From assembly GCA_050179755.1 (NCBI GenBank), contig JBFXEV010000001.1, positions 1,353,994 to 1,417,993 on the forward strand: a DNA stretch of 64,000 nucleotides, read 5' to 3'. Position 1 is the first letter of the stretch; each line of letters begins with the position of its first letter. The DNA is from Candidatus Babeliales bacterium (GTDB lineage: Bacteria; Babelota; Babeliae; Babelales; JBFXEV01). The position numbers and the translations under genes were made by a program. Shown piece after piece: positions 1 through 64,000 of this stretch. The notes under the pieces are model-generated. The model worked only from the letters and a program-made list of their open reading frames with translations, was not told the DNA's origin and ran no database searches.

Positions 1-149
1 CCCGTAAGATCAAGAATAGGCAAATGTGCTGTATACCGTGCACTAAAAGAGCGATGATCGACTGGCTCTGGTTTGCGAAATGAGTCCATGCATAATACGG
101 TGCTCATCAAGCCAATAAGAAAAATGAAACTCAAGAATCGCTTTTGCAT
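1..149 (-). CDS. Secreted hypothetical protein, N-terminal part (runs off window start)
   Basis: Manual translation from ATG at 149 with GGAG RBS just upstream: MQKRFLSFIFLIGLMSTVLCMDSFRKPEPVDHRSF..., open to window edge; signal-peptide-like N-terminus. Confidence 0.6.
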   Translation of the reverse strand, partial: MQKRFLSFIFLIGLMSTVLCMDSFRKPEPVDHRSFSARYTAHLPILDLT

Positions 150-223
150 CAACTCCACTCCCTACCATAGTGCATAAAGCATACACAAAAGAAATGGGGA
201 ATGGCAACTGGTAGTTAGAAAAA

Positions 224-718
224 CTATTGAGCAACTGCCACCTTTGCAGGTCGCAATACTTCATTACCAATATAATACCCTTTTTGTAATACTTCTATAA
301 TGTCACCAGAAGTATGCTTATCTGAGGGCACATGTGCTACTGCTTCATGAAATAAAGGATCAAAATGCTTAATATCTGTCATTTCCTTTACGTTATGTGA
401 TTGCAATAGTGATGATAATTGTTTATGCAGCACTTGCAGTGCTTGTTGAGGATCTGCTTTTGCTGAAGTTGCGCGGTCGACGTCATCAAGTAATGAGAGT
501 ACGTCTTGAAGCACTTTGCCGGTAATTAATTGTTGCCATTGAATGCGTTCTTTGGCGGTTCGTTTTTTAAAATTGTCATAATCTGCTGCAAGGCGTAGGC
601 ATTTATCTTTCCATTCATCACGCTCTTGAGTGACTTTTTGAAGCTCGGTTTGTTCTTCTTGTAATTCGCTTGCTGCTTGCTCTTCTAGTTCTTGATTTAA
701 TTTAGTTTCGTCTGACAT
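224..718 (-). CDS. grpE: Nucleotide exchange factor GrpE
   Basis: LRLAADYDNFKKR, FDPLFHEAV and LQKGYYIGNEVLRPAKVAV motifs; likely start MSDETK at 718 after AAGGA. Confidence 0.95.
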   Translation of the reverse strand: MSDETKLNQELEEQAASELQEEQTELQKVTQERDEWKDKCLRLAADYDNFKKRTAKERIQWQQLITGKVLQDVLSLLDDVDRATSAKADPQQALQVLHKQLSSLLQSHNVKEMTDIKHFDPLFHEAVAHVPSDKHTSGDIIEVLQKGYYIGNEVLRPAKVAVAQ

Positions 719-823
719 AAAGATCCTTAAAATTTGTGAGTATTGCTTAAAATACGGTATTTTTAGTATAGCAGAGGTTTGGCATGCTACAAAATTAAGT
801 GTCCTAAAAAATATATTTTTCAA

Positions 824-1021
824 TTAAGTTTATGTAGAAATTCCACTGATTTTATATCTTAAAAATCCCTGGTGCCCTTACGCAGGGCGGCGCATGCCTT
901 TTTTTGTGCAAAAAAAGGACGCAAAAAAGCACCAGCGTGCCGCTGGACCATTCCGCGTGAGCGCTGAGCGCTATACTTCACGCGTTTCACGACCAGTATG
1001 CACACAGCGCGCATAGGAACC
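824..1021 (+). repeat. Structured intergenic repeat, copy A (MITE-like or structured RNA)
   Basis: Highly similar to 6301-6495 and 27576-27763; several hairpins with compensatory changes. Confidence 0.85.
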
Positions 1022-1206
1022 ACATTTAAAAATTATAAAATAGCTCCTTGACCGTTTAGCCCGGACTTTTAGCACTTTTTTGCGTTCCGAAAAAGTGCGC
1101 AGGAGGAGGATCTAAACGCCGGATTTTTAAGGACGGCCGTCCTTAATATGCCCTTTTGGTCAAACTGTTTTGGGGCAAGCAAAATAGTTTGTTCTCGCCG
1201 ACGCAA

Positions 1207-1256
1207 GCCCGACGTAGCTTGCCGAGCCCTGAAGGCCCGGATAAGCGAAGGCGGGA
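1207..1256. repeat. REP-like GC-rich palindrome (CG.CGTAGC...GCGAAGGCG type)
   Basis: gcccgacgtagctt...aagcgaaggcggg; same motif at 11531-11556, related at 11465-11490 and 37383-37460. Confidence 0.55.
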
Positions 1257-1418
1257 CAGGCGCTCGTGATATAAGATAAGAATATGAGTGAGCGGCTTTG
1301 AAATAAAAACAATACAATTTCTACATATGCTAGTCATAATTTTAAACCTACGCTTTCTATCTTTTTTTACTAAAATCCGCTATAACTAAGAAGGTTAATT
1401 TGAAAGAAAAGGAACTCG

Positions 1419-2684
1419 TTGAAGTACCGTTTATATAGAAAAATAGTATATATCATCATCTTATTCTGCATGCCACGCACCCACTTTGCATGGGACAACG
1501 CACATTTTTATCGCTCTCCCTATTTCTGGGGTGAACCACGCTATGAACGTAGTAAGCTTTCAACGTGGCAAGCATATTTTGGTTGGTCATTTGCAAAAAA
1601 CGGTAGAAACAGCGATGGCAAAAAAACGAATATTCTTAATATTTACGGCCCCTATAATATGCATAATGTGGGCAGCAATGTAAGCACCCTTGATCCGCAA
1701 AATCCCCTTGACCGTATAGTCATAGACCTGAATAATGTTACCAATGTTTCGCCAACATTTGGCGTATTTAGTTTTGAAGGGAAATTTCATTCATTTGAAA
1801 TATTATTAGAAGCGTATCAAAACATAGTCAGTGGTTTCTTTTTGCACCTCATGCTGCCCATACGAAAACTAAAAATAAACAGTATTCGCTCAAAAGATTT
1901 AACCCCGCGTCGTGAAGAAAATATACCAGTATGGCAAGAATTTAAGCGAAACTTTTCTGCAATTCTTGAACGGCAAAATATAAGTATTGCGCCTTTTAAT
2001 AAAATGGGCCTTGGCGATTTTACCTTTACTGCAGGCTGGGCACGAAATTATGAAAATACTGAAACGTTAGATTTTATAGACATTGATGCGCGGGTTGGTG
2101 TACTTTTCCCCACCGGCGCTCCAAAAAATGAAAATCGAGTATTCAGTTTACCGCTTGGCTATAATAAACATTGGGGTGTACCACTCACGTTTAATGCATC
2201 GCTTGGTATATGGGATTGGTTAACTGCAGGGTTCCATATAAGTGCTTTATTTTTGGTTGATAAAAATATTGATATTCGTATTAAAACCGATACGGTGCAA
2301 AGCGGCCTTATTCGCTTTGCGCTTGAAAATGCTAAAGTTGATCCTGGATCATTGTTAAATCTGCAGCTTTATGCAAAAGCAGATCATGTGACCAATGGTA
2401 TTTCTGCATATCTTGTCTATCACTTTAATTATCGCGAACCAACATCAATCGCTCTTAGAAATGGTTCAACAATTGATAGTGGTGCTGTACGCAGCGATCT
2501 TTCTTACCATAGCTGGCGCATGCATAGTATGCAATTTGGCCTAGAATACGATCATGCAGCGCAATTATCTGATATTGGTCCACGTCTTGGCATATTCTAT
2601 AATCATGTGTTTAAAGGAAAACGCATTTTTGATGCTGATCTTAAATACTCGTATATCGGATTTGATGCTGCATGGTGTTACTGA
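1419..2684 (+). CDS. Secreted hypothetical protein, probable outer-membrane beta-barrel
   Basis: 421-aa ORF with signal peptide, aromatic/Gly-rich amphipathic strands and C-terminal aromatic ending (GFDAAWCY). Confidence 0.6.
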   Translation: MKYRLYRKIVYIIILFCMPRTHFAWDNAHFYRSPYFWGEPRYERSKLSTWQAYFGWSFAKNGRNSDGKKTNILNIYGPYNMHNVGSNVSTLDPQNPLDRIVIDLNNVTNVSPTFGVFSFEGKFHSFEILLEAYQNIVSGFFLHLMLPIRKLKINSIRSKDLTPRREENIPVWQEFKRNFSAILERQNISIAPFNKMGLGDFTFTAGWARNYENTETLDFIDIDARVGVLFPTGAPKNENRVFSLPLGYNKHWGVPLTFNASLGIWDWLTAGFHISALFLVDKNIDIRIKTDTVQSGLIRFALENAKVDPGSLLNLQLYAKADHVTNGISAYLVYHFNYREPTSIALRNGSTIDSGAVRSDLSYHSWRMHSMQFGLEYDHAAQLSDIGPRLGIFYNHVFKGKRIFDADLKYSYIGFDAAWCY

Positions 2685-2685
2685 T

Positions 2686-2704
2686 AAGAGCGTATAACGC
2701 TCTT
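2686..2704. terminator. Hairpin between convergent genes, likely bidirectional terminator
   Basis: AAGAGCGT-ATA-ACGCTCTT perfect inverted repeat. Confidence 0.6.
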
Positions 2705-2707
2705 CTT

Positions 2708-3160
2708 CTATAAGAGGTCTATTACTTGGCTCGTGGCTGTGCGCAGATGCTGCATAAAAGCGCCAAAACTGGCATCGTTATATTGAATATGATCATACTC
2801 AGCACCAATAAGCTGCCACATATTCATAATATATTCACGCATATCATCTTTAATCAAACTTGCATGGGATCCATTATGTAATAAGCCATAGGTCTGCTGA
2901 TCACGCGCAAGCTCTGCACAGGCGTTATATAAATCTAGCCATACGTGCCGTGCCATATCAGCTTCAAACTGCTGCGATTCTAAATCTGTAGAAAGTGACC
3001 ATGCTGAGCGTAATGCATTGAGCGCACGAGAAAGAGATGTTCTGGGGTATAAATTATCAAATGAGAAAGAGATTATGTTTGCTTGCTCTGATGCACAGAA
3101 TACATTCTGAGCATGTATCAAAACTACTACAAATAAGACGTGCTTTATAGAAACTATCAC
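2708..3160 (-). CDS. Secreted hypothetical protein
   Basis: 150-aa ORF with GGGAG RBS and signal-peptide-like N-terminus. Confidence 0.65.
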   Translation of the reverse strand: MIVSIKHVLFVVVLIHAQNVFCASEQANIISFSFDNLYPRTSLSRALNALRSAWSLSTDLESQQFEADMARHVWLDLYNACAELARDQQTYGLLHNGSHASLIKDDMREYIMNMWQLIGAEYDHIQYNDASFGAFMQHLRTATSQVIDLL

Positions 3161-3238
3161 GGCAATCTCCCTTTATTCCCTATTTTAACGATACAGGTTT
3201 TATATTCAGATTGTCAATGATTCAGGTTTTGTTCCAGC

Positions 3239-3277
3239 AAAAAGCCCCAATCACTGCATAAAGCATTAATTGGGGCA
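3239..3277 (-). terminator. Rho-independent terminator of ssb
   Basis: GCCCCAAT...ATTGGGGC followed by a T-run on the minus strand. Confidence 0.7.
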
Positions 3278-3295
3278 CAATATCTTTAATGTAAG

Positions 3296-3829
3296 CTAGA
3301 ATGGAAGATCATCTTGGAACGGCGGCTCATCTTGAAAACTCAATTCACCTGCTGATGGCGCTTGATCATAATTATCAACATTTATCTTAGGAGCAACTTT
3401 TCGTGCTCGAGGCGCTGCAGCCTCTGGCGCCACAGCAACTTTACGTGCAGCAGGAGCTGGGCGAGATTCTTCTTGCGCATCTTCAGATGCTTCACCTTGC
3501 GATGATAAAAACACCACGCGATCTGCTACAATACTATGTTTGCTGCGCGTTTGGCCTTCTGCTGTTTCCCACGTATCAAATTTTAAACGACCTTCAATAA
3601 GTACAGAGCGCCCTTTTTGCAAGTACTGGCGGCAACTTTCTGCTTGTGGTCCAAATACGTCAATATCAATAAAACATACTTCTTGCACCATTGCGCCTGA
3701 TTGTTTATTGCGATATTGACGGTTTGTTGCCAAACCCAAACGAGCAACTGCTTGCCCTGAAGGCAACTGCTTATACTCAGGATCACGAGTTAAATTACCA
3801 ATCATTACTATTCTATTATATCCAGCCAC
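3296..3829 (-). CDS. ssb: Single-stranded DNA-binding protein
   Basis: NRIVMIGNLTRDPE, LQKGRSVLIEGRL and acidic C-terminal DDLPF tail. Confidence 0.97.
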   Translation of the reverse strand: MAGYNRIVMIGNLTRDPEYKQLPSGQAVARLGLATNRQYRNKQSGAMVQEVCFIDIDVFGPQAESCRQYLQKGRSVLIEGRLKFDTWETAEGQTRSKHSIVADRVVFLSSQGEASEDAQEESRPAPAARKVAVAPEAAAPRARKVAPKINVDNYDQAPSAGELSFQDEPPFQDDLPF

Positions 3830-3858
3830 AACGAGCCCTTTCTCTATAAAATTTTTTA

Positions 3859-4230
3859 TTAATATTGTTGTTTAATAACTTCTGTATGATGCGCCAGCCG
3901 CTTGCCCATTGCTGCCAAATCACATTCAATAACTTTTAATGCATCAATTGTTTTATCAAGAGCAAGACGATCTGCATTTGTTAATTTTGACGTTGCTTGC
4001 TGCTCCATAAGCGCTGCCATCATCTGCATAAGTTCTTTTTGCAGTTTGCCCATACCCTCAACAAGTGTTGTTGAATACAATAAGCTATCACCTAGAAGTT
4101 CACCAACCTCTTCTTTAAGCCGCGCTACCGAAACCTTTTTTGGTCGCTTTTCTTTAATAAATTCATTACCTAACATGGTGCCCGCTACCAAACAAATAGA
4201 CAGCACGCTCCAACGCATATAATTGTTCAT
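3859..4230 (-). CDS. Hypothetical helical protein with N-terminal hydrophobic segment
   Basis: 123-aa ORF translationally coupled (ATGA overlap) to the upstream pgsA-like gene. Confidence 0.65.
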   Translation of the reverse strand: MNNYMRWSVLSICLVAGTMLGNEFIKEKRPKKVSVARLKEEVGELLGDSLLYSTTLVEGMGKLQKELMQMMAALMEQQATSKLTNADRLALDKTIDALKVIECDLAAMGKRLAHHTEVIKQQY

Positions 4231-4829
4231 GTTGCTCCTTTCAAAAATTTAAAACCAATCGTGCCATAATGTATAAAAGTCGCAAGAACTAGCATAAATA
4301 ATATACTCAGCATCAGAGAATATGTTTTTACTGGCATCCAATGGAAAAAGTAACAAGTAAATAACCAAAGAATAAAGCACATTTGCACTACAGTGGTCAA
4401 TTTGCCAAGAATGGTAGGCCGAATTTCTAAATTACCTTTAAACTTGTATATAGCAATCGCGCCAAAAACTTGTAATAATTCTTTTGCTAATACAAACCAA
4501 CAAAACCAACGCGGAATGCTAAATAATGGCGTATGCACAAATGCTAACGTAAAAAACACAGAAAGTATAAGTACTTTATCGGCAATCGGATCAAGACATG
4601 CACCAAAGAATGTTCGTTGGTTCCAACGGCGTGCCAAGAAACCATCTAACAAATCGGTAATAGATGCCACCAAAAATAAACCAAATGCTGCACCCCATAA
4701 TTGAAAAGCCATAGCAACAACTATAAAAGGTGTAAGCACTAATCTGAGTATCGTTAATGCAGTAGGGAATGTTATGCGGAATCGCTCTCGCGAGAGCTTG
4801 CGGAGTAATTGAGAAACTGTTTTAGGCAT
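4227..4829 (-). CDS. pgsA: CDP-alcohol phosphatidyltransferase (PgsA-like)
   Basis: TDLLDGFLARRWNQRTFFGACLDPIADK signature; several TM helices. Confidence 0.85.
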   Translation of the reverse strand: MPKTVSQLLRKLSRERFRITFPTALTILRLVLTPFIVVAMAFQLWGAAFGLFLVASITDLLDGFLARRWNQRTFFGACLDPIADKVLILSVFFTLAFVHTPLFSIPRWFCWFVLAKELLQVFGAIAIYKFKGNLEIRPTILGKLTTVVQMCFILWLFTCYFFHWMPVKTYSLMLSILFMLVLATFIHYGTIGFKFLKGAT

Positions 4830-4963
4830 AGTTCACTATCAATGTAATGGGTCATTCACAATAGAGAATACTATATACGGGGAAATTGATTATTGCAAGA
4901 ATAGTACAAAAATATTTTTATAGGTACAACTCATATAACCCGCACACAAAATTTTTTAAAATT

Positions 4964-6025
4964 TTATGTGATTATTCCACCACCCAAACATTGATCACCA
5001 TTATAGAGCACCGCAAATTGCCCTGCGGCAATTCCTTGATCACGTTCTTTGAGTGTAATGAGTGCTGCATTGTCATTATGCACAGAAATTACACATGCAT
5101 GGCGATTTGCGCCATGGCGAAGTTTTATTTCTAGATTATCAAAAGAATTTGGTTTTCCAGAAAGCCAGTTAATATCAACAATCTCAAAATTATTGCGCTC
5201 TTTTTCTTCTGAATAGTATTTAGCCGATATATAGACAATATTCTTTTGGGTATCTTTTGCCACCACATACCAAGGACCATGGGATAAACCTATGCCTTGG
5301 CGTTGGCCAATAGTATAATACCAAAAGCCGTTATGCTTGCCCCATACTTTGCCCGTTTCATATTCCACCAAATCACCAGGAACATCACCCATGTGATGGC
5401 GCACAAAGTCAGCAAATTTAATTTTGCCCAAAAAGCAAATACCTTGGCTATCCTTGCGATCTTTATTGGGCAACTCATACTTTTGGGCAAGTTCACGCAC
5501 TTGAGACTTATTTAAATTACCCAAAGGAAACGTAAGCAGTTTTAATTGTTCTTGCGATAGTCCTGATAAAAAGTAGGTTTGGTCTTTTATATCGTCCGGC
5601 GCTGCATGGAGAGTCACCCTACCATCTTTTTCTTCCACGCGGGCATAATGACCGGTAGCAATTTTATCAAACTTAATGGGATGATTTGCAATAGCTTCAA
5701 AAAAAGCTCCGAACTTTACTCGTTTATTGCACATAATATCAGGGTTTGGCGTTCTGCCGGCTTTAATTTCGGCAATAGTGTAGCTTACCACGCGAGACCA
5801 ATAAGCATCTTGCAAAGATACCACTTCAAGCGGCACCCCTGCTTGCTCACAAACTGCGCGCACAAAGGCCAGATCTTCTTGCCAAGGGCAGTGCCCTAGG
5901 TACGAAAGCTCGTCTTCTAGCCAGATTTTAAGATAAAAGGCAGTGACATTATGCCCCGAATCCTTGAGAAGCCTCAAGGCAACTGAGCTATCTACGCCCC
6001 CAGAAACCAGTACTGCAATATTCAT
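4964..6025 (-). CDS. mnmA: tRNA-specific 2-thiouridylase MnmA
   Basis: SGGVDS PP-loop, TPNPDIMCNKRVKF, ATGHYAR, KDQTYFL, DSQGICF, YTIGQR. Confidence 0.97.
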   Translation of the reverse strand: MNIAVLVSGGVDSSVALRLLKDSGHNVTAFYLKIWLEDELSYLGHCPWQEDLAFVRAVCEQAGVPLEVVSLQDAYWSRVVSYTIAEIKAGRTPNPDIMCNKRVKFGAFFEAIANHPIKFDKIATGHYARVEEKDGRVTLHAAPDDIKDQTYFLSGLSQEQLKLLTFPLGNLNKSQVRELAQKYELPNKDRKDSQGICFLGKIKFADFVRHHMGDVPGDLVEYETGKVWGKHNGFWYYTIGQRQGIGLSHGPWYVVAKDTQKNIVYISAKYYSEEKERNNFEIVDINWLSGKPNSFDNLEIKLRHGANRHACVISVHNDNAALITLKERDQGIAAGQFAVLYNGDQCLGGGIIT

Positions 6026-6051
6026 GTTCTATCCCTAACTCACTTACTATT

Positions 6052-6091
6052 AACCCCGAGTGAATCGCGTAGCGATTAATATCGAGGGGCT
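6052..6091. repeat. REP-like palindrome
   Basis: ccccgag-tgaatcgc-gta-gcgatt-aatatcgagggg imperfect nested hairpin. Confidence 0.4.
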
Positions 6092-6300
6092 CATTATTCA
6101 TATTTTATAATAGCAAATTATTAATTTATTGCCAAAAGTGCATATATAAAGGCTCCATTTTCTTATTGCAACAAATAAAAAATTTACCTATACTAGATAT
6201 GTCTCGTTAAGCCTTGGGTTCATTCTTCATACGATTCGCAACAAAACAAGGCTTTCGAGCATTCCTATCATCTCTGAATGATTTCAATTCCCTACCATTA

Positions 6301-6495
6301 TTAAGCTTATGTAGAAGTGCCACTGACTTTCTGCCTTCATTATCCCTGGTGCCACTGCGCGTGGCGGCGCATGCCTTTTTCATGCGAAAAAGGACGCAAA
6401 AAGCACCAACGTGCCGCTGGACCATTCCGCTCGATCGCTGAGCGCTATACTTCACGTCGTTTCACGACGAAGTATGCACGCAGCGCGTAGGAACC
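6301..6495 (+). repeat. Structured intergenic repeat, copy B
   Basis: Homologous to 824-1021 and 27576-27763. Confidence 0.85.
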
Positions 6496-6651
6496 ATTCA
6501 TAATTTTGTTGTGAGCCAGTTGATATCCATCCACCCACACAACAATACACATAGAAGAATAACAATATGCGACGGCTAGAATTAACCCTGTGGATATTAT
6601 AAGCTGGATGATAAGGTATGGGGATCATTAAGGGATAGCATGCCCTTAATT

Positions 6652-6744
6652 GGTTTTTGCACCCTTTTTGCCACCAAAAAGGCGTGCGCCGCCACGCGGA
6701 GTGGCACCAGTGGTGAAGCATGTAAATTTTCTGTGGAACTTCTA
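6652..6744 (-). repeat. Structured repeat, partial inverted copy D (right arm of a ~440-bp element with long terminal inverted repeats)
   Basis: Reverse complement TAGAAGTTCCACAGA...CTGGTGCCACTCCGCGTGGCGGCGCACGCCTTTTTGGTGGCAAAAAGG matches the 5' half of copy B. Confidence 0.8.
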
Positions 6745-6871
6745 CTTTATTTATAATTATCACAAAATAAGAATATGAGTATGTTACTGCGATGTAAACT
6801 ACTCTTTTCCATATCTTTTGTTACACTTTACCTATACATATGTAAAACTTTAAGCCTAGAAAATTATTCTC

Positions 6872-8518
6872 ATGCAGATAAACCAATTACAAGAAGCCCT
6901 TTTAGCCTTTATTACCGAAGCTTTTTCTGTAACTCCCGAGCAAGGGGCTGGCATTGACTTTACTCTTAACACCGACGAATCAAAACAAGTCTTTGGTGAT
7001 ATAAGTTGCAACGCTGCCATGATCCTTGCAAAACCTCTTGGCAAATCACCGCGCGATATTGCGCAACACATTGCCGCCAATTTCAAGAATGAAAACATTG
7101 CAAAACTCGAAATTGCTGGGCCTGGTTTTTTAAATGTGTTTCTTACCAAAAAAGCATTTGCGTCTATCGCACAAGAACTATTCATCAAAAAAGAAGAATG
7201 CTTTAAACCGATACATTTCACAAAACACCATTATAATTTAGAATTTGTCAGCGCAAACCCTACAGGCCCTTTGCATTTAGGCCACGGGCGAGGCGGCATT
7301 ATTGGTGACGTGCTCGGCAACATTTTGCGCTTTGTAGGTCATTCAGTAACCAAAGAATATTATATTAATGATGCAGGCAATCAAATGGAGCGCTTAGGCC
7401 AATCATTTAAAATTCGTTGCTTACAAGTAATGGGTGAGCAAATGGATATTCCAGAAGACGGCTACCGCGGTGACTATCTTATTGATTTAGCACAAGAATG
7501 TTACACCAAATACGGCACGGCATTGCGCACTGAGCCAGATACCTTTTTTTCTCGATACGCAGAAAAACACATGCTCGAACAGATTAAGCAAACACTTGCT
7601 GCTTACGGCATTTCCTTTGACGTATGGTTTTCTGAACGATCACTCCATGAAGATGGCGCTATAACAAAAGCTATGCAAGTACTGACTGATAACGGTTTTA
7701 CCTATGAACAAGATGGTGCCGTATGGTTCACTTCCCAACAGTTTGGTGATGATAAAGACCGCGTACTCAAAAAATCAGATGGTTCTCTTACCTATGTGGC
7801 AGCAGACATTGCCTACATGCAAAATAAACTTTCTCGTGGTGCTGATAAACTTATTTTAGTTCTTGGCCAAGATCACCACAGCTATGTAGTGCGCTTAAAA
7901 GGCATTTTGCAAGCACTTGGCTATAATGCAAATGATCTTGATGTAATTCTCTATCAACTGGTTACCATCAAGCAAGATGGCGAGCAACTCAGGATGTCCA
8001 AGCGTGCAGGAACTGGCGTAACGCTCCAAGATATTATTGATACGGTTGGTTCAGACGTTGCGCGATTTTTTTATTTAAATCGTAAAGCAGATGCGCATTT
8101 GGATTTTGATCTTGGGCTTGCGCTCAAAAAAACAGAAGAAAACCCCGTTTACTATATTCAATACGCTTATGTGAGAACAAATAGTATTTTGGATAAATCA
8201 CAAGAAGTTGTGGCATTGCGTAACATTACTGCCGATGATGCACACTATCTTGATGATTCAGAACAATTGCTTCTTAAAAAGATACTTTCATTGCAATCGC
8301 TACTTGCTGCAATTGCTGCAAATAATCAAACACATTTGCTCACGTATTATGTGCATGAACTTGCGCAATTATTCCACAAGTATTATGCAAAGAATAAAGT
8401 GATTGATGCTGAAAACATCCCCGCAAGCCGCGGCAGATTGCTGATGGTAAAGCTCGTGCATGATACTATGCATACGTGTTTGACTTTACTTGGCCTCAAT
8501 TTGCCTGAACGGATGTAA
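6872..8518 (+). CDS. argS: Arginine--tRNA ligase
   Basis: EFVSANPTGPLHLGHGRG (HIGH), EYYINDAGNQ, MSKRAG, NPVYYIQYAY. Confidence 0.97.
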   Translation: MQINQLQEALLAFITEAFSVTPEQGAGIDFTLNTDESKQVFGDISCNAAMILAKPLGKSPRDIAQHIAANFKNENIAKLEIAGPGFLNVFLTKKAFASIAQELFIKKEECFKPIHFTKHHYNLEFVSANPTGPLHLGHGRGGIIGDVLGNILRFVGHSVTKEYYINDAGNQMERLGQSFKIRCLQVMGEQMDIPEDGYRGDYLIDLAQECYTKYGTALRTEPDTFFSRYAEKHMLEQIKQTLAAYGISFDVWFSERSLHEDGAITKAMQVLTDNGFTYEQDGAVWFTSQQFGDDKDRVLKKSDGSLTYVAADIAYMQNKLSRGADKLILVLGQDHHSYVVRLKGILQALGYNANDLDVILYQLVTIKQDGEQLRMSKRAGTGVTLQDIIDTVGSDVARFFYLNRKADAHLDFDLGLALKKTEENPVYYIQYAYVRTNSILDKSQEVVALRNITADDAHYLDDSEQLLLKKILSLQSLLAAIAANNQTHLLTYYVHELAQLFHKYYAKNKVIDAENIPASRGRLLMVKLVHDTMHTCLTLLGLNLPERM

Positions 8519-8534
8519 CTCTAAATTGCCTGCC

Positions 8535-8640
8535 TGTTCTACGCCCTTCAACGCATTGCGTTTGCTCAGGGCTTAAACCTGTCTTGAGAAAGGCTGCATC
8601 TTGAGCGAGCTTTACAAGACGAAAGGTCAGGATGAACGAG
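8535..8640. repeat. REP-like element (CCTTC.AC..GCTCAGG.TGA.CG type), degenerate
   Basis: cccttcaac...gctcaggg and tcaggatgaacg; related to 36773-36808. Confidence 0.4.
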
Positions 8641-8698
8641 CAACGACATGTAGTAGTGAAAGAATGTACAAGCAACAACACTTGCACCAAATAAACAT

Positions 8699-9337
8699 TT
8701 ACTCACTCGAAGAAAAAGAATATTCTTCAGATGACCCTGAAACAATATCATCTGCCATAATGAACTCTGGATCAGGTAGCTTTACGCACCAGGCAGTAAC
8801 TGCAGATCTTACAGGAAGCAGTGCACATAATTCGCGTGCCGAATGAAAATCATCTTCAGCATTATGCGCATTCAGCACACGCGCAGCCGCTTCTCGTTTT
8901 TTATTATAAAAAGCACTCAAAAATGCCCCTAGTGAGCGGCCTGAAATTTCATGATCAGAACCAAGAGCTTGAAACCACTTAATATAACTTTGTGTAGTGG
9001 CTTCCAATTCTTGTTCAACATCTTCTTCTCTTTGTGGAGAATACGAGTGATACATATGAGAAACAAGATCTAGCAGCTCAATATATTCATCCAGATAGCC
9101 AGCAAGCTTTTGCCGGTCAATATCAATAATCAGTTTATTCCGATCATAGTCAATGCACAAATCAATCTGCGCAGCGTGGTCTCTTGCATCAGACTGCACG
9201 GTAATATGCTCATTATATACATATCTGCCAGCTGTCAAAATTAACCTTAACTTATTCCCAAGCCGTTCATGGTGCTGCTCCATACCGCATACAATACCCG
9301 GAAGCAGTATGAAGATCGCCATTAATATTCTTTTCAT
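8699..9337 (-). CDS. Secreted hypothetical protein, paralog of 9374-9970
   Basis: Start MKRIL after AAGGA; signal peptide; shares LTAG(R/K)YVY..H....SDA and LP...AV.AW...LP with neighbour. Confidence 0.7.
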   Translation of the reverse strand: MKRILMAIFILLPGIVCGMEQHHERLGNKLRLILTAGRYVYNEHITVQSDARDHAAQIDLCIDYDRNKLIIDIDRQKLAGYLDEYIELLDLVSHMYHSYSPQREEDVEQELEATTQSYIKWFQALGSDHEISGRSLGAFLSAFYNKKREAAARVLNAHNAEDDFHSARELCALLPVRSAVTAWCVKLPDPEFIMADDIVSGSSEEYSFSSSE

Positions 9338-9373
9338 ATCGTCCTTATGCACTCATTTTATCAGATAATGATA

Positions 9374-9970
9374 TTAATCTTTAGTCAATGGTGGCAAGTA
9401 TATATACCATGCAATAACCGCAGGCGTTAAAGGCAAACGTTCATCCTTCTGTTCGTTTCTCTCAAATCTTTCTTGCGTATGGACAGCATCTTGTTTATTT
9501 TTTTCTGCAAAATCTTTTTTATGTGTAAGGTGGGCTGCAAAAACATTCCATCTTAGCGGGTCTATTTCTTGATTACTTTGTAGCAATGCTACCCATGTTG
9601 CACATGATGCACATGACTGTTCTAATTGGCACCGAGTATCTTCATCAACAGGACTTACCTCTTGTTTGTAAAGCTCTTTTACACTCTCCAAAAGCGCTTG
9701 CCATTCAGCCATCTTTTGTGCAATAGCAGCTCTTGGCGCTCCACCTACTTTACGTGACCCTTCAAGCTCCCAGAGAGTTAATATCTCCTTTGATCTTCTT
9801 TTGGCATCACTATGAATGGCCACATGATGACCATATACATATTTACCAGCAGTAAGCACCTGCTTTAAATTAAAAAGGGCCTCCTTTTTTGCGCGAGTTG
9901 GGGGATCTTGCTTTACCATACACCACCCTGCGGTGGGCAACAACAACATTATAAGTGCATAGTGGTTCAT
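9374..9970 (-). CDS. Secreted hypothetical protein, paralog of 8699-9337
   Basis: AGGAG RBS; signal peptide; motifs shared with neighbour. Confidence 0.7.
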   Translation of the reverse strand: MNHYALIMLLLPTAGWCMVKQDPPTRAKKEALFNLKQVLTAGKYVYGHHVAIHSDAKRRSKEILTLWELEGSRKVGGAPRAAIAQKMAEWQALLESVKELYKQEVSPVDEDTRCQLEQSCASCATWVALLQSNQEIDPLRWNVFAAHLTHKKDFAEKNKQDAVHTQERFERNEQKDERLPLTPAVIAWYIYLPPLTKD

Positions 9971-10123
9971 AAAATCTCCTTCTAAAATTAATAAGCTCAG
10001 TTATAACTTAACTATACTGAATTCCCGACAGCACTTGCAAGAATGAATGCCCACTTATTGCTAAAACAACGGTTTTCTTTAAACTAATAGCTTAAGATCC
10101 TGATTATATACAACGGAGAATTC

Positions 10124-10720
10124 ATGGAAAAAATCGATATTAAACTGATTCAAGAACTACGCACCCGTACCGGCCTTGGTATGATGGACTGCAAAAAAGC
10201 CTTAGAAGAAACAGGTGGCAACATAGAAGAAGCCATTACTATTTTGCGTAAAAAAGGCGCTGCAGTGGCTGCAAAACGCGCGGACAAAGAAACCGGCGAA
10301 GGTGTGGTGCACGCTTATATTCACCCTGGCAACCGTATTGGCGTGCTTATTGAGATTAACTGCGAAACAGACTTTGTAGCTCGCACAGACGATATTAAAA
10401 ACCTCGCGCAAGATCTTTGCCTCCATATTACGGCAATGAAACCTCTGTATTTAAAGCCAGAGGATGTGGCTCCTGAATTTCTTGAGCACGAACGCTCTAT
10501 TATTAAAGAGCAATTAAAAAATTCAGGTAAACCTGAAAAAATGATTGATCAAATTGCAGAAGCAAAAATCAATAAACTATATGAAGATATCTGCCTTTTG
10601 AACCAGACGTATGTAAAAAATGATCAACAAACAGTACAGCAAGTCATTGAAGATTTAATGGCAAAAACTGGTGAAAAGATCAAAATTAGACGATTTAGCC
10701 GCTACGAGCTTGGCAATTAA
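10124..10720 (+). CDS. tsf: Elongation factor Ts (short form)
   Basis: LRTRTGLGMMDCKKAL, EINCETDFVA, IRRFSRYELG. Confidence 0.97.
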   Translation: MEKIDIKLIQELRTRTGLGMMDCKKALEETGGNIEEAITILRKKGAAVAAKRADKETGEGVVHAYIHPGNRIGVLIEINCETDFVARTDDIKNLAQDLCLHITAMKPLYLKPEDVAPEFLEHERSIIKEQLKNSGKPEKMIDQIAEAKINKLYEDICLLNQTYVKNDQQTVQQVIEDLMAKTGEKIKIRRFSRYELGN

Positions 10721-10750
10721 ATAAAGGCTTTGGCAAATAAGGAAATTGGC

Positions 10751-11341
10751 ATGACCGTAAAACTTATGTTTAATGATAATAACATCAAAGAATTTGAAAA
10801 ATCCATGTCGGGCGAACTGGACAAGGTAATTAAACATTTTGAAAGTGAATTACTTACTATCCGTACCGGCCGAGCGCACCCTGCCCTTGTGGAATCAATA
10901 AAAATTGCATGCTACGGTGGCGCAAACACTATGCCATTGCGCCAAGTGGCAACCATTGCCTCCCCAGAATCACACCTTTTAACCATTGATCCTTGGGATA
11001 AAGCAATTGTTAATGATATTGTTAAAGCGCTGGGCTCATCTGAACTTGGTGTTAACCCAGAAACTGATGGGGCAGTAATTTTTGTAAGACTTCCTCAAAT
11101 GTCTTCTGAGCGCCGTGACGAACTGGTGAAAATTCTTGGCAAAAAGGCTGAAGATTCTCGCATTGCAGTGCGCAATGTGCGCAAAGATTTCCATAACATG
11201 ACGCGCGACGCGCAGAAAAATAAAGAAATATCAGAAGACCATGCACGGCGTTTAAACGATATTTTGCAAAAAATTACTGATAAATATATTGCAGATATTG
11301 ATGCCAAATTAAAGACTAAAGAAAAAGATCTTAAGGGTTAA
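10751..11341 (+). CDS. frr: Ribosome recycling factor
   Basis: IRTGRAHP, ERRDELVK, RIAVRNVR; start at 10751 after AAGGA (alternative TTG at 10730). Confidence 0.95.
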   Translation: MTVKLMFNDNNIKEFEKSMSGELDKVIKHFESELLTIRTGRAHPALVESIKIACYGGANTMPLRQVATIASPESHLLTIDPWDKAIVNDIVKALGSSELGVNPETDGAVIFVRLPQMSSERRDELVKILGKKAEDSRIAVRNVRKDFHNMTRDAQKNKEISEDHARRLNDILQKITDKYIADIDAKLKTKEKDLKG

Positions 11342-11387
11342 TCCTACTTGAACAGCGTGAGCTTTCTGGTATAGTAAATGGAGATTA

Positions 11388-11463
11388 GGGCCGTTAACTC
11401 AATTGGTAGAGTAGCAGACTCTTAATCTGAATGTTATAGGTTCGATTCCTATACGGCCCACCA
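11388..11463 (+). tRNA. tRNA-Lys (CTT)
   Basis: GGGCCGT/ACGGCCC acceptor stem, anticodon loop CT-CTT-AA, GGTTCGATTCC T-arm, encoded CCA. Confidence 0.95.
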
Positions 11464-11464
11464 T

Positions 11465-11556
11465 CCGCCGTCGCGCGAAGCGCTATGGCGTGATGAAGCA
11501 AGCCCGAAGTCAGCTGAAGCTGACGGAGTTACGCCGTAGCTTAAAAAGCGAAGGCG
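11465..11556. repeat. REP-like palindrome cluster downstream of tRNA-Lys
   Basis: ccgccgtcgc..gctatggcg, gtcagc-tgaa-gctgac and cgccgtagctt..aagcgaaggcg hairpins. Confidence 0.55.
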
Positions 11557-11658
11557 AAAGTTTCTTTCCCCAACTTTTTGACATCCTCAAGCCAAAAACA
11601 ACTATCATATCGTTGCCAAATATGATATGATAGACTCAGAGTAATAGAAGAGCATAAT

Positions 11659-11743
11659 GCAAGAGTGGCGAAATTGGCAGACGCGCTGGACTTAGGATCC
11701 AGTCCCGAAAGGGGTGTGGGTTCAACTCCCTCCTCTTGCACCA
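11659..11743 (+). tRNA. tRNA-Leu (TAG)
   Basis: GCAAGAG/CTCTTGC acceptor stem, CTGGA-CT-TAG-GA-TCCAG anticodon arm, long variable arm, CCA. Confidence 0.95.
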
Positions 11744-11759
11744 AAAAAAGGAGCATTCT

Positions 11760-13064
11760 ATGAGTAGTATAACAAGCCAATTAATAGGCTTTAATTTAAA
11801 GCAAATCCAACCGCATATTCACCAAGCCTTAATCACAATCCCCTCAAAACTAGTAGACCCCGTGTTTATTGAAGTATCTCGCTGCCAAAAGGGTTTTTTA
11901 GATACCTATGGATTTGCCAAAGGTACCACGCCAATGGAATATATTGTAAAACACTATAAAACCGACATTGCAGAGCAAAGCAAAGAATTTATTTTCAAGT
12001 ACATGGTGCTCCATTGTTTGCTTAATAAAATTCAAGAAAAAAAATTGCCAGTTGCAGGCGAACCACGCTTACGCGATATTGAACTTGAACCGGGCAAAGG
12101 CGCCAAGTTTGTGTTTGATCTTTCGCTTGTGCCACCCATTACGTTTAAAGAATGGAAAGTCTTTGCTTTTAAAGCACCAAAGCGCAAGAAATATAAAGAT
12201 ATTGATCGCCAAGTTATCACGCTTATGCAAGATGAGCAGGCTGCTGAAGACAAACATACTAATAAAAGTATTTCTATAGGTGACTGGGTGTGCTTTGACA
12301 TAACCCCAGTTGATGAAAAACAAATGCCACTTTTCAAACAAATAGTTGAAACATTATGGATAAAAATTGGCACTGAAGAAGCAGACATACCAGCACAAGA
12401 AGCCTTTGTAGGCAAAAACCTTGGCCAAACGTTTGTAGCAAGCCAAATATGTTTCCAAGATTATTTTTGCACACATCTTGATACAGCATTTTCATTTGAA
12501 GTCACCATAAAAGATATTCTGTATGAAGCGTTTTTTGATCTTGAATTATTTAAACGGCATTTCCGTATTAAAACTAATCGTGATATGCAAAAAAAACTCA
12601 TTGAAGTTTTCTCATTCAGAAACGATATATCACAACGCAGAGTTATGGCAGAAGAAGCGCTCGCACTTTTAATTTCAAAGCATCCGTTGCAAGTGCCGCG
12701 CCATATTTTGCTACGCCAACTTGAGCAAGTACTCAGTGAAGTGCAGGACAACCCCGATTACCAAGTATATCGTGCAGAAAATTCGTTCAATGATTATCTT
12801 GAATCACTTGCCAATAAACAAGCGCAAGAACAAATCTTAATTGATCAACTATGCCATAGAGAACGCATTGTAGTAACCCCTAAAGATGTAAAATCTTATA
12901 TTAATTTATTACAACGGCCTCGCATGAAAGAATTTATCTATTTCACGCCACCTGTTACCAAGCAGCGTGGCCAAGAAGTACCCATTTCCAACGCACTCAT
13001 GCGCAAGCATTGTTTACGCGAAAAAACATTAAATCATATTATTTATCATTTAACTAAAAAGTAG
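11760..13064 (+). CDS. tig: Trigger factor (divergent)
   Basis: ~434 aa, GFAKGTTP resembling the GFRxGxxP ribosome-binding loop, IGDWVCFD FKBP-like start, canonical position after tRNA-Leu. Confidence 0.75.
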   Translation: MSSITSQLIGFNLKQIQPHIHQALITIPSKLVDPVFIEVSRCQKGFLDTYGFAKGTTPMEYIVKHYKTDIAEQSKEFIFKYMVLHCLLNKIQEKKLPVAGEPRLRDIELEPGKGAKFVFDLSLVPPITFKEWKVFAFKAPKRKKYKDIDRQVITLMQDEQAAEDKHTNKSISIGDWVCFDITPVDEKQMPLFKQIVETLWIKIGTEEADIPAQEAFVGKNLGQTFVASQICFQDYFCTHLDTAFSFEVTIKDILYEAFFDLELFKRHFRIKTNRDMQKKLIEVFSFRNDISQRRVMAEEALALLISKHPLQVPRHILLRQLEQVLSEVQDNPDYQVYRAENSFNDYLESLANKQAQEQILIDQLCHRERIVVTPKDVKSYINLLQRPRMKEFIYFTPPVTKQRGQEVPISNALMRKHCLREKTLNHIIYHLTKK

Positions 13065-13076
13065 AAAGCATCTTGC

Positions 13077-14009
13077 ATGGCAAAAATACATAAGCTACTT
13101 ATTATTGGCTCCGGCCCTGCTGGCCTTACTGCAGGCATATATTCTTCACGCGCTAATTTAGAACCAACCATTATTGAAGGCACGAAGCCCGGTGGTCAAC
13201 TTATGGGAACTACCAAAGTAGAAAACTGGCCCGGTGAAACTTCAATTCTTGGACCACAATTAATGCAAAATATGCGAGAACACGCAAAAAAAGCAGGCTG
13301 CACGTTCCAAACAGGTGATATTGCGTCAGTCGATTTTTCTCAGAAACCTTTTACACTCACCACCAATAAAAATGAACAACTCCAAGCCCATGCCGTAATT
13401 ATTGCAACAGGCGCTACGCCTAAGCGGCTTGGCGTGCCCGGCGAAGATCAGTATTGGGGCAAAGGAGTGACCACGTGCACGGTATGCGACGGTGCATTTT
13501 TTCAAAATCAACCAGTGGTGATTGTGGGTGGTGGCGATTCTGCAATGGAGGGAGCTTCTTTTATGCTCAACTTCACCAAACAAATTACCATCATTCAAAT
13601 TCATGATAAACTCAGTGCTTCTGTTGCCATGCAAGAACGTGTGATCAATAACCCTAACATTAAGATTATCTATCAAAGTTCTGTCACCGAAATTAAAGGT
13701 GACGCTCAGAAACCCACGCACGTTGTGGTGAAAAACAATAAAACTGGTGATACACAAGAACTGCGCACCGATGCCGTGTTCGTCTCTATTGGCTTAACGC
13801 CAAACACTCAAGCCTTTAAAGATCATATTGAACTTCTTAAATCTGGCCACATTAAACTGTTTGGCAAAACTAAAACATCCGTTGAAGGCGTGTTCGCTGC
13901 AGGCGACGTGGCAGATTATACGTACCGCCAAGCAATAACAAGCGCTGGTGATGGCTGCATGGCGGCACTTGATGCCGAGCGTTATCTTAAGTCGATTGGT
14001 ATTGAATAA
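13077..14009 (+). CDS. trxB: Thioredoxin-disulfide reductase
   Basis: IIGSGPAGLTA, CTVCDG active site, VGGGDSA, GVFAAGDV, YRQAITSAG. Confidence 0.97.
   Translation: MAKIHKLLIIGSGPAGLTAGIYSSRANLEPTIIEGTKPGGQLMGTTKVENWPGETSILGPQLMQNMREHAKKAGCTFQTGDIASVDFSQKPFTLTTNKNEQLQAHAVIIATGATPKRLGVPGEDQYWGKGVTTCTVCDGAFFQNQPVVIVGGGDSAMEGASFMLNFTKQITIIQIHDKLSASVAMQERVINNPNIKIIYQSSVTEIKGDAQKPTHVVVKNNKTGDTQELRTDAVFVSIGLTPNTQAFKDHIELLKSGHIKLFGKTKTSVEGVFAAGDVADYTYRQAITSAGDGCMAALDAERYLKSIGIE
13933..14009 (+). repeat. Left direct repeat (3' end of trxB)
   Basis: 77 nt, 73/77 identical to 15877-15953. Confidence 0.95.
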
Positions 14010-14371
14010 TTGACTTTGACTGACTTCATACCATAGCTTAAGCTGGAACGAGCCTAAAGTTATATGTATCATCAATATAAAGCCTTATTATTTTTGGTTT
14101 ATTGAGAATTATTAATTTCCATTGCCGGATTAAATCAAGGAATTTATCAAATGGTGGTAGCGCAGGTCGCAGCCTGCTTCCTTTATTGTATTTGTTAAGT
14201 TATAGACTAATATTCTCTCTTCGATAACTTCTAATGGATATTCTTCATCATAGTACTCATAAGGTGCAATTTTTTAAAATTGCTAACAAACTTGATAAAC
14301 GCGGTACCCCCATTTGTATATATCAGATTTATATTGTTCATTGTATATTGTCAAATCTCTTTTTTACCCGA

Positions 14372-14653
14372 TTAACTTGTTATAATATTATATACTTGAG
14401 GGAAAGAATTGCCTGAGCGATGAAATTTTCTCAAATAATATAAGACGTGAAAATATTCTCTATGTTTTTTCAAATAATAAGGATCCGTATTATTTTCATC
14501 ATAGATTAATGTTTCAGTTTCTTTATCAAAAATACCTATTGCTTTGACAAATATATGATTAATGGACTTGGATGATTCATCTAATATTTCTGTTTCTAGT
14601 AAGTAGGTAACAGTCGTATCATTCTCTGAAAGTTTATTAAATTTTATATACAT
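14372..14653 (-). CDS. Putative immunity protein
   Basis: 93-aa ORF starting 1 nt after the stop of the toxin-like gene. Confidence 0.55.
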   Translation of the reverse strand: MYIKFNKLSENDTTVTYLLETEILDESSKSINHIFVKAIGIFDKETETLIYDENNTDPYYLKKHREYFHVLYYLRKFHRSGNSFPQVYNIITS

Positions 14654-14654
14654 T

Positions 14655-15638
14655 TTATTCTTTAAAGTTAGGATTATACCAGTACCACGTCTTATTAATT
14701 ATATCATGAGCTCTTTGATAATCGATTTTAAATTTTTTTTCAAAAAGAGCTTCTGCAAGTTCATGACGTAATAATTTTATATCATTTTTTATATAATCAC
14801 CCTTGAATAATCGATCCCACGCAGCAGCTATTTCTTCATCGGGTGCAAACCGATCGACTACATTGTCTGGTAAAATATGTTCATTTATAAATAAATGTTC
14901 TTTTATTAGTTTAATCTTTCTTAATGGCCAGCCAGTGTTTTTTGCAATGACATCAATATCATTAGTGCAGGATCTTATTTTATCATATTCCTCGAGTGTC
15001 CAATCGACCGCTTTATAGTCACATCTCGGTCTTACTATTCTGCATTGTTCTCTGGTATCAACAACGGTTTTATAAATATCTTTTGGTTCAGGTTTAAATT
15101 GGGCAAGAAATTCTAATTCTTCAGCTGTAAATTGCGTCGAAGATAATTCTGGCTCATTAGATATTCCTTTTTTTGCTATCTCTGAACCTTCTCCTTGCAT
15201 TACTAATTTGATGCATTCTTGCTTGGCAATTTGACCACGTTCTTTAGTCAAATTAATATTTTCATCGCTTATAAATTGCAACTTCTTCTTAGCCTCTGCA
15301 ACTTTATTTGAAGCTGAATCTTTAGTTCTACCTATTAGTGATTGTTGGTGTTCGCCACTTTTAGTTGGCTTGGTAGGAATGGTATTTGCAGATCCACTAA
15401 AATTCTCATGAGGCAATATAACTTCAATTACTTCCCCAGTATCTGTAGCAACTTGGACTGTTTCTCTTGGTCTTGCAAGTTGCGGGGCATGATCATGCGC
15501 TAATGAAGAAGCTTCTTCATGACTAAACTGACCGTAATAGTTATGGGCAAAATGTGTAGTATTAAAAAGCATAACTAATAAAAAGAAACTGAGATGAGAA
15601 AAAGATACTGTTTGATTGCCAGCTCGGATGAATGCCAT
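14655..15638 (-). CDS. Putative secreted polymorphic toxin with C-terminal HExxE...AH domain
   Basis: AGGAG RBS; hydrophobic N-terminus; C-terminal IAKNTG..IKEHLF..RFAPD..IAAAWDRL..LLRHELAE..AH motif recalled from toxin tips of phage MuF and Rhs/WXG-type proteins. Confidence 0.6.
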   Translation of the reverse strand: MAFIRAGNQTVSFSHLSFFLLVMLFNTTHFAHNYYGQFSHEEASSLAHDHAPQLARPRETVQVATDTGEVIEVILPHENFSGSANTIPTKPTKSGEHQQSLIGRTKDSASNKVAEAKKKLQFISDENINLTKERGQIAKQECIKLVMQGEGSEIAKKGISNEPELSSTQFTAEELEFLAQFKPEPKDIYKTVVDTREQCRIVRPRCDYKAVDWTLEEYDKIRSCTNDIDVIAKNTGWPLRKIKLIKEHLFINEHILPDNVVDRFAPDEEIAAAWDRLFKGDYIKNDIKLLRHELAEALFEKKFKIDYQRAHDIINKTWYWYNPNFKE

Positions 15639-15876
15639 GATGTACTCCTTGTATGCAATAAAAAGTCTGTATAGTTATACTACAAACTCTCGCTGTTTGC
15701 AATTAACTGTTTTTCCCCTAACTCCCTACAGCGTTTTATTATGACTGATCTCGCCTGGCAGCTTATTTTTACCTAAATAAATCATGTTAAAGCAAATAAT
15801 AATTTCCTATAATTTGCAAAGTAAAAACTTCCGGTTCTAGGGTATGCTGATTATAAAAACAAAAACAAACTCCTAA

Positions 15877-15953
15877 CAATAACAAGCGCTGGCGATGGCT
15901 GCATGGCGGCGCTTGATGCCGAGCGTTATCTTAAGTCGATTGGTATAGACTAA
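15877..15953 (+). repeat. Right direct repeat (displaced trxB 3' end)
   Basis: Encodes ITSAGDGCMAALDAERYLKSIGID*; 4 differences from the gene copy. Confidence 0.95.
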
Positions 15954-16043
15954 AGCTTTATTATCAGACTCAAATTGACAAATAGCTCAATTTGGCTACT
16001 ATTTAAATCTGATATTATTATTATTTCTATTTATTGGGATTTC

Positions 16044-16508
16044 ATGAAAAATTACGCATCGATCTTTACGGCATTGTCTCTCTTAATACTCACACCTTAC
16101 CTAACAGCTTGCCCACAAGAACAAAGTACTTCGCAAGAGCATACTGAACGTTATAAAAGTATGTTTGCAGAGGCGCTTAGAGAAAGTGACATATGGATAC
16201 ATCTTACTCAAAGTGAGATGGAAGGCACAAGCAAAAACTATGTTATTCCTGAGCACGACAAAGCTTCTGCATTCACTATTAAAGAAACACAACTCTATAA
16301 AACTCTAATAAAGGATGTAGCGTTACTTGAAATGCTGATCTTTCAATGCACGCAAGGAACTATTTCCCCAGCCAATAAGGCACAATGCGACGTTAAAGAC
16401 CTTTATCATGAGTTAGTACAAAAAAAAATGGCTCTATTATATCTCAATGAAGGGCAGCGAGCCCATGAAGAGACATTGAAACAATTGCATCGTTACTTGT
16501 TCAATTGA
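16044..16508 (+). CDS. Secreted or lipoprotein hypothetical protein
   Basis: MKNYAS...LTAC lipobox-like N-terminus; C-x-x-G-x-I-x-P-A-x4-C motif shared with next gene. Confidence 0.65.
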   Translation: MKNYASIFTALSLLILTPYLTACPQEQSTSQEHTERYKSMFAEALRESDIWIHLTQSEMEGTSKNYVIPEHDKASAFTIKETQLYKTLIKDVALLEMLIFQCTQGTISPANKAQCDVKDLYHELVQKKMALLYLNEGQRAHEETLKQLHRYLFN

Positions 16509-16574
16509 CTCATAATGGTATTTGCCATACTATAAAACAATAATTTGTACTAAAATATTTCCTTGAGGAGCCTC

Positions 16575-16967
16575 ATGAAAACTTCTATATTCACTCTAAA
16601 AAAACAGGCATTGCTTTTAATTGCGTGTACAGCTATTTCTTGCCCTGCCTTCAGCCAAATAACCCCCGAACAATATCAAAAATTATATCAACAAGCGCAA
16701 GTAGAAGTGCTCAAGCAAAAAACTGCAATTATCACTTTATTTGACGCCCAAGCATTGACGGTGGAAGAATTAGAAACCGCCAAAACTGAGCTTAGCGCAC
16801 AAATACACCACATAAAAACTAATCTTACAAATTGCAAAAACGGCAGCATAGCCCCAGCTCTTGCTCCTGGATGTGAGAATATCCAGAATTATCTACAATT
16901 GCATGGTTTAAAAATGCTGCTTGCCCACATTGAACAAAAAATCGAAGCTCAAAGTCAACCAAAATAA
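16575..16967 (+). CDS. Secreted hypothetical protein, distant paralog of previous gene
   Basis: GAGGAG RBS; signal peptide; CKNGSIAPALAPGC. Confidence 0.65.
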   Translation: MKTSIFTLKKQALLLIACTAISCPAFSQITPEQYQKLYQQAQVEVLKQKTAIITLFDAQALTVEELETAKTELSAQIHHIKTNLTNCKNGSIAPALAPGCENIQNYLQLHGLKMLLAHIEQKIEAQSQPK

Positions 16968-16970
16968 TAT

Positions 16971-16999
16971 TTGAAAAAACCCTGGATCTGCCCTATACT
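16971..16999 (+). promoter_or_regulatory. Sigma70 promoter of rpmH operon
   Basis: TTGAAA-N17-TATACT. Confidence 0.7.
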
Positions 17000-17113
17000 A
17001 GAAGAACTAAAGGCTCTTAATCCTCCTATGCTTATCCGGGTTTTCAACTGGGCGAGCTCCGGCGGGCAAGGAAGCCACAACATAGATAAAATCTAGATTT
17101 TGAAGGAGGCATT

Positions 17114-17248
17114 ATGTCAATAACCTATAAACCAAGTAGAATTAAACGTAGCCGTAAACATGGTTTTCGCGCTCGTATGGCAACTCGTGCAGGCCGCGAT
17201 GTGATCAAGCGCCGCAGAGCTAAAGGCCGCAAACGCCTTACCGTATAA
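17114..17248 (+). CDS. rpmH: 50S ribosomal protein L34
   Basis: Manual translation [54 protein letters not shown]; below the ORF-track size cutoff. Confidence 0.97.
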
Positions 17249-17258
17249 TGGAAAACCC

Positions 17259-17606
17259 ATGGCCAGTGTATTCCACGCCATGACCAGTTTTAGGCAAAAT
17301 GAGGTAGATGCGCTATTTAAGGCCACTATCGCACGTTATAAAATTCAGGGGCTAGAGATTCGTCTGGCCCCTAAATTTTTGCCCTTGGCACGGCTTTTAA
17401 TCATCACCCCCCGCGCATGCGGCAATGCCCCTAAACGGAACCGCATTAGGCGCCGGCTTAAATCAATCTTTTATGAGCATAAATACTATGAGCAGCCTTT
17501 TGACTGGATTATAATGGTCAAAAAGGAAGGGATTGAACTGAATTTTGATGATCTTAAAGGGATCATGGCTCAGGCTTTATCAGAAACAAGCGCTAAAAAT
17601 GCTTAA
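17259..17606 (+). CDS. rnpA: Ribonuclease P protein component
   Basis: GNAPKRNRIRRRLK RNR motif; position after rpmH. Confidence 0.92.
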   Translation: MASVFHAMTSFRQNEVDALFKATIARYKIQGLEIRLAPKFLPLARLLIITPRACGNAPKRNRIRRRLKSIFYEHKYYEQPFDWIIMVKKEGIELNFDDLKGIMAQALSETSAKNA

Positions 17607-17802
17607 TTTTCTTTTTGCCTCCTTACTTACTCTTCTACGCCCTCTTTTGGGCCCTGCCGAATGCAAATATGGTTTATCTTGCATGCCTTTTGCACGCAAG
17701 CAACTCAAAGAACTGCCACTCCATAAAGCCCTTTGGCGTATTCTACGCCGCGTTATTTCATGCGCACCCGGCGCGCGCACACGCGAAGACTTAATGATCT
17801 AA
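17599..17802 (+). CDS. yidD: Membrane protein insertion efficiency factor YidD
   Basis: RPLLGPAECKYGLSC...RVISCAP three-Cys pattern; position after rnpA. Confidence 0.8.
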   Translation: MLNFLFASLLTLLRPLLGPAECKYGLSCMPFARKQLKELPLHKALWRILRRVISCAPGARTREDLMI

Positions 17803-18380
17803 CACTTTTTTTTCTTTGTAATGACCAGCTGATTTGCACGGCTTAAAGAACGCATAATTGCCAAATGTACAGGCAAGCCATCTTTAAAGTGATACCTTGC
17901 CAAATGCCGAACTCCATCATGTGATGACGGAACTTGCACTTCTTGAAACTCTGTATGATTTGGCGCGAGAATATCCATACAATGACCTGGTACTAGCATA
18001 TATTTTTTTGGCGCTAATTCTGCAGTAAGTACCGCTACTAACTGCACCATCTCTTGAGAATCATTTTGAATTTTAAACATTGTAGGCAGTTTAGGAATTT
18101 TTGGAACAATTTCTACTTCTTCTTTCAAATATGTTTTAGGAGGAGAGTCAGTCAAAGATGGCGAAGATGTTTGTTGCTCTACGGCCGATTCAGAACTTGA
18201 ACTGGGACTTGATGAAAACTCATCATCACATGCTACCAAATCTTGTACAGCTTTTGGAATTCCTTTAAGAAAATCAACAACTGATTGTCCCGCTTGCGCG
18301 ATTTTTGATGTATCTGGTGAACGTTTCATTGCATAACTAGAAAAAGAAAAAAGAAATAACAATGTCAAAATAACTTGCAT
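17799..18380 (-). CDS. Secreted hypothetical protein, Ser-rich
   Basis: AAGGAG RBS; signal peptide ending SYA-M. Confidence 0.7.
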   Translation of the reverse strand: MQVILTLLFLFSFSSYAMKRSPDTSKIAQAGQSVVDFLKGIPKAVQDLVACDDEFSSSPSSSSESAVEQQTSSPSLTDSPPKTYLKEEVEIVPKIPKLPTMFKIQNDSQEMVQLVAVLTAELAPKKYMLVPGHCMDILAPNHTEFQEVQVPSSHDGVRHLARYHFKDGLPVHLAIMRSLSRANQLVITKKKKC

Positions 18381-18395
18381 GGCAATCTCCTTACA

Positions 18396-18424
18396 AGGGG
18401 TGTGATATTATCTTATCACACCCT
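18396..18424 (-). terminator. Hairpin downstream of PIN-PhoH gene
   Basis: GGGTGTGATA-ttatct-TATCACACCC inverted repeat. Confidence 0.55.
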
Positions 18425-18440
18425 AAAAGAGTTTCTAATT

Positions 18441-19859
18441 CTAATCCCAAAGATCACTAACAAGTTGACTCAATTCACTCCGCTCACTATGATCCATATA
18501 CACGGTACCAAAAATTGCGTGTCCTTTAAAAAGATCACTTGCTACCGTCAAACCATTATTACCAAAATCTAAATACGGGGAATCAATTTGATATGGGTCA
18601 CCAGCCAAGATGATTTTACTACCTTCACCCACACGGCTCACGAGCGTTTTAACTTCATGCGGTGTTAAGTTCTGTACTTCATCAATAAGAATATATTGAT
18701 ATGGTATAGAGCGACCGCGCATATAGGTAATTGCTTCTAAACTTAGTTTGCCCTTCTCAATTAAATCATCAAGCGTTGCCACTGCATGAGCTTTGCGTTT
18801 GCTATGTTTATCATCTTTATGATCTTTGTAGCCCTTATGATCTTTATGATCCCCTTTTTCTTTTTTGCCAAACGATTCTTCATACGGGCGCACTTGTTTG
18901 CTAATTTGCGCCGCATGCATAATAAGTTCCATATTGTCATAAATAGGCAACATCCAACTATGAAGCTTTTCTTCCACCGTTCCAGGCAAATAACCAATAT
19001 CTTTGCCAAGAGGAACTACTGGGCGAGATACAAGCATTTTTCGATATTCGTCTTGAATAAGTACTTGATGCAATCCTGCAAGCAAGGCCAAGAAGGTTTT
19101 ACCAGTACCCGCTGGGCCAAAGAGCGTCACAAATTGCACTTTGGGGTCACATAGCAAGTTAAGAGCCATTAATTGTTGTGGATTACGCGCTTGAATTGGC
19201 CATCTAAAATCGGGAGGTGCTACTCGCAAAAAGCGTTTATCGCCTAAATAACGGAACAATACATAATTAAATGGATTATTGTTACTACTTACCAGCACAA
19301 ATTGATTTACTAATAATTTGGTTTCTCGTTCTAAATCAATAAGTTCCTTGGGCACATCATTTTTGAGAGAAACTGCCGGCACCGAAATTTGTACCCATCC
19401 TTTATAAAAATGTGTACGCGAAATATCATCTTTTAAGTAATCTTCTGTTGATATCTTTAATACGTCAGCTTTTACACGCGCATTGATATCTTTTGTTATG
19501 AATTCAACGTCTTCACCAATGTCTTTAAGAGCAAGAACGGTTGCAAGAATTAAATTATCATGTTTATCCACACCAAACGGCATAGAGGTTGGCACTGATT
19601 CTGGTAAAAATAAAACGCGTAACGTTGCGCCATTATCAAGTTGCACACCCTCGCGGAGTGACCCTTTTTCACGCAGCGCATCTAATTTTCTTATTGTCTC
19701 CCGTGCGCTGTAGCCGCGCTCTGAATTTTCTGATTTAAAGGCATCTAATTCTTCAAGTACGGTGATAGGAATACCAACTTGAGCATTTTCAAATGTGTTG
19801 AAGGCATTTGGATCGTGTACTAAGACATTTGTATCAAGAACGTATATACGCTGTGACAT
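18441..19859 (-). CDS. PIN-PhoH (PhoH2-type) ATPase/RNase
   Basis: PIN motif YVLDTNVL and ITKDINARVKA; Walker A GPAGTGKT; GYLPG, YMRGRS, DEVQN, GDPYQID. Confidence 0.92.
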   Translation of the reverse strand: MSQRIYVLDTNVLVHDPNAFNTFENAQVGIPITVLEELDAFKSENSERGYSARETIRKLDALREKGSLREGVQLDNGATLRVLFLPESVPTSMPFGVDKHDNLILATVLALKDIGEDVEFITKDINARVKADVLKISTEDYLKDDISRTHFYKGWVQISVPAVSLKNDVPKELIDLERETKLLVNQFVLVSSNNNPFNYVLFRYLGDKRFLRVAPPDFRWPIQARNPQQLMALNLLCDPKVQFVTLFGPAGTGKTFLALLAGLHQVLIQDEYRKMLVSRPVVPLGKDIGYLPGTVEEKLHSWMLPIYDNMELIMHAAQISKQVRPYEESFGKKEKGDHKDHKGYKDHKDDKHSKRKAHAVATLDDLIEKGKLSLEAITYMRGRSIPYQYILIDEVQNLTPHEVKTLVSRVGEGSKIILAGDPYQIDSPYLDFGNNGLTVASDLFKGHAIFGTVYMDHSERSELSQLVSDLWD

Positions 19860-20065
19860 ACTTCTCCTTATTTCAAACTGTTTCTCCTGCTCTTCTTGCA
19901 AATTACCATACCACCAAAAAGTTTACAATAGATAGCCCGAAATTGTGCTGGAAACGCCTCATGCAGGTAGTTCTTGGAGTTAAATCAAAGTTAAAGTGGA
20001 AAATTACGCACATTCTGCTACCCTATTAAGGAGATTTAACCTGTATTATTTTATAAGGAATTTGC

Positions 20066-21778
20066 ATGAGCAAGAAAGAAAAAGAGCTAAGCATTCTACG
20101 TCATTCGGCAGCCCATTTATTGGCACACGCGGTGCAAGAACTGCACCCTGGTACCATTTTGACCATCGGCCCTGCCACGAAAGAAGGCTTCTTTTATGAT
20201 ATGCTTCCTGCAAAAAACTTTAAAGAAGAAGATTTAGCGCTTTTTGAACAACGAATGCATGAAATTGCACAGCGCAATTTGCCCTTAACCCATGAACAAA
20301 TGGATAAAGATAAAGCGCGTAAAATTTTTGCCAAAAATCCATTTAAGATGGAGCTTATTAATGAAATCCCTGGTGAAACGGTGGGGATCTCTCGCCAAGG
20401 CGACTTTTATGACTTGTGCCGCGGCGGCCACGTGGAAACAACAGGTGATATTAAATTCTTTAAACTCACCACTCTTTCTGGTGCATATTGGCGAGCAGAT
20501 AAAGAAAAGCAACCGTTACTACGCATTTCTGGCACCGCATTCTTAAGCCAAGAAGATATGGATGCAGACCAAAAGCGTAAAGAAGAAGCTGCAATGTATG
20601 ATCACCGCAGGCTTGGCAAACAGCTTGATTATTTTTCATTCCAACCTGAAGGCGTAGGGTTTCCATTTTTTCACCCTAAAGGAAAATTAATTTATAACTT
20701 GCTTGTCTCCTATTTGCGCGGGCTGCAACAAAAAGAACAGTACCAAGAAATAAGCACGCCAACAGCACTTTCTGACCAATTGTGGAAACGCTCTGGCCAT
20801 TGGGACCATTATAAACATAACATGTACTTTACTACTATTGATGAGCAAAGCTATGCTATCAAACCCATGAACTGCCCTGGTGCATTCTTGGTGTATAATG
20901 ATCGCCCTCACTCCTACCGTGAACTGCCTATGCGGCTTTCTGAGTTTGGCCACGTGCACCGACATGAACTTTCTGGCGTGCTCCATGGCCTTATGCGGGT
21001 GCGTGCATTCACGCAAGATGATGCCCATATTATCTGTACGCCGCAACAAATTGAGCATGAAATTTTGCATTGCATAGAGCTAACTACACAAGTATATAAA
21101 AAGTTTGGTTTTAACAAATTGACCGTTGCAGTTTCAACAAAATCAAAAAATGCTATGGGTAGTGACGAGTTATGGAAAAAAGCAACTGACACTCTTTGCT
21201 CCGCGCTTGATACCATGAAGTTGCCGTATACTCTACAAGAAGGCGAAGGCGCTTTCTATGGCCCTAAGATTGAATTTATTATTCATGATTCTATGGGCAG
21301 AAGCTGGCAATGTGGCACCGTGCAAGTAGACTTTTTCCTACCGGAAAAGTTTGACATGACCTATGTTTCAAGCCAAGGCACCAAGGAACGACCCGTGGTG
21401 ATTCACCGCGCCATTTACGGATCACTTGAACGATTCTTTGCTATTTTGCTTGAACATCATAAAGGTCATTTGCCGTTTTGGCTTTCTCCCGTGCAAATAA
21501 AAGTGCTTACCATCACCGATGGTCAACTTGATTATGCACATAAAGTTGCAAAACAATTACAAGCGCAAGGATTACGCGTGGTAGTTGATGAAAGTAATGA
21601 TCAAATTTCTGCAAAAATCAAAACGGCACAACTTGATAAAATCCCGTGGATGCTCGTGATTGGTGCAAAAGAAGTTACACAAGATACAGTAACTTTGCGC
21701 TATCAAGACGGCAAACAAGAATTTGGTTTAACCATTGATAACATTATAACCAAAGCGCGAGATTTACAGGCGATCTAA
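20066..21778 (+). CDS. thrS: Threonine--tRNA ligase (lacks N-terminal TGS domain)
   Basis: RHSAAHLL, DLCRGGH, DHRRLG, KPMNCP, RVRAFTQDDAH, GAFYGPKI, IHRAIYGSLERF. Confidence 0.97.
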   Translation: MSKKEKELSILRHSAAHLLAHAVQELHPGTILTIGPATKEGFFYDMLPAKNFKEEDLALFEQRMHEIAQRNLPLTHEQMDKDKARKIFAKNPFKMELINEIPGETVGISRQGDFYDLCRGGHVETTGDIKFFKLTTLSGAYWRADKEKQPLLRISGTAFLSQEDMDADQKRKEEAAMYDHRRLGKQLDYFSFQPEGVGFPFFHPKGKLIYNLLVSYLRGLQQKEQYQEISTPTALSDQLWKRSGHWDHYKHNMYFTTIDEQSYAIKPMNCPGAFLVYNDRPHSYRELPMRLSEFGHVHRHELSGVLHGLMRVRAFTQDDAHIICTPQQIEHEILHCIELTTQVYKKFGFNKLTVAVSTKSKNAMGSDELWKKATDTLCSALDTMKLPYTLQEGEGAFYGPKIEFIIHDSMGRSWQCGTVQVDFFLPEKFDMTYVSSQGTKERPVVIHRAIYGSLERFFAILLEHHKGHLPFWLSPVQIKVLTITDGQLDYAHKVAKQLQAQGLRVVVDESNDQISAKIKTAQLDKIPWMLVIGAKEVTQDTVTLRYQDGKQEFGLTIDNIITKARDLQAI

Positions 21779-22527
21779 TGATTGCTCGTTATGTTGCAAT
21801 AATTTGCTTTGGGCTATTTTTGGGCGCCCTGTACATGCTCTATGAACGCAGGGCCCCTTTTCAAACCAAACCGCTGACAGCAAGTAACATTATTTGCTCA
21901 ACACTTTATACACCAGACAAGATTCTCTACATAGATATGCACGATGAAGGCATTTTATATGTGCACCAAGAAGAAGGATCTCCTACGTTACACGTTGAAG
22001 CAGATCAAGTACTCTTGCCTTTTATTGATATAACGCTTCACAACGCAACGGCGACATTACGCTTAAAACAAGGAAACTATAGTTTAGACAAAATCCCAAA
22101 ACCACAGTTTTACCTGGTAACATCGGATATTGCAGCAATTACTCTTTCTGGCCATGCCCAGATTATTACTAAAAATACTCTTCAAGTAGACTCACTTGAT
22201 ATAAATGCACAGGGAAATAGCAACATTACCGCCACAATTAACACTAAGGAACTTGACGTGCAAAGCTATGGCGCAAGCACAGTTAAACTCTCGGGAACAG
22301 CTTTAGAGCAGCATCTGGAATTACATGGCGCTTCCAGGTATGAGGCGCAAAATCTCACATCGCTTGAATGCTCAATACATGCTTCTGGGGCTAGCACTGC
22401 TTATATTAACGCAAAAGATAAACTTTATGGATTAATTACAAATTCAAGCATCGTCACTCACTATGGCACTTCACAAATTGAAGTTACACAGAATAACGAT
22501 GCTCAAATTCTAAAATGGAATCAATAA
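21778..22527 (+). CDS. DUF2807/GIN-type beta-helix surface protein
   Basis: N-terminal TM followed by repeated SGxS/GAS beta-helix units (LSGHA, YGAST, HGASR, SGAST). Confidence 0.7.
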   Translation: MIARYVAIICFGLFLGALYMLYERRAPFQTKPLTASNIICSTLYTPDKILYIDMHDEGILYVHQEEGSPTLHVEADQVLLPFIDITLHNATATLRLKQGNYSLDKIPKPQFYLVTSDIAAITLSGHAQIITKNTLQVDSLDINAQGNSNITATINTKELDVQSYGASTVKLSGTALEQHLELHGASRYEAQNLTSLECSIHASGASTAYINAKDKLYGLITNSSIVTHYGTSQIEVTQNNDAQILKWNQ

Positions 22528-22528
22528 T

Positions 22529-23179
22529 TTACTTAGTATTACAGTAACATTTGAATTTGTCTGGAAACTGTTTGATAATGCCAGAAGTAAGAATGTTTGC
22601 AAATTCCACCATATGCTTATGACCTTCGTCAAAAGCGGCAATATCACCATTCCAATCTTTTTTTAAACGAGAGGTCAATTGACCATCAGTCGTATCAAGA
22701 TGAATATACATCATATCTTTAATCTCATGCATTGACCAATACGGATTTAATCCGCTGATAAATTGCGCTATTTGGTCTGCATTCGCTCGCCATTTTGCTT
22801 TATTTTCTTCAACAAGTTGTTTATTTTGTACCATTGCAGCTTTTATTATGTCTCCACCAATAGCTTCATGTTCTTTAAGTAAGCGCGTTAGTTCATTGCC
22901 AGCTTGCTCACCATAGAAGGGTTTAAATTCATTTCCTATATCTTCTTGATTTTTTAAAAATCGCTTATGAATTGCATCTTTATCTTCCAAATGAGCAAGA
23001 GAGCTTATAATAAAATTACGAAGATAGGTAATATGGTCTTGCCAATGAGCAAGCATAGTGCTTCTAAGTTTGGTTGATTCTTTAACACAAACTTCATCTT
23101 TGGTGCCATTATTAAATAAATTACACCCACTAAAAATAAATAACGAAACGAGTAAAATTAATAAACCTTTTTGTTTCAT
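22529..23179 (-). CDS. His-rich four-helix-bundle lipoprotein (family often misannotated as acetylglutamate kinase)
   Basis: FSGC lipobox; W.DH, PFYG, LL.EH, W.ANAD.IA, NPYW, HLD, GIIKQFP motifs. Confidence 0.6.
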   Translation of the reverse strand: MKQKGLLILLVSLFIFSGCNLFNNGTKDEVCVKESTKLRSTMLAHWQDHITYLRNFIISSLAHLEDKDAIHKRFLKNQEDIGNEFKPFYGEQAGNELTRLLKEHEAIGGDIIKAAMVQNKQLVEENKAKWRANADQIAQFISGLNPYWSMHEIKDMMYIHLDTTDGQLTSRLKKDWNGDIAAFDEGHKHMVEFANILTSGIIKQFPDKFKCYCNTK

Positions 23180-23412
23180 GAAAGTTCCTTACATTTTTAG
23201 AATACAATTTTTTTCAAGCACCTAGTTTTCAAATTTTCCTTTCTTCAGATAGCATGAACCGATTAGAGATCACTGTACCTAGTTTTTTAAAAAAAAGTAA
23301 TAAAAGCAGAGCGAATTTGCAATAAATAAAGCGTTATTAAGATTTTCTTGTAAGAAAGATTCAGCCTTGAGTATATTTAAATCAGTAATAAAATAACCAC
23401 AAAGGGTTAGCA

Positions 23413-24012
23413 ATGCCAAAAAAGAAATTCTCGCTCGCGCAATACAAAGAAAGACGAAAATTTAAACGCACACCTGAACCAAAAGGTAAAAAGGCTCGCA
23501 AAAAGCCCGACGAGCCCATTTTTGTTATACAAGAACATCATGCTTCTCGGATTCATTGGGATTTAAGATTAGAAATAAAAGGCGTATTAGTCTCATGGGC
23601 GATCCCCAAAGGTCCTTCTTTAAATCCTGCAATTAGACGCATTGCTATAATGACTGAAGATCATCCGATTGAATATGCAGGTTTTGAAGGCGTAATTCCT
23701 AAAGGCATGTATGGCGCTGGTCCAGTAATGGTGTGGGACACAGGCACATTTGAAAATAAAAACATCCGCAACAAAAAACCAGTGCCTTTGCATCAAGGCT
23801 TAGAAGATGGCTACCTTGAATTTTTTTTGCACGGCACCAAACTACAAGGCTCATTCGTTCTTATCAAGCCTAACTTTGAAGATGGCCAAAAAGAATGGCT
23901 TCTTATTAAACGAAAGGATAAATATGCAAGCAAAAAGCGAAAGCCGGTAAATACACAGAAAAAATCTGCGCTCACCGGCCGTACTATGGCACGTATTAGA
24001 CGCGAGGGTTAA
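23413..24012 (+). CDS. Stand-alone LigD 3'-phosphoesterase (PE) domain protein
   Basis: TPEP, FVIQEHHASRIHWDLRLE, SWAIPKGPS, EDHPIEY, YGAGPVMVWDTG, GTKLQG. Confidence 0.9.
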   Translation: MPKKKFSLAQYKERRKFKRTPEPKGKKARKKPDEPIFVIQEHHASRIHWDLRLEIKGVLVSWAIPKGPSLNPAIRRIAIMTEDHPIEYAGFEGVIPKGMYGAGPVMVWDTGTFENKNIRNKKPVPLHQGLEDGYLEFFLHGTKLQGSFVLIKPNFEDGQKEWLLIKRKDKYASKKRKPVNTQKKSALTGRTMARIRREG

Positions 24013-26152
24013 CAATAAATTCAGAAACTGCTTCTCCCACCACATATGCCGCACGCGACGTGTTGAAAGCATGAAGCCATGGGGTTACGTACACACTCGT
24101 ATCGGCCACACGCAAATTGTCAACGCCCAGCACACGGCAGCGTGAATCTAACACGGTATTTTTATTTTTAGCTTTACCAGTAGTGGCATCAACTGCTCCC
24201 ATCTGACAAGTTCCTGACATGTGATGACCAAACGAGCTCCAATTTTTAATATACGTTTTTAAGTCTTGTAAGGTAGCAGCTCTTGGGCCGGGAATAATTT
24301 CCCACGGTTTATCGGGAATACTATATGTATTTTTTATACGCGGTTCATTCATGACATCGCGCACTTGCAAAATCATCCGTGCCATGTTTTCAATACCTTG
24401 ATCATCTTCATATAATTGTTCACGAATGATGGGAGATTTCCTTGGATCATTACTTGCAAGACGTATGGTTCCTTTACTGTTGCCCGGTATTAAGTTTTCA
24501 ATTAACCAAGTCAAATAAACACGCGGGTTTGCAGCAAATTGGGCGCTATTAAGCGTACCTTTTTGAGCCATACCTTGCTGATTTAAAGGTTTGTTATAAT
24601 CTGGCACTAACTGATTCCTAGAAAAATTAAAATAATTATCAGGATATAATGGACTGATTAAAGTTAAGTCAAAATTAAAATAAAATGATTGATAAGGAAC
24701 CGCATGGATATCAGGAAATGGATAAGCACCTTCTTGCATTAATGGGGCTTTGCCTTTACTATACCAATCCCATTGTATTGCGCCGGTATTTTGATTAGCA
24801 TATTCAGGAAATGCGGCGGCAGCTTGCAAGGCTCTTGCATAAATATCCGACGGTAATTTTGAGCCATGTTGCTCTAATAATAAATGTGCTTGCCATGTTG
24901 GTATAAACACTTTCGGATTTATTTCATAAATAATAGAAACTTCACAATGATCAAGCAAATCGCTTCCTACTCCAGGCAAATCAATTTTTGTATCGATTCC
25001 AATTTGTTCCAAATGTTCTTTAGGCCCTATACCAGAAAGCATAAGGAGTTGAGGGCTTTGAATCGCACCGCAACAAATAATAACCTCTTTCCGCGCCAAA
25101 TAATGATTTGCCATCTGAGGAAGCGAATTATCAACCCTTCTTGCAACACATACTTTGGGATCAGGGCAATTATTTGGAACACTGCAAGTAAACTCATGTG
25201 CTCCGCCGGGCTGAACTTCCTGCAAATAAGCTTTATTATATGCTTTTACGCCGTATGCATTGTATTGATTTTTTGCAGTGACGTCTTCATTCTTTTTAAG
25301 TAAGATTTCTGCAGCCAACGTATTAAATTCAACTTTAATAAGTCCAGTTTTTTGTTGTGTCGGTAGTAATAAATCTTGATACGCATACGATTTATTGCCG
25401 TCTTTGCCAATCTGTACATCGGCATTTCCAACCCCTGCAACATCAAATGGATTACAAAAATTTTCACGATACGGAATTTTGATCGTATCTACCACAACAT
25501 CAGAAATAGATTGCAGCAATGGTTCAACTGTCGTATGTTGCACCGAGAGCCATCCGTTGGTGCCGGCACAGGCATCGCCTGGTTTTGCATATAAAACGTT
25601 TTCCATCTTCTTAAAAAGTCGTTTAATATTACTACCATTCCAATAATCATCGCCTACCACAATCGCAATATTATCATACACTTGTAATGACCCTACTCCA
25701 TCTTGCATGTTATGATGTGATGTGCAGCCTCCTGCGCCGACTCCACGAGGATAAGCATAGTAAATACCATTCTGATCAATAGATACAAAATCTGCTAATG
25801 TCTGTGTGGCATTCCATTGACCACACTGAACAGAGAAAGGATTTTGATTAAAACGATTAAAAAGAAATGAGTAATATATGGGTGTCTGTATTAAGCCTTT
25901 ATCAAATTGCACTAACGGATCAAAGGAATCTTTGCCAGTATTAGGGCCAGCCTCAATAACTATAACTGAATACCCCGCATGAGCAAGACGTGCTGCAATG
26001 ACTGACCCAGCAGCTCCCGCTCCTACTATTATATAATCAGCAGTATATTCAAATATACCCTGGTTTATAGCTTTTTCGTGTGAAGTTTGTGCGGCACAAT
26101 GAAAAAAAATACAACTAACCAGCATAAAACTGCGAGGACAAAATAGCTTCAT
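23996..26152 (-). CDS. Secreted GMC oxidoreductase
   Basis: DYIIVGAGAAG FAD motif, EVIICCGAIQSPQLLMLSGIG, HMSGTCQMG, VLGVDNLRVAD; signal peptide. Confidence 0.9.
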   Translation of the reverse strand: MKLFCPRSFMLVSCIFFHCAAQTSHEKAINQGIFEYTADYIIVGAGAAGSVIAARLAHAGYSVIVIEAGPNTGKDSFDPLVQFDKGLIQTPIYYSFLFNRFNQNPFSVQCGQWNATQTLADFVSIDQNGIYYAYPRGVGAGGCTSHHNMQDGVGSLQVYDNIAIVVGDDYWNGSNIKRLFKKMENVLYAKPGDACAGTNGWLSVQHTTVEPLLQSISDVVVDTIKIPYRENFCNPFDVAGVGNADVQIGKDGNKSYAYQDLLLPTQQKTGLIKVEFNTLAAEILLKKNEDVTAKNQYNAYGVKAYNKAYLQEVQPGGAHEFTCSVPNNCPDPKVCVARRVDNSLPQMANHYLARKEVIICCGAIQSPQLLMLSGIGPKEHLEQIGIDTKIDLPGVGSDLLDHCEVSIIYEINPKVFIPTWQAHLLLEQHGSKLPSDIYARALQAAAAFPEYANQNTGAIQWDWYSKGKAPLMQEGAYPFPDIHAVPYQSFYFNFDLTLISPLYPDNYFNFSRNQLVPDYNKPLNQQGMAQKGTLNSAQFAANPRVYLTWLIENLIPGNSKGTIRLASNDPRKSPIIREQLYEDDQGIENMARMILQVRDVMNEPRIKNTYSIPDKPWEIIPGPRAATLQDLKTYIKNWSSFGHHMSGTCQMGAVDATTGKAKNKNTVLDSRCRVLGVDNLRVADTSVYVTPWLHAFNTSRAAYVVGEAVSEFIVNPRV

Positions 26153-26608
26153 TATATTCCTTTATTTACTATTTTTATATCATTACCAGGGTAATCCCTG
26201 CTAGATAAAAAGCAACAGCTCTAGAACATTAAAGCTAGCAATGCCCATAAACACCATAGCATTAAGGAATAATATCACGCCTAATGCCTATTTGACAGAG
26301 TAAATAGTTTTAGACAAAACCTATTATATACGGCCCAAATAACGACCTAATGGTCTTTTTGTCTATTTTTAGTCAATGTTCATACGGCCAAACGTTTTTT
26401 AAAAAAAAGGATAAGAAACTGTGGACTTTTTATATAATAAAACACAAAAATAAGAAAAAAAATTAAAAAAAATTCAAATTCAAGTAAAAATCTGCATTAG
26501 AGCATCAGATCGCTAAATTCGAACGATTCAATTTCATAAAATAGATTAATTTTTAATAAAAAACTATAAAGATTTCTTAAAAAATGACATTATGAAATGT
26601 AAAAAGTA

Positions 26609-26638
26609 TTGACTTCTGATCTGCTGAAAATGTAGTAT
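26609..26638 (+). promoter_or_regulatory. Putative sigma70 promoter of histone-like gene
   Basis: TTGACT-N18-TAGTAT upstream of AAGGAG RBS. Confidence 0.45.
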
Positions 26639-26686
26639 GAAAGTGTAAAGGTAGTGTACCGTATCCATCTCAAAAGGAGAGTTACA

Positions 26687-27457
26687 ATGGCAACTAAAGC
26701 AAAAGCTGGAAGACGTGGAACTGCAAAAGCAGGCCAACGTTCTTTAATGGCTAAAATGGGCCTAGAAGATGAAGAAGAAGAAAACGGTTCTTCAACAGGC
26801 ACAAGAAAAAAACGCTCAACTGCAAAAAAAGCAGGAGCAAAACGTAAAACTGCTAAGCGTAAAACAACTAAAACCGCAGCAGCTAAACGTAAAACAGCTA
26901 AAGGCGCTACAGCTAAGCGTAAAACAACTAAGGGCGCTACAGCAAAACGTAAAACAGCTAAACGTAGCACTGCGAAAAAATCAGCTGCTAAAAAAGGAAC
27001 GGCTAAGCGTAAAACAGCTAAGCGTTCAACAGCTAAGCGTTCAACAGCTAAGCGTTCAACAGCTAAACGTTCAACAGCTAAACGTACTGCAAAACGTGGC
27101 GCAGCAAAACGCGCTGTTAAACGTACTGCAAAACGCGGTGTAGCAAAAAGAGCGGTTAAACGTACTGCAAAACGTGGCGCAGCAAAACGCGCTGTTAAAC
27201 GTGGCGCAGCAAAACGTGGCGTTAAACGAGCTGTTAAACGTGGCGTTGCAAAACGTGGCGTTAAACGAGCTGTTAAACGTGGCGTTGCAAAACGTGCTGT
27301 AAAACGCGGCGTTGCAAAACGTGGTGTTAAACGAGCTGTTAAACGTGGCGTTGCAAAACGCGCTGTTCGTCGTAAAGTAGCTAGAAATGCAGTATTGAGA
27401 AATGGTAAGCGCCGCATGGCTAAACGCCGTGTACGTCGCGCTAAGCTCAATGCATAA
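26687..27457 (+). CDS. Lys/Arg/Ala-rich histone H1-like DNA-binding protein (Hc2/HctB-like)
   Basis: 256 aa from ATG after AAGGAG; dozens of xxAKR / xVKR repeats; short acidic patch near N-terminus. Confidence 0.8.
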   Translation: MATKAKAGRRGTAKAGQRSLMAKMGLEDEEEENGSSTGTRKKRSTAKKAGAKRKTAKRKTTKTAAAKRKTAKGATAKRKTTKGATAKRKTAKRSTAKKSAAKKGTAKRKTAKRSTAKRSTAKRSTAKRSTAKRTAKRGAAKRAVKRTAKRGVAKRAVKRTAKRGAAKRAVKRGAAKRGVKRAVKRGVAKRGVKRAVKRGVAKRAVKRGVAKRGVKRAVKRGVAKRAVRRKVARNAVLRNGKRRMAKRRVRRAKLNA

Positions 27458-27479
27458 GTTGTAATCAACAACACCTTCT

Positions 27480-27517
27480 ATACAGAGGATATTGCCAAAG
27501 CGTAGTGTCCTCTGTAT
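27480..27517 (+). terminator. Terminator of histone-like gene
   Basis: ATACAGAGGAT...GTCCTCTGTAT followed by a T-rich tail. Confidence 0.65.
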
Positions 27518-27575
27518 TATTTCTACAATAAATTCTCATTTAAAATAATTTACAATCTAATTTTCTAAATTAACT

Positions 27576-27763
27576 TAGAAGTTCCACTGAATACTTACCG
27601 GATATATCACTGGTGCCGCTCCGCCCGGCGGCGCATGCCTTTTTTTGTGCAAAAAAAGGACGCAAAAAAGCACCAGCGTGCCGCTGGACCATTCCGCTCA
27701 ATCGCTGAGCGCTATACCTCACGTCGTTTCACGACGAGGTATGCACGCAGCGCGCATAAGAAT
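27576..27763 (+). repeat. Structured intergenic repeat, copy C
   Basis: Homologous to copies A and B. Confidence 0.85.
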
Positions 27764-27799
27764 TCCTCATAAAAATTAATTGGGAACCTGTTGATATCG

Positions 27800-28495
27800 T
27801 TATCTGCTTTTTGTAACGCCAACTCTTTCGCACAGCGTAAACACCGCGCATTCTGAGCACTTAGGTGAAACCGGCACACATATATTCTGCCCCCACATAA
27901 CCATAAGCCGATTATACCGAATCCAATACTCTTGGGGCAAAAGCCCCCTCAAGGCCGCTTCTGTTTGTTCAGGGGTCTTTGTTTGAACCAACCCAAGACG
28001 ATTAGATATTCTATGCACATGCACGTCCACACAAATGGCTGGAATCCCAAACCCTTCGGCAAGCACCAAATTTGCTGTTTTAAGCCCAATTCCACGTATT
28101 GATAGCAACTCGGGTAAAGAATTAGGCACTTTGCCGCCAAATCGCTCTATTATGGCATGACTAACCTCATGCAAAAGCACAGCCTTACGGCGATAAAAAC
28201 CTACAGGGTAAATTAGATGTTCAATTTCGAGGGTACTAAGTTCTAGCAACTCGTGGGGAGTTACTGCTTGCTTGAAAAGTCTTAAAGATGCTGGCAAAGT
28301 CTCTGTATCTCTGGTCCGTAAGCTTAAAAGACAGCTTATAAGTACCAAAAACGGATCTCTGCCAAATTTTTGGACAATGGTGAAACTCATTGGGGGTGTC
28401 ATGCCCTTGGTGTGAGCTTCAAGAAGGCTGATAATCGCTACAGCTCTTTTTTGGAGCTCTGCAGGTGATTTTTTAATTTTTAGATTAATTGTCAC
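27800..28495 (-). CDS. nth: Endonuclease III
   Basis: HhH motif [26 protein letters not shown]-x6-C-x2-C-x5-C Fe-S cluster. Confidence 0.93.
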
Positions 28496-28751
28496 CCTCG
28501 TACGCCATGTTTATGCACCGCGTACCCATTGTCGCAAAGCCTGATCTATGCTATATTTATAGTTAATTAATTTAACTATGCATAGGGCGGCATGTCAGCA
28601 AGTATAGTTATTACAGATACTAATACTGAGAACAACTTTGCAATGTCAACTAATTTAGGCATAGTATACCCCCTAGTAAAGATAGATTTAATTAAACAAT
28701 ATTAATTACAGTAAAAAGTATAATAAGTCCGCTAAACAATAGCAAGAGATT

Positions 28752-31463
28752 ATGGGAAATTTAATTCAACTTCTTTATTCCTATGTTAATAATTGGTATT
28801 TCTTAGGTTGTGTTTCTGTCATTTCTCTTATCTTAAAAAGCATTTTTTTGCTTTTTGTTATCATTCGTGGATTAAAAACCAATAAAATTGAACGATCATG
28901 GATTTTATTGCTATTGATTTTCTCAGGCGCGATGATGACGGATGTGACTTGGATAATCTACACACTAAAAAATACAATTTTCCCAACCTTAGATGGTCAC
29001 TTAGCAATATTAGCCGTTAGAACATCATGGGCATTTTATCTTCTCCTCTATCATTCTTTAGGTTTATTCATCGAATCCTTAATAAATAATGATCATAAAA
29101 TAAATCGCCTACATAAAATATTGCTCATTATAAGCACAAGTTGCGTTTGCTACTTGCTCTATTTAGCAATTTTTCAATTCAATGAAATATCGGACGCCAA
29201 GCGTGAATTTGAGTTGAAATTTATTGGCTATATGACAATGTATCTGTTTTCTATCATTGGCGTAAGTTTATTTGTTGCCTTCAGAAATATTCGTTCGTAT
29301 AATTTACCAAAAATTCTAAAAAAGCAACTTAAAGTCCTCGTTTACGGAATTGTATTCCCATATATTGCTTCAGACTTTATACAAACATACCCCTTCAACG
29401 CAAGTCCGACGTTTATTGCAAATAACCTGGCAATTGTTGGTATTTCAACATCACTCCTTACTTATGCTTTATTTTATTGTGGCCGCAAGATGATGGGCTT
29501 ACGCTTCTTAAACTTCAGCACACACGTGCAAGCAAAACCACGATTAAGCTTTGTGAATGACTTTAAAAGCGTGCTTGAGCAATTCAGTCTTGTAAGCAGC
29601 CCCAAAGAGTTAGGGCACATTACGCAACAATTTTATAAAGATACGCTTCATATACCACCAAGCAGAACACAGCTCTATTTACGCAATGTAGATATGTATC
29701 GTGAAGATGAACGATTTGAAGTTACAGCAATCGAAAGTATTGTAGAAAACTTTATTAACCGGCATGAGAACACCAATTGCGGCGTAATACAATACTTGCG
29801 GCAAAAGAAAATTCTTATTTACGACGAAATAGCATTTAGTAACTTCTATGAAGAAGATATAAACCGTAATGAAATCCTGCAATTTTTAGAGCAAATTAAT
29901 GCAGACGTCTTTTTACCCGTGTATGAAAAAACCCGTATTATAGCCTACGTTATTGTGGAGCGTGATGCACGGCTTGAAAATTTCTATTCTGATGTTGAAC
30001 AAGATGAAATGCTTGTATTTGCAAGCTATTTAAGTAATATCATTAATCTGCAGCAAAATCAAAACCTAGCAGTGCTCACTGAACGCGAAAAAGACTTGCG
30101 TGAAGAGCTGTATCACAAGCACCAAGAAGTAAATCAATATAAAGAAAGTATCAGATCGTTTATACGTGCCACTGATCACCGCAAGATTGGCATTATATTT
30201 TATAAAAGCAGGCGCTTTGTGTTTGGCGATAAAGCAGCCAAAGATTTAATTGGCATTAATCCTCAAACTCAGGCCGGCCATCCGCTTGCATTAGCACTCA
30301 AAAATATTGCCCGCCAAGTAGAAGAATATAGAGCCCCGCAAACAAATATTGTGGATGATGGCAAAGGTAATAAGTTGGTACTTTCTGCAATACCAAGTTT
30401 GGAAAATAATAGTATTATCATTACCGTGTATTATCCTGAAATTGCCGACATTATTAAAAAGCAAATTGATCTCTTACGTAATCCAAGCGAGTGGGATTAT
30501 CTTCTTTATTTAGAAACCACCGAATCAGGTAAACTTATTAACCAATTGATCCCTGGCTCTGGTGAACAGCTATTAAACTTTAAAATTGAACTTTTAAAAA
30601 CAGCGCTCAGCAAAAAGGCATTATTGCTTGAAATGCCCGATGAAGACTTGCAGCCAACCGTTGAGATATTAAACCACATTAGTTTGCGCGAGCAGCTTCA
30701 TATACTCAAAATTCAAGCTCCTGAACAAAATCATGAGACAGCCATCAAGTTGTTTGGGATGAACCCATTATTTGCTGGCAACAATAAGCAACCAGCTTTG
30801 CTTGAAAAGCTTAATAACACTGGCACACTCTTTATTCAAAACATTCATTTATTAAGTTTAGAAACACAGCAATATCTTGCAGAATTTATTAAGTATGGCT
30901 ACTACCACATATTCCACAGCGATAAAAAAGTAAGTGCTAACGTGCGTATTATTTGCTCAACTGACCGTAATCTGCAAACGCTTGTGCAAGAAGGCACGTT
31001 CTTACGCGCACTCTTTAATGAACTGCGCTACACTACCCTTTCTATGCCTCCACTCTTTAAATTATCGCAAGAAGAATTAAGCGCACTTGCCGAAGGCTTT
31101 ACTGAACAAGCACTCCAAACCGAAACATTTAAAAATATTCTCCAATTGACCGACAAAGAAAAATCTAAGTTGATCGATCTTAAACCAGTCAGTTTATATG
31201 AATTAAAATCAAAAATTCAAAAGTTACTCGTTGAAAAATCAAAGAAAAATAATATTTATCAAGAAATTCAGTTTGATCCCGCTTACACAATAGACGATCC
31301 GTCTCTCATGGAAGCGGCTCGCCTTGGCAAAAAAGCACTCCAAGATCGCAGATTAATGTCACTCCTGTGGGATAAATTTAAGAATCAGAATCAGATTGCT
31401 TCGTTTTTGAACGTTAACCGTTCTTCAGTGAATCGCCGCTGCAAGGAATATAATTTAAATTAA
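28752..31463 (+). CDS. Membrane-anchored regulator: multi-TM sensor, GAF-like region, degenerate sigma54-activator AAA domain and C-terminal HTH
   Basis: About 7 TM helices; GTLFIQNIHLL, VRIICSTDRNL, EGTFLRALF resemble bEBP motifs; IASFLNVNRSSVNRRC HTH. Confidence 0.7.
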   Translation: MGNLIQLLYSYVNNWYFLGCVSVISLILKSIFLLFVIIRGLKTNKIERSWILLLLIFSGAMMTDVTWIIYTLKNTIFPTLDGHLAILAVRTSWAFYLLLYHSLGLFIESLINNDHKINRLHKILLIISTSCVCYLLYLAIFQFNEISDAKREFELKFIGYMTMYLFSIIGVSLFVAFRNIRSYNLPKILKKQLKVLVYGIVFPYIASDFIQTYPFNASPTFIANNLAIVGISTSLLTYALFYCGRKMMGLRFLNFSTHVQAKPRLSFVNDFKSVLEQFSLVSSPKELGHITQQFYKDTLHIPPSRTQLYLRNVDMYREDERFEVTAIESIVENFINRHENTNCGVIQYLRQKKILIYDEIAFSNFYEEDINRNEILQFLEQINADVFLPVYEKTRIIAYVIVERDARLENFYSDVEQDEMLVFASYLSNIINLQQNQNLAVLTEREKDLREELYHKHQEVNQYKESIRSFIRATDHRKIGIIFYKSRRFVFGDKAAKDLIGINPQTQAGHPLALALKNIARQVEEYRAPQTNIVDDGKGNKLVLSAIPSLENNSIIITVYYPEIADIIKKQIDLLRNPSEWDYLLYLETTESGKLINQLIPGSGEQLLNFKIELLKTALSKKALLLEMPDEDLQPTVEILNHISLREQLHILKIQAPEQNHETAIKLFGMNPLFAGNNKQPALLEKLNNTGTLFIQNIHLLSLETQQYLAEFIKYGYYHIFHSDKKVSANVRIICSTDRNLQTLVQEGTFLRALFNELRYTTLSMPPLFKLSQEELSALAEGFTEQALQTETFKNILQLTDKEKSKLIDLKPVSLYELKSKIQKLLVEKSKKNNIYQEIQFDPAYTIDDPSLMEAARLGKKALQDRRLMSLLWDKFKNQNQIASFLNVNRSSVNRRCKEYNLN

Positions 31464-32179
31464 GCTGCTTTTGAAAACATTTTCTTAAGTGCGCCATTAT
31501 ACGCATGCCGTTGCACTCGTCGCTGCACCTGTGTAAAATCAACCCGTTCAAGAGCATCAACGGCAACTGCAATGCTCGTAACTGCCAATTCTTGCTCAAG
31601 TAAAGCAACTGCTTTCTCAACATCCGCAACCACGTGCTCATCAGAATCACTATGTTGCAATTTACCAGCATCATCGCAATATCTTACCAAAAGCGAATTG
31701 ATTAATTCTTGCATATATTTGCAAAGTGGCCCCGCCACACGAAGATCACCAAGTTCAAGACGAGCAAAAATACGCACTGTCTTTTCTTTATGATTAATAG
31801 CACGCAATACTGTGCATGCATGCTCCAAATGTTGTTTGTATGCTGTAGCCAATTTCTCATGCTCATCATTTTCATGCTGGGCATCATTTAAAGAAGGCTT
31901 GCTCACGCGAGATTCTTGAGAAACTTGAGGAACGTGCACGTGAGCAATCTGCTTCATATGATCTTTAAGATCAAGAGCGGCTGAATTTTCAGCTACCTCT
32001 TGATCTGTTACTTGCGGATCAACATTATATACAATAACATTCTTTTCTACCGTATATGGCATATACATTATCAATTGTTTTAATAATGAAATTTCTTCAC
32101 TGCGCGATGCATGGCCTATATAAAGCCCTATTGCACCAATAAAGAACAAACAGAAAATATATGGCCAAAATCGTTGCAT
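31460..32179 (-). CDS. Hypothetical protein with N-terminal TM helix
   Basis: Start MQRFWP after AGGA; ~240-aa ORF. Confidence 0.65.
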   Translation of the reverse strand: MQRFWPYIFCLFFIGAIGLYIGHASRSEEISLLKQLIMYMPYTVEKNVIVYNVDPQVTDQEVAENSAALDLKDHMKQIAHVHVPQVSQESRVSKPSLNDAQHENDEHEKLATAYKQHLEHACTVLRAINHKEKTVRIFARLELGDLRVAGPLCKYMQELINSLLVRYCDDAGKLQHSDSDEHVVADVEKAVALLEQELAVTSIAVAVDALERVDFTQVQRRVQRHAYNGALKKMFSKAA

Positions 32180-32339
32180 ATTATGTCCTATCGTGCTTAT
32201 TAGTATACAGTTATAACATACGAAACTCACTCACGCAATAGGCGAAAATATAAGCTTTTTTAAGGTTCAAATTGCTACTATTGCGTAAATCCAGGCTATA
32301 CTGTATGTTGATGCAAGAACAAAAAAGAGGAAAATTTTT

Positions 32340-33362
32340 ATGACCCACAAAGAATTTAAAGATCACAGCTCTGAATTTATCATACATTTAGAAGTTGAGC
32401 GTAATCTTTCTGAGCACACGCTGCGCGCCTATACCAGTGATCTTGCTTTATTTGCAACGTTTTGGCATGGCATTATTGTGCGTGAAAAAATAGAAATACC
32501 ATTATCGCGCGCTTTTGAGCGATATCTAGTTTCTTTGTATCATAAGAAAACCTGCAATAGCTCTATAGCCCGCAAAGTTTCTTGCTTTCATTCATTTCAA
32601 GAGTATGTAGCAAAACAGGGCATTCAATTAAGCTTACAACTTGAGCGACCACGTGTTGAGCGCAAGATCCCTCAATTTTTAAGCGTAGACGAATTGTTTC
32701 ATTTACTTGATACCATTCAAGATCAAGATCTTCCAACCGCCCGGCCCCTGAGAGATAAAGCAATTCTTGAATTACTTTATGCCACTGGCATACGCTGCTC
32801 TGAGCTTGTGCATATTAAACTTGAACATATTAACTTGCAAGAAAAAACTATTGTAATTTTGGGTAAAGGGCGCAAAGAACGAATGGTACTTTTTGGCGCA
32901 AAAGCAAAAGAGCGTATTGAGCATTACTTATCTGCGGAGCGCCCAAGAACAAGCGACGGTAAAGAACCCTTATTTGTGAATAATCGCACCACAGAACTAA
33001 CCACTCGGTCAGTGCAACGCATTATTAAAATGTTTCGTCAATTTTTGCAACTTGATCGCGCGCTCACACCACATAAAATACGGCACTCCTTTGCCACACA
33101 TTTATTAAATCAGGGCGCAGATTTGCGCTTGGTGCAAGAATTATTAGGTCATAAAACACTTTCAAGCACCGAACGTTACACGCATGTTTCACTTTCGAAA
33201 TTAAGTAATTTATGTGATACTATACATCCATTATCCTCCTACACTAATGTTTCCGACTACGTCGCCACTGCGTCGGACAAGCCGGAGGACAGAGATGCAT
33301 ATAAAGGACAATCTTCAGAGCAAAGTACTAAGCCTCGAGGGGCAGACAAGAAGGATAAATAG
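32340..33362 (+). CDS. xerC: Tyrosine recombinase XerC/XerD family
   Basis: ERNLSEHTLRAY, LELLYATGIRCSEL, GKGRKER, TPHKIRHSFATHLL, VQELLGH, TERYTH. Confidence 0.85.
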   Translation: MTHKEFKDHSSEFIIHLEVERNLSEHTLRAYTSDLALFATFWHGIIVREKIEIPLSRAFERYLVSLYHKKTCNSSIARKVSCFHSFQEYVAKQGIQLSLQLERPRVERKIPQFLSVDELFHLLDTIQDQDLPTARPLRDKAILELLYATGIRCSELVHIKLEHINLQEKTIVILGKGRKERMVLFGAKAKERIEHYLSAERPRTSDGKEPLFVNNRTTELTTRSVQRIIKMFRQFLQLDRALTPHKIRHSFATHLLNQGADLRLVQELLGHKTLSSTERYTHVSLSKLSNLCDTIHPLSSYTNVSDYVATASDKPEDRDAYKGQSSEQSTKPRGADKKDK

Positions 33363-33367
33363 TAAAC

Positions 33368-35083
33368 GTGAACTCTCCCCTTATTATTCCTCGGTATAAA
33401 CGCAATGCATTACAAGTTGGCGTGCTCTTATGCCTGTTTGGCATTATGGGGCGCCTTGTACATTTGCAACTTTATCATTATCAAACGCTCCTTGCAAAAA
33501 GCCGAAAAAACTTTCTGCGGCATGAAACTATCTGGCCTCAACGAGGTAACATTCTTGACTGTAATGGCAATTTGCTGGTCACCAATCGCCCTGCCACCGA
33601 TCTCTATTGGCAAGGTACCGGCAATCGCCCGCTCACGCATGAACAACTTGCTATTCTTGAAATAGTGCAAGAAATAGAAAATAAAACATTTGATGATGAA
33701 TTGCTGCAACTGGTCAAACGTGCAGAGCGCATGAGCACGCAACAACTTATTATTGATGATATAACGCTTGAACAATTATCAAAAATTGCAGAGCAATTTC
33801 CTGAGCACCCTAATATACTTATTCAAAATACATTTAAACGTCATTACCCCTACAATGATACTGCATGCCACGTCGTAGGATATATTAATCATTTGCAAGA
33901 TACTGGGCAAATGGGCATTGAGCGCGTATTTGATGATGCCTTGCGCGGGGAGCACGGTACGTTTGTTAAAACTATAAATTCAACTGGCCGACCTCTATCT
34001 GCCTACACGCTACACAATGCCATTCGTGGTGCCGATGTTACCACTACCATTAATATAGATATTCAGCACATGGCAGAAGCATTATTCCCGCCGGATGAAT
34101 CTGGCACGTTTATTGTAATGGATCCCAGCAATGGCGCTATTCTCACCCTTGTTTCTCGCCCCACGTTTGACCCTACCGTATTTATTGAAGGCCTTAATCA
34201 AGAAGAATGGCAGCAACTTTCTGAAAAAAAGCCATTTGTAAATCGAGCGCTTGGCGCGTGCTACCCGCCTGCCTCACTTTTTAAAATGGTGACTATTGCA
34301 GCAGCACTGGAAGAAGGCATTATCAGCACAGACACTGCGTGGTTATGCAAAGGCTATATACAATTTGGTAGAAAAACAAAATGTAACAAGCAACACGGCT
34401 GGCTTGATGTAAAAGAAGCTATTGCACATTCATGCAATATCCCATTTTATGAAATTGCCAAAAAATTGCATATTGATAAACTAGCGCACTATGCTCAAGC
34501 ATTTGGTCTTGGCCAGCCAACGGGCATTCTATTTCCTGAAAAGCAGGGTTTAGTGCCCACCACCAAATGGAAACGCGCACAACTTGGAGAGCGCTGGTGG
34601 CCGGGAGAAACTCTTTCTGCATCGATTGGTCAAAGTTATACTCTTGTCACACCACTGCAAATGGCCCGCATGATATCAAGCATTTGCACGCATAAGTTAG
34701 TGCGCCCTCGTTTGCTGCCACAAGAACCTGTTGAAATTAAACCACTCGGCATTAGCTCGGTTACCTGCAGATTCTTGCAAAAAGGCATGCGTGAGGTAGT
34801 TAAAGAAGGTAAAGCTAAAACGCTCAATACTATTGATGATCTTACGGTATATGCAAAAACGGGAACAGCACAAACATGTGCGCTTGATACTGGGCTTGAA
34901 GGCAAACAGTATTGCGCTCACGCGTGGCTTGGCGGTTACTTTACCTACAAAAATGAAAAACCACTCACCATCGTGATTATGATTGAATCAGCAGGTTCTT
35001 CTAGCGCTGCAACACGCGTTGCCAAACAATTTTTGGTCAAATATAGAAATTGGAAAAGGGAGCAAGAACGAGTGGTTGCGTAA
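33368..35083 (+). CDS. mrdA: Class B penicillin-binding protein (PBP2-like)
   Basis: RGNILDCNG, RHYP, GQMGIE, SLFK (SxxK), SCN, KTGTAQ. Confidence 0.88.
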   Translation: MNSPLIIPRYKRNALQVGVLLCLFGIMGRLVHLQLYHYQTLLAKSRKNFLRHETIWPQRGNILDCNGNLLVTNRPATDLYWQGTGNRPLTHEQLAILEIVQEIENKTFDDELLQLVKRAERMSTQQLIIDDITLEQLSKIAEQFPEHPNILIQNTFKRHYPYNDTACHVVGYINHLQDTGQMGIERVFDDALRGEHGTFVKTINSTGRPLSAYTLHNAIRGADVTTTINIDIQHMAEALFPPDESGTFIVMDPSNGAILTLVSRPTFDPTVFIEGLNQEEWQQLSEKKPFVNRALGACYPPASLFKMVTIAAALEEGIISTDTAWLCKGYIQFGRKTKCNKQHGWLDVKEAIAHSCNIPFYEIAKKLHIDKLAHYAQAFGLGQPTGILFPEKQGLVPTTKWKRAQLGERWWPGETLSASIGQSYTLVTPLQMARMISSICTHKLVRPRLLPQEPVEIKPLGISSVTCRFLQKGMREVVKEGKAKTLNTIDDLTVYAKTGTAQTCALDTGLEGKQYCAHAWLGGYFTYKNEKPLTIVIMIESAGSSSAATRVAKQFLVKYRNWKREQERVVA

Positions 35084-35160
35084 TACCTGGATCTTTACTT
35101 TTCGGTCTTTCTTAACATAAACTAATAATGTAAAACTTATGGATAAAAAACGGAGAGGTT

Positions 35161-36699
35161 ATGAAGTACGTTAGTAAAATTACTGCAGCGTTGCTGTTAC
35201 TATATTCTGACACTTATGCAATGGAGCTTGATGTAACGCTTAATAATTTGACTACATCCCTCCGCACGCTCCAAAAACGCTTAGAACAAAAACAACAAAT
35301 CCCGTCAAAGCCTGTTCTCATCAACCAATTGCCAACAATCAATACGGAAGCTCTTATTAATTTCATCAAGCCTCTCTCTGAGCAATTGTTGAGTAAAATC
35401 GCTGCTCCAAAAAATCGCTCCCCCGAAGGGCTTGATACGTTTAGAAACTCACTTGAAAATCGCATACTCGAATATATCAATGCAAACAGACAAAAACTGC
35501 CTTCTATTTTAGTAAGTTCATCGCCAAAAAGTACAGTTCAATTCACAGAAATTCTTACTCGCATGCTCACCAGTGGTTTTTTTGAAAAACTTGCGGATTT
35601 TGAAGAAAAAAGAACAGTAAAAGGTAAAGAAGTCGCTATACCAACAGCTTTAACTACCTGCAATTGCATCCCGCTTGCCAAGCGAATAGCCTTCAACATA
35701 GCTCTGCTTTACGACATATTCAAACAATTTTCCGATAAAACAGAACCGCTGGTCTATACAACCATGGCATCAGGTGGATTATTGCAGGACTATTTAGTTA
35801 TCCAAGCATTAATTTGGGCGGGATATAACAATATTCATCTCAATTTGATTGATTTATATTACCCTGATGCTTGGCGATTACGTGATTTGCAGAATCTTGA
35901 AGTTCTTCATACTAATTTTATCACGAAATACATGCTCATATATCCAGAACAAATTGAACTCCTAAGATTAAAGCTACTGAGCGATGCATCCCAAGTATAT
36001 GCTCAGTCAGGCAGAACGGTTGCGGTTGAAACCCATGTTTATAATAATGCTTATGAATACATAGATAAAACAAAACAATATGCATATGAGCGAACCAACG
36101 TGCTTGTAATGGTTGATGTGGAAATCGAAAGGCCAGACATTATTCCAAACTTTCCATCGCTTGCAAATGCTATTAGATTTACCTTCAAAGACCCAGTAGA
36201 TAGTCAACTTTATAATCACACCTATGCATTCTTACCTAGAAATAAGCCGATCCAACTCTATCAACTCGATCTTACACGCCTCAATCTTGATCAATCACCT
36301 AAAACCATGGATTTGCTAAAAAATGCACAACAAGAATTAATTGAATTGGCTCGAACATCGAGAGCAACACGCGGATATACTCCCAATTTCTTCCTAGGAC
36401 TGGATACGCTACCTCATCAATATTATACTAAAGCTACTATAGTTAAGGATGTGCCAATTTCTGAACACTATTATGCCATGCTTGCTTCTGATATATTTAC
36501 CACCTTCCAAGACATGCTCTTTGATGCATTAGCTAATAATGCTCTTGTATTTACATTATATAAAAAAGATTATAACGCCAAAGTTGATTCAAGTGTTATA
36601 GAAAAAATTGATGTTGCAGCATTTAAAAGAATAGACCCAGTATCAATCATAGAGCCAGCACTCAATAAACTAGGCTATCAAAAAGTTGATTTGAATTAA
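35161..36699 (+). CDS. Secreted hypothetical protein (candidate effector)
   Basis: 512 aa; GGAGAGG RBS; signal peptide ending TYA-M; YTTMASGGLLQD may be a Rossmann-like loop. Confidence 0.75.
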   Translation: MKYVSKITAALLLLYSDTYAMELDVTLNNLTTSLRTLQKRLEQKQQIPSKPVLINQLPTINTEALINFIKPLSEQLLSKIAAPKNRSPEGLDTFRNSLENRILEYINANRQKLPSILVSSSPKSTVQFTEILTRMLTSGFFEKLADFEEKRTVKGKEVAIPTALTTCNCIPLAKRIAFNIALLYDIFKQFSDKTEPLVYTTMASGGLLQDYLVIQALIWAGYNNIHLNLIDLYYPDAWRLRDLQNLEVLHTNFITKYMLIYPEQIELLRLKLLSDASQVYAQSGRTVAVETHVYNNAYEYIDKTKQYAYERTNVLVMVDVEIERPDIIPNFPSLANAIRFTFKDPVDSQLYNHTYAFLPRNKPIQLYQLDLTRLNLDQSPKTMDLLKNAQQELIELARTSRATRGYTPNFFLGLDTLPHQYYTKATIVKDVPISEHYYAMLASDIFTTFQDMLFDALANNALVFTLYKKDYNAKVDSSVIEKIDVAAFKRIDPVSIIEPALNKLGYQKVDLN

Positions 36700-36723
36700 A
36701 TTAAACCAGTTTTTATTTTGAGC

Positions 36724-36762
36724 AAAAAAAAGATGGAATAGATATAAAATCTATTCCATCTT
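36724..36762 (-). terminator. Rho-independent terminator of rpmB-rpsT
   Basis: AAGATGGAATAGAT / ATCTATTCCATCTT long perfect stem plus T-run on the minus strand. Confidence 0.75.
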
Positions 36763-36772
36763 AAAATTTATT

Positions 36773-36808
36773 CCGTTCATATCCTGCGACAAGCTCAGGG
36801 TGAGCGGT
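36773..36808. repeat. REP-like palindrome
   Basis: ccgttcat-atcctgcgacaagctcagg-gtgagcgg. Confidence 0.5.
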
Positions 36809-36827
36809 GAAATATACAGCTTTTAAT

Positions 36828-37091
36828 TTAGCGATTAGCTGCTGCTACTTTTTTTGCCAAGCGGCTTAATTTACGAGCAGCAGTGTTTGCATGCATTACG
36901 TCTTTGCTTTTAGCACGACCTAATTGTGCTTGCACATCTTTAAGAAGTTCAAGTGCTTTTTCTGGCTCTGCCTCGATTGCAACTTGTACTTTTTTGATCG
37001 CAGTTTTGATTGCAGTTTTACGAGCCAAATTTTGGTGGCGGCGTTTTACTGCCTGAATTGCACGTTTTTTTGCTGATTTGATATTTGCCAT
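36828..37091 (-). CDS. rpsT: 30S ribosomal protein S20
   Basis: MANIKSAKKR...HANTAARKLSRL. Confidence 0.97.
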   Translation of the reverse strand: MANIKSAKKRAIQAVKRRHQNLARKTAIKTAIKKVQVAIEAEPEKALELLKDVQAQLGRAKSKDVMHANTAARKLSRLAKKVAAANR

Positions 37092-37109
37092 TGTTTATAA
37101 CCCTATTAT

Positions 37110-37313
37110 TTAAATAACTTTCTGGATTTTACCAGCTTTTACACACTTAGTACATACCGCTCCACGATGTACCCTGTTAGAGCCACCGGCAATAACGGTA
37201 AAGCGCATAGTATGTACATTAGGGTACAACCAACGGCCAGTGCGGTTTTTCGCGTGGCTCACGTTATTGGCTGTTCTAGGGCGTTTATCACAAATTGAAC
37301 AAATCCGTGCCAT
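37110..37313 (-). CDS. rpmB: 50S ribosomal protein L28 (Zn-binding form)
   Basis: MARICSIC...NNVSHAKNRT..W.PN...VCTKC. Confidence 0.95.
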   Translation of the reverse strand: MARICSICDKRPRTANNVSHAKNRTGRWLYPNVHTMRFTVIAGGSNRVHRGAVCTKCVKAGKIQKVI

Positions 37314-37382
37314 GAGAGAGAATCCTTCTTAAAATTTCTAAAATATATAGTACTAGTATAGCTAAAATGGGCTGTTTTACAA

Positions 37383-37460
37383 CCCGCCGTCGCTTTTTTG
37401 TTACATAAAAAGGCTAAGGCGTGGTTGTCACGCCTTAGCGCTTTGCGCGGCGGCGGACAA
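37383..37460. repeat. REP-like long GC-rich hairpin after ftsH
   Basis: ccgccg...gctaaggcgtg-gttgt-cacgccttagc...cggcgg nested inverted repeat. Confidence 0.6.
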
Positions 37461-37500
37461 GTTAGTTACGCTATTCCTGCCTGTACCTTCGCACAAAACC

Positions 37501-40194
37501 TTATGCCTGGCCCCTTACGTATGGCTGTTCAGGTTCAGGGCGAGGCTCCATGCCAAGCAGCTCATAGACTTCTTGAGCAGACATGGTCTCTTTTTCCATC
37601 AGAGCAGCAGCAATTTTTTCAAGTTTATCCCGATGCTCGGCCAAGAGAGTCATTGCCCTCTTTAATGAGCCCTCTAAAATAGCCTGCACTTCCTCATCAA
37701 TTAATGAACGCGTGCGTTCTGAATAATCATGCGGATTTGCCCGAGGATTATAGATAACCGGCCCAAGCTTTTCAGACATGCCCCATTGGCATACCATTGC
37801 TCGCGCCATAGAAGTGGCCGACGTAAAATCACTTTCTGCTCCTGCACCCAACGTATTACAAGCCAAGTGCTCGGCAGCTCTGCCACCCATGCACATTGCA
37901 ATATAGGCAAGGCACATTTCTTTGCTGCGTGTATATTTTTCACGATCAGGCAAGTGAAACGTCACCCCTAACGCAGGCCCACGAGGAACAATAGTTACTT
38001 TATAAAGCGGGTCAATATGCTCATGAGGCATTAAGAGCCCTACCAACGCGTGCCCTGCCTCATGATAAGCGGTAAGCCATAATTCTTGTTTAGTTGGAAA
38101 TACACTTTTTGATTCTTGCCCAATAATAATCTTATCACGTGCTTCATCAAGATCTGCCATAGTCACTGCCGCTCGTTCTTCTTTTTTAGTGGCGATCATG
38201 GCAGCTTCATTAACGAGCCCTGCCAAATGAGCGCCAGTCCACCCTGCAGTACCGCGGGCAACTTTTGAAAGATCTGCATCTTCACCCATTTTGATTTTAG
38301 CAGCATGAATGTTTAAAATTTGCTCACGGCTTTTTAAATCTGGGTATGGCACGTGAATCGTTTTATCAAATCTACCAGGGCGCACGAGTGCCTTATCAAG
38401 CATATCCGCTCTGTTGGTTGCAGCAATAATAATTACATCGCTATCTTTTGTAGAAAATCCATCCATTTCTGTAAGCAACTGATTTAACGTTTGCTCTTGC
38501 TCTTGTGAGCCATACGGCCCATGCGAGCGAGCCCGGCCAATCGTATCAATTTCATCAATAAATACAATAGATGGCGCATGCTTGCGGGCTTGTGCAAAAA
38601 GATCACGCACGCGCGCTGCTCCCACACCCACAAACACTTCCACAAATTCAGAGCCACTCACTGCAAAGAATGGTCTTCCCGCCTCGCCAGCCACTGCTTT
38701 TGCAAGCAAGGTTTTACCATTTCCTGGCTCACCTTCTAGCAAGATTCCGCGGTTCATATGAGCGCCAAGACGTTTAAATTTTTGAGGCTCTTTCAAGAAA
38801 GAAACAAAATCTTGAAGTTCTTCTTTGGCTTCATGAGCGCCCGCCACATCGGCAAATTTAACTTTTACCATAGAAGGCATAATCATTTTTACATGACTCT
38901 TGGTCATGCCCGCAGCACTTTCACCGCCACCACCAGACTCTTCATTGCCTTTAGTGCTCGTTACTTGTTTGACTGCTTTATCAAAATCACCTTTGGTAAC
39001 AATATCGCGGCCCGATTCACGCGATGCAATGATAGCTGCTTGATTGACTAAGTTGGCCAAATCAGAGCCGGTAAAGCCTGCTGTATCTTTGGCAACTTGT
39101 GCAAGATCAATAGCTGAATCTAATTTTACTTTGCTTGCATGAAGACGCAAAATTGTTTCTCTATCTTTCTCTTCTGGATACGGCACAACTATGTGACGGT
39201 CAAAGCGGCCCCGGCGCACCAGCGCCTTATCAAGAACTTCTGGGCGATTGGTTGCTGCTATAATAATAATATTTTGTTGTTTGCTTGAAAAACCGTCCAT
39301 TTCTGCAAGAAGCTGATTGAGTGTTTGCTCACGCTCATCGTTTCCGCCACCAATACCGCCACCACGATGTCGGCCAATTGCATCAATTTCATCAATAAAA
39401 ATTATGCAAGGCGCATGTTTGCGTGCCTGCGCAAAAAGATCACGCACGCGCGCTGCACCCACACCCACAAATACTTCTATAAAATCTGAGCCGCTCACGC
39501 TAAAAAATGGGCAATTTGCCTCCCCTGCCACTGCTTTTGCAAGCAACGTTTTACCATTACCCGGGTCACCAACAAGCAATATGCCGCTCGTCATTTGCGC
39601 GCCTAAACGGCGATATTTTTCTGGATTTCTTAAAAAATCTACAAAGTCCTTCAGGGCTTCTTTGGCAGTATCTGCTCCCGCAACATCTGCAAACGTGGTT
39701 TTAATAGTAGAAGGCATAAACATACGAGCGCGGTTTTTACCCATGCCAAAAATATTAGCACCACCGCCGCCGCCATTCTGGCCTTTCATCTGACGGAAAA
39801 AATACCATGCTGCAAGTAATGATAACAAAAACGCGCCAAATAAAAAGAAATGCCAGGTTTGAAAGCCCGAAGGCTCTACAATATGCACGTACACATCATG
39901 CGCAATGAGCTGGTCCATAATCGTTGAATTTTCAGGGATATTAGTCTCAAACTTTTGAGTGCCTTGCTTATAAACCCCATGAATACTCTTACCCGAAACT
40001 GTAACCGCCTTTACCTTATCCTGGTTAACTGCACTGACAAATTCTGAATATGAGATAACAGTAGTGTTAAGAATAATATGGCCAAGCTGCGATAATATAA
40101 TAAGAGATCCCACGAGCAGCACTACCATAACCACCAGATTGCGAGGACCGCCATTAAAGCCTTTAGGGTTCAAATTGGAAAACTTCTTTTTCAT
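37501..40194 (-). CDS. ftsH: ATP-dependent zinc metalloprotease FtsH with two tandem AAA+ modules
   Basis: Two TM helices, two Walker A ([16 protein letters not shown]), two Walker B (FIDEID), two SRH motifs, M41 HEAGH. Confidence 0.95.
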
Positions 40195-40395
40195 TCATAT
40201 CCTATTTGTTAAGTTCGTATAAAAATAGCTGGATCAAGCAGAGAGAATACCTCCGTAAGCCCTACTCTCTGCCAGTATAGCATAAAAAGATATATTCTAA
40301 TAGGACAATAGCCATAAGAAATCACTCAAGCCGCTAGAAAGGAAGCTTTTAATATAATTACAAGTGTTGAGCAAAGCCCTCACTGTTTTCCAGGA

Positions 40396-40911
40396 CTAAG
40401 CTGTCACCTTAGAATTCGCCTGCGACTTTTCAACTATATCCAAAAACCAAATATCATGTGCTTCTTCAGCAAAAGTGTTCTCATAGTTTTTAAGAAAAGC
40501 ATAAAACGCTTGCGTTTTCTCTTTTGAAGGAGAAGGCGTATCAATTTCTGGATTATGATGCATAAAATGACCAGCATATGTAGTACCAAATTGAGCATAT
40601 TCTTTGGTAAATAATATGAATGAATGCCAAAGATTATCTACATCACGGCTATACATACCAATGTTCTCTTTGTTTTTATTAAGTGCACAAAGTATAAGAT
40701 AGCGCTTGAGTTCTCGTTCTAAAATAACAATATCTTCATCACTATAACCAAAATCTTTTTGGCATCGTTTGGTCATATGCTCCATGGGATAATTCATTAT
40801 GCCAGTTATTATCTGCTCTTTACTTGGTTTGGAAAGGTAAGCCTTTAAGTACGTAAAGCACATTACGAGCAAAGTTGAAAATACAATAAGCGTCAAATTT
40901 TTTATATTCAT
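40396..40911 (-). CDS. DUF1399/GRDP (TIGR04222-domain)-like protein with signal peptide
   Basis: ELKRYLIL...SRDVDNLWHSFILFTKEYAQF...GHFMHHNP family motif (recalled). Confidence 0.7.
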   Translation of the reverse strand: MNIKNLTLIVFSTLLVMCFTYLKAYLSKPSKEQIITGIMNYPMEHMTKRCQKDFGYSDEDIVILERELKRYLILCALNKNKENIGMYSRDVDNLWHSFILFTKEYAQFGTTYAGHFMHHNPEIDTPSPSKEKTQAFYAFLKNYENTFAEEAHDIWFLDIVEKSQANSKVTA

Positions 40912-40936
40912 GTTAATTTGTATCTTTACATAGCAA

Positions 40937-40964
40937 AAGAGCTGCAGATAATACTACAGCTCTT
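40937..40964 (-). terminator. Stem-loop between peptide gene and DUF1399-like gene
   Basis: Minus strand AAGAGCTGTAG-TATTAT-CTGCAGCTCTT, 11-bp stem followed by a short T-run. Confidence 0.65.
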
Positions 40965-40995
40965 AGTAAATTAATTCGTTGTAAAAGGCAAAAGT

Positions 40996-41214
40996 TTAAT
41001 CTCCGCCACCGCAACCATTACAACCTTCAAGATCACAAACAGGCACAACATTAATAGGATGGCTACCAGAAACATCAGATGCATGATCAGCTTTAATATT
41101 CTGTTTTATGTTTGCTATAGCAGAATTTGCTTGCGCAATTCTGTTTTTTACAGAACATTCCACTTGTGTAGCAATTGCACAAATTATGAGAGCAGCAAAA
41201 AATTTATTGTTCAT
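40996..41214 (-). CDS. Small secreted peptide with Cys/Gly-rich C-terminus
   Basis: 72 aa; AAGGGA RBS; signal peptide; ends PVCDLEGCNGCGGGD. Confidence 0.7.
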   Translation of the reverse strand: MNNKFFAALIICAIATQVECSVKNRIAQANSAIANIKQNIKADHASDVSGSHPINVVPVCDLEGCNGCGGGD

Positions 41215-41484
41215 GTGTGGTTTCCCTTTAGTTGATTGTTAATGTCCCTTACATAATTACTATAGCACATATATTACTTAAGTAACTATATTCAACATCT
41301 CATTCAACGTTAATTAACATCTTATTAATAAACTTACCTAGCGCCCTAGGGCCTTATAATATTAATAATGATTATAATTTCAACAGGATTAAATAGTAAC
41401 AAATTGAAATATTTTGTATTTTCAATTATGATATCATTAACATTTATTAACACTTCTAAAGGAATCTCAAAGATTGGAGCAAAG

Positions 41485-41919
41485 TTGAGCAAACATAATC
41501 AAAATAACAAAGCACTCTTACATTTTAGAGAGCCACTTATTCTCTCAAACCTTATTCTGGCAATGAAAGAATCGTTGCCAGAACTAGAAGCCGCTTTTAA
41601 CGAATATCAAGATGATTTACTGCAAACTGGCGAATATGATCAAGGTTATTTTTCCTATATTTTTAATCCATATTTACAGGAGTTTTTACAATCCAAACAA
41701 AAACACCCTAACCAACTGGGTAAGCGAATATTCCATTATTTAGAAAGAATGGCACGCAGCCCTGAGTGGACGGTAGTTAATGTTTTGGCTGTGGTGATAC
41801 TTGAGCATCTTAGTCCTCACCAATTGGAAGTTGCACGCCAGTATATGGGGCCAAAGACCAAGGAAATTCTAAAAGATATACAACAATATTGGAGAGATCT
41901 TCATGCAGCGCAAAAGTAA
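41485..41919 (+). CDS. Immunity-like helical protein (DUF7674-like), paralog of 48748-49161
   Basis: PELE...F.PYL..FL...HPN.LGKR.F.YLE.M...ILE.L...QLE.A..YMG.KTKEILK; start uncertain (TTG 41485 after GGAG; ORF open from 41368). Confidence 0.65.
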   Translation: MSKHNQNNKALLHFREPLILSNLILAMKESLPELEAAFNEYQDDLLQTGEYDQGYFSYIFNPYLQEFLQSKQKHPNQLGKRIFHYLERMARSPEWTVVNVLAVVILEHLSPHQLEVARQYMGPKTKEILKDIQQYWRDLHAAQK

Positions 41920-42451
41920 AAAAGAACTGATAGTGCATAGTAACCAAGCAAGAAAGTTATCACTTCTATTATTGCCCTTTTTTGGCTGGCTCGCGTTTGA
42001 TATATTTTCCTATATTTCTGATTGGTCAGTGCTTAACGCTCTTGCCGGCGCGCGTTATATTAAATGGGTGCTTACGTTCGCATTGCTAATATTTCTAGTA
42101 CGTTTGACCGTCATTTTTTGTAGGCTTTTTTGGCGTTATGTAACGAGGGCTCCTGCTGTTGTTCTTAACGATGAAGGTTTATGTCTGGAAAATTTTGGTC
42201 TTATTCCTTGGGAGAACGTGGAGCATCTTGAAAAATGGATTAGTAATCCTTTAAATATACCGGGTGAAGAACTTGTGGGCCTTGCAATCAGCTTTAAGAA
42301 TCCTGAGTTGGTGTTTAATAAAGGTTGGTTACATCAAAAAATAATATATATGTTAAAAACGCATAATTCTTTATATCATGTGCTCGTGCAACATCTTGAT
42401 CGTGATCCTCAGGAAGTTGCCCAGTTTGCCAAGCATTTTATACAAAAGTAA
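41903..42451 (+). CDS. Membrane protein, STM3941-like (2 TM plus PH-like domain)
   Basis: Two TM helices then PAVVLNDEGL...GLIPWENV. Confidence 0.6.
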   Translation: MQRKSKKELIVHSNQARKLSLLLLPFFGWLAFDIFSYISDWSVLNALAGARYIKWVLTFALLIFLVRLTVIFCRLFWRYVTRAPAVVLNDEGLCLENFGLIPWENVEHLEKWISNPLNIPGEELVGLAISFKNPELVFNKGWLHQKIIYMLKTHNSLYHVLVQHLDRDPQEVAQFAKHFIQK

Positions 42452-42459
42452 ACATAATC

Positions 42460-43047
42460 ATGAAAACCTTGTTACCATTACACAAAGCTTCTAAGCAAAA
42501 TAAAATTGAAAAAGTAAAAGCTTTGCTTGAGCAAGGAGCTGATGTACATGCAAAGGATGTGCATGGAAGAACCGCGCTCCATATTGCAGCTCTTGATGGG
42601 CACCTTGAGGTAGTGAAGCTGTTACTTGCACATGGAGCTACCGTATCAACAAAAGATACTGCTGATAAATTTACGGCGTTAGAACTTGGAGCATGTTATG
42701 GCCATACGCCCGTTGTTATTGCGCTCATTAATCATGGTGCGGATGTGAATACTCTAAGCAAAGATCGCGTGAGTGCGTTACATTTGGCATGTGGCCAAGG
42801 GCATCATGATACAGTTAAAGTATTGTTATCTCATGGTGCTAACATACAAGCAAAAAATAGTCTGGGCAGTACGCCGCTCCATTATGCAGCAGTTACCGGT
42901 CACCTAGCAGTAGTTGAGTTGTTACTTGCGCAGGGGGCTGATGTGCATGCAAAAGGGATGTATGGCGAGACTGCAAAAAATATGGCATTACAAGCTGGTT
43001 ATACAGAAATTGCACATATACTTGAACAGTATGCAACCAATACGTAA
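42460..43047 (+). CDS. Ankyrin repeat protein
   Basis: Repeated G.TALH.AA..GH..VV.LLL..GADV units. Confidence 0.92.
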   Translation: MKTLLPLHKASKQNKIEKVKALLEQGADVHAKDVHGRTALHIAALDGHLEVVKLLLAHGATVSTKDTADKFTALELGACYGHTPVVIALINHGADVNTLSKDRVSALHLACGQGHHDTVKVLLSHGANIQAKNSLGSTPLHYAAVTGHLAVVELLLAQGADVHAKGMYGETAKNMALQAGYTEIAHILEQYATNT

Positions 43048-43170
43048 TGGATTTAAGTCCCCTTTGGCCAAGGACCAATTTTGTAAACAAGGGGTAATAA
43101 TGGTATGCTTTATGTTAATAGTAGTGGCTATATTATATCTATAAAATTTTACTAATAGTAAATAAACGAC

Positions 43171-43650
43171 GTGAATCAAGTGCAACAAACTTTTGCTGAA
43201 ATAAGCAAAAATCTAATTGGGCAAAAAGTCAGCGCTATTAAATTAGGCGTTGGCAGTTTTTTAACTCTTGATTTTGGCCAGTTGCATACAAAACTTACAA
43301 AAACCAAAACAGGAAAAGAACTGATTCATACGTTTGGGGAATGGCATCTGTGGGTATATATGTGTGCTTGGCGAATTGATAAAAATGGAAAGCCATATAT
43401 TGCTTCATCTGATGATCGCACAAAAATTGCTCAAATAATAAAAGAACTTTTTGACACTGTTCTTACAAAATGGGAATTGTTAAATCCTTCATTGGATACT
43501 AAATGGTATTTTGATGATCATATAACGCTCACGTTATTTAATACCAGCACTGAAGATGAAGATCAATGGTTGTTATTTACGCCTGAAGACATGGTATTAA
43601 CCATTGGTCCCGGTGATACGTGGACGTACCAGCCTTCTGGTGCCAATTAA
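43171..43650 (+). CDS. Hypothetical immunity-like protein
   Basis: 159 aa; GSFLTLDFG...GEWHLWVYMCAWRI...QWLLFTP motif recalled from genes next to polymorphic toxins. Confidence 0.6.
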   Translation: MNQVQQTFAEISKNLIGQKVSAIKLGVGSFLTLDFGQLHTKLTKTKTGKELIHTFGEWHLWVYMCAWRIDKNGKPYIASSDDRTKIAQIIKELFDTVLTKWELLNPSLDTKWYFDDHITLTLFNTSTEDEDQWLLFTPEDMVLTIGPGDTWTYQPSGAN

Positions 43651-43675
43651 ATTTACTTACATTGCAGGAATATGA

Positions 43676-44437
43676 ATGCAAACTTTTTCAAAAGAATCAT
43701 TAGTAGATGCTGTACTGCATAATGATGTATCACGAGCAACAGCTCTGCTTGCACAAGGCATTGATGTAAATGATAAAAATGTGCATGGCTGGACGGCGTT
43801 ACATCTTGCTGCACAATGTGGGCAAAAAGAGCTTGTGGAATTGTTGCTCAGCCATGGTGCTCAAATTCAAAATAAAGGTACTTGTGATATTACGCCACTC
43901 CATTTGGCGTCACTTACCGGGCAATCTGAAGTTGTTATGGTGTTGCTAGCGCATGATGCGTGGGTGGATGCTCAAGATCAAATTGGTAGAACACCGCTCC
44001 ATATGGCAGCACAGGGTGGAAATGTTGATGTTGTTGCATTTTTGCTTGCACGTGATGCAAACATGTACCTTAAAGAAAATATGCAAGGCCATACTCCTTT
44101 AAAAGTCGCACAAGCTCATGGCAATCAAGCGGTAGTCGATTTGTTTCTTGAACAGCAAGCATTCCAAATAAATGATGCTGCTTATGAAGATAACAAAGAA
44201 CAGGTCGCTTATTTGCTATCACAAGGTGTTTCTATTAACGCAAAAACTGATGATGCAAGGCCGTTGCTGCGTGCTGCATTTGAAGGTCACAAGGAAATGG
44301 TAGAATTGCTGCTTGCACATGGGGCTGATGTTCAAATAACAGATCAAGATGGTAATACAGCTGCCATGCTTGCGCAAGAAGAAGGCCATACAGAAATTGT
44401 GCAGTTACTTGAGCAGCACGGAAAAAATAAAATTTAA
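43676..44437 (+). CDS. Ankyrin repeat protein
   Basis: Multiple ANK repeats in two blocks. Confidence 0.92.
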   Translation: MQTFSKESLVDAVLHNDVSRATALLAQGIDVNDKNVHGWTALHLAAQCGQKELVELLLSHGAQIQNKGTCDITPLHLASLTGQSEVVMVLLAHDAWVDAQDQIGRTPLHMAAQGGNVDVVAFLLARDANMYLKENMQGHTPLKVAQAHGNQAVVDLFLEQQAFQINDAAYEDNKEQVAYLLSQGVSINAKTDDARPLLRAAFEGHKEMVELLLAHGADVQITDQDGNTAAMLAQEEGHTEIVQLLEQHGKNKI

Positions 44438-44451
44438 TTTAGGGGCGATAA

Positions 44452-45429
44452 ATGCAAAATTTTTCTATTGAAGCATGGATTGATGCAGTATCAAAGAATA
44501 ATATTCCACAAGTAAAAACATTGCTTGCACAAGGTATTGACCTTAATAGTAAAGATACCCATGGTACGGCATTACATTATGCAGCCAATTATGATTATCA
44601 AGAACTGGTTGAATTATTAATTGCGAGTGGCGCTGATATACATGCAAAAAATAAACAAAACTGGACTCCATTACATACTGCCTCGCAATATGGATCTCTA
44701 AAAAGTGCCCACATATTAATAGCACATGGTGCAGATGTACATGCAAAAGATTTAGATAATTATAGTCCATTACATTATGCAGCCGCGGAAAATTTTGGAA
44801 ACATAGCTGAATTATTAATAATGAGTGGTGCTGTAGTGGACGCAAGGACTGAATATAATTGGACTGCATTACACCTTGCAATTCAGAATGGCTTAGAAAA
44901 AATTGTAGCATTATTAATAGCGAGCGGCGCTCAAGTGAATGATGTTATAGATAAGCAGACGCCATTACAGAAGGCTTCTCTTTATGGTTATGAAAAAATA
45001 GTGCAACTATTACTAGAGCATGGTGCTGACGTGAATGCAAAAAATGATGATGGCTGGACTGTGTTAATGCTGGCTTGCCTCTCCGGGCATAAAAAAGTTG
45101 TAGAATTACTCATAGCTTTTGCTGCAGATGTTAATGCCAAAAGTATAGACAATTGGACTGCATTACATGTTGTTTCACAAAATGGACACGGAGCGGTAGC
45201 TGAATTGCTTATAGCTGGTGCTGCAGATGTTAATATAGTCAGTGGTGCTGGCACTGCTTTGCACTTGGCAGCATTTGAAGGATACAAAGAAATAGTCGCA
45301 TTACTGCTCTCACATGGGGCTGATATAACACTACTCGATAGAGATAACAAGACAGCTGCCATGATTGCGCAAGAAGAAGGCCATACAGAAATTCTGAAAC
45401 TATTAAATCAGTATGTAAAGAACGACTAG
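44452..45429 (+). CDS. Ankyrin repeat protein
   Basis: About 9 ANK repeats. Confidence 0.92.
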   Translation: MQNFSIEAWIDAVSKNNIPQVKTLLAQGIDLNSKDTHGTALHYAANYDYQELVELLIASGADIHAKNKQNWTPLHTASQYGSLKSAHILIAHGADVHAKDLDNYSPLHYAAAENFGNIAELLIMSGAVVDARTEYNWTALHLAIQNGLEKIVALLIASGAQVNDVIDKQTPLQKASLYGYEKIVQLLLEHGADVNAKNDDGWTVLMLACLSGHKKVVELLIAFAADVNAKSIDNWTALHVVSQNGHGAVAELLIAGAADVNIVSGAGTALHLAAFEGYKEIVALLLSHGADITLLDRDNKTAAMIAQEEGHTEILKLLNQYVKND

Positions 45430-45437
45430 GACTATCT

Positions 45438-46127
45438 ATGAAAAGTTCATCAACATTTGAGCTACATAAAGCAATTGAACAAAATAATATCTCACTCGTT
45501 CAATCATTACTTGCTGAGGGAGCAGATCTTAATGCCAAAAATATAGAAGGTATGACAGCCTTTGAACTTGCAGCAAGTTGTGGGCACATCGAAATTATTC
45601 TTTTATTAATCAAAAGTGGCGCTGCTGTACATGCAACAAATAACTCTCATTCAACACCTCTACATGATGCATCTGCTAGTGGCCAAAAAAAGATTGTTCA
45701 AGTACTAATTGACCATGGTGCACATGTAAACGCAAAAGCAGATAAGAATATTACTCCTCTACATATGGCCACATTGAATGGCCATCAAGAAGTAGTTGCA
45801 TTATTGTTGGCACATAACGCTGATATGGAGGTGCAGGAAAGTGTAAAAGATCTTACCGCTTTAGAACTTGCATCTGCGCGAGGTCACCGTGAAATTGTTG
45901 CCTTACTTCTCATGCATGGTGCCAAGGTGAATGCAAAGTCTAAAGGAAGAACAGCATTGCAGTTTGCAGCAGCCTATGGCCACATAGAAGTCGTAGAGAT
46001 GTTACTAACCAGTGGAGCAGATACCACCATTAAAGACGAAACTGATCTTACTGCCGATATGATTGCGCTGAGGGAAGGTTACGTAGAAATTGCACATTTG
46101 ATTGTGCAATATGAAAATACAAAATAA
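45438..46127 (+). CDS. Ankyrin repeat protein
   Basis: About 6 ANK repeats. Confidence 0.92.
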   Translation: MKSSSTFELHKAIEQNNISLVQSLLAEGADLNAKNIEGMTAFELAASCGHIEIILLLIKSGAAVHATNNSHSTPLHDASASGQKKIVQVLIDHGAHVNAKADKNITPLHMATLNGHQEVVALLLAHNADMEVQESVKDLTALELASARGHREIVALLLMHGAKVNAKSKGRTALQFAAAYGHIEVVEMLLTSGADTTIKDETDLTADMIALREGYVEIAHLIVQYENTK

Positions 46128-46197
46128 GCTTTGAGATTTGGCAAAGCAACTTCAATACTAAAAAAAATTGGTAGCGTTATAAACAGTAAGGCCAAGT

Positions 46198-46875
46198 GTG
46201 CAAAAATTCCCCAAACTAGTATTGCATAAAGCAGCATCAAAAAATGATATCGCCCAAGTAAAAACGCTCTTGGCGCATGGTGCTCATGTTAATGCAAAAG
46301 ATACAAAGAATAGGACCGCTTTGCATCATGCAGCAGAACGTGGTTATTTAGAGATAGTTACTTTGTTGCTTGCACAGGGAGCAGATGTTAATGCCAAAGA
46401 CGCTATAGATGGTGGTTTTACGCCATTACAATGTGCAGCTTGGCGTGGTCACACGGAAGTTGTTAAATTACTGCTAAAGCATGGTGCTGATGTACATGCA
46501 AAAACCGCCGGTGGATGGACTTCTTTATCTTTTGCAGCACAGGCTGGTCATAAGGAAGTCATTGCAGCATTATTGGCACATGGAGCACAGATGAATGCAA
46601 AAGATGGCCTTGATTGGACAGCGTTACAAATGGCAGCATCCCATGGGCATACAGATGTGGTTGAATTACTGCTGGTGCATGGTGCTGATGTGAATATAGC
46701 CAGTGATGCTGGCACTGCTTTGCACCTTGCAGCATTTGAAGGATACAAAGAAATAGTCCAGTTACTGCTCTCACATGGTGCTGATATAACACTACTCGAT
46801 AGAGATAGCAAGACAGCAGCTATGATTGCGCAAGCAGAAGGCCATCAAGAAATTGTAGAGCTTTTTAAGATATAG
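46198..46875 (+). CDS. Ankyrin repeat protein
   Basis: About 6 ANK repeats; 3' end nearly identical to that of 44452-45429. Confidence 0.92.
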   Translation: MQKFPKLVLHKAASKNDIAQVKTLLAHGAHVNAKDTKNRTALHHAAERGYLEIVTLLLAQGADVNAKDAIDGGFTPLQCAAWRGHTEVVKLLLKHGADVHAKTAGGWTSLSFAAQAGHKEVIAALLAHGAQMNAKDGLDWTALQMAASHGHTDVVELLLVHGADVNIASDAGTALHLAAFEGYKEIVQLLLSHGADITLLDRDSKTAAMIAQAEGHQEIVELFKI

Positions 46876-48113
46876 TTTGCTACCGCAGGACCTGTAAATT
46901 CTACTTCTTTTAATTTCGGCACATAATCTTTGCCAAGTGGTACGGTTTCTTGAAAATAATGTCTTTCAGGCGGCGTAAAATTCCATAATTTGTTAAATAC
47001 GTTTCCGTGCGTATCGCGAGCCATAACTATATATCGTTCAAATTCACTTGATAGGTCACGATAAATCACAATTAATTTGCCTGCTTCTATGAGTGAATAG
47101 GCATAGCCGCTTTTTAAAGGAGGTGGTGGATATACTTTGTACACAATGTGACAACCAGTATCTTTAATATTCGTAGATACTCCAGCAGCAAGCAATAGTT
47201 TAACAATATCCTGCCGGTTGTTATGGCAAGCATAATGTAAAACAGTGCCTTCATAGCCATAGTTAGGATCAATAGCAAAAACGGTGCTACAGTAATGAGG
47301 ATTGTTTACAAATTCAATAATATGCTTGATCGCGTTATATGAATGTTCTTGATAAATCAGCAAGCCAACAATGCGGCATAAATCAGCAAGTGCTGCTCCT
47401 TTGGCCATAAAAAGATCAACAAGTTCTATCGAGGGAACTGCATATGCACAAAAAAGGTAAAAATCTTCAGGTGTTGCTTCTATATTGCATTCACCAAGCA
47501 AAAATACTAAGACTTCATTAGGCGCCCGAGCTGCAAGCGGTATTGATAAATTAAAATTGTCAGTGGTAGCTCCTGCCATAATCAATAACTCGCCGTTGGC
47601 GACACTGTTTTTAAATGTGGTTTTTACTTCATGGTCCATAGAATAATCTGCATACCCAAAACAATAAGCAAATGATGTTTTAATAGACTTTGGACCATTT
47701 GGATCTGCCCCATATTTGAGCAAGAGTTCCGTATATGCAGCAGGTTTATCATTGATACTCAGAACAGTGAGCGTAGTATGCTCATCACGATGAGTTGGAA
47801 AATACGCATCATTGGGATTTGCGCCTCTTTCAAGAAGCAGTTCGAGCACTTTGATATCAGTTGTATATTCACAAGCCCATAATAGTGGAGTTCTATCACT
47901 TTCATCCTTGCGAGCTCTTACATCAGCGCCATGATCAAGTAATAAACGGATAATCTCAATAGATGAATCTAGCTTGCAAGCATAAGAAAGCGGTGTACAA
48001 TGCGTGGCATAAAAATTAAGATCAATACCATTTTTGATAAGCTCACTTAAGCTTTGCTCATTGAGCTCTTTATCTTTAATTAATGTATAGAGGGTAATTA
48101 AAGGATTGATCAT
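46845..48113 (-). CDS. Divergent ankyrin repeat protein (opposite strand)
   Basis: TPLSYAC, RTPLLWAC, GTVLHYAC, LLLKYGADPN. Confidence 0.85.
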   Translation of the reverse strand: MINPLITLYTLIKDKELNEQSLSELIKNGIDLNFYATHCTPLSYACKLDSSIEIIRLLLDHGADVRARKDESDRTPLLWACEYTTDIKVLELLLERGANPNDAYFPTHRDEHTTLTVLSINDKPAAYTELLLKYGADPNGPKSIKTSFAYCFGYADYSMDHEVKTTFKNSVANGELLIMAGATTDNFNLSIPLAARAPNEVLVFLLGECNIEATPEDFYLFCAYAVPSIELVDLFMAKGAALADLCRIVGLLIYQEHSYNAIKHIIEFVNNPHYCSTVFAIDPNYGYEGTVLHYACHNNRQDIVKLLLAAGVSTNIKDTGCHIVYKVYPPPPLKSGYAYSLIEAGKLIVIYRDLSSEFERYIVMARDTHGNVFNKLWNFTPPERHYFQETVPLGKDYVPKLKEVEFTGPAVANYILKSSTIS

Positions 48114-48325
48114 GCAAAGGAACCTTGCAAATTTTCTATGCTATCTTTTACAAATAAAACTAGATCAATCTTATCAAAATAAGATTTTTATACAATCTGT
48201 AACGAAAGGCCAAGTACGAGCCTGCATGTTGCTTGAGCAAACAGTTAAATAAGATATAATAGTATAATATATCTAGTTTCTATAAAAAATTCATAATAGA
48301 AATTATATAACTAAACGGTACTCTT

Positions 48326-48739
48326 GTGAATATTAGCCACTATACTTCTTACTTTCATGATGGATCAATTATTGCGATTCAGCATAAAAATACTGAACTT
48401 TTAATTTCAATGGAGAGTGCTGAACTATCACGTGATGATCTGACTGAAGATATCACCCTTTCAGAGCATAGCTCGCTAAAAGGTATTTTACATCTTAAGA
48501 GAATAAAGAGTATATACGTTGACGAGCAGGCTTTTATAGGAAAATTGGTTACGCATGCTACAAAAAGCAGCCGCATATTAGATTTTTCTATTAAAGGCAC
48601 AAAAGTGCATTTTTTTATCGAGTGGAGCACAATACCAGTAAATCCATTACTTGATGAGTTCAATGATATTGTTGTTGAAGCAGACGAGATTTATTGGGAA
48701 AACAAACCTGATCTGTATGACCATTTTGGTAAAGGATAA
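48326..48739 (+). CDS. Immunity-like protein (FHD motif, Imm50-like)
   Basis: 137 aa, acidic; N-terminal YFHDGSIIAI. Confidence 0.55.
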   Translation: MNISHYTSYFHDGSIIAIQHKNTELLISMESAELSRDDLTEDITLSEHSSLKGILHLKRIKSIYVDEQAFIGKLVTHATKSSRILDFSIKGTKVHFFIEWSTIPVNPLLDEFNDIVVEADEIYWENKPDLYDHFGKG

Positions 48740-48747
48740 CCTCAACC

Positions 48748-49161
48748 ATGGTATTGAGTGCGCAAGAGCAACTTACTGTAACTAACCTCATTCCTGTTAT
48801 GAAAAAATTATTCCCGGAATTAGAACCACGATTTGCTGAGCGTCAACAGGATCTTGAGGGTGTATCTGCTGGTCTTCATTTTATATATGTATTTTGTCCG
48901 TTTTTAAGAACATTTCTGGATTCAGAGCAACCACACCCAAATCTACTTGGCAAGCGATTATTTGCATATCTTGAAAGTATGTCACAAAGTTCTGATATTA
49001 GAGTGTCAGAAATACTTGCATATCACATTTTAGAAAGTCTCAGTCACAAGCAGTTGGAAATTGCCAAAATATACATGGGCTCCAAGACTAAAGAAATACT
49101 CAAGGAAGTGGAAGAGTTTTGGGAAAAAGTAGGAAAATGGCAAACCACAAGGAAATGTTAA
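48748..49161 (+). CDS. Immunity-like helical protein (DUF7674-like), paralog of 41485-41919
   Basis: HPNLLGKRLFAYLESM...QLEIAKIYMGSKTKEILK. Confidence 0.65.
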   Translation: MVLSAQEQLTVTNLIPVMKKLFPELEPRFAERQQDLEGVSAGLHFIYVFCPFLRTFLDSEQPHPNLLGKRLFAYLESMSQSSDIRVSEILAYHILESLSHKQLEIAKIYMGSKTKEILKEVEEFWEKVGKWQTTRKC

Positions 49162-50159
49162 TGGAACACACAAAAAAGCACGTATGGTTTAATGCCATAC
49201 TTGAAAATAACTTGCCAGAAGTAGAAATGCTTATTGAGCAAGGAATTGACGTAAATACGCAAAATAGCGATGGTCAAACTGCATTGCACTTGGCAGCTCA
49301 ACAGGCTCATGATGAATTAGTGTATGTGCTCATAATTTCTAAAATGAATGTGCATATAAAAGACAATCGTGGTAATAATGCACTGCATGTGGCAGCGCTG
49401 AATGGGCACCAAGTAATAATGCAATCTCTTATTGATTATGGTGTAGATGCTGAGTTGGTCAAACATATGGATATTGCGCTTGATCTTCTTGCACTCAATA
49501 ACAACGGCAAAACAGCGCGCATGCTTGCTTTAGAGCATGGTCACACCGAGATTGCCCAAATTTTACAGCAAGAAGAATGGGGCACTGCAATTGCAAAAAA
49601 TGATATTGAACAAGTAAAAATGCTACTTCAAGAAGTAATCAGTGAGGACATGAAAGATTTTGGTTTACGTGTGGCAGTAAGATGGAAACATATTGAAATT
49701 ATCAAACTGTTTCTTGTGAGTGGTTTTGATACAAATATAAAAAACCATTTTGGGGAAACTGCTTTTTATGAAGTGATAACTAGTGGGAATACAACTCTCA
49801 TTGAATTATTTCTTAATCATGGCGCAGATGTGCATGTTAAGACTACGCAAGGTGAAACTGTCTTGCATTGCGCAGTCAGATGCGGGCATAAGGAAATTGC
49901 AGAGCTTTTAATCGAGCACGGCGTTGATATGCACATACCAACGCGAAGGGAAGAAACGTTACTACATATTGCTTGTAAATATGGGCACATTGGTATTGTT
50001 GAATGGCTACTGCACTGCAATATAAATGTGAATGCCCGCAACAGATCCAATGAAACTGCTTTAGATTGCGTTTTAGACCGTTTTTCTAATGAAGAACATT
50101 TTGATAAGATAGCAGATCTTTTGAGAGCCCATGGCGCGCAGGAACAAAAAGGTCTTTAA
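49161..50159 (+). CDS. Ankyrin repeat protein
   Basis: ANK repeats; start MEHTKK overlaps upstream stop (TAATG). Confidence 0.9.
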   Translation: MEHTKKHVWFNAILENNLPEVEMLIEQGIDVNTQNSDGQTALHLAAQQAHDELVYVLIISKMNVHIKDNRGNNALHVAALNGHQVIMQSLIDYGVDAELVKHMDIALDLLALNNNGKTARMLALEHGHTEIAQILQQEEWGTAIAKNDIEQVKMLLQEVISEDMKDFGLRVAVRWKHIEIIKLFLVSGFDTNIKNHFGETAFYEVITSGNTTLIELFLNHGADVHVKTTQGETVLHCAVRCGHKEIAELLIEHGVDMHIPTRREETLLHIACKYGHIGIVEWLLHCNINVNARNRSNETALDCVLDRFSNEEHFDKIADLLRAHGAQEQKGL

Positions 50160-51325
50160 TGCAAGATTTATACACAGAATTGTTTGATGCATTAGAAGAC
50201 AATAATCTTATTGTTATCAATGAATTACTCTTGCAAGGAGTTGATGCCAATGCTAAAACCAACCATGGTAGTGCCTTGCACATGGCCGCACGCTGGGGTT
50301 CTCAAGAAACTATAAAATTGCTCTTAGAGTATGGTGCTAATGTGCATGCGCAAGACTTTATGCAACGCACCGCTTTGCATTGGGCGGCATGCAAGGGAAC
50401 AATAGAAATAATTAAATTACTTCTTGCAGCAGGTGCTGATATTCATGCCCAAGACTATGAGGGCAAAACTGCCTTGCACATGGTAACTAATAAAAATTCT
50501 CTTGATCTATTACTCTCTTATGGAGCTGATATTAAAGCACAAGATGACTATGGCAACACTCCTTTGCACGCAATAGCTTCTGGTGAAAATGCGGAACGAA
50601 CAGATGCTCCTAATCTTGTAAAAGTAGTGGCAACATTGCTTGAGCGAGGTGCCGATCCTCATGCAGTAAACAATGCTTATTCAACTCCTTTGTTCGATGC
50701 TATAAGCAGTGCTGATTCAGAAAATTGGATCAACCCTCAAGAAGATGATCCAAACATTGCCATTATCAAATTATTGCTCGCTGCCAATGCAAATGTAAAT
50801 GTACAAGAAAAGCACAATGGTTGGGCCCCATTACATTTTATAGCCTATCGCAATCATGCACGAATGATACCGTTACTGCTTGCGCACGGTGCAGATATTA
50901 ATATTAAAAATAATACAGGTGAGACTCCATTGCATATGGCAGTGGCGCAAAGTAATTTAAAAATAGTCAAACTGCTCTTAGAAGCTGGAGCTCAGGTGAA
51001 TGTAAAAGATTGCAACCTGATAACACCACTTCACATTGCAGTTAGTTTTGATTCCTTTGAAAGGTCAAAAGAAGAAGTTCGATGGACTGCGTCAAAAAAT
51101 GAACGTCAATATACTTTACATCCGCTTCCCTATGAACATGAGAATTATAAATCTTGTTTTGAAATGCATTATGGGCTCAAAGAAGTAGTTACATTATTAT
51201 TAGAATACGGCGCCGATCGCGCAGCACAAAATAAAGATGGCAAAACGCCACATATGATCGCGCTTGAAAAAGGGCATAGTGAAATTGCTCAGATGCTTGA
51301 AGAATATGAGAAAAAGCTTCAATAG
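50159..51325 (+). CDS. Ankyrin repeat protein
   Basis: ANK repeats with loop insertions; TAATG coupling. Confidence 0.92.
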   Translation: MQDLYTELFDALEDNNLIVINELLLQGVDANAKTNHGSALHMAARWGSQETIKLLLEYGANVHAQDFMQRTALHWAACKGTIEIIKLLLAAGADIHAQDYEGKTALHMVTNKNSLDLLLSYGADIKAQDDYGNTPLHAIASGENAERTDAPNLVKVVATLLERGADPHAVNNAYSTPLFDAISSADSENWINPQEDDPNIAIIKLLLAANANVNVQEKHNGWAPLHFIAYRNHARMIPLLLAHGADINIKNNTGETPLHMAVAQSNLKIVKLLLEAGAQVNVKDCNLITPLHIAVSFDSFERSKEEVRWTASKNERQYTLHPLPYEHENYKSCFEMHYGLKEVVTLLLEYGADRAAQNKDGKTPHMIALEKGHSEIAQMLEEYEKKLQ

Positions 51326-51346
51326 CAAGCGATAGTGCTTTTTAAT

Positions 51347-52684
51347 ATGCAAAAAAATAACGATGAAAAGTTGATAGATGCAATTCATGCAAATGATGTC
51401 GCTGCAGTAAAAAAAATCATTGATCAAGGCTTTGCTGTAGACACAGTCTATCTTTATAACGAGACAGCTTTACACATAGCAGCATATTGGGGTTATACAG
51501 AGATCGTTGAATTATTACTGAAGCATAAAGCTGATCCAAATATACAAGCGAGTATCGATAATTGTGGTATTGTGCCTTTGCATTATGCAGTATGTAGAGG
51601 TTTTACCAAAATAGTAGCGTTATTACTAGCACATGGTGCTAACGTGCATATTCAAAACAGAAATGAAAATACGGCACTTCACTATGCTTGTGACCATGGT
51701 TATCTAGAAATTGTTCAATTATTAGTAACGCATGGCGCACATATAAATGCAAAAGGTTTGCATGGACAAACTCCTTTGCATGAAGCTTTGCCTAAACATA
51801 CAGAAATCGTTCAATTATTACTGGATAATAAAGCCGATGTTCAAAGAAAAGATGACTTTGGTCGAATTGCGTTGCATTGTGCAAGATGGATAGAAAATAA
51901 AGGAATACTTCAGCAGCTTATAGATCGTGGCGCTGATATTCATGCTCAAGATGATTATGGAAAGAATGTGCTTCATTATGCTGCTGCAGGCCACAGTCAG
52001 GAAATGATATTATTTTTAATATCCTTAGGTGCCAATATTCATGCAACAACTAAGGACGGCTCTACCCCTTTACATACGGCAACGAATGATGTTGGAATAT
52101 GCAAAATATTACTTGAGCATGGTGCAGATGTGCATGCGCAAGATGAATCTCAAGAAACGCCATTGTTTAAGGCAACATGTTTTTATCCCAACAATGAAGT
52201 TATTGAATTATTGCTTCAAAATGGTGCCTGCACAAATATCAAAAATGCTGAAGGAATAACGCTTCTAGATAAAGCATTTTCTCTTTACTATGAATCGCTT
52301 ATAGAACTAGAAGAAGACCTTGAATCAGATCTTCTCAGAATGATTGAATTATTGCTCATATATGGTGCTGATCCAAATGTGCAAAATAGCTATGGTAATA
52401 CAATTTTGCATCGAGCGTCTATGAATTTTGCAGGTGAAAAGATAGTACAATTATTATTACAGCATCACGCAAATCCAAACATACTAAATAATGACACTAA
52501 TACAGCGCTTCATTTGGCATCAGCAAACGGAAATAAAGAAGCGGTTGCAATGCTTATTGCATATGGGGCTGATAATAAAATAATGGATGCAGAAGGTAAA
52601 ACGGCTTGTATGTTAGCATTGCAGCAAGAGCACATAGAAATTGTTCAAATGCTAGAAGAGTACGAAAAACGTACGTTGGCATAA
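51347..52684 (+). CDS. Ankyrin repeat protein
   Basis: About 12 ANK repeats; alternative GTG start at 51335. Confidence 0.92.
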   Translation: MQKNNDEKLIDAIHANDVAAVKKIIDQGFAVDTVYLYNETALHIAAYWGYTEIVELLLKHKADPNIQASIDNCGIVPLHYAVCRGFTKIVALLLAHGANVHIQNRNENTALHYACDHGYLEIVQLLVTHGAHINAKGLHGQTPLHEALPKHTEIVQLLLDNKADVQRKDDFGRIALHCARWIENKGILQQLIDRGADIHAQDDYGKNVLHYAAAGHSQEMILFLISLGANIHATTKDGSTPLHTATNDVGICKILLEHGADVHAQDESQETPLFKATCFYPNNEVIELLLQNGACTNIKNAEGITLLDKAFSLYYESLIELEEDLESDLLRMIELLLIYGADPNVQNSYGNTILHRASMNFAGEKIVQLLLQHHANPNILNNDTNTALHLASANGNKEAVAMLIAYGADNKIMDAEGKTACMLALQQEHIEIVQMLEEYEKRTLA

Positions 52685-52738
52685 TGCATGCGATGTAAGA
52701 ATAGAATTAAAGAATACATTTAACTGAAAGACTTTTTT

Positions 52739-54241
52739 ATGCAACTAAACCCTACACCAGAATGGCTTACTGCCATACGAGATAATGACATAACAAAAGT
52801 AAACATGCTCCTAGATCAAGACTTTGATGTTCACATACAAGATTCTTGTGAATTAAAGACGGCTCTGCACTATGCTGCAGAATATGGCTGTCTAGAAATA
52901 GTTCAATTGTTATTAGAAGCAGGTGCTGATGTACATGCAAATGATACATATAATTTTACACCATTAGATTATGCAATGGCAGTAGAAGATATTCAAATAG
53001 CCGAGCTGCTTATTGATCATGGTGCAGATGCGCAGATAAAAAAGCAGTATGATTGGTTTAATGCCATAAAAAATAATGACATTCAACAAGTAAAAACATT
53101 CCTTTTACAGGGTATTAATGTAAATAGCCAACATCCTTTTAATGGTGCGGCTGCCATACATTATGCTGCAGTAAATGGTAATCAAGCACTTATGGGATTA
53201 TTGATAGAAAATGGAGCAGATTTGCATGCAAAAACTGATGAGGATAAAACAGCGTTAGAAATAGCTGCGCGCGAAGGTTTTGATGGGATTGTAGCATTAT
53301 TACTAGAAAATGGCGTGGATGTAACTACAAGAACAGAAGATGGTTCTACTCTATTACACATTGCTTCAAGTTATAGTCAAGAAAAAATAGTGCAACTAGC
53401 AATAGAGTATGGTGCAGACGTAAATATACATGATGCATATGGTAATACGCCATTACATTTTGCTGCATTAAAAAATATTGTAAAAATATTAATAGCAAAT
53501 GGTGCTGAAGTGAATGCAAGAAGGCTAGATGGCAAGACTGCACTATTTAATCCAGCAGAACATGACCTTATAGAGATAGTTGAACTATTGTTGGCGAATG
53601 GTGCTGTAGTAGATGCAAAAGACCAAGAGGGATGGACGGCCTTACATTATGCTGCATTAAACGGCTATAGGGATGTTGTTGCTCTATTACTTGAGCGCGA
53701 TGTGGCTATAAATGCACAAAATAACGATGGCGTTACTGCCTTACATATGGCATCTCGAGCAGGCTATGACCAAATAGTTAAACTATTACTTTCCAGCAAA
53801 GCCGACGCCAATATACAAGATAGTTATCAACGCACGGCCTTACATTATGCAGTTGAGAGTGGCAATACAATAACAGTTAATGTATTACTCCTTTGTGGTG
53901 CTGATATGCAGGTTGAAGATAGTGATGGCATGACTCCTTATATGATTGCCCAAGAAGAAGATATTCAAGAAGTAATAAGTGAGCTTGAATTTTGGTATAA
54001 ACAAAAGAACAATATACCAACTACTCTAAAAAGAACCTTTGAGTACGTTGATAGCACTTCTAACAAGTTTTGGAACATAGAAGTAACAGGAAGCACTATG
54101 AGTGTTACGTTTGGCAAAAGCGGAACTACTGGCGTTACTAAAACAAAAGAATTTAAAGATAAAGCGGAAGCTTACAAAGCTGCTGAAAAATTGATTAAAG
54201 AAAAAATTAATAAGGGCTATGAAGAGGTATTCGAATTTTGA
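52739..54241 (+). CDS. Ankyrin repeat protein with C-terminal WGR domain
   Basis: ANK repeats then RTFEYVDSTSNKFWNIEV...FGKSGTTG...KLIKEKINKGY. Confidence 0.9.
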   Translation: MQLNPTPEWLTAIRDNDITKVNMLLDQDFDVHIQDSCELKTALHYAAEYGCLEIVQLLLEAGADVHANDTYNFTPLDYAMAVEDIQIAELLIDHGADAQIKKQYDWFNAIKNNDIQQVKTFLLQGINVNSQHPFNGAAAIHYAAVNGNQALMGLLIENGADLHAKTDEDKTALEIAAREGFDGIVALLLENGVDVTTRTEDGSTLLHIASSYSQEKIVQLAIEYGADVNIHDAYGNTPLHFAALKNIVKILIANGAEVNARRLDGKTALFNPAEHDLIEIVELLLANGAVVDAKDQEGWTALHYAALNGYRDVVALLLERDVAINAQNNDGVTALHMASRAGYDQIVKLLLSSKADANIQDSYQRTALHYAVESGNTITVNVLLLCGADMQVEDSDGMTPYMIAQEEDIQEVISELEFWYKQKNNIPTTLKRTFEYVDSTSNKFWNIEVTGSTMSVTFGKSGTTGVTKTKEFKDKAEAYKAAEKLIKEKINKGYEEVFEF

Positions 54242-54273
54242 TCACATGGACTCATAATGAATGATATACGCCC

Positions 54274-54396
54274 ATGAAAAGATATTTTATATATAAAGAC
54301 AATAACTCTGATAAGTTTTGGGTCATAGATATTATTGAGAATAAAACCCAAGTTGCTTATGGTAAAACGGGTACTCCTGGCGTGAGATGCACTTAA
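54274..54396 (+). pseudogene. Truncated WGR-domain gene
   Basis: Manual translation MKRYFIYKDNNSDKFWVIDIIENKTQVAYGKTGTPGVRCT*, which is the first half of a WGR domain. Confidence 0.7.
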
Positions 54397-54495
54397 CAGG
54401 AGCAATTTTTAATTTCTAAGCTATAATTAGATACTAGCATTTGTGTTATTGTTCAAATATTTTTAAATCATTTTTTTCTCATTAAGGTTTTTTAT

Positions 54496-55977
54496 ATGTC
54501 TTCCTATAAATATTTACTGTGTATTCTTTTGGCAAGTCAATCAGCTCTTTGTATGAAGCCGGCAAAAAAGGGTTTATTTGGTAATTCAACAATGGGTAAG
54601 GTAGAGAGTGAAGAAACGGTCAAAGAGTTGCTAAAATTACAAGAAAAAACACAAGCGCAAGCAAAACAGGTTGAAGATCTTGAGAAAAAAGTATCTGATG
54701 ATCACGTAAGTTTGCAAGAATTACAGCAAAGATGTACGCAACTTACTGATTCAGAACAACAATTAAGGCAAGAGCATGATGCGCTTAATTTGGCGCACCA
54801 TAGTTTGGCCGGTTCGGAGCAACAATTAAGGCAAGATCACAATGCGCTTGCCATTTTACACCAGAATCTGGGTAATAGGACGGCGCAAATGGTACAACGG
54901 GTGAAAGAACTCGAGCAGCAAGAAAATGCTTTTAAGTACCCTTCTGTGTGTAAGGCTGTCAAACATGGCCATCTTCCTTCACTTATGATACTACATCAAA
55001 ATGGAAAATCATTAGAAAAAGAAGGGAAAAAAAAATATAGACCGTTACAATTGGCAGCATTAATGGGACGCACCGTTGTTGTACGTTTTCTTCTTGATAA
55101 TGGTGCCAACGTGCATGAGCAAGGATCACGGGGAAAAACAGCAGTTTACTTGAGTACACGCTTTGATCATCCTGCAGCAAGAGAAACAACTCAACTGTTA
55201 CTTGATCGTGGTGCTCTATTAAATCAGGAAAATGTAAAAGGAAGATACTCTACAGCATTTTCACGGTTTCTTGCAAAAGGTAAGATTAGTGGTCATGGCA
55301 ATATGGTAACTAATAACTCATCTGTGGTTACTGCAGTGAGAGGATTATCAAAAGTACCTTGGAACCTCAAAACCAATTGTCCATTTTATAAACCGAACCA
55401 AGCAATGGTTGACCAATTGATTTTAAAAGAACCGGGAATTACTGCTTGCACTCAAGTGATTAATGAAGCATTGGCGTCAAAAGATCCTGTTTGGTTAGGA
55501 ACACTCATCGCTCGAGGTTTTGCGGTTGATGCTCCTACTGTTGTTAATAACGTACTCAATTGGGGCTGGAGCTGCCGTACCATGCTTGCTCCATTTGCGC
55601 AGAATAAGGCAGTGGTAGATTATTACAATGCGTGCGTGATTGACGCGGTTCAACGTCGTAATTTTAAAAAGCTTATAGCTCTTATTGGCGAAGGAACTCC
55701 GTTTGATCCGCAAATTTTTAATACAATTTTTTACGGAAAGAATGATGCTACTAATGTAACCTGTTATGCAGATCAATCGCTATTTGGGTTGTTATTTGAC
55801 ATTTTAGGTCTTCAATGTGACTTTTTAGCACAACAAAAAGCAGAATGGGCAAACCCACAATATCGATTTTTGAATTCTCAAGGAAGCACATTACAAGAAT
55901 ATCTTACAGAGCAGGGTTGTTCGCAAAGTACCTTAGATCGTTATAAAAAGTACGAGAAAACCTATAAACCTTATTAG
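54496..55977 (+). CDS. Secreted coiled-coil plus ankyrin protein (candidate effector)
   Basis: Signal peptide ALC-M, coiled coil with a 21-aa tandem repeat, ANK repeats (RPLQLAA...FLLDNGANV), unknown C-terminal domain. Confidence 0.8.
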   Translation: MSSYKYLLCILLASQSALCMKPAKKGLFGNSTMGKVESEETVKELLKLQEKTQAQAKQVEDLEKKVSDDHVSLQELQQRCTQLTDSEQQLRQEHDALNLAHHSLAGSEQQLRQDHNALAILHQNLGNRTAQMVQRVKELEQQENAFKYPSVCKAVKHGHLPSLMILHQNGKSLEKEGKKKYRPLQLAALMGRTVVVRFLLDNGANVHEQGSRGKTAVYLSTRFDHPAARETTQLLLDRGALLNQENVKGRYSTAFSRFLAKGKISGHGNMVTNNSSVVTAVRGLSKVPWNLKTNCPFYKPNQAMVDQLILKEPGITACTQVINEALASKDPVWLGTLIARGFAVDAPTVVNNVLNWGWSCRTMLAPFAQNKAVVDYYNACVIDAVQRRNFKKLIALIGEGTPFDPQIFNTIFYGKNDATNVTCYADQSLFGLLFDILGLQCDFLAQQKAEWANPQYRFLNSQGSTLQEYLTEQGCSQSTLDRYKKYEKTYKPY

Positions 55978-55987
55978 CATTGCCTGG

Positions 55988-56014
55988 TGAGCTGTTTATC
56001 AATAAGCAGCTCAG
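55988..56014. terminator. Hairpin between convergent genes
   Basis: TGAGCTGTTTAT-ca-ATAAGCAGCTCA. Confidence 0.55.
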
Positions 56015-56019
56015 CAATA

Positions 56020-56244
56020 TTAATCATCCGTAGTGGCAAGCCACACATCAAATTCAAGAAGAAACCATCGCCATTCGTCTGGAGCACTAAAACGATCTAA
56101 ATAGTCTTTTTTTTCTTGGTCATTTAATTGCTGCCAAAAGGGATGCCATACGTAGCCATAATAAGCATCGCCTGCATCGCGCCAAAAAAAATCGCCTGGT
56201 GGATATCCTGGGTAAACAAGCCAGGGAGGTTTAATTTCTTGCAT
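56020..56244 (-). CDS. Small Trp/Pro-rich protein (PPW..YP...WR), duplicate of 57914-58144
   Basis: 74 aa, near-identical to the 57914-58144 product. Confidence 0.7.
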   Translation of the reverse strand: MQEIKPPWLVYPGYPPGDFFWRDAGDAYYGYVWHPFWQQLNDQEKKDYLDRFSAPDEWRWFLLEFDVWLATTDD

Positions 56245-56277
56245 ATCTTTTTTTTCATGTATTTATATTTTTGCATT

Positions 56278-56451
56278 GCCCGCAATAAAGCGGCACACAA
56301 AGCCTTCGCTTGGTAACTTCTTCAGACGTTTCTATGTATAATACCAATGTTCTTAAACTCTTCAAGAGCAGAAGATACTGTGGATTATTTTTACAGCAAG
56401 CTGAGGGTCTAAAACTTCCAAACAACCTCCTGACAATTTGCCAGATATGCT
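56278..56451 (-). pseudogene. Frameshifted internal fragment of the S66 peptidase gene
   Basis: Near-identical to 57034-57203 with indels. Confidence 0.8.
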
Positions 56452-56759
56452 GAGAAGAAAAAAATCGCTTGTATGTTAGCATAGCAGCAATGACATTTAG
56501 AAATTGTTAAATTACTTAAAAAATTTGATAAAAAATAATATTACAAAGCAGGATTAAAGAACATAATAATTTTATGCAAAACTCCGTCGTTGCAATGTGA
56601 TAAGTTCCTCGAGTAGAGCAAACTAAAAGCACTTATCCATTCAAGTGCTGCGAGTACCATAAAAAACAATGCCAAAACTAAACAAAGATACTTAGCAAAA
56701 AAACCGATCAACCAATTAAAGTTATTAGGCGCTAAAATAAGCTGCAGCTCAATGATTAG

Positions 56760-57821
56760 TTACTCATAACTCAAAGTAATAATCTTCTGTCTGTCATCAA
56801 TGTATACAGTTCCACCATTTGGAATAAGCATTTGCGGGTCTGTGTGACCGAAATTAAAATTAAATACTACTGGAACGGTGCAGCCATAATCTGAGAGTGC
56901 TTGCTTAATGGCTTGTTGTTGAGTTGCCCTAAATAGTTCGCTTCCTCCTGGTGGCACATTCTGCAAGAATCGCGTTTTAGGTAAACCAACTAATAACCCC
57001 CCAATACGTTGCAATATAGTACGCTCGGCAAGTGCCGCAATAAATCGGTACACAAAGCCTTCGCTTGGTAATTCTTCAGACGTTTCTATGTATAAGACAA
57101 TGTTATTAAACTCTTCAAGAGCAGGAAGATACTGTGGATTATTTACAGCAAGCTGTAAGTCTAAAACTTCCAAACAACCTCCCCACAATTTGCCAGATAT
57201 GCTTACGTTACCACAGTTATACCATTCTAATTCAGGCGTACTCTCCATAGGGCGGTGTTTTGTTAACATACTGGCATCAGCCCAATCAAAATCTATATCA
57301 GTCCATGTGGGTGATATAGTCACTTGCCTGAGTTCAGTTTCAAATAATGCATTTTTAATCCACTCAATAGTATAGTCTTGCATGGCACCCTGCATGCCAA
57401 ATTGAGACATCACTGAACCACCATAATATGAAATTAAACCCAGTTTCCATAAAAATAGGTGGACATTCGTTGTATCACTGTATCCAAGAAATATTTTAGG
57501 ATTTGCTGCAATGAGCTTGGCGTTAAGATAGGGTAGGATACGAATACAATCATTGCCACCAGTGGTGCTGATAATTGCCTTTATAGATGTATCAGCAAAA
57601 GCGGCATTAATATCATCTGCACGAGCTTGTGGATTTTTTGATAAATATTCAGGACTTTTACATGTTGATGGAAAAGCTATTGGTTCAAGGCCAAATACAG
57701 TACGTACCCGTTCTAAGCCTAATTCGTAAACTTCAGGAAACAAATACGGTGCTGCAAATGATGGTGTTACAATTGCTACTTTATCGCCTTTTTTTAAGCG
57801 TGGTGGAATAGTGAATTTCAT
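56760..57821 (-). CDS. S66 family LD-carboxypeptidase / MccF-like peptidase
   Basis: LKKGDKVAIVTPS, RADDINAAF, PKIFLGYSDTT (Ser), GKLWGGCL, LYIETSEE (Glu), FGHTDP (His). Confidence 0.92.
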   Translation of the reverse strand: MKFTIPPRLKKGDKVAIVTPSFAAPYLFPEVYELGLERVRTVFGLEPIAFPSTCKSPEYLSKNPQARADDINAAFADTSIKAIISTTGGNDCIRILPYLNAKLIAANPKIFLGYSDTTNVHLFLWKLGLISYYGGSVMSQFGMQGAMQDYTIEWIKNALFETELRQVTISPTWTDIDFDWADASMLTKHRPMESTPELEWYNCGNVSISGKLWGGCLEVLDLQLAVNNPQYLPALEEFNNIVLYIETSEELPSEGFVYRFIAALAERTILQRIGGLLVGLPKTRFLQNVPPGGSELFRATQQQAIKQALSDYGCTVPVVFNFNFGHTDPQMLIPNGGTVYIDDRQKIITLSYE

Positions 57822-57913
57822 TGCTAAGGTTCCTTTAAATAACAGTTCAAAACAAGCAGATGCTACACGTAATGACTTGATAGTAAATAATAGGACGCAC
57901 TTAGATTAACCAT

Positions 57914-58144
57914 TTAATTATCGGTAGTTTCAAGCCACGCGTCAAATTCAAGCAAAAACCATCGCCCTTCGTCTGGAGCACTAAAACGATCTAAATAGTC
58001 TTTTTTTTCTTGGTCATTTAATTGCTGCCAAAAGGGATGCCATACGTAGCCATAGTAAGCATCGCCTGCATCGCGCCAAAAAAAGTCACCGGGAGGAAAT
58101 CCTGGATATGTAAGCCAGGGTGGTTTAATTTCTTGCATATCCAT
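57914..58144 (-). CDS. Small Trp/Pro-rich protein (PPW..YP...WR)
   Basis: 76 aa; duplicate of 56020-56244. Confidence 0.7.
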   Translation of the reverse strand: MDMQEIKPPWLTYPGFPPGDFFWRDAGDAYYGYVWHPFWQQLNDQEKKDYLDRFSAPDEGRWFLLEFDAWLETTDN

Positions 58145-58149
58145 TTTTA

Positions 58150-59187
58150 TTAGGCATTTATATTTTGATTTTGCATTGCCCCATGCGCCGTAAGAAGTGC
58201 AATCATTTCTTCCTGCCCGTAATATAATGCTCTATCAAGTGCTGTTCTGTCTAATATGTCAGTATAATTAAGATCAGCGCCGTGGTCGATTAATAATTGA
58301 GCGATTGCGCAATTGTTATCTTCTATAGCCTGGTGTAAAGGAGTGTCCCCATGGCAATCCTCTTGATTTGGGTCAGCATGTTGCTCTAGGAGATATTTTA
58401 CTTGTTCTTCATGATTATGTCGAATTGCTACCATGAGCGGTGTATTGCCTTCTTCACCTTCTTCATTAATATCATAACCATGGCTCACTAACAACTCGAG
58501 CATCTCTGTGCCTTCATGTAGACAGGCAGTGATTAACAATGGCTGGGCACCCGGAATATCTTTTGCGGTAGCGCCATGCTCAATAAGATAGGCAACAATT
58601 TGTACGTCGCCTGAAAGTACTGCTTGATGGAGTGGTGTGCATGCATCTGTTTCTACACAGTGTGCATTCACCTGTGCTCCGTGTTCCACCAAGAATTGCA
58701 CCATAAAGAGACGCCCTGTGCGTGCTGCTACATGGAGCGCAGTCTCTTGAACGTCATACACATCTTGGGAGATTGGTTTGCTTTTTTCATTAACATCAGC
58801 GCCATGTGCCAAGAAGAATTGGGCGATTTCTACCGGCCCGACATACGCTGCCTGATGCAGTGGCGTCCAACCAGATTCATAACTTTTTGCATGGATGTCT
58901 GCCCCATGTTTAAGGAGCAGCTCTGCAATTTGTACATCACCTCTATCTGCTGCAGCATGAAGAGCGCTGGCTCCATTATATTCTGTAACGCTTGCGCCTT
59001 GTGCAATGCATTGTTCTACATCTTCATATGAACCGAACATCACAGCATCCCATAAAGAATGATAGGTGTTTTGTTGTTTTAATATAGTTTCTTTTGATGT
59101 TGGGTTAAGAATATATCGGTACGTATACATTCCTATAATATTACCTATAAGACCTACAACAAAATAAATATAAAATTTTTTGTTCAT
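58150..59187 (-). CDS. Ankyrin repeat protein with N-terminal TM/signal segment
   Basis: Hydrophobic N-terminus then about 8 ANK repeats. Confidence 0.9.
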   Translation of the reverse strand: MNKKFYIYFVVGLIGNIIGMYTYRYILNPTSKETILKQQNTYHSLWDAVMFGSYEDVEQCIAQGASVTEYNGASALHAAADRGDVQIAELLLKHGADIHAKSYESGWTPLHQAAYVGPVEIAQFFLAHGADVNEKSKPISQDVYDVQETALHVAARTGRLFMVQFLVEHGAQVNAHCVETDACTPLHQAVLSGDVQIVAYLIEHGATAKDIPGAQPLLITACLHEGTEMLELLVSHGYDINEEGEEGNTPLMVAIRHNHEEQVKYLLEQHADPNQEDCHGDTPLHQAIEDNNCAIAQLLIDHGADLNYTDILDRTALDRALYYGQEEMIALLTAHGAMQNQNINA

Positions 59188-59255
59188 GAGATTCCTTTTT
59201 TATCTATGTTCATCACGAGTAATTAATTGCTTAAAAAATCAAAAAATGACAGATA

Positions 59256-59936
59256 TCATTTATTCATTTCAGGCAACTGTTGAAGCAAAAGTTCTCTCTT
59301 TTTGGCAGCGCATTCTCTAAAAGAATGCAACTGAATTTGTGCAAATGTTGATGTAGTCCCATCTATCGAGGCATCCGCCTGTTCTGTAAGCCACTCATAT
59401 TCTGTAGGTTTTTGAACTATCGCTTCCATTTGTTCTGCTTGTATAGCAACAGGGAGTTTATTTGCAAAACGCAAGTTCCTGCAAAGTTCTTGGCATTACC
59501 CTTTGCTTATAAGTGCACATACCCACGTTGCTTTTTCCCGTAATTCAGAATCAATCACACTCTCATGTAAACTATCAATATGTCTTTTTGCTTTTGATGC
59601 CATATCAGCCAAATCTTGCCACAATTGCGTGTCATCTTTAGGGCTCGGATGCTCTTCTGGCTTTATAACCCAACAAAGTTTGCCATCCCTTTTTGCAGGC
59701 TCCCACCGTGAGGCGCGCGATATCAATTGGTAATAACAAGTATTTAGATGTATATGGGCCCATGCATGCGCAGTAGCAGTAGGCACGCTTTCTAGAGATT
59801 GTACTGCTTGATGAGCCATGTGCAGTTGTGCTTGTATTTCTTGCGTATTAACAATTTTTTCTTGGTTCATTGCTGTTATAAAAGACATCACATTGCATAC
59901 TACTGCCAATATTACTATATATTTATTATTATTCAT
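59256..59936 (-). pseudogene. Secreted hypothetical protein interrupted by one in-frame TAA
   Basis: ORFs 59496-59936 and 59256-59474 share a frame and are separated only by TAA at 59496-59498 plus 7 sense codons. Confidence 0.6.
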
Positions 59937-60006
59937 GCGAAATTCCTTAATGAATTAAATTTACTACCTTTAAAGATACAATTTTATTGCCCAATACCAA
60001 AATGCA

Positions 60007-61344
60007 TTAGCACATTACACCAGGTCCCCATGCAGGGCTGGTGCATTGCTCATGTGCCGCCGTCACAAAATATGCCTCTTGGCTTATCATATTACGCACG
60101 GCAATGCGTGAATATGTACCTTGCTCTACCGAATAGGCAAGATACGTGCCACAGGGTGACCACGAAGGCTCATCTTTTTGTGTTGCATCAAAGGTTACTT
60201 GCGTATGATTTTTAGTAGCAATATCGTACATACAAATTTGTGCCACATTATTAATTAACTTGATATAGGCAATTTTTCCTTGCTCTTCACACACTGCAGG
60301 GCTTGCACAATATCCGCCATCAGTAAGTCGATCAATAGAACCATCTTTGTCACGATAACAATATAATTGCGGTGACCGTGTTTGATAATCAGAGCAGAAA
60401 AAAACATCACCATTTTTACATAAATAAGGCGAAATATTATTACCATTATTATGAGTAAGTCGCTTAAATATCCATTGTTTGCGCAGCGGGTCAAGAGTGC
60501 CCCTGTATAATTGACTGCTTCCTGCTTGAGAACAGCATACCACCACTTTACTGCCATCTTTGTTAAACGAAGGTTGCATATTAAGCCCATCAAAATTCAT
60601 AACCAGCTTTGAGCGTTTTTGCTCCATATCATATTGCATTAAACGCACATTAACCGGCGATTGTTCGCTATAGTATAAAAACTTATGATCATCATGCATA
60701 AACCAGCGCAATCCAAATTTAGGTGTTTGTGAACTGACCAATGTTTGGTAGGCATGTTCGGCATGTGGATCTGTTGCAAACAACTGCTTACCACCCTTTT
60801 TTGAATCTTGTTTACAAAATGCAAGTTGGGCCCCAAACTGAATCGGTCTTCCTAAGAACTCTTGCGTAAGTATACCTGCTAGGTAGTGCCCTGTGTTAGC
60901 AATTGAATAATGTGTTAGCACCAATTTTTTCCCTTTTACCATGGTAGCGTCGGTAGCATCATAAATGCGATAACTAATATCATCAATACCCGTTGCAGAC
61001 AAAAATACTACTAAAGAAAACCCACGATCAAGTAATTTTTTAATTTCTGATTTGCCGTTTGGCTCGCTTGCAAATTGCTCTATTATTATCTCAAATCCTG
61101 TCTGCTTTTCACGTGGCAATCGTAAATCTGCTTCTATAACTTTGGCAATGGCAGCAATGCGATCACTTATGCCAATAGTCCCAATAAGCACTTTCATTTT
61201 ATAAGCTTGCTTTACTGCTGATTTAATCTCGAGCGTTTCAGCTTGATTAGTTGCATTTGGGTTCGCAAGAATCAGCGATGGTATATTCGTTATCGCACAA
61301 ACTAGAACTATTAAGCCTGGTAAAAATAATGTAAAAAATTTCAT
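60007..61344 (-). CDS. tolB: TolB beta-propeller protein
   Basis: Signal peptide; PD40-like repeats (QPSFNKDG, EPSWSPCG, SPAWGP); downstream of tolQRA. Confidence 0.85.
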   Translation of the reverse strand: MKFFTLFLPGLIVLVCAITNIPSLILANPNATNQAETLEIKSAVKQAYKMKVLIGTIGISDRIAAIAKVIEADLRLPREKQTGFEIIIEQFASEPNGKSEIKKLLDRGFSLVVFLSATGIDDISYRIYDATDATMVKGKKLVLTHYSIANTGHYLAGILTQEFLGRPIQFGAQLAFCKQDSKKGGKQLFATDPHAEHAYQTLVSSQTPKFGLRWFMHDDHKFLYYSEQSPVNVRLMQYDMEQKRSKLVMNFDGLNMQPSFNKDGSKVVVCCSQAGSSQLYRGTLDPLRKQWIFKRLTHNNGNNISPYLCKNGDVFFCSDYQTRSPQLYCYRDKDGSIDRLTDGGYCASPAVCEEQGKIAYIKLINNVAQICMYDIATKNHTQVTFDATQKDEPSWSPCGTYLAYSVEQGTYSRIAVRNMISQEAYFVTAAHEQCTSPAWGPGVMC

Positions 61345-61356
61345 GTGCGTGTTCCA

Positions 61357-62211
61357 TTATGGTTTAAATGCTACCGTAAATTGTTTGCCTTGAGCTGCTG
61401 GACTAAAATGCGCATGCACTACTGCAGTACGCGCTGCCACATCAAAAATTAAAACTTTTGAATTTTGCTTCATTATAATATTGCAGGCCCGCCCTTCTTT
61501 GTCTACATCAAAGGAAATGTGGCAAAGTGTATCTTGCGCAATTCCCGATGGTGCTTGCCAATGTTTTTGTAATGCGTCGGCAACCACATGCTGTGTTTGC
61601 ATTTCGCGCAAGTCATCTCGCCCCACATAGATTATATCTTCTGTTGCATTTGGATCACCCAGAAGGTTTTCTACTTTCTCTTCTGGTTCTTGATGATGAG
61701 CGGTGGGAGTGTTCTTTGCAACGACAGCTTGATCTTTTTCTGGCTGCTTTACTGGCTCTATCTTTTTTACCGATTCTTTAGGTTTTGGCTTTTCAACTCT
61801 ATTTTTTTTAGGCTCGATTTTTTTGTCTTTCTCTAGAGCTGCTAGCGTAGTTTTATTTTTTTTCTTTTCAGCGGTTTTATGTTTTTTTGGTTGTTGCACT
61901 ACCTGCTTTTTCGCAACACCCTTTGATGCTTGCGCCAGTGGTTTTTGAGTTGCGGCAACGCCAAACTTAGTGCCACGCACTGGTCTATCGTAGTGTGTGT
62001 CTTTCACCGTTTTAAGCATAGGGAGTAATACTATACGCGCATCCGTTTGTCTGCGTGCACCAGAAACTACTAATGTTTGACGCGAATCAGAAATAGTACC
62101 AAACAAAAATGCACCAATAACAATTATTGCGTGCATTGCACCCGAAATTAACCATAACGTGCCTAAAACGCCAAATCGTTTAGGCAGTTTTACGCGTAGC
62201 CACCGCCACAT
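61357..62211 (-). CDS. tolA: TolA/TonB-like protein
   Basis: TM helix with S-x3-H (SGAMH), Lys/Pro/Glu-rich linker, C-terminal W.APSG...FDVAARTAV domain. Confidence 0.7.
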   Translation of the reverse strand: MWRWLRVKLPKRFGVLGTLWLISGAMHAIIVIGAFLFGTISDSRQTLVVSGARRQTDARIVLLPMLKTVKDTHYDRPVRGTKFGVAATQKPLAQASKGVAKKQVVQQPKKHKTAEKKKNKTTLAALEKDKKIEPKKNRVEKPKPKESVKKIEPVKQPEKDQAVVAKNTPTAHHQEPEEKVENLLGDPNATEDIIYVGRDDLREMQTQHVVADALQKHWQAPSGIAQDTLCHISFDVDKEGRACNIIMKQNSKVLIFDVAARTAVVHAHFSPAAQGKQFTVAFKP

Positions 62212-62608
62212 CTTTAACACCCCCGATTACCTTAATGCTGTCTATAACTTTGATGAGCGTATCACAGGAATTGGTCTTATCAATATTTATCCATACGCGT
62301 TGTTCATCTTGAGTGCCCGAGTTTGCCAAATATGTTTTAACTTGTGTGCCTACTTGATCAAGCGTTACCGGAAGATTATTAAAAAATACATTTTCATCTT
62401 TATCAATAGCCACGACTAAGCGCATTGGTTCTTTACCACCTTCTTGCGCTTGACCATGTGGTAAATCAACGCGTATTGCATTATTAATCATGGGAGTCGT
62501 CACCATAAAAATAATGAGTAACGTTAAGGCTGTATCAATTAAGGGTGTTAAAGTAATTTCTGGTGGCGTATAGCCACTACGCGACTTACGTCTTCTCATT
62601 CTACGCAT
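62180..62608 (-). CDS. tolR: TolR/ExbD
   Basis: EITLTPLIDTALTLLIIFMVTTP, VDLP. Confidence 0.88.
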   Translation of the reverse strand: MRRMRRRKSRSGYTPPEITLTPLIDTALTLLIIFMVTTPMINNAIRVDLPHGQAQEGGKEPMRLVVAIDKDENVFFNNLPVTLDQVGTQVKTYLANSGTQDEQRVWINIDKTNSCDTLIKVIDSIKVIGGVKDVAVATRKTA

Positions 62609-62620
62609 GCGCTACTCCTT

Positions 62621-63310
62621 TTATTTATTGCCAAATACTACGTTGACCAACCAAAAATATTTATCTGCAAGACGCACGTACTGCTGCTCAGCTTCGTGCA
62701 CATGTGATTGTAAGTAATGATAAGCTGCAAGCGCAGGAATTGCCACAATTAAACCAACGAGCGTTGTAATTAACGCTTCAGCAATACCCGGTGCAACCGT
62801 TACAATATCGGCAGTTTGTTTTTGTGAAATACTCACAAAAGCATGCACCAACCCCCATACGGTACCAAATAATCCAAGTAATGGTGAAATAGAAGCACTT
62901 GCAAATAAAATAGGTAACATCGACTGCTCTATGCCAATCATTTCATCAAGCGTTTGATCAAGATGATCTTGAATATGAGCAAGATCGCGCTCAGTGAGCA
63001 CTTGCCCCTCTTTTTTTGTTTCCAAAATTGATTTTAAAAAAGAAATATTCTGGGCGAGAAAATATCCTGGCACCGTATCGGCAAATTGCCCGGACACAAT
63101 GCGCAAATCTTCAAATGTCTTTACTTCTTTAAGACGCGATTGCATTTTTTGCATGTCTCGTTTTTTAATTCTATAGAGTACCACCTTATAAAGCACTACC
63201 GCCCAACAGGTAATAGACATCACCAAAAGTATGAGCAAGACCAATTTGGTCATATAATCTGATTGCGCAATCAATTGCCATAACACGTTACCAAACATGC
63301 TTGTTTCCAT
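62621..63310 (-). CDS. tolQ: TolQ/ExbB proton channel
   Basis: SPLLGLFGTVWG, VAPGIAEALITT.VGLIVAIPA. Confidence 0.92.
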   Translation of the reverse strand: METSMFGNVLWQLIAQSDYMTKLVLLILLVMSITCWAVVLYKVVLYRIKKRDMQKMQSRLKEVKTFEDLRIVSGQFADTVPGYFLAQNISFLKSILETKKEGQVLTERDLAHIQDHLDQTLDEMIGIEQSMLPILFASASISPLLGLFGTVWGLVHAFVSISQKQTADIVTVAPGIAEALITTLVGLIVAIPALAAYHYLQSHVHEAEQQYVRLADKYFWLVNVVFGNK

Positions 63311-63482
63311 GATCTCAATTCCTTAATTTATTTTCGTAATCACTATCCTCTAGAGCATGGTACTAGTATACCGCGCAAATCATAGAAACAACAAGTATTT
63401 TACTCAATCCATTTACCTTGTAAGCACAGTTACTTTATGCTAAGACTAAGAACTAAAATTACTCTTGATTAAAGGATTACTA

Positions 63483-64000
63483 ATGAACTCAAAACTTATT
63501 AAACAGCTGTTGCTGTATTCATCGCCCATTCTTGTGTATGTTGTATTCTCATACGCGCAGCCCTTAATACAAACAGGACAACCTGAAGCCCCTTCTGTTA
63601 ACATTATTCAATACCCTCAAAGCGGACCGCAAGCACGTGGCGATTCAGGCTACATTGCAGCATATTATGCATTGCAAAAATTAGGTGTCAATGTTGCCCA
63701 AGATCGTCAATCGTTCTTCCTAACAAGTAAAAATGCCATTAAGAAAAAACGCCTGCTAGAGGCCACTGAAGCACGCATTCGCAGTGACTTGCAAGATTTT
63801 ATAGAAAAAAAACCTACTCCTACCGTTTCACCTGTACCAGGAATTTCACCGCAAGATTTTAAAGAAATTATTCTCAGCGTAATTCCGGATATTGCCAAAG
63901 TAGCAGCCGCTGAATTTATGCGCGTGAACTTTGATGATAAATCTGGAACCCTGGGCGATCGCAAACTAGAAATCAGTGGAGCTCAATTATTTAAAGACAT
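63483..64000 (+). CDS. Secreted hypothetical protein, partial (runs off window end)
   Basis: Manual translation MNSKLIKQLLLYSSPILVYVVFSYAQPL..., open to window edge; AAGGA RBS. Confidence 0.7.
   Translation, partial: MNSKLIKQLLLYSSPILVYVVFSYAQPLIQTGQPEAPSVNIIQYPQSGPQARGDSGYIAAYYALQKLGVNVAQDRQSFFLTSKNAIKKKRLLEATEARIRSDLQDFIEKKPTPTVSPVPGISPQDFKEIILSVIPDIAKVAAAEFMRVNFDDKSGTLGDRKLEISGAQLFKD

Follow-up and report, generated by a model that had tools for sequence, protein, structure and literature searches.

Two co-oriented minus-strand genes lie side by side in the window, by which we mean the whole 64,000-nucleotide stretch of a Candidatus Babeliales genome (one contig, 1.525 Mb, 96% complete) that was analysed. 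The upstream gene encodes a 72-aa peptide with a hydrophobic N-terminus and a Cys/Gly-rich end, and the downstream gene, beyond a stem-loop, a 171-aa protein with a conserved histidine motif (Table 1). Both genes had been described in an earlier note on this DNA and are present at the coordinates given there; judged by sequence comparison, both reading frames are more than chance ORFs. A candidate promoter, TTAACG-17-TATAGT, precedes the peptide gene, although the evidence for it is weak because the scan found 10 such sites in the region against 6.4 expected.

Table 1. Features of the two-gene locus, with positions in the window
Feature	Position	Strand	Basis
UCP032817-like (PF27765) histidine-motif protein gene, 171 aa	40396..40911	-	ORF, homologues, model
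N-terminal hydrophobic helix, residues 3-26, probable membrane anchor	40834..40905	-	Model; homologue N-termini
Conserved core, residues 65-121 (Glu67, Asp92, Trp95, His96, His118, His119, Pro121)	40549..40719	-	122 family members
Intergenic stem-loop, 11 pairs, 6-nt loop, short U-run	40937..40964	-	Sequence and RNA folding
Peptide gene, 72 aa, secreted, Cys-tailed, precursor-like	40996..41214	-	ORF and peptide-family profile match
Cys/Gly-rich tail of peptide, residues 56-72 (Cys60, Cys65, Cys68)	40999..41049	-	ORF sequence
Conserved amphipathic 'leader-like' helix of peptide, residues 21-43 (SVKNRIAQANSAIANIKQNIKAD)	41086..41154	-	21-peptide alignment
Signal peptide, residues 1-20, inferred cut after Cys20	41155..41214	-	21-peptide alignment
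Candidate promoter	41285..41313	-	Consensus match, 9/12 positions

The 72-aa peptide ends in VVPVCDLEGCNGCGGGD, which holds its three tail cysteines. It matched the profile of its relatives at E = 1.9e-18, the sole such match in the 1.525-Mb genome, where the next-best match had E = 0.02. Alignment of 21 peptides revealed a common architecture of signal peptide, conserved amphipathic helix, variable linker and Cys-rich tail. Of the 21 peptides, 20 have A, G or C just before the conserved S/T-[LVI]-x-E-K-L start, the -3 residue is small or aliphatic in most, and each has a hydrophobic stretch ahead of it. Small residues at -1 and -3 are the pattern of signal peptidase I, and with its N-terminal signal peptide and agreeing -1/-3 residues the 72-aa peptide fits the Sec-exported class. 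The helix, with the consensus SLxEKLAxxxxKIxxxKxxIxSG and an invariant Ile33, is the sole conserved part of the mature peptides and is followed by a hypervariable Cys-rich end; this is the arrangement of a RiPP precursor, a conserved recognition part and then a variable core. Tails in the peptide family contain 2–7 Cys, spaced mostly as CxxC or CxxxC, as in the fused tails of distant members of the domain family described below, and four loci carry two peptide genes each. Eleven database proteins match the peptide family, none with a name or a Pfam label. Local Pfam and NCBIfam scans of the 72-aa and 171-aa proteins returned nothing useful; the match of the peptide to the Pfam entry Ocular_alb (E = 0.045) was set aside as chance-level.

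The 171-aa protein carries the motif that had been reported for it (ELKRYL...VDNLWHSFILFTKEYAQF...GHFMHHNP), and 82 of 96 candidate homologues matched it at E <= 0.01. The public gene call begins at Met46 and yields 126 aa; we consider the longer start better because homologues of 160–190 aa conserve residues 27–45 and the hydrophobic N-terminus, equivalents of which are present in the homologues. This N-terminus had been taken for a signal peptide. We read it instead as a membrane anchor, since it has no small -3/-1 cleavage pattern, and in the AlphaFold2 model it is a single long helix; the protein is probably membrane-anchored and facing the periplasm. W95, H118 and H119 do not vary in any of the 122 family members compared, and at least 90% of these conserve E67, D92, H96, F98, T102, Y105, F108 and P121. 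The His, Asp, Glu and Trp residues among these positions give the domain a catalytic look at the level of sequence.

The model of the 171-aa protein is all-alpha (pLDDT 94.3). A Foldseek search of the PDB found nothing at E <= 0.001 with either the full model or the domain alone, and VIA-align of the full model against 48,161 chains reached a best Z of 4.2 (rmsd 4.7, 93 aligned). For the domain alone the top VIA-align hit was the photocobilin protein 8j2y_B (Z 4.5, rmsd 3.4, 88 aligned). Several hits to phycobiliprotein or globin-like chains scored Z 3.2–3.7. All of these scores lie far under a meaningful level for helical proteins, and therefore no fold was assigned. A profile search of PDB sequences gave a best E of 0.035, which was taken as chance. 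Because the fold has no solved relative, the chemistry of the domain cannot be borrowed from a known structure.

By its sequence relatives, the 171-aa protein is placed in the uncharacterised family PF27765 ("UCP032817-like"; Pfam 38.1), an assignment based on precomputed labels and ESM-Atlas clusters. All 82 homologues, including the database copy that starts at Met46, are labelled PF27765.1, and the nearest Atlas clusters are 78–100% PF27765. The family, which has no described function, comprises 2929 cluster representatives at 50% identity and, according to record titles, spans bacteria and archaea. Literature searches for UCP032817, PF27765 or PIRSF032817 found no paper, and neither did a search coupling 'glycine-rich domain-containing protein' with RiPP; a search on cysteine-rich proteins with signal peptides in Dependentiae turned up nothing relevant, going by its listing alone.

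Membership in DUF1399/GRDP (PF07173) or TIGR04222, which the earlier note had proposed, was not borne out, as the HMM check gave no match at E <= 1. The PF07173 HMM had no match at E <= 10 at the domain gene or in the whole genome, and none in the five genomes that hold family members; these genome searches are weak because the control genomes were equally blank, and the direct protein scans are the real test. In those scans the PF07173 HMM touched 2 of 122 family members, with a best E of 0.17 (cut-off 22.7 bits). PF07173 was also not found in 151 genomes of one phylum. The TIGR04222 HMM (cut-off 43 bits) gave no match at the domain gene at E <= 10, and its sole match in the window's genome lay elsewhere (E = 7). 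The five genomes with family members showed only weak matches to it (E >= 0.011, under the cut-off), and two of these, checked in one genome (L113 and L117), do not contain its family gene (L030). Some bacterial Atlas clusters bear both PF27765 and PF07173 labels (65% and 10% of members), and a plant GRDP cluster aligns to the Atlas model over 110 residues with a TM of 0.67 (by query). The D-x2-W-H ... H-H-x-P style motif of the 171-aa protein presumably resembles the GRDP-like/DUF1399 motif of PF07173, and PF27765 appears to be remotely linked to, or to overlap with, this plant GRDP-like family.

The stem-loop reported between the two genes is present and contains one G-U pair; it is followed by UUGCUAUG. 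The RNA of the 96-nt spacer has a folding energy of -19.5 kcal/mol (z = -2.8), which none of 200 shuffles equalled. With only 4 U within or after the stem, the U-run is short, and for this reason the consensus terminator scan did not call the hairpin. When a best 40-nt window at or below -13 kcal/mol was counted as comparable, a hairpin was present at the corresponding position in 8 of the 14 related loci. Among the 12 loci with spacers of 40–120 nt, the 8 positives give a binomial P of 1e-4, the loci being related and not independent; the background, from a crude ORF-based gene call of the window's genome alone, is that 15.8% of 120 sampled co-oriented intergenic regions reach -13 kcal/mol. 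The hairpin could be no more than a usual terminator at the end of a small gene with its own transcript. Downstream of the protein gene, positions 40215–40400 have an overall fold that is not unusual (z = +0.64). This stretch is covered by three DNA sequencing runs of one study; no RNA run is listed for it.

Exported, tail-less and full-length domain proteins like that of the window occur at 23 distinct loci (the window and 22 others), and at 20 of them a profile search found a homologue of the peptide no more than 450 bp from the domain gene, as the proposed pairing of tail-less domains with small Cys-tailed peptides predicts. The peptide profile was built from 13 peptides of 10 loci, and 10 of the 20 positive loci lie outside the build. 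The positive loci include an in-frame N-terminal fusion (L009), a truncated peptide (L036) and a weak match (L041, E = 0.004). The profile matched nowhere else in the 507,107 bases of 110 loci. No peptide was found at three loci (L006, L039 and L046), the first of which has about 3.9 kb of flank on each side. A first heuristic, which collected ORFs with a signal plus a Cys tail, was unspecific: it let through 405 of the 9244 small ORFs in the genome, or about 0.45 expected in every 1.7 kb, and therefore the profile-based counts alone are trustworthy. The two-gene unit recurs in related amoeba-associated bacteria; within the phylum it is patchy, being present in 22 of 261 genomes and absent from a genome of the same genus.

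Elsewhere in the family the Cys-rich segment is found on the domain's own polypeptide, as had been claimed: among 133 distant representatives having the HHxP motif, 80 contain at least two Cys in their last 30 residues. The 79 fused tails that were delimited hold 2–13 Cys, mostly as CxxC or CxxxC, and the spacing is alike in cis and in trans. At 11 distinct loci the domain itself is split. There the domain gene ends just past HHxP (about positions 15–120 of the 185 of the family profile), and an adjacent small ORF with a signal-like N-terminus supplies about positions 120–175 and a Cys tail. This detached last helix with its tail was found by profile at 10 of the 11 loci (E = 5e-9 to 3e-3), and the helix was recognised by eye at the remaining one. 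Such a true split occurs in a group that is sister to the window's type. The earlier suggestion that the window's tail had been split off as its own gene stands in part: a neighbouring gene does provide the Cys-rich part in trans, but the 72-aa peptide is a separate family with its own conserved helix and no match to the domain profile.

Longer fused relatives were absent, by family alignment, from 5813 candidates of 425–2000 aa; another search showed fused forms of 295–578 aa with GT4, methyltransferase, GNAT and FAD-oxidase_C partner domains. Most fused members have no signal peptide and would be cytoplasmic, so that the chemistry cannot depend on the periplasm. Since the unit recurs in relatives and is fused as one protein in other microbes, the peptide and the domain are expected to work together, and we regard their functional coupling as very probable.

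No third gene is conserved near the module in the 18 loci of the window's type that were examined; the sole neighbour cluster present in at least three of them occurs in four, at differing positions. The neighbours of the fused forms (146 ORFs) are heterogeneous as well. Searches for MNIO, YcaO and SPASM (PF05114, PF02624 and PF13186) gave no match in the window's genome, in which DsbA was likewise without a match, while the control genomes matched in all three. On sequence grounds, the adjacent His-motif protein is the sole candidate for a co-encoded modifying enzyme.

Several known systems resemble parts of this arrangement. The NHLP and Nif11 long-leader precursors consist of a protein-sized conserved N-terminal part and a short variable Cys-rich core; their leaders have no catalytic role and are accompanied by known maturases and transporters. 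The domain of the window's family differs from them in its invariant His and in having no conserved maturase nearby. A fusion to an NHLP-type RiPP-precursor domain occurs in one family member (P0207; E = 5e-14 in NCBIfam, 4.6e-12 in Pfam). Bufferins share with the module a Sec-signal precursor, conserved Cys and a minimal gene set that includes neither a dedicated protease nor a dedicated transporter, and passages of PMC12452194 propose for them a role in copper stress, including inside amoebae. Their partners, MNIO/DUF692 and DUF2063, are unrelated to the window's partner, and the precursor family differs. The TIGR04222 proteins, as portrayed in passages of the same source, have a conserved membrane-associated N-terminal domain, which possibly aids biogenesis, and a low-complexity Ser/Gly/Cys-rich C-terminus exposed to the periplasm, whose Cys-rich segments are proposed MNIO substrates (PMC12452194). 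They differ in possessing several transmembrane segments and, in subsets, linked MNIO genes, which are absent from the window's genome, and the window's protein does not match their HMM. Plant GRDP proteins (PF07173) are long, cytosolic, multi-domain proteins studied by phenotype alone, unlike the 171-aa protein; a passage of PMC4299439 gives a C-terminal [CG]GGGCGG[GC] consensus for GRDP2 orthologues.

We infer that the two genes form a self-contained module of a Sec-exported peptide and a membrane-anchored UCP032817-like partner. After export and removal of the signal peptide, the peptide helix would dock on the domain, in which the invariant His118-His119 together with His96, Asp92 and Glu67 would form a metal-dependent site. 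This site may act on the thiols of Cys60, Cys65 and Cys68, with oxidative chemistry (a cross-link or heterocycle) thought most likely, and would thereby yield a secreted, Cys-derived peptide with metal-binding or redox properties. The hairpin 3' of the peptide gene might let peptide mRNA exceed partner mRNA. Complex prediction for the peptide and the domain scored 0.38, against 0.01 for the best of three controls, and the runs shared at least 55% of contacts with a partner pLDDT of at least 54. Among solved complexes 116 of 157 passed the mark, and among mismatched pairs 2 of 215. Just 18 of the 157 solved complexes passed with a score of 0.60 or below, and both passing mismatches lay in that range as well; we read the prediction as a weak pass for docking. 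For the mechanism as a whole, catalysis included, we estimate somewhat less than an even chance.

It is possible, if less than probable, that the pair handles metal and leaves the peptide covalently unchanged. A soft metal, for example Cu, Zn, Cd or Fe, would be bound jointly by the His site and the Cys-rich segment, whether tail or separate peptide, and the pair would serve as a metallochaperone or metal buffer of the periplasm. Such a function would be useful to bacteria inside amoebae, and in the fused cytoplasmic forms a single chain would perform the same task. The Cys tails of the domain family resemble the variable metal-binding tails of metallochaperones like UreE, HypB and SlyD: they are rich in CxxC/CxxxC and highly variable in Cys number, although, judged by sequence, a range of 2–13 fits a substrate and a metal-sponge tail equally well. 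The conserved His and Asp of the domain agree with metal binding, and so does the neighbourhood of some fused members, which includes an ArsR-type regulator (L023), metallo-beta-lactamase-fold proteins and TehB/TPMT-type methyltransferases; these hints, however, come from single loci. Exported thiols might remain reduced, since DsbA found no match in this genome, and bufferins, as Sec-exported Cys peptides, protect against copper according to passages of PMC12452194. Yet no metal-binding fold was recognised in the structure searches, and a leader-like helix with a hypervariable core, like the presence of more than one peptide gene at a locus, is more usual among enzyme substrates.

The domain could also be a non-catalytic docking or leader-like scaffold whose Cys tail is the substrate of an enzyme encoded elsewhere, in the manner proposed in passages of PMC12452194 for the TIGR04222 proteins and their MNIO-targeted C-termini. 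The P0207 fusion and a LanC-like gene two genes away from a tail-less member (L050) fit this idea. We consider it quite unlikely, given the lack of MNIO, YcaO and SPASM matches in the window's genome, the lack of a conserved third gene near the module or the fused forms, and the invariant His-His with conserved Asp/His, which would be unexpected in a mere scaffold. Many peptide relatives combine signal peptides with Lys/Arg-rich CxxC tails, which, with the paired peptide genes at several loci and a patchiness typical of accessory competition genes, would suit a secreted cationic antimicrobial or host-directed peptide with the membrane protein as immunity or export helper. This is very improbable: the window's own tail is acidic, most of the family carries the Cys tail on the domain's own polypeptide, mostly without signal peptides, and a toxin–immunity pair explains neither the structurally split domain nor the fused tail. 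That the genes are unrelated neighbours, the tail likeness being a low-complexity coincidence, would be in keeping with the ease with which loose filters yield Cys/Gly-rich small ORFs and with the three loci that have no peptide. The profile adjacency, the lack of matches below E = 0.01 in the rest of the genome as in the other locus sequence, the natural fusion at L009 and the split forms leave this explanation close to refuted on the sequence evidence, and we hold it to be extremely unlikely.

A modifying enzyme acting on the exported peptide would, like a metal-handling pair, bear on metal and redox stress in the intracellular bacteria of amoebae. That the domain always comes with a Cys-rich segment, whether fused, split or in trans, is a concrete and testable hypothesis for the whole family, which appears to be remotely tied to plant GRDP proteins that affect growth and stress tolerance. 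It is possible, though less likely than not, that the UCP032817-like/GRDP-like domain represents a novel type of metal-dependent enzyme, distinct in fold from every solved structure, which modifies Cys-rich peptides in cis, by domain fission or in trans. Were this true, ribosomal peptide natural products or peptide-derived cofactors would gain a very large class that has not been described, extending from archaea and bacteria to the plant GRDP proteins, and the chemistry would be most simply sought in the two-gene, Sec-exported form of the Babeliales. The window's module offers a convenient entry point in that it consists of two genes, has no other conserved partner and uses the general Sec pathway.

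The 72-aa peptide and the 171-aa UCP032817-like domain protein very probably form a functional pair. Their genes are co-oriented with a gap of 84 nt, and ORF translation and spacer folding recovered both of them, the domain motif and the 11-pair stem-loop where the earlier note had placed them. The peptide has a hydrophobic N-terminus, a middle stretch SVKNRIAQANSAIANIKQNIK and the C-terminal end VVPVCDLEGCNGCGGGD, and the domain protein carries a 21-residue hydrophobic stretch at its N-terminus and the motif ELKRYL...VDNLWHSFILFTKEYAQF...GHFMHHNP, which includes the HHxP signature of the family. A cleavable signal peptide had been claimed for the domain protein; instead, residues 3-26 form one long helix in the AlphaFold2 model and lack a cleavage-type -3/-1 pattern, and because of these two features the helix looks like a membrane anchor. 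The public gene call begins at Met46 (126 aa), leaving out the anchor and residues 27-45; since homologues conserve both residues 27-45 and the hydrophobic N-terminus, the 171-aa start is preferable.

Features of the peptide-domain module and of the adjoining genes (window positions)
Feature	Position	Strand	Basis
72-aa peptide ORF	40996-41214	-	ORF translation
171-aa domain protein ORF	40396-40911	-	ORF translation
Stem-loop, 11 pairs (one G-U), 6-nt loop	40937-40964	-	spacer folding
Two genes divergent from the peptide gene	41368-42451	+	
897-aa FtsH-like protein, two tandem AAA modules	37501-40194	-	translation
At least three ankyrin-repeat-like proteins in a run	42460-45429	+	translation

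Pfam and NCBIfam scans of the domain protein and the peptide gave no useful match (E ≤ 1). The specific families proposed earlier, DUF1399/GRDP (PF07173) or TIGR04222, proved wrong: HMM searches for both found no match at the domain gene, PF07173 returned nothing in the whole genome at E ≤ 10, and within the family it gave hits to just two of the 122 members (best E = 0.17). Every one of the 82 close homologues has the precomputed label PF27765.1, named 'UCP032817-like' in the ESM Atlas (Pfam 38.1), and the family's cluster representatives number 2929 at E ≤ 0.001, 266 at ≤ 1e-10 and 12 at ≤ 1e-30. The broader neighbourhood named earlier was nevertheless probably right, as PF27765 and GRDP-like labels occur together in bacterial Atlas clusters (65% and 10% of members) and a plant GRDP cluster aligns structurally with TM 0.67 over 110 residues; a remote tie to GRDP-like proteins is thus suggested, not proven. 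Literature searches found no work on UCP032817, PF27765 or PIRSF032817, nothing linking 'glycine-rich domain-containing protein' to RiPPs and, judged by listing, nothing relevant for Dependentiae with cysteine-rich and signal peptide. The analysis adds a division of the exported branch into Types A and B, statistics on the hairpin, the finding that a near-complete genome lacks known Cys-maturases and DsbA, the patchy spread in the phylum and a weakly positive complex prediction.

The expectation that family members often end in a Cys-rich tail on the same polypeptide held: at least two Cys lie within the last 30 residues in 80 of the 133 representatives in which a pattern search found HHxP, out of 142 new representatives (P0083-P0224). 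Delimited fused tails (n=79) contain 2-13 Cys (median 4), with the first Cys a median of 11 residues past the final IW motif of the domain; Cys spacings are mostly CxxC (102) and CxxxC (72), and Cys makes up 26% of the residues, Gly 15% and Ser 11%. Plant GRDP2 orthologues likewise have a Cys/Gly-rich C-terminus, with the consensus [CG]GGGCGG[GC] (PMC4299439). One member, P0207, bears a C-terminal NHLP-clan / 'Frankia peptide' RiPP-precursor domain (E = 4.6e-12 in Pfam and 5.3e-14 in NCBIfam) where others have the Cys tail. Four tandem exported paralogues occupy 225-2517 of the 3.9-kb contig L012, two with the full His motif and Cys tail and two without D-x2-WH/HHxP and without tail; as paralogues of one locus, they represent at most one event of joint loss.

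Family loci were fetched from species genomes (30) and metagenomes (79), and the closest have record titles of Candidatus Babeliales or Dependentiae. Type A, to which the window belongs, comprises 23 distinct loci (L005 and L038 counted once) whose domain is full-length, lacks a tail and has a hydrophobic N-terminus. With a profile derived from 13 peptides at 10 loci, a peptide homologue was detected within 450 bp of the domain gene in 20 of the 23, 10 of which had contributed no sequence to the profile, so that the predicted adjacency was borne out beside tail-less homologues of this exported type. These include four loci with two peptide genes each (L003, L007, L010, L037), an in-frame fusion of the peptide onto the domain N-terminus (L009), a truncated copy (L036) and a weak match (L041, E = 0.004); the profile search found no homologue in L006, L039 or L046, and no further match across 507,107 bases of 110 loci. 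The window's peptide gene is the top match of the 1.525-Mb genome (E = 1.9e-18), the only other being a 152-residue open frame outside the window (C1:494704-495159, +; E = 0.02). A first heuristic, 'signal plus Cys tail' ORFs, was unspecific (405 of 9244 small genome ORFs pass) and no conclusion rests on it. In L046, a 53-aa ORF (3468-3629) overlaps the domain-gene stop codon; its start resembles that of a lipoprotein (…LMPAC), and it has three more Cys.

The peptides share a signal peptide, the stretch S-[LV]-x-E-K-L-A-x4-K-I-x3-K-x2-I-x-S-G and a variable Cys-rich end. Signal peptidase I favours a small residue such as A, G or C just before its cleavage site, and one of these precedes the conserved start in 20 of 21 aligned peptides, which by sequence fits that pattern. 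Type A peptides gave no match to the domain profile and therefore constitute a separate family and no detached domain piece; of the earlier idea that the tail was split off as its own gene, the adjacent Cys peptide stands for Type A and the origin from the domain tail does not.

Such a split does appear in the 11 distinct Type B loci, which on sequence grounds represent true gene fission. The domain stops directly past HHxP (profile positions about 15-120 of 185), and an adjoining small ORF with a signal-like N-terminus of its own encodes the YExxFGExPxxIW helix (positions about 120-175) together with a Cys tail; the split was detected by profile in 10 of the 11 and by eye in L061. Since both halves have export signals, the tail-bearing piece would have to rejoin the domain and reassemble with it outside the cytoplasm. 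That the domain and a Cys-rich segment work together is supported in three independent ways, by fusion, by fission and by conserved adjacency.

The 96-nt spacer RNA of the window has a folding energy of -19.5 kcal/mol (z = -2.8), which none of 200 shuffled sequences matched; its stem-loop has a short U-run and was not called by a consensus terminator scan. The hairpin noted earlier between the two genes recurs: among 14 loci in which the peptide gene immediately precedes an intact domain gene, the most stable 40-nt window of the spacer reaches -13 kcal/mol or lower in eight, and the spacer z is ≤ -3 against shuffles in nine. Among 120 co-oriented 40-120-nt spacers sampled from the window's genome, 15.8% reach -13, giving a binomial P = 1e-4 for 8 of 12 loci with spacers of that length, with the background taken from crude ORF-based gene calling in a single genome and the loci being kin. 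Hairpin sequences vary by locus and only their presence is conserved; they may act as attenuators or mRNA stabilisers, as proposed earlier, or as plain terminators.

AlphaFold2 (122 sequences) produced a confident all-alpha model (pLDDT 94.3, pTM 0.85; domain alone 94.1 and 0.89). Foldseek found no PDB match at E ≤ 0.001, and VIA-align against 48,161 chains gave best Z values of 4.2 and 4.5, well under the usual best for helical models; therefore no fold was assigned and no chemistry borrowed from a known structure. W95, H118 and H119 are invariant across the 122 members, at least 90% of which also share E67, D92, H96, F98, T102, Y105, F108, P121, Y143, F147 and W155. Because Asp92 and His96 lie one helical turn apart in the model, with His118-His119 in the following loop, a metal site formed by these residues is a reasonable inference. 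Complex prediction of domain 30-171 with mature peptide 21-72 (one job, an alignment supplied for each) scored 0.38, with 0.01 for the best of three controls; the runs have at least 55% of contacts in common, and partner pLDDT is at least 54. Of 157 solved complexes, 116 reach the mark applied, as do 2 of 215 mismatched pairs; only 18 of the 157 reach it with a score of 0.60 or less, and both passing mismatches do so too. The model thus lends weak support to predicted binding and, given the strong genomic prior, raises its odds a little.

No other gene travels with the peptide-domain pair. In 18 Type A loci, the sole neighbour cluster present in at least three loci occurs in four, at differing positions. 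Beside the other members, mostly fused forms outside Babeliales, 146 of 152 selected neighbour ORFs were scanned and proved heterogeneous, with recurrent GT4 glycosyltransferases (3 loci), methyltransferases (5), GNATs (3) and metallo-beta-lactamase-fold proteins (3), and single cases of a LanC-like protein, a DsbA-like protein and an ArsR regulator. The LanC-like (lanthionine synthetase C-like) gene, a single instance (E = 2e-37), follows two genes downstream of a tail-less member (L050:2786-5622). Within the phylum the module is patchily spread: it occurs in 22 of 261 genomes (15 of 189 of good quality) and in 10 of 21 families; the window's own family is represented by this genome alone, and one same-genus genome lacks the module.

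How the pair acts is a tentative matter, and we place the full mechanism somewhat on the doubtful side. The peptide would be exported by Sec, its helix would dock onto the outward-facing, membrane-anchored domain, a putative His/Asp metal site would act upon the tail cysteines, and the hairpin would keep peptide message in surplus. The strongest competitor is metal handling with no covalent change, a rather unlikely reading that would draw on the same putative site and Cys-rich ends. Smaller ones follow. The domain could be a scaffold for an unlinked maturase, an idea put forward for TIGR04222 and MNIO in PMC12452194; this we regard as improbable. MNIO is absent among the 146 scanned neighbour ORFs, and the window's genome (one contig, 96% complete) has no match to MNIO (PF05114), YcaO or SPASM, nor to DsbA (PF01323) at E ≤ 0.01, with control genomes matched in each search. 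A peptide toxin with its immunity protein is slightly less probable again, and chance adjacency of the two genes, set beside the recurrence in Type A loci, is the least credible of all.

Of the two divergent genes, one encodes a DUF7674 protein (E = 2.8e-13) and the other a membrane protein of 182 aa whose STM3941-family score, 25.3 bits, lies below the 40-bit cut-off; neither is kept beside the module in other loci. Ordinary FtsH has a single AAA module; the FtsH-like protein of the window contains two GxPGNGKT Walker A and two DEID Walker B motifs, then one HEAGHA zinc-protease motif. The ankyrin-repeat-like proteins (195, 253 and 325 aa) display the repeat unit '...G.T.LH.AA..GH..VV.LLL..GA' in their translations.
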